NCBI RefSeq assembly: GCF_006345805.1
Contig: NW_021825404.1
Location: 1 to 15,645, forward strand
DNA: 15,645 nt
Source: Octopus sinensis
Lineage: Eukaryota
Direction: 5' to 3'
Shown: positions 1 through 15,645 of the stretch, in pieces
Position numbering within the stretch: the stretch's first letter is position 1
How the letters are laid out: every line of letters starts with the position of its first letter
Position numbers and translations under genes: made by a program
Notes under the pieces: model-generated
The model's database searches: none
The model's input: the letters and a program-made list of their open reading frames with translations, nothing else
Told to the model about the DNA's origin: nothing

Positions 1-258
1 TATTCAAAAACTAACGCAGCGAAAATTTTGAAAAGTTCCCCCAGTTCTGAAAAAAATCGATAAATTCGACATGGGGTCGAGAATCAGAAACCCAAACCAC
101 AGACCGTTAGGGGACGCAACTCCACCTTTTTTAACTCTCAAAAAAATTTACCATCATTTTTTTTCCATTTTTTTGCTATTTTTTGGGTATAACTCTCTAA
201 AAATGCTTTATAGTTATTTCCCTTACAAACCTGAGCAACGCCGGGCGATACTGCTCGT
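1..258 (+). mobile_element. Probable 3' terminus of a non-autonomous Helitron-like element (5' part outside the window)
   Basis: GC-rich hairpin CCTGAGC-AAC-GCCGGG at 230-245, followed 8 nt later by CTCG|T at 254-258, one substitution from the Helitron CTAG/CTRR end inserted before T. The 5' boundary is a guess. Confidence 0.5.
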
Positions 259-700
259 AAATAAGGTACAATAAGTGTGTGTGCGTGTGTGTGTATGCCC
301 TCACTCGTGTAAGTACTGAGTATATTTCAGATAGGAACTGTTGTTTAGATCCAGGTTATTAGTTAAGGGGCCATTATTGACAGTAGATAACGCATTGGAT
401 TAAAAAGTAAAATTCGGAAGGAATCAAGTTTAGTAAGTAACTCACAAAAGAAACTAATAGATTAGCGAGAAGACTTGTCGGTAGGACATAGTGTCTGACA
501 AATTCCCTTGAGCAGTTATTTATTGTTTAACACTCACAGCCTGTTAAAGATGAGGGTGGTAAAGCAATTTGGATACAAGTGTGAGAAGCTAGCCGTAGTC
601 GAAAATCCGAGATAATGTTTTTTCTAGGACAGGACAATGCGCACTATCAAAGTAGATGGATATTGTCTCCCAGCGGCACGTAACTGAAGTATTTGGTATA

Positions 701-780
701 GTTCAAATTCCGCCGAGGTCGACTTTGTCTTTTATCCTTGGGGCTCGATAAAATAAGTGCCAATCAAGCACTGAGGACAA
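701..780 (+). mobile_element. SINE family A fragment (starts at the B-box)
   Basis: GTTCAAATTCCGCCGAGGTCGACTTTG...TCGATAAAATAAGTGCC matches the fuller copies at 1132 and 5952. Confidence 0.85.
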
Positions 781-808
781 CTTACTTGAAATCATTAATA
801 TTATTATT

Positions 809-1010
809 AGGGCAGCGAGCTAGCGAAATTGTTACCTCACCGGACAAAATGCTGGACAGGATTTCGTCTACTTTTATGCTCTACGTTCAAATTACGCTGA
901 GGTTAACTTTGATTTTCATCCTTTCGGGGTCGATAAATTAAGTCGATGTAATCCATTTTCTCTCCTTCAATATTTCAGGCCTTCTGCTTATAGTGGAAAG
1001 TAGAAAGGAT
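809..1010 (+). mobile_element. SINE family A, diverged copy
   Basis: Head GGCAGCGAGCTAGCGAAATTGTTA, B-box-like GTTCAAATTAC, central TTTCATCCTTTCGGGGTCGATAAATTAAGT, tail TTTCAGGCCTT...AGTAGAAAGGATT. Confidence 0.85.
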
Positions 1011-1021
1011 TGCTTTATTAT

Positions 1022-1125
1022 GAAGTGGCGATAAATTAAATACCAGTTGCATACTGGGGTCGATCTAATTGATTGCCCCCCCCCTCACCCAAAATTTCGG
1101 GCCTTGTGCCTAGAGTAGAAAAGAT
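1022..1125 (+). mobile_element. SINE family A, internally deleted copy
   Basis: Head start AAGTGGCGA is fused directly to TAAATTAAATACCAG, then CTGGGGTCGATCTAAT and tail AAATTTCGGGCCTTGTGCCTAGAGTAGAAAAG. Confidence 0.8.
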
Positions 1126-1131
1126 TATTAT

Positions 1132-1712
1132 GAAGGTGGCGAGCTGGCAGAGTCGTTAGCACGCTGGGCGAAATGCTTAGCCGTATTTCGTCTGCCGCTA
1201 CGTTCTGAGTTCAAATTCCGCCGAGGTCGACTTTGCCTTTCATCCTTTGGGGGTCGATTAAATAAGTACCAGCTATGCACTGGGGTCAATGTAATCGACT
1301 TAATCCGTTTGACTGTCCTTGTTTGTCCCCTGTGTGTTTAGCCCCTTGTGGGTAGCAAAGAAATATGTATTTCGTCTGCTGCCACATTCTGAGTTCAAAT
1401 TCCGCCGAGGTCGACTTTGCTTTTCATCCTTCCGGGGTCGATTAAATAAGTACCTGTTACGCACTGGGGTCGATATAATCGACTTAACCCGTTTGTCTGT
1501 CCTTGTTTGTCCTCTCCGTGTTTAGCCCGTTGTGGGTAGTAAAGAAATAGGTATTTCGTCTGCTGTCACATTCTGAGTTCAAATTCCGCCGAGGTCGACT
1601 TTGCCTTTCATCGTTTCGGGGTCGATAAAATAAGTATCAGTCGAGCACTGGGTCGAGGTTATCGACTTACACCCTCCCAAATGTTGCTGGCTTCGTGTTA
1701 AAATATGAAACC
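1132..1712 (+). mobile_element. SINE family A: tRNA-like head plus 184-bp internal tandem array (2 full units and a terminal unit)
   Basis: A-box-like TGGCAGAGTCG and B-box-like GAGTTCAAATTCC. GTATTTCGTCTG recurs at 1183, 1367 and 1551 (period 184), with high identity between units. Confidence 0.92.
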
Positions 1713-1720
1713 ATTACTAT

Positions 1721-1935
1721 TAAGGTGGCGAAATGGCAGAATCGTTCGCACGCCGGACATGATGCTTAGCATTTCGGCTGGCTTTACTTTCTGAGTTCAA
1801 ATATCGCCGAGGTCAAATTTGCTTTTTCATCCTTTTGCAGTGATGAAATAAATATCAGTCAATTATGGAGACTATGCCATCGACTAACTCTCTAACTCAA
1901 AATTGTTGGCCCTCTACCTAAACCAGAAGCATCAT
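1721..1935 (+). mobile_element. SINE family A, diverged near full-length copy
   Basis: AAGGTGGCGAAATGGCAGAATCGTT head, CTGAGTTCAAAT B-box, TTTCATCCTTTTG centre, AAAATTGTTGGCC tail. Confidence 0.85.
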
Positions 1936-2077
1936 TGTTGTTGTTGTTATACACACACGCACATATGTAAGATGCTAGAAACCATACATACAGGTATGTG
2001 TATGTGTGTGTGTATGTATCTATATACACATATATAGTATATATGTGTATGCATGAATGTATGTTTGGGTGTTTGTG

Positions 2078-2089
2078 TCTATCTATCTA

Positions 2090-2136
<47 letters not shown>
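2078..2136. repeat. (CTAT)n/(CTGT)n tetranucleotide microsatellite
   Basis: Direct reading. Confidence 0.95.
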
Positions 2137-2235
2137 GTTTAAGCCTAGTACTTATTCTATCGATCTCTTTTGCCGAACTGCTAACTTACTACGACGTAAA
2201 CACACCAGCATTGGTCGTCAACCGATAATGAGGTG

Positions 2236-2286
<51 letters not shown>

Positions 2287-2412
2287 GGACGGACTTTTTT
2301 CAGTTTCCGTCTACTAAATCCATTCACAAGTCTTTCGTCAGTCGGAGGCTATAGCAAAAGACTCTCGTTAAATGTGCCATGTGGTTGGGAAGCAGCTTCT
2401 TCTACACACAGC
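2137..2412 (-). mobile_element. SINE family B, diverged, 3'-truncated, B-box region deleted
   Basis: Reverse complement aligns to the 7689-8118 copy (AAGCCTAGTACTTATTCTATCG, TTTGCCGAAC, CAGTTTCCGTCTAC, CCATGTGGTTGG); internal (CA)n(TA)n at 2238-2286. Confidence 0.88.
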
Positions 2413-2437
2413 TTCTCTTTCTCTCTCCACCCTCTCT

Positions 2438-2449
2438 ATGTATATATAG

Positions 2450-2513
<64 letters not shown>

Positions 2514-2530
2514 ACGTTATATATATATGT
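2438..2530. repeat. (TA)n microsatellite
   Basis: Direct reading. Confidence 0.95.
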
Positions 2531-2569
2531 ATAGCTTCTACCACATGCTTCAGGCAATACATTTGAAAC

Positions 2570-2785
2570 GAGGGAACAACTGTTTACACCAGCCTCAGCA
2601 CTTAGCTGGTACTTTTATTATTTAATACCGATTTGAGAAAGATGAAAAGCAAAGTGAACCTCGACAGAATTTGACTGAATTTGAACAGAAGCCCAATAAA
2701 TAAATAAATAAATGAATAAATAAATAAATAACTACTGCAAGGCATTTTGTTAATCGCTTTCCTGATTCTGCACTTGCACCACCCT
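2570..2785 (-). mobile_element. Old SINE family A copy interrupted by (TAAA)n at about 2696-2731
   Basis: Reverse complement reads GGTGGTGCAAGTGCAGAATC...AAAATGCCTTGCAGTA...TCAAATTCTGTCGAGGTTCACTTTGCTTTTCATCTTT...AAGTACCAGCT. Confidence 0.7.
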
Positions 2786-3194
2786 TTATTATTTCTAATA
2801 TTACAATTAATTTCCTATTACAAAGTAGATGGTTTTTTCTAATGGCCGTTGCACCATTGTCGGCTGCAATGCACCCGTGTCGCCATCTGTCGATGTTCGT
2901 GAAATTGATCAGTTTCAGTCAACTGACCGTGCATGTATATATATATATATATACATATATACATATATGTGTGTGTATGTATTTCGTTAGCCTTTTTTTC
3001 TTTTTAATTCGTTACTGTTTGTGTGGGCTCCATTTCAATGACCAAATAAGCAAACATTAAAAGTGTGTAAGTGTGGAAGTAGGTGAGTTTAAGTGTATGT
3101 GAGTGTATATGTGCGTGCGTGTGGTGTTTGTGTGTGCCGTATGAGGTAGTGTTGTCAAAAGTTAACATTGATCCCCTGTTATATACGCCAGTAA

Positions 3195-3276
3195 TATACA
3201 TACATACATATACATACATACATATATATATATGTATATATAATATATATATATATATAATTATATATATAATAAT

Positions 3277-3322
<46 letters not shown>

Positions 3323-3362
3323 TATATATATATACACGCATACACACACACATATATACATA
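3195..3362. repeat. Compound (TACA)n/(TA)n/(CA)n microsatellite
   Basis: Direct reading. Confidence 0.95.
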
Positions 3363-3757
3363 TTTTATTCTTTTTTTATTCTTTTACTTGTTTTAGTCAT
3401 TTGACTGTGGCCATGCTGGAGCACTATCTTTTGTCGAACAAATCGACCCCAGAACATATTTTTTGTAAGCCTAGTACTTATTCTATCAGTCTCTTTGCCG
3501 AACCTCTAAGTTACGGGAACGTAAAAACACCAGCATCGGTTGTCATGCGATGATGGTGGTGATGGTGGTGGGGCAAACACAGACACACAAACATACACAC
3601 ACACATATATACACATATATACATATATACGACGGGCTTCTTTTAGTTTCCGTCAACCAAATCCACTCACAAGGCTTTGGTTGGCCCGAGCCTAAAAGAG
3701 AAGACACATGTCCAAGGTGCCACGCAGTGGGATTGAGCCCGGAACCATGTGGTTGGT
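3363..3757 (-). mobile_element. SINE family B, lacking about 40 nt of the head
   Basis: Colinear with the reverse complement of 7689-8118, from the TTCTTTTACTTG tail to GGAACCATGTGGTTGGTA. Confidence 0.92.
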
Positions 3758-3855
3758 AGATAGATAAGATTTACTTGGAAATGGATGCGTGGCGTTCGAT
3801 CATATAATAATATAAATAGTTTATATATATGCATATACACACATTGCCCATACAT

Positions 3856-4022
3856 TCGAAACGCGGTGTAGATAAAACAGGGGACAGCTAATGAAGGGAA
3901 TGTTCTTTATGTTGCTTGTCAGATTTCTCTATTTGTTTCTTTCGTTGGTTTTCCATGCTTTTGTTTTTTATATTCTTGTTTCTCAATTTGTTCGCGTTCT
4001 TTTGACGTCCTGTACCCATATA
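3856..4022. repeat. Unclassified interspersed repeat fragment, possibly Penelope-like terminal sequence
   Basis: CGAAACGCG motif, then a T-rich stretch ending TTTGACGTCCTGTACCCATATATG. Resembles a repeat I recall from cephalopod DNA; no second copy in the window to confirm. Confidence 0.3.
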
Positions 4023-4208
4023 TGCATGTATATATACATATATATGTAGGCATGTACATGTATGTGTGTATATATGCATATATATATATATATATATATA
4101 TATAATGATAAATCTCAGAGCGAGTTATAAACAGTAGCGGCAACACATCGTGACTTATATTTGCCATTTGAATTTTTTTAGTCATCCTTCCCGTCTTAGT
4201 CATCCTTC

Positions 4209-4241
4209 CCGATGATAGGTCAATACCTTGAAACTCGAGTC
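4209..4241 (+). ncRNA. Degenerate hammerhead-like core (helix I missing)
   Basis: CCGAUGA (U4 to C), helix II AGGU-CAAU-ACCU, GAAAC-UCGA-GUC with a GUC triplet. No 5' partner strand for helix I. Confidence 0.45.
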
Positions 4242-4465
4242 CGTGTGTATCATAAGTTGAAGACGGGAAGGATGACTTCCCTTCACAAATACTAATAGGG
4301 CACAGAAAGTGTGTCTATACCCAGCTGGAGGAGGTGTCTTCCTGGGGCTACAAACTACAGTGCATCCACCCTTAGGGGTTAGCCATATTCAAATGGCAAT
4401 TATATTGATCAGTTAGCTGATCGGCTTAAGCGAAGCAGGGTCGTTGTTTATTTTATGGTATATTC

Positions 4466-4513
4466 AGGCCTGCTGATGATTACGTAAGTATGAAATCACT
4501 GTGATACAGGTCT
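4466..4513 (+). ncRNA. Minimal type I hammerhead ribozyme motif
   Basis: Helix I AGGCCUG/CAGGUCU (7 bp, one G.U); exact CUGAUGA at 4473-4479; helix II UAC-GUAA-GUA closed by a U.U mismatch; GAA at 4492-4494; helix III AUCA-CUG-UGAU; NUH triplet AUA with predicted cleavage after 4506. Confidence 0.72.
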
Positions 4514-4642
4514 ATATTTTTTAAATGTCTTTCTTTGAAAATTGCATTCGGTGGGATTAGTAATATTTTTGGTAGAAATGACTGATTGTCCCTCTTGCGT
4601 ATGGCGTGTATGTAGAATGCCTCCTGCATGTATGTATAATGC

Positions 4643-4660
4643 CCTCTATATATAAATATA

Positions 4661-4698
<38 letters not shown>
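4643..4698. repeat. (TA)n microsatellite
   Basis: Direct reading. Confidence 0.95.
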
Positions 4699-4699
<1 letters not shown>

Positions 4700-4769
4700 C
4701 GCGGGCAGTACCATGTAACACTGATGTGTGCGGATCTATATCTACGTCCGAGCGTGGATGTATCTAAAC

Positions 4770-4958
4770 GTATGTGTACGAGTGTGTGTATGTGTATGTG
4801 TGTGTGTGCGGTGTGCGCGCGCGTGTGTGTGTGTATATGTGCATCTGTGCACGAGTGATATGTTTTGGACTAGAATACGTTGCCATATTCGCGGGCACTG
4901 TATGCGTATACATGCAGGTACACATACATACATACATACATACACGCGCACACACACA

Positions 4959-5001
<43 letters not shown>

Positions 5002-5050
5002 GCATGCAGACAGACATTCACACACGCACACACACATACACACACATATA
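4770..5050. repeat. (TG)n/(CG)n tract followed by (CA)n/(TACA)n tract
   Basis: Direct reading; source of the spurious CV- and HT-rich ORFs. Confidence 0.9.
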
Positions 5051-5330
5051 TAGTTTACTTTCCGTACTCCATCAAGTGAGAGATAAATATTATTTTATGC
5101 ACACAGTATACAGTTAATAGCTAATAATAGTTTCATGCGTTGGAGATGTAGTCTCGACAAGTTTTAATAACACACCTTGTGTCTACAGGCTCTAAATGCA
5201 TGGCTTATACAATTCAAAAATACATATAAACATATATGTGTATGTATGTATGTATGCATGTATGTATGTATGTTTGTATGCACGCGCATATTTGAATGTT
5301 ACTAAATAATTATATATCCCAAGCGTTTTC

Positions 5331-5368
5331 CCACCATGTCTGCAGTCCAATGACTGAAACAAGTTAAA

Positions 5369-5370
<2 letters not shown>
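5331..5370 (+). mobile_element. SINE family B 3'-tail remnant
   Basis: CCACCATGTCTGCAGTCCAATGACTGAAACAAGTTAAA vs CCAGCATGGCCGCAGTCAAATGACTGAAACAAGTAAAA at 8049-8086. Confidence 0.75.
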
Positions 5371-5406
<36 letters not shown>

Positions 5407-5446
5407 TTATAAATAGATATGTTGTGTGTGTATGTACGTATGTATG

Positions 5447-5488
<42 letters not shown>

Positions 5489-5534
5489 ATATAAATATAA
5501 ATATATTAATATATATATATATATCTATATATAT

Positions 5535-5566
<32 letters not shown>

Positions 5567-5570
5567 CACA
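5371..5570. repeat. Long imperfect (TA)n microsatellite
   Basis: Direct reading. Confidence 0.95.
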
Positions 5571-5642
5571 TGTGTGCATGTGTTTGTGTTTGTATTTATC
5601 CACATGTACACATATATTTGAAGGTTAATTACGTGACTTGAT

Positions 5643-5770
5643 GTTCTGAGTTCAGACCTTACCGAAACCGACTATGGCTCACAGCCTTTTGCGGTCGACC
5701 AAATAACGAACTTTTTAAATATCGGAGGTCTATTTAATCGGCTACATCCTTCTCCCAAATTGCTGGATGT
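5643..5770 (+). mobile_element. Highly diverged SINE family A remnant
   Basis: GTTCTGAGTTCAGA, GCCTTTTGCGGTCGACCAAATAA, GGAGGTCTATTTAATCGGCT, CCCAAATTGCTGG in the expected order. Confidence 0.6.
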
Positions 5771-5951
5771 GTTTGTGTACAAGACTGTGGCGAGTTTCTA
5801 CGTCATCATTAGGTGTATGCACCTCCGTATTCCCGATGTGTTTGCAACATTGTCCTTTCCTGTGGTATAAATATACCACTCATTAGTTTTACTTTGTTAA
5901 GGGATTTACTTTGGTGTTTCTTTGTTTCTTGTATTGTTTTAGCAATTTGTT

Positions 5952-6345
5952 AGAGCTGCGAGCTGGCAGGATCGCTAGAACACCGGGAGAAATGATTAAC
6001 GGTATTTCGTCTGCCGCTACGTTCTGAGTTCAAATTCCGTCGAGGTCGACTTTGCCTTTCATCTTTTCGGGGTCGATTAAATAAGTACCAGTACACACTG
6101 GGGTCGATATAATCGACTTAATCTGTTTGTCTGTCCTTGTTTCTCCTCTCTTTGTTTATCCCCTTGTGGGTAGTAAAGAAATAAGTATTTCGTCTGCCGC
6201 TACGCTCTGAGTTCAAATTCCGCCGAGGTCGTCTTTGACTTTCGTCTTTTCGGGCTCGATAAATTAAGTACCAGTTGAGTGGTGGGGTCGATGTAATCCA
6301 CTATCCCCATCCTCCAAATTTCAAGCCTTTTGCCTATAATACAAA
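5952..6345 (+). mobile_element. SINE family A: head plus one 183-bp unit plus terminal unit
   Basis: GTATTTCGTCTGCCGCTACG at 6002 and 6185; same architecture as 1132-1712. Confidence 0.92.
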
Positions 6346-7449
6346 GGTTTATTTTAGTAATTTCTTTTGTGTAGCTTATATTCGATGTGAGTTTTGATAT
6401 TTTACAAATGTTTATGGTTCTCATGTTGATTCTATACACCCATATATGGTAAGACATTGTGATTATGTAGCACTGGTTGTCAACAAGTTTTTGCCTATAG
6501 ACATCCTTTGATTCCTATTTTACTCGGACGGATGCCCCCAGCCATTCAATGTTTAGAAAATCCTATTATATTTTCATACTTAAATATTATACGGAATTAT
6601 AAAAAAATAATTATTAAAATATTTTGTGTATTATAGATGTGTAAATAATTTATTGAATATACATTTTAACAACAAAATCTTATATCGACCTCGGATGAGA
6701 GTCACTGATGTAGAGTTTGTATCGTGATGGTTTGTGTAATATTAATGGGTCGCAGCTGTGTAGAATACGATTTATGTGAGTTGTTGATGTTGCAGTGTCA
6801 GGTCTCGGTTGTGTGTGTACACTGTTATTTAATTGAGTGCTGATTGTGTAATGAATATATTGTGTGGGTTATGTTAATTCATTAAGCAATTATTGTATTG
6901 GGTATGTATTTTGTGCAGTAAGGGTATTATATGAATTGTGATGTTGAGTTGAGAGTGCTTGACATCTGTTTTGGGTCAGTGACGCTTGGGGTAGCCCTAG
7001 AATTTGCATGAGCCCCACTTCACGCCACTGGCAAACAGTTTATACAAGCTTGTATAGTAGACCCAAAAGCGTTGCCCACATAAAAGCGTCGCTCGGGATG
7101 GACCGCCCCTCGCCTACCAGCTAAGCTACAGCTGTGGGCTGAGCCAAACAGAGCTATGTTTTGGACTGTGTGTTTGTATGTTGTTATATATATATATTTT
7201 ACCATACCCAACGTTGTAGTTATTGATACTGTTTTTTCTTTCATAGTCAATATTCTGTTCAAAAGGTATCAGTGTGCAGGTATTTTCCTATCAGTCCTTG
7301 ATTATAATATGATTAAACTGTTTAAAGATGATATATAAGCTGCTCAGAATTTGAAAAAAAATATTAATAAAATAACCATTTCTCTTTGTTAAAAAAGAAA
7401 ATAAATTTTGAAGGCAAGAATAAAAGGCTTGAATAAAAAGGCAAGAATT

Positions 7450-7534
7450 AAGGCGGCGAGCTGGCAGAAACGTTAGCACGCCGGGCGAAATGCGTAGACG
7501 CATTTCGTCTACTGCTATGTTCTGAGTTCAAATT
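7450..7534 (+). mobile_element. SINE family A, tRNA-like head only
   Basis: AAGGCGGCGAGCTGGCAGAAACGTTAGCACGCCGGGCG...CTGAGTTCAAATT; similarity stops right after the B-box. Confidence 0.9.
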
Positions 7535-7688
7535 TGTTGGTAAGAATTTAATAGTTGAAAAAAATTCTGTATGTTACAGCAATATATTCGACCTTCTCTC
7601 ATCCACTGTTACAGAGCATCGACATAGAACTGAGGAAATTCTGAAGTATCGTGCTGTATTGTTAGTAAAATATACTATATACGATGTA

Positions 7689-8118
7689 GGCGCAGGAGTA
7701 GCTGTGTGGTAAGTAGCTTGTTAACCAACCATATGGTTCCGGGTTCAGTCCCACTGCGTGGCATCTTGGGCAAGTGTCTTCTGCTATAGCCCCGGGCCGA
7801 CCAATGCCTTGTGAGTGGATTTGGTAGACGGAAACTGAAAGCAGCCTGTCGTGTATATGTATATATATATATATATGTGTGTGTGTGTTTGTGTGTCGGT
7901 GTTTGTCCCCCTAGCATTGCTTGACAACCGATGCTGGTGTGTTTACGTTGCCGTCACTTAGCGGTTCGGCAAAAGAGACCGATAGAATAAGTACTGGGCT
8001 TACAAAGAATAAGTCCCGGGGTCGATTTGCTCGACTAAAGGCGGTGCTCCAGCATGGCCGCAGTCAAATGACTGAAACAAGTAAAAGAGTAAAGAGTAAG
8101 AGTAAGAGTAAAGAGTAT
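7689..8118 (+). mobile_element. SINE family B, full-length: tRNA-like head, CORE-like segment, internal (TA)(TG) microsatellite, GTA(A)nGA tail
   Basis: A-box-like TAGCTGTGTGG at 7699-7709; B-box-like GGGTTCAGTCCC at 7741-7752; CTTGGGCAAGTGTCTT resembles the CORE-SINE motif CCTTGGGCAAGTCACTT; short repeat tail at 8081-8118; three other long copies in the window. Confidence 0.93.
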
Positions 8119-8279
8119 AAGGAGATAATAAAGCCAGTTAAAATAATTCTAGTAATCACGGATATCAATTATACTGAAAAAAAACTGAAACATGCTGAAG
8201 TTACAGAAATTGGTGAAAGCAAAGTTGGAAGGTCCAAAAGTAGTCCTTCCAAAAATTACTTTTCTGAATTTTATTATCA

Positions 8280-8350
8280 TAGGCGCAGGCGTGGCTGTAT
8301 GGTTGAGAAGCTTGTTTCCCAACCGCGGGTTCTTGGGTTTAGTTCTACCC
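8280..8350 (+). mobile_element. Family B-related SINE head fragment
   Basis: TAGGCGCAGGCGTGGCTGTATGGTTGAGAAGCTTGTTTCCCAACCGCGGGTTCTTGGGTTTAGTTCTAC aligns to the 7689 head. Confidence 0.8.
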
Positions 8351-8419
8351 AACCAAATAACGCTTATATAAAACGAATACTATTACATAGAATTTCTTCT
8401 TCTTCTTCTTCTTCTTCTT

Positions 8420-8683
8420 GCTTAGTGGTTAGGGTACTGCACTCAGGATCTAATGACTGTGAATTGAATTCCTAGACCGGATGGTGCGTTATGTGCTTGA
8501 GCAAGACACTTCATCTCATACTGCTCTGCAATCACTGACCCGTGGTACAATGTGCCGCTCTTCAGCCAACGTCGTTGACGGAGAGGGTGAACTAATGTGC
8601 GGCACCGTAAAAAAATAGTTTGTGCTGATTGTTCGGCAAAAGTTGAACGTTCATACGTCATCTTCCACGAGCGAGTCCATCAC
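8420..8683 (+). mobile_element. SINE family C (tRNA-like head, CORE/V-like CTTGAGCAAGACACTT)
   Basis: GCTTAGTGGTTAGGG A-box-like, GAATTGAATTCC decayed B-box, CTTGAGCAAGACACTT, followed by (ATT)n. Single copy in the window. Confidence 0.65.
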
Positions 8684-8710
8684 TATTATTATAATTATTA
8701 TTATTATTAA

Positions 8711-8752
<42 letters not shown>

Positions 8753-8773
8753 CTTTATTATTATTATTATTAA

Positions 8774-8807
<34 letters not shown>
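8684..8807. repeat. (ATT)n microsatellite
   Basis: Direct reading. Confidence 0.97.
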
Positions 8808-9385
8808 GAATGAGAGTACAGCGCATGCCATCAAAGTGACACCGGGGTAGAAATATACGAAACCCAATATAATGTCCATCATGACTACCCGTCTGATATG
8901 GGTACACCAGGCAAATGCATCACAGCCATATATACACGACATAGTGATCTCCTATCAAGATAAACAATTCATGATCTTGAAGATGGGGGCTCAGTTGGAA
9001 TTTTCTTCAAGTTGAGTCGCCCATCCTGCTCAAAAGGTCCTTGAATAATATTTATTTAAGGATGTTGAACGAAACACCTATGTTTCCAGAGGTGTATTAC
9101 TCAAATCCGTAAAAATTCACCTCGGCACATAGCTATCATGCTCCTCCACTACCTCTGCTCGTGATCAGAGATGCACATATCGTCAGTTACTAAGGGACAT
9201 GACCGACGGGTTAAGGTCAAGCAAATGACCAGCAAATCTGCGGTACTGAGCAAAATATTTGCTGTAGTCCATCCTTTACAACAAGACAAAGCATGTTCAT
9301 GATAACACTTCCAGTCAGTTCTTCCAGTCAAGATAACACTTCCAGAAGCCGTGAGAGCCACTGTCTGGTTTTGCATCCGGGCATT
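8808..9385. mobile_element. Unclassified non-coding element of about 580 bp flanked on both sides by (ATT)n
   Basis: Complex sequence sharply bounded by (ATT)n at 8684-8807 and 9386-9412. Resembles a high-copy octopus repeat from memory; not verifiable here. Confidence 0.5.
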
Positions 9386-9516
9386 AATTATTATTATCAT
9401 TATTATTATTATTAACAGTCAAGACGAAGAGCGCAATTCGATAGTCAGATATTTTATTAGTTGAACGATATTTCAACAGTACGTCTGTCTTTGTCAAGTT
9501 CAAAATAAGAAATTAA

Positions 9517-9518
<2 letters not shown>

Positions 9519-9573
<55 letters not shown>
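9519..9573. repeat. (ATT)n, i.e. the (TAA)n tail or target of the adjacent minus-strand LINE
   Basis: Direct reading. Confidence 0.95.
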
Positions 9574-10168
9574 GATCTTCTTTCAATTCTGTTTCCATTT
9601 CTTGCCGAGTGTCTTCCTGACACTTAGGGCAGAGAAATGCTTTGTATACATCAGTAGACAATTAATATAAACACCAGATTGTTCTTTTACAAAATCATGT
9701 GATAGAGAAGAAGGAAGAGAAAGACAGAGAGAGAAATGAAAAATAAAAAAAGTAAATCAAGAAAATAAAGGGTTAAAAACAAAAAAATTCACAGTAACAA
9801 TGCGCTTCTCTGTACGTGTGACGTACCAGTTAAGACAATCTTTTACGCTTCCTGCATGGGTGGTAAGATAGGGATTATTCCTATCTTCAGTTCCTTTTTT
9901 GATCATTCCAAGTACTCGTACAATCACTGATATTGTAACCATCTTGAGATGCCACATCTTTTCGATTTCGATTAGCAAATCTTTGTATATTCTTTTGCCG
10001 AGTCATAGGGTATGCTCATGTCAATCAATAAACAGACTTTATTGTTTTGGTCTTTCACAACAATATCTGGTTTATTTGCTTTGACGGTCTGGTCTGCATA
10101 CACACTGGAAAGTCTCAAAGAATAGTTACATTTTCTCCCTCAGTTACAGACTCAGGGTGGTGCTTGTT
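9574..10168 (-). mobile_element. 3' fragment of an R4/Dong-clade non-LTR retrotransposon (endonuclease region plus 3' UTR)
   Basis: Decayed endonuclease coding sequence at 9789-10168, then about 215 nt of 3' UTR abutting (TAA)n. Confidence 0.85.
9789..10168 (-). pseudogene. Decayed restriction-like endonuclease (PD-(D/E)xK type) C-terminus of an R4/Dong ORF
   Basis: Hand translation across frameshifts: KHHPESVTEGENVTIL*DFP / VYADQTVKANKPDIVVKDQNNKVCLLIDMSIPYD / YKDLLIEIEKMWHLKMVTISVIVRVLGMIKKGTE / KIVLTGTSHVQRSALLL*. Matches the W-D...N(R/K)PDI...IDxxxP...KY...MW...LG...GT pattern of this clade. One in-frame stop (10115-10117) and several frameshifts. Confidence 0.88.
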
Positions 10169-10429
10169 GAAACAGGCACCTATATATCTGTGGCTTTCGG
10201 TTGTCTAAAATTACCTCAAATTTGCAAAATCTAAACGCTATTAACTCCTTATTTATTAATTTATGGCAAAAATGAATTTCATGTCAATAATCATTATACA
10301 AAACTACATTAATACACCAAATATAAAATCAATTAGAACAAAATTGAAGAAATTGAAAAGTGGCAGCCGAACAGAAAAGATCCGAGGAAGAAAAGAAGGC
10401 AGAGGAAATTTTGTTGTAAGTTATAAAAT

Positions 10430-11060
10430 AGGTGAAAGTGAAGACGAGAAGGAGGTGAGGATAAAGAAGGTAGGAGCGTGTACATGAAAGAAGACGTGGA
10501 CGAAGATGTGAAGATGGAGAAAGTGGTTGAGGAAATGATGAAAATGGAAGCACAAAGTAAAGTTGGAGGAAGAAATGAAAGCAAATGTAGAGGAAAACAA
10601 CGTAGTTGTGAAAGAAGAGACGGAAGCGGAGGAGGTGACTGTAGGTGAAGGGACAGTTAAAGGTGTTGGTAGATGTGAAAGTGAAAGTAGAGGAGGAAGT
10701 GGAGTTGAAAGAATGAGTAAAAACAGAGGAAGCAGTGGAGTTGGAGGAAGAAGTGAATGCGGAAATGGGGAGTAACAGATGAAGTTGGGAAACGTAGAGA
10801 TAAAAGGTAGAGGTAAAAGGTGAACATGGAGGAAAAAGGTGAACGTGGACGCGGAGGAAAAAGAACTAGCGAACGTGGAGGAATAGGTGAATGTGGAGGA
10901 AGGTGTAGATTTGACGGAAAGAGGCAAAGTTGTAAGTGAAGGCAGTGTCGTTGGACGGAGAAACAAAGGTGCGGAAGAGGAGGTGGGTGGAAGAAAAGTT
11001 GGCGTTGGGAAATGGTGGAAACAATAAATAAAGGCAAAGAATAACGCAAGGAGAAAAGAA
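10430..11060. repeat. Purine-rich (G/A) low-complexity tract with recurring GTGGAGGAA / GGTGAA(C/T) motifs
   Basis: Strong strand asymmetry and irregular short motif recurrence. Confidence 0.75.
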
Positions 11061-11172
11061 AAGAAGCTTTAAAAATTAGAAAAAAATGAATAAAAAATGT
11101 AACTAAATGAACAACAACAACAATTACATTAGAATACAGAAAACAAAAAACCGTCAATAATAGTAAAAAAAA

Positions 11173-11246
11173 GTGGGGTGTGTGTGTGTGTGTGTGCAAA
11201 ATAATAATGTTAATAATAACGATAGCAGCAAAAACAACTGCAACAA

Positions 11247-11290
<44 letters not shown>

Positions 11291-11308
11291 ACAACAACAA
11301 CAACAATA

Positions 11309-11349
<41 letters not shown>

Positions 11350-11364
11350 AATAATAATAATAAC

Positions 11365-11397
<33 letters not shown>

Positions 11398-11452
11398 AAT
11401 AATAACAACAACAATAATAATAATAATGATAATAATAATAATAATAATAATG

Positions 11453-11509
<57 letters not shown>

Positions 11510-11731
11510 TAATAACAATAACAACAACAACAACAACAATAATAATAATAATAATAATGATAATAATAATAATAATAATGATGATAATAATAATAATAAT
11601 AACGATAATAATAATAATAATAATGATAATAATAATAATAATAATAATACGATAATAATAATAATAATGATAATAACAACAACAACAATAATAATAATAA
11701 TAATAATAATAACAATAACAACAACAACAAC

Positions 11732-11775
<44 letters not shown>

Positions 11776-11811
11776 TAACAACAACAACAACAACACAACA
11801 ACAACAACAAC

Positions 11812-11844
<33 letters not shown>

Positions 11845-11890
11845 TAATATAATAATAATAATGAAGAAGAACAACAATAACAGCAATAAC
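11173..11890. repeat. (GT)n followed by a compound trinucleotide array of about 690 bp (AAC/AGC/GAT/AAT)
   Basis: Direct reading; source of the poly-N/I/L/Y ORFs. Confidence 0.97.
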
Positions 11891-12181
11891 AAGAAGTGCA
11901 ACAAAGAGGAAGATAAAAACGCCAAAGTAAATTAAATTTAATCCCTAGCAGCTTTAGATGGTCCAACTGCTAACTGTTATATATACGGTCACAGACCATT
12001 AACTATGAAAACAAAAGCGGGCAACTGACATCGTGTCCCTGTTTGCAGCTCTATTAGACTCTTCGTCTCCCGGCATTAGAATTCAATTTGATATGCCTCA
12101 TCACATTTTCGTCGTGAGGACGCGGTGGAGGATGGGATGGGGGAAGGTTCGAGAGTGGGAGAAGATGAAGATGTTGGCTGG

Positions 12182-12182
12182 C

Positions 12183-12215
<33 letters not shown>

Positions 12216-12270
12216 GAGTGGAGAGAAAGCGAGTGAGTGAGTAAGGAGAGCGAGTGAGTGAGTGAGTGAA
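12182..12270. repeat. (GAT)n and (GAGT)n microsatellites
   Basis: Direct reading. Confidence 0.9.
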
Positions 12271-12399
12271 TGTGTGTCGGACTGTTAGGTAACGGAGTGT
12301 TTGTTAGTATTGGTTTTGTTAGATACTGGTGGCGATGCTGGTTGGTTGCTTTTTAGTTGTTTTACTTGGTGTTTGTGTTGCTTGTAGCATCATTGATGC

Positions 12400-13850
12400 T
12401 TTTGGTGGCTTTGGCGGTGATGTCGACGATGGTAGTATTGGCGGCGGCGGCGGCGGTGGTGGCGGCGGCGGCGGCGGTGGTGGTGGTGTTGGTGGTGGTG
12501 GCGGCGGCGGCGGTGGTGGTGGTGGTGGTGTTGGCGGCGGTGGCGGTGGTGGTGATGGTATTTGTAGTATTATCGGTGGAGTGAACTGGACTGGGTTCGG
12601 TGGTTATGATGATGCTATGGTGGCGTTGGTGATTGGAGGAAGCGAGTGATGGTAGCGATGATGGTATTGTTGGTGGTGGTGGCGGCGGTGATAGAACTGG
12701 TGGTGATGGAGGCATTGATGGTGGTGGTGGTGATGGTGTTCTTTATAAGATCGGTGGTATGCGTGTGGTGGTAGTGATAATGATGATGGTGGTGACGGAA
12801 GTATTGGTAGTTGTGGTGGTGGTGGTTGTGGCAGTGGTGTTGGTGGTGGTAGTTGTGGTGGTGGTGGTTGTGGCAGTGGTGGTGGTGGTGGTGGCAGTGG
12901 TGGTAGTTGTGGTGTTATTGTGTGGTGGTGGTTGTGGCAGTGGTGGTGGTGGTGGTGGAAGTTGGTAGTGGGGTGGTAGTTGTGGTGTGGGTGTTTGGGC
13001 AGTGGTGTTGTGGTGGTAGTTGTGGTGGTGGTGGTTGTGGCAGTGGTGGTGGTGGTGGTGGCAGTGGTGGTAGTTGTGGTGGTAGTTGTGGTGGTGGTGG
13101 TTGTGGCAGTGGTGGTGGTGGTGGTGGCAGTGGTGGTAGTTGTGGTGGTAGTTGTGGTGGTGGTGGTTGTGGCAGTGGTGGTGGTGGTGGTGGCAGTGGT
13201 GGTAGTTGTGGTGGTGGTGGTTGTGGCAGTGGTGGTGGTCGTGGCAGTGGTGGAAGTTGTGGTGGTGGTGGTTGTGGCAGTGTTGGTAGTTGTGGCAGTG
13301 GTGGTAGTTGTGGTGGTGGTGGTTGTGGCAGTGGTGGTGGTGGTGGTGGTGGTGGTGGTGGTGTAGTTCTTTATAGAACTGAGGGAGTGAATATGTTGTG
13401 GTAGCGATAATGGTTGTGGTGGTTGTGGTGGTGGCGTTAGTGTTGCTTGTAGTAATGGCCTTACTGTTGGTGGTGATGGTAGTAGTGGTGGTAGCGGTGG
13501 TATTGAAAGAGGAGGAAAAGGTGGGCGATGATGGTAGCGGTGGTATAGTTTGAAGTATTGGTTGAGTGGCTGGTGGTAACGATAATGTTGATGGTGGTGG
13601 TGATGATAGCGCTTATGGCGATGAGATACACTAGCGATGTATTGGTGGCCGTGTTGTTCGTAGTATTAGTGGGGTGATGGTAGTGGTATCGACTGTAGTA
13701 ATGGTGAAGTGAGTGGTATTGGTGTAGCATTGGTGACGTAGGTAGTGGTGATGTCGATGGCGATGTTGGGGAAGAAGGCAGAGGTGATGGTAGAGTGGGG
13801 GATGGTGTCGATATTGATGAAGATGATGGCGGTATCACTGGATTAGAGAA
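12400..13850. repeat. Degenerate (GGT/GGC)n array with a 54-66 bp higher-order minisatellite at about 12800-13365
   Basis: TGTGGCAGT recurs at 13036, 13102, 13168 and 13222 (spacing 66, 66, 54). Confidence 0.92.
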
Positions 13851-13904
13851 CTAGAAGTTGTTGGCCATGGCAAGAATTGTGGTTACGACTGTAATATTAC
13901 TGTT

Positions 13905-14090
13905 GTTTAGCTATAGAACGTCCCCGGTCGATCAGAGGCAATCAGGACATGGTCGTCCTATGTTTTTCTTACATACAAAAGACACTGGACTTCATTATCC
14001 AATGTGTCCTTTTCGAAGACGGTGTGGCGTGATTTGAACGTGATTTGAACGAGATTTGGACATTACTTGCAACAGGTCGAACAACAAGAT
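13905..14090. repeat. Unclassified interspersed repeat fragment
   Basis: Complex island within GGT/GAT-rich DNA (CATTATCCAATGTGTCCTTTT...GATTTGG...CAGGTCGA). Resembles a repeat I recall from octopus; contains an 11-bp tandem duplication at 14028-14060. Confidence 0.4.
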
Positions 14091-14404
14091 CTCACAAAGT
14101 TAGCTTATACGATGTCGATGTAGATGAAGATGGTTATAATGAAAACAGTATTACTAGTTTGGTGAAAATGGTGATTGTGTCCATGGTGATTAGTGACAGT
14201 AATATTAATTGTTTGATGGTGGTGATAGTGACCAAGATGGCGGTAATAGTAGGAGGATAAGTAGCTTTATAGAGTGGATGATGACGGAAATGGTGAAAGT
14301 GGTGATAGTGGTGTTGGTGGCATTAATTCCTTACTGAATTGGACGATGGTCAGTCGTACTGGCAGTAGTAAGGATGAAAATGTTAATCGTACTTATTAAT
14401 GGCG

Positions 14405-14525
<121 letters not shown>

Positions 14526-15065
14526 GGTCATAACAGGAATTGGAAGTGGCGATACTATTGATGAAGGTAATGGCTGTGTTGTAGAAATGGCGGCTGGTAT
14601 GTTTGCTGGTGATGGAACTGTGATGGCGGTGTTGTGGGATTGTGAGCTATTAACAAGAGAGGTACACAACTGTCAAACGGTCTCTTTCTCTGTCTTTATA
14701 TGATTATTCTCCCTTTTATTTGGTAGGTTTTCATTCTGTTTTTCTTTTTTCTTTCGATCTTTATCTCTTTCGCTCCATAAATACCTCCATCCCCCCTTTT
14801 GTGTGGGGGTTTGTGTGTGAGTATATACACATACTTGTCAGAGTATTAGAATAAAAGAGATACAGTAGTCAATACGTTGTATATTTATACCTTTAAATCT
14901 CTTTCATTCTTTCTTTCATATTGTTTCTTTCTTTTCCTCTCTCTCACCCTCCATGCGTATACACACACTCACACACACACACATACACACACATTCACAC
15001 AAACACACACATACACACACACACACACACATATATATATAAATAAGCCTATATATGTATAAATG

Positions 15066-15127
15066 AGCAAGCTACTTATCACACAGCCACTTCTGCGTAG
15101 AAATGGCTGTGTGATAAGTAGCTTGCT
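15066..15127. repeat. 62-bp near-perfect palindrome (inverted duplication of the SINE B 5' end)
   Basis: 15066-15089 AGCAAGCTACTTATCACACAGCCA is the exact reverse complement of 15104-15127. Centred on 15096/15097 with only two mismatched pairs in 31. Confidence 0.95.
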
Positions 15128-15449
15128 TACCAACCACATGGTTCTGGGTTCAGTCCCACTACATGGCACCTTGGGCGAGTGTCTTCTTCTATAGCCTCAG
15201 GCCGACCAAAGCCTTGTGAGTGGATTTGGTAGACGGAAACTGAAAGAAGCCCGTCGTATATATGTGTGTATGTGTCAGTGTATATGTTTGTGTGTTTGTG
15301 CTTGTCCCCCACCATCGCTTGACAACCAATGCGAATGAGACCGATAAAATAAGTACTAGGCTTACAAAGAATAAGTCCTGGGGCCCATTTGTTCGACTAA
15401 AGGCTCCAGCATGGCTGCAGTCAAATGACTGAAACAAATAAAAGAAAAT
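15097..15449 (+). mobile_element. SINE family B with small internal deletions
   Basis: Colinear with 7689-8118; about 45 nt missing after GACAACCAATGC. Confidence 0.93.
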
Positions 15450-15469
15450 ATAAATATATATATATAGCG

Positions 15470-15470
15470 A

Positions 15471-15539
<69 letters not shown>

Positions 15540-15568
15540 CCTACCTATCTATCTATCTATCTATCTAC
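15470..15568. repeat. (ATCT)n microsatellite
   Basis: Direct reading. Confidence 0.97.
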
Positions 15569-15645
15569 ACAATGGACGGACGCTAGTCATATCGGCTCCG
15601 CGTAAGTTGGCCACTTTTACATGTTTAAAACTCCTTGTTGTCAAT

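What the first reader, a model, noticed from the sequence alone, without database searches (positions are those of the whole stretch)
4460..4517. Near-complete minimal type I hammerhead ribozyme in apparently anonymous DNA
Seen in sequence: all hammerhead parts are present in order. Helix I is A4466-G4472 paired with C4507-U4513 (7 bp), possibly extended 4 bp by 4460-4463/4514-4517 across a 2-nt bulge. The core is an exact CUGAUGA, helix II is UAC/GUA capped by GUAA, then GAAA, helix III AUCA/UGAU and cleavage triplet AUA. Helix III plus loop is a palindrome (ATCAC-T-GTGAT). Established: minimal type I hammerheads with palindromic helix III occur in Penelope-like elements and non-LTR retrozymes and can cleave as dimers. 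Inference: the 10.1-11.1 pair is U.U (4480/4491) instead of the usual G-C, so this copy may be a decayed member of a family whose consensus reads CTGATGAG...CGAAA.
Basis: partly seen in the sequence, partly recalled or inferred. Interest (0 to 1): 0.8.

Follow-up and report, generated by a model that had tools for sequence, protein, structure and literature searches.

The report
Lone hammerhead ribozyme motif copy
A 58-base stretch of repeat-rich animal DNA spells out every part of a small self-cutting RNA (a hammerhead ribozyme) far better than chance allows, but it is a single, slightly defective copy with no partner, no parent element nearby and no relatives that I could find, so it is most likely an ordinary leftover of a mobile element.

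Summary
At 4460-4517 (+) there is a 7-bp helix I, an exact CUGAUGA, a helix II of U.U plus UAC/GUA capped by GUAA, then GAAA, a 4-bp helix III and A17, with the cut predicted after 4506. A match this good is expected about 1e-6 times per window and about 0.2 times per 2.5-Gb genome. A much looser descriptor gives 6e-4 per window.

Rfam hammerhead models do not score it. They also miss two genuine Penelope-element hammerheads that I fetched as a control, so this negative says little.

- There is no second copy and no tandem repeat in 15.6 kb.
- There is no RT or GIY-YIG remnant within about 0.9 kb.
- The architecture differs from Penelope minimal hammerheads.

It fits the canonical 6/4-bp type I class better. 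U.U at the base of helix II is native in the axolotl HHR_Amex2 family, so it need not be decay.

No homologues could be retrieved because no animal genome was searchable. Family membership, covariation and activity remain untested. Most likely it is a solitary relic that is weak or inactive alone.

The parts
4460..4463 (+). Optional outer extension of helix I, 5' strand (AUAU), pairing with 4514-4517. It is separated from the main helix by the 2-nt bulge U4464 C4465.
   Evidence: Read directly from the sequence. AT-only, so weak evidence on its own.
4466..4472 (+). Helix I, 5' strand (AGGCCUG). G4472 is position 2.1.
   Evidence: Pairs with 4507-4513 over 7 contiguous bp including one G.U. Helix I is kept in the monomer MFE fold.
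4473..4479 (+). Catalytic core C3 U4 G5 A6 U7 G8 A9 (CUGAUGA).
   Evidence: Exact match. There are only two CTGATGA sites in the window; the other, at 12182, lies inside a (TGA)n microsatellite.
4480..4491 (+). Helix II hairpin: U4480.U4491 at positions 10.1/11.1, then U-A, A-U and C-G (4481-4483/4488-4490), capped by the GNRA-type loop GUAA (4484-4487).
   Evidence: It has the canonical size (4 positions plus a 4-nt loop) but lacks the conserved G10.1-C11.1 pair.
4492..4494 (+). Core G12 A13 A14.
   Evidence: Exact match.
4495..4505 (+). Helix III hairpin: A15.1-U16.1, U-A, C-G, A-U, with loop CUG. ATCACTGTGAT is self-complementary apart from the central T.
   Evidence: In a two-copy cofold this segment forms a 5+5 bp intermolecular helix III.
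4506..4506 (+). A17. The predicted self-cleavage site is the phosphodiester bond between A4506 and C4507 (cleavage triplet AUA).
   Evidence: Position follows from the hammerhead numbering. Cleavage was not tested.
4507..4513 (+). Helix I, 3' strand (CAGGUCU). C4507 is position 1.1.
   Evidence: C1.1-G2.1 is the pair reported as almost invariant in cricket satellite hammerheads (PMC2837043).
4514..4517 (+). Optional outer extension of helix I, 3' strand (AUAU).
4105..4646 (+). A 542-bp non-microsatellite block that carries the motif, bounded by (AT)n at 4018-4104 and (TA)n at 4647-4698. It may be the carrier element; this is inference only.
   Evidence: No other copy of 4100-4650 exists in the window. 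The RNA fold has z = -3.08, mainly from nested inverted repeats 4156-4211/4260-4404. No protein-domain remnant was found.

Best explanation
This is a genuine hammerhead-derived sequence: one solitary genomic copy of a canonical-size type I hammerhead (helix I open, helices II and III capped). It was most likely left by a hammerhead-carrying retroelement of the retrozyme / satellite / Penelope-related world.

If the + strand is transcribed, the RNA would fold round the CUGAUGA...GAAA core and cut itself between A4506 and C4507. That would leave a 2',3'-cyclic phosphate and a 5'-OH (established hammerhead chemistry).

Alone this copy is probably weak or inactive, for three reasons:
- The monomer hammerhead fold is disfavoured.
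- The conserved G10.1-C11.1 pair is replaced by U.U.
- Helix III is short and self-complementary, the design that in related animal hammerheads needs a second copy to form a double hammerhead. No second copy lies within 15.6 kb.

Shown: the motif and its statistical improbability. Inferred: the retroelement origin, the dimer requirement and the low activity.
For: - The complete motif sits at the stated coordinates.
- It is the only hit in the window, with none in 20 Mb of Markov sequence.
- Chance expectation is 1.3e-6 per window and about 0.2 per genome for a match this good. Even a very loose descriptor gives only 6.4e-4 per window.
- Features the descriptor did not ask for also fit natural hammerheads: a GNRA loop closed by C-G on helix II, C1.1-G2.1, U7, and a 6-7 bp / 4-position helix I/II geometry. 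PMC4209133 describes this geometry as canonical for metazoan type I motifs.
- The two-copy cofold MFE (-28.3 kcal/mol) is the double hammerhead with an extended helix III.
- The monomer hammerhead fold is -8.0 against an MFE of -11.1 kcal/mol, about 0.04% of the ensemble.
- Hammerheads number thousands to more than 100,000 per genome in many animals (PMC4209133, PMC7229834). The prior for a real copy in a random window therefore far exceeds the chance rate.
- Solitary status: no second core plus helix II plus GAAA on either strand, no repeat of the flanks, no suitable tandem array.
Against: - No homologous copy could be found, so there is no covariation and no family consensus.
- Searches of metagenome, prokaryotic-genome and viral contigs with two motif patterns gave 0 hits. 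Peptide-space searches over the motif gave nothing meaningful. None of these collections is an animal-genome database, so the negatives are weak.
- Rfam hammerhead models give no hit even on a 78-nt slice.
- The most conserved non-core pair, G10.1-C11.1, is absent.
- No hammerhead or retrozyme family has been reported for cephalopods in the papers searched. The source organism itself is not established.
- Dimer stabilisation is no greater than for shuffled sequences.
Confidence: 0.55

Rival explanations
1. It is a working member of a living, undescribed hammerhead family (retrozyme-like or satellite-like). In this family U.U at the base of helix II is the native state. The RNAs cleave as dimers through the self-complementary helix III, pairing in trans or with copies outside this window.
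For: - Axolotl HHR_Amex2, about 60,000 copies, has a native U.U at the base of helix II. It cleaves weakly as a monomer (22% in 1 h) and efficiently as a dimer (PMC7229834).
- Minizymes with no helix II at all retain activity (PMC544870), so U.U is not a knock-out.
- All 11 invariant core nucleotides are intact.
- The dimer MFE is the double hammerhead.
- The carrier block folds more stably than shuffles, z = -3.08, as retrozyme RNAs do.
Against: - There is a single copy with no tandem partner in 15.6 kb, whereas retrozymes are defined by tandem repeats of 170-400 bp.
- No related sequence was retrieved anywhere.
- The monomer fold is disfavoured.
- Helix II is A/U-rich and only 3 bp.
Confidence: 0.2
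2. It is a chance look-alike: anonymous AT-rich DNA that happens to contain CTGATGA, GAAA and three short local inverted repeats in the right register.
For: - The hammerhead fold is not the MFE, and the stretch is no more stable than shuffles (z = -0.08).
- The key G10.1-C11.1 pair is missing.
- There is no Rfam hit, no relatives, and no element context.
- With a loose descriptor about 110 such sites are expected per 2.7-Gb genome. A pipeline that reads very many windows would therefore meet some.
- Real DNA holds more short palindromes than the random models used.
Against: - At the quality actually observed (7-bp uninterrupted helix I, exact 11-nt core, 3+1 helix II, 4-bp helix III) the expectation is 1.3e-6 per window and about 0.2 per whole genome.
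- There were 0 hits in 20 Mb of Markov sequence, even with stems relaxed to 4/2/2 bp.
- The GNRA loop and the C1.1-G2.1 pair were not required by the descriptor, yet both are present.
Confidence: 0.2
3. It is a fragment of a box C/D snoRNA-like gene. UGAUGA would be box C and the flanking 7-bp helix the terminal stem.
For: Rfam gives a weak sub-threshold match to snoZ7: 14.3 bits against a gathering score of 43, E = 2, on 4470-4509. The match is driven by the UGAUGA box.
Against: - There is no box D (CUGA) next to the 3' strand of the stem; the sequence there is CUGUGAUA.
- Only about 27 nt separate the box from the 3' strand, too short for a guide region.
- The score is far below threshold.
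- The match does not account for GAAA or for helices II and III.
Confidence: 0.02

Closest known systems
Canonical metazoan type I hammerheads of satellite DNA and non-LTR retrozymes (newt satellite 2, axolotl HHR_Amex1/Amex2, Schistosoma, Dolichopoda pDo500, Mytilus and coral retrozymes; PMC7229834, PMC2837043)
   Same: - Type I topology.
- Exact CUGAUGA / GAA / A15.1-U16.1 / H17 core.
- Helix I of about 6-7 bp.
- Helix II of 4 positions with a 4-nt loop.
- Short self-complementary helix III/loop that permits a double hammerhead.
- Low-GC surroundings.
- U.U at the base of helix II, exactly as described for axolotl HHR_Amex2.
   Different: - It is not in a tandem repeat of 170-400 bp; there is a single copy in 15.6 kb.
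- Helix III is longer (4 bp plus a 3-nt loop) than the 1-2 bp plus tetraloop of vertebrate motifs.
- No loop 1/loop 2 tertiary-contact nucleotides can be recognised.
- No sequence relative was retrieved.
Minimal hammerheads of Penelope-like elements (Cervera and de la Pena 2014, PMC4209133)
   Same: - Animal genome, retroelement-rich setting.
- Type I topology with an exact core.
- Palindromic positions around helix III.
- Most copies of these motifs are dispersed singletons from truncated elements.
- Possible dimer action with low intrinsic activity.
   Different: Real examples have an extra nucleotide after A9, G10.1-C11.1, a 6-7 bp G/C-rich helix II, GAAAC|GUC with no helix III hairpin, and a 3-5 bp helix I. 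I read two:
- gecko locus L002: CUGAAGA-U-GCCAGC...GCUGGC-GAAAC-GUC;
- the Poseidon_Ac tail-head junction.

The candidate has none of these features. No RT or GIY-YIG ORF or pseudo-LTR lies nearby.
Rfam Hammerhead_1 (RF00163) and the other Rfam hammerhead models
   Same: Same ribozyme class by core sequence and three-helix junction.
   Different: No match at the gathering score or at E<=10, even on a 78-nt slice. These models also fail on genuine Penelope-element hammerheads.

Membership tests
Hammerhead ribozyme (class definition) | Invariant core: C3 U4 G5 A6 N7 G8 A9, G12 A13 A14, A15.1-U16.1, H17 (not G) | tested here: met
   CUGAUGA at 4473-4479, GAA at 4492-4494, A4495-U4505, A4506.
Hammerhead ribozyme (class definition) | Three helices I, II and III radiating from the core in the correct register | tested here: met
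   Helix I is 7 bp, helix II is 3 bp plus U.U, helix III is 4 bp. It is the only such site in the window. Expectation is 1.3e-6 per window.
Hammerhead ribozyme (class definition) | Highly conserved G10.1-C11.1 pair at the base of helix II | tested here: not met
   U4480.U4491. The pair is not absolute: axolotl HHR_Amex2 has a native U.U (PMC7229834), and minizymes lacking helix II still cleave (PMC544870).
Hammerhead ribozyme (class definition) | Site-specific self-cleavage 3' of position 17 | not testable with these tools
   Needs in vitro transcription of monomer and dimer constructs.
Hammerhead ribozyme (class definition) | Homologous copies that conserve the core and show compensatory changes in the helices | tested here: inconclusive
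   No copy was found in the window. None was found in metagenome, prokaryote-genome or viral contigs or in protein space. No animal genome collection was available to search.
Rfam hammerhead families (RF00163, RF00008, RF02275-RF02277) | Covariance-model score at or above the gathering threshold | tested here: not met
   No hammerhead hit at gathering, nor at E<=10 on 401 nt or 78 nt. Control: two genuine Penelope-element hammerheads in L002 are missed in the same way, so the test has low sensitivity for atypical animal motifs.
Non-LTR retrozyme (Cervera and de la Pena 2020) | Hammerhead embedded in head-to-tail tandem repeats of about 170-400 bp (dimers to multimers) | tested here: not met
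   TRF finds no such array around 4105-4646. Self-BLAST of 4100-4650 finds no second copy. There is only one core plus GAAA site.
Non-LTR retrozyme (Cervera and de la Pena 2020) | Expressed as highly self-paired linear and circular RNAs | not testable with these tools
   The only finding is that the 542-nt block folds with z = -3.08. No expression data are available.
Penelope-like element minimal hammerhead (Cervera and de la Pena 2014) | Located in the pseudo-LTR of an element encoding RT plus GIY-YIG endonuclease (or a truncated remnant of one) | tested here: not met
   No ORF of 80 aa or more with coding character in the window. Pfam on six frames of about 3600-5370 finds no RVT_1 or GIY-YIG. 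A remnant shorter than the pseudo-LTR cannot be excluded.
Penelope-like element minimal hammerhead (Cervera and de la Pena 2014) | Architecture: unpaired nucleotide between A9 and 10.1, G10.1-C11.1, helix II of 6-8 bp, helix I of 4-5 bp, helix III absent or 1-2 bp with palindromic 15.2-16.2 | tested here: not met
   The candidate has U.U, a 3-bp helix II, a 7-bp helix I and a 4-bp helix III hairpin. Compare the real examples and the description in PMC4209133.
Box C/D snoRNA | Box C (RUGAUGA) and box D (CUGA) brought together by a terminal stem, with a guide region between them | tested here: not met
   Only a box-C-like UGAUGA is present. There is no CUGA next to the 3' stem strand. snoZ7 scores 14.3 bits against a gathering score of 43.

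The most novel reading that the evidence does not exclude
This copy is the first sighted member of an undescribed family of canonical-size type I hammerheads in this (probably cephalopod) lineage. In that family U.U at 10.1/11.1 would be native, as in axolotl HHR_Amex2, and the RNAs would self-process as double hammerheads into small linear or circular retrozyme-like RNAs.
Probability: 0.15. Interest if true: 0.45.

Novelty: new member of a known kind. Interest (0 to 1): 0.28.

Why it matters
Hammerhead ribozymes borne by retroelements are already known to be widespread in animal genomes, so one more motif changes little by itself. Three things would make it worthwhile.

- I found no paper reporting a hammerhead or retrozyme family in cephalopods. 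If the source genome holds a family, this copy would be the entry point to it.
- It would be a second, independent lineage, after axolotl Amex2, with U.U in place of the G10.1-C11.1 pair. That bears on how dispensable the pair really is in natural ribozymes. From my own knowledge, not checked here, G10.1 helps bind a divalent metal ion together with the A9 phosphate.
- It is a practical reminder that Rfam hammerhead models miss atypical animal hammerheads. They missed genuine Penelope-element motifs in my control.

If it is only a dead singleton, it is ordinary genomic debris.

Tried and rejected
1. Rfam over the whole window at gathering, over 4300-4700 and over 4450-4527 at E<=10 gave no hammerhead hit. 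The negative is devalued by the control on gecko locus L002.

2. Looking for a second copy in the window gave nothing. I used self-BLAST, a core pattern with one mismatch and a relaxed scan that included the U3-A8 covariant core. The hits at 4535 (+) and 9497 (-) are AT-rich TTGANAA words with poor helices, and I treated them as chance.

3. Looking for a parent element gave nothing: ORF list, Pfam on six frames of about 3600-5370 (one search failed on stop codons), tRNA/SINE head.

4. Finding relatives elsewhere led nowhere.
   - Exact or degenerate motif scans of metagenome, prokaryote-genome and viral contigs found 0.
   - Peptide searches across the motif found nothing usable (one search gave one meaningless 38.8-bit hit).
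   - Exact look-ups of window ORFs were not on record.

5. Reaching host-genome DNA indirectly also failed.
   - A Penelope RT query (Poseidon_Ac, from the PMC11167929 supplement) returned 4581 hits. The 120 listed held no cephalopod.
   - A SINE-peptide query was swamped by low-complexity words and gave only two UniParc proteins with no genomic record. This was my own design error and it used the last protein search.

6. The Tenebrio Penelope locus L001, fetched as a positive control, held no hammerhead core. It was replaced by gecko L002.

7. Dimer stabilisation as a test: ddG of -7.7 kcal/mol is no better than shuffles, so only the shape of the dimer MFE, not its energy, is informative.

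8. The flanking (TA)n tracts as a sign of Penelope-type insertion: rejected as evidence. TA-type microsatellites are frequent throughout this window, and the (TA)n-targeting Naiads lack hammerheads (PMC8557442).

9. The box C/D snoRNA reading was rejected because there is no D box.

Full report
WHAT IS THERE

The window is repeat-rich, AT-rich eukaryotic DNA. TRF reports 43 rows of tandem repeats, mostly microsatellites. There are several SINE-like copies and no convincing ORF. No Rfam family reaches its gathering score.

From memory the SINEs look like octopus SINEs. I could not test this. Their peptides match two UniParc proteins of unknown organism.

At 4460-4517 on the + strand the sequence is ATAT TC AGGCCTG CTGATGA T TAC GTAA GTA T GAA ATCA CTG TGAT A CAGGTCT ATAT.
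- Helix I, 4466-4472/4507-4513: 7 bp, with one G.U.
- A possible AUAU/AUAU extension across a 2-nt bulge.
- An exact C3-A9 core.
- Helix II made of U4480.U4491 plus three pairs, capped by GUAA.
- G12 A13 A14.
- A 4-bp helix III with loop CUG. Read with its loop, it is the quasi-palindrome ATCACTGTGAT.
- A17 at 4506.

IS IT MORE THAN CHANCE?

I wrote a descriptor that accepts anything at least as good as the candidate. It requires an exact core. Positions 10.1/11.1 are left free. Helix II needs 3 further pairs or more, helix III 4 pairs or more, helix I 7 pairs or more, and loops may be 3-10 nt.
- It finds this site and nothing else in the window.
- It finds nothing in 20 Mb of Markov sequence, even with stems relaxed to 4/2/2 bp.
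- Factorised over 300 Mb of random sequence, the expectation is 1.3e-6 per window and about 0.2 per 2.5-Gb genome.

A deliberately loose descriptor gives 6.4e-4 per window and about 110 per 2.7-Gb genome.

So for one window the motif is not chance. Chance becomes a serious rival only if the pipeline has read something like a whole large genome.

Three features that I did not require also fit natural hammerheads: a GNRA loop closed by C-G, C1.1-G2.1, and U7.

Energetically the stretch is unremarkable:
- Monomer z-score is -0.08.
- The hammerhead fold is -8.0 kcal/mol against an MFE of -11.1, about 0.04% of the ensemble. U4-U7 can pair with the 5' strand of helix III instead.

RFAM AND ITS CONTROL

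No hammerhead model matches at gathering. None matches at E<=10 on 401 nt or on 78 nt. The only thing seen is a 14-bit box-C-like match to snoZ7.

To weigh this negative I fetched a gecko Penelope-like locus, L002, using a protein found with the Poseidon_Ac RT. It carries two inverted minimal hammerheads reading CTGAAGA-T-GCCAGC-CACAGCT-GCTGGC-GAAAC-GTC-AGG. Rfam misses them both on the full locus and on a 78-nt slice.

The Rfam negative therefore carries little weight for atypical animal hammerheads.

CONTEXT

The motif is solitary:
- No second core plus helix II plus GAAA on either strand.
- No repeat of 4100-4650 in the window.
- No tandem array of retrozyme size.
- No RT or GIY-YIG remnant in six frames of about 3600-5370.
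- No tRNA-like head.

It lies in a 542-bp non-microsatellite block (4105-4646) between (AT)n and (TA)n tracts. That block folds more stably than shuffles, z = -3.08. This is largely due to nested inverted repeats at 4156-4211/4260-4404, which do not include the hammerhead. TA microsatellites are so common here that the flanks prove nothing.

WHICH KNOWN KIND?

PMC4209133 defines two groups.
- 'Canonical' metazoan type I hammerheads: helix I 6 bp, helix II 4 bp, and a short palindromic helix III that acts in dimers.
- Penelope minimal hammerheads: an extra nucleotide after A9, conserved G10.1-C11.1, helix II of 6-8 bp, helix I of 4-5 bp, and helix III absent or tiny.

The two real Penelope examples I read show exactly the second design, and the candidate shows none of it. 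Its dimensions are those of the canonical satellite/retrozyme class.

Its one 'defect' has a natural precedent. The axolotl HHR_Amex2 family (about 60,000 copies) has a U.U mismatch at the base of helix II. It cleaves weakly as a monomer and well as a dimer (PMC7229834). Engineered minizymes with no helix II at all still cleave (PMC544870).

So U.U lowers the expectation of activity but does not prove decay.

Retrozyme membership itself fails on the defining tandem arrangement.

MECHANISM

If transcribed, two copies could pair through AUCACUGUGAU to give a 5+5 bp helix III. The cofold MFE of two copies is precisely this double hammerhead, with both helices II intact. The energy gain is no better than for shuffled sequences.

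Cleavage would fall between A4506 and C4507. With no partner in cis, a disfavoured monomer fold and no G10.1, I expect this particular copy to be weak or inactive.

RELATIVES

I could not search any animal genome.
- Motif scans of metagenome, prokaryote-genome and viral contigs found nothing.
- Peptide-space searches across the motif found nothing usable.
- Attempts to reach host-genome DNA through Penelope RT or SINE-derived proteins failed.

Family membership, covariation and the ancestral state of 4480/4491 remain untested.

Octopus genomes do carry active Penelope-like elements (PMC13282606). I found no report of hammerheads or retrozymes in cephalopods.

VERDICT

| Reading | Confidence |
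|---|---|
| Solitary, probably weak or dead copy of a retroelement-borne canonical type I hammerhead | 0.55 |
| Working member of an undescribed dimer-acting family with native U.U | 0.2 |
| Chance look-alike | 0.2 |
| snoRNA-like or other | 0.02 |

It is a new member of a known kind and of modest interest, unless a genome-wide search reveals a family.

Noticed in passing
window 4518-4523: A run of six T follows directly after the helix I extension (…CAGGTCTATAT TTTTTT AAA). This would be a Pol III-type stop right behind the ribozyme. It may be coincidence in AT-rich DNA. I saw no convincing A/B box upstream by eye.
   Followed up: no
window 4480-4487: The helix II region TTACGTAA is itself a perfect 8-nt palindrome. 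Both helix II and helix III segments are therefore self-complementary. In a dimer this could give a competing non-catalytic intermolecular duplex. GTAAGT here is also a consensus 5' splice-site word.
   Followed up: no
window 4156-4211 and 4260-4404: There are nested inverted repeats upstream of the motif: 4180-4197/4260-4277 (18 nt, 100%) and 4156-4173/4387-4404 (18 nt, 94%). TTAGTCATCCTTCCCG is also directly duplicated at 4178-4193 and 4196-4211. Together they form a long hairpin that accounts for most of the fold stability of the 4105-4646 block.
   Followed up: partly
window 4535-4578: A TTGAAAA…GAAA string starts 18 nt downstream of the hammerhead. It matches the U3-A8 covariant core described for some Schistosoma Penelope hammerheads, but its helix II is poor. 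I treated it as chance.
   Followed up: partly
window 1183-1674; also 5990-6310 and 7450-7540: A SINE-like unit of 184 bp is repeated 2.7 times in tandem at 88% identity, and further copies lie elsewhere in the window. A second SINE-like family lies at 3627-3761, 7726-7848 and 15131-15259, with a weaker copy at 2294-2389. Its translation matches internal segments of two UniParc proteins (UPI00069597FA, UPI0006955229) at 78-85% identity.
   Followed up: partly
window 10650-13400: There are extreme low-complexity tracts with strong strand skew: (ATA)n of about 172 units at 11348-11862, and a GGT-rich array of about 300 units at 12455-13363 (GC skew up to 0.82). A perfect (AG)57 lies further on at 14408-14522. 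These tracts generate the longest 'ORFs' in the window, which are not genes.
   Followed up: no
L002 4939 (-) and 6617 (+): The gecko Penelope-like locus carries two identical minimal hammerheads in inverted orientation about 1.7 kb apart, flanking the annotated RT fragment. Neither is detected by any Rfam hammerhead model.
   Followed up: yes
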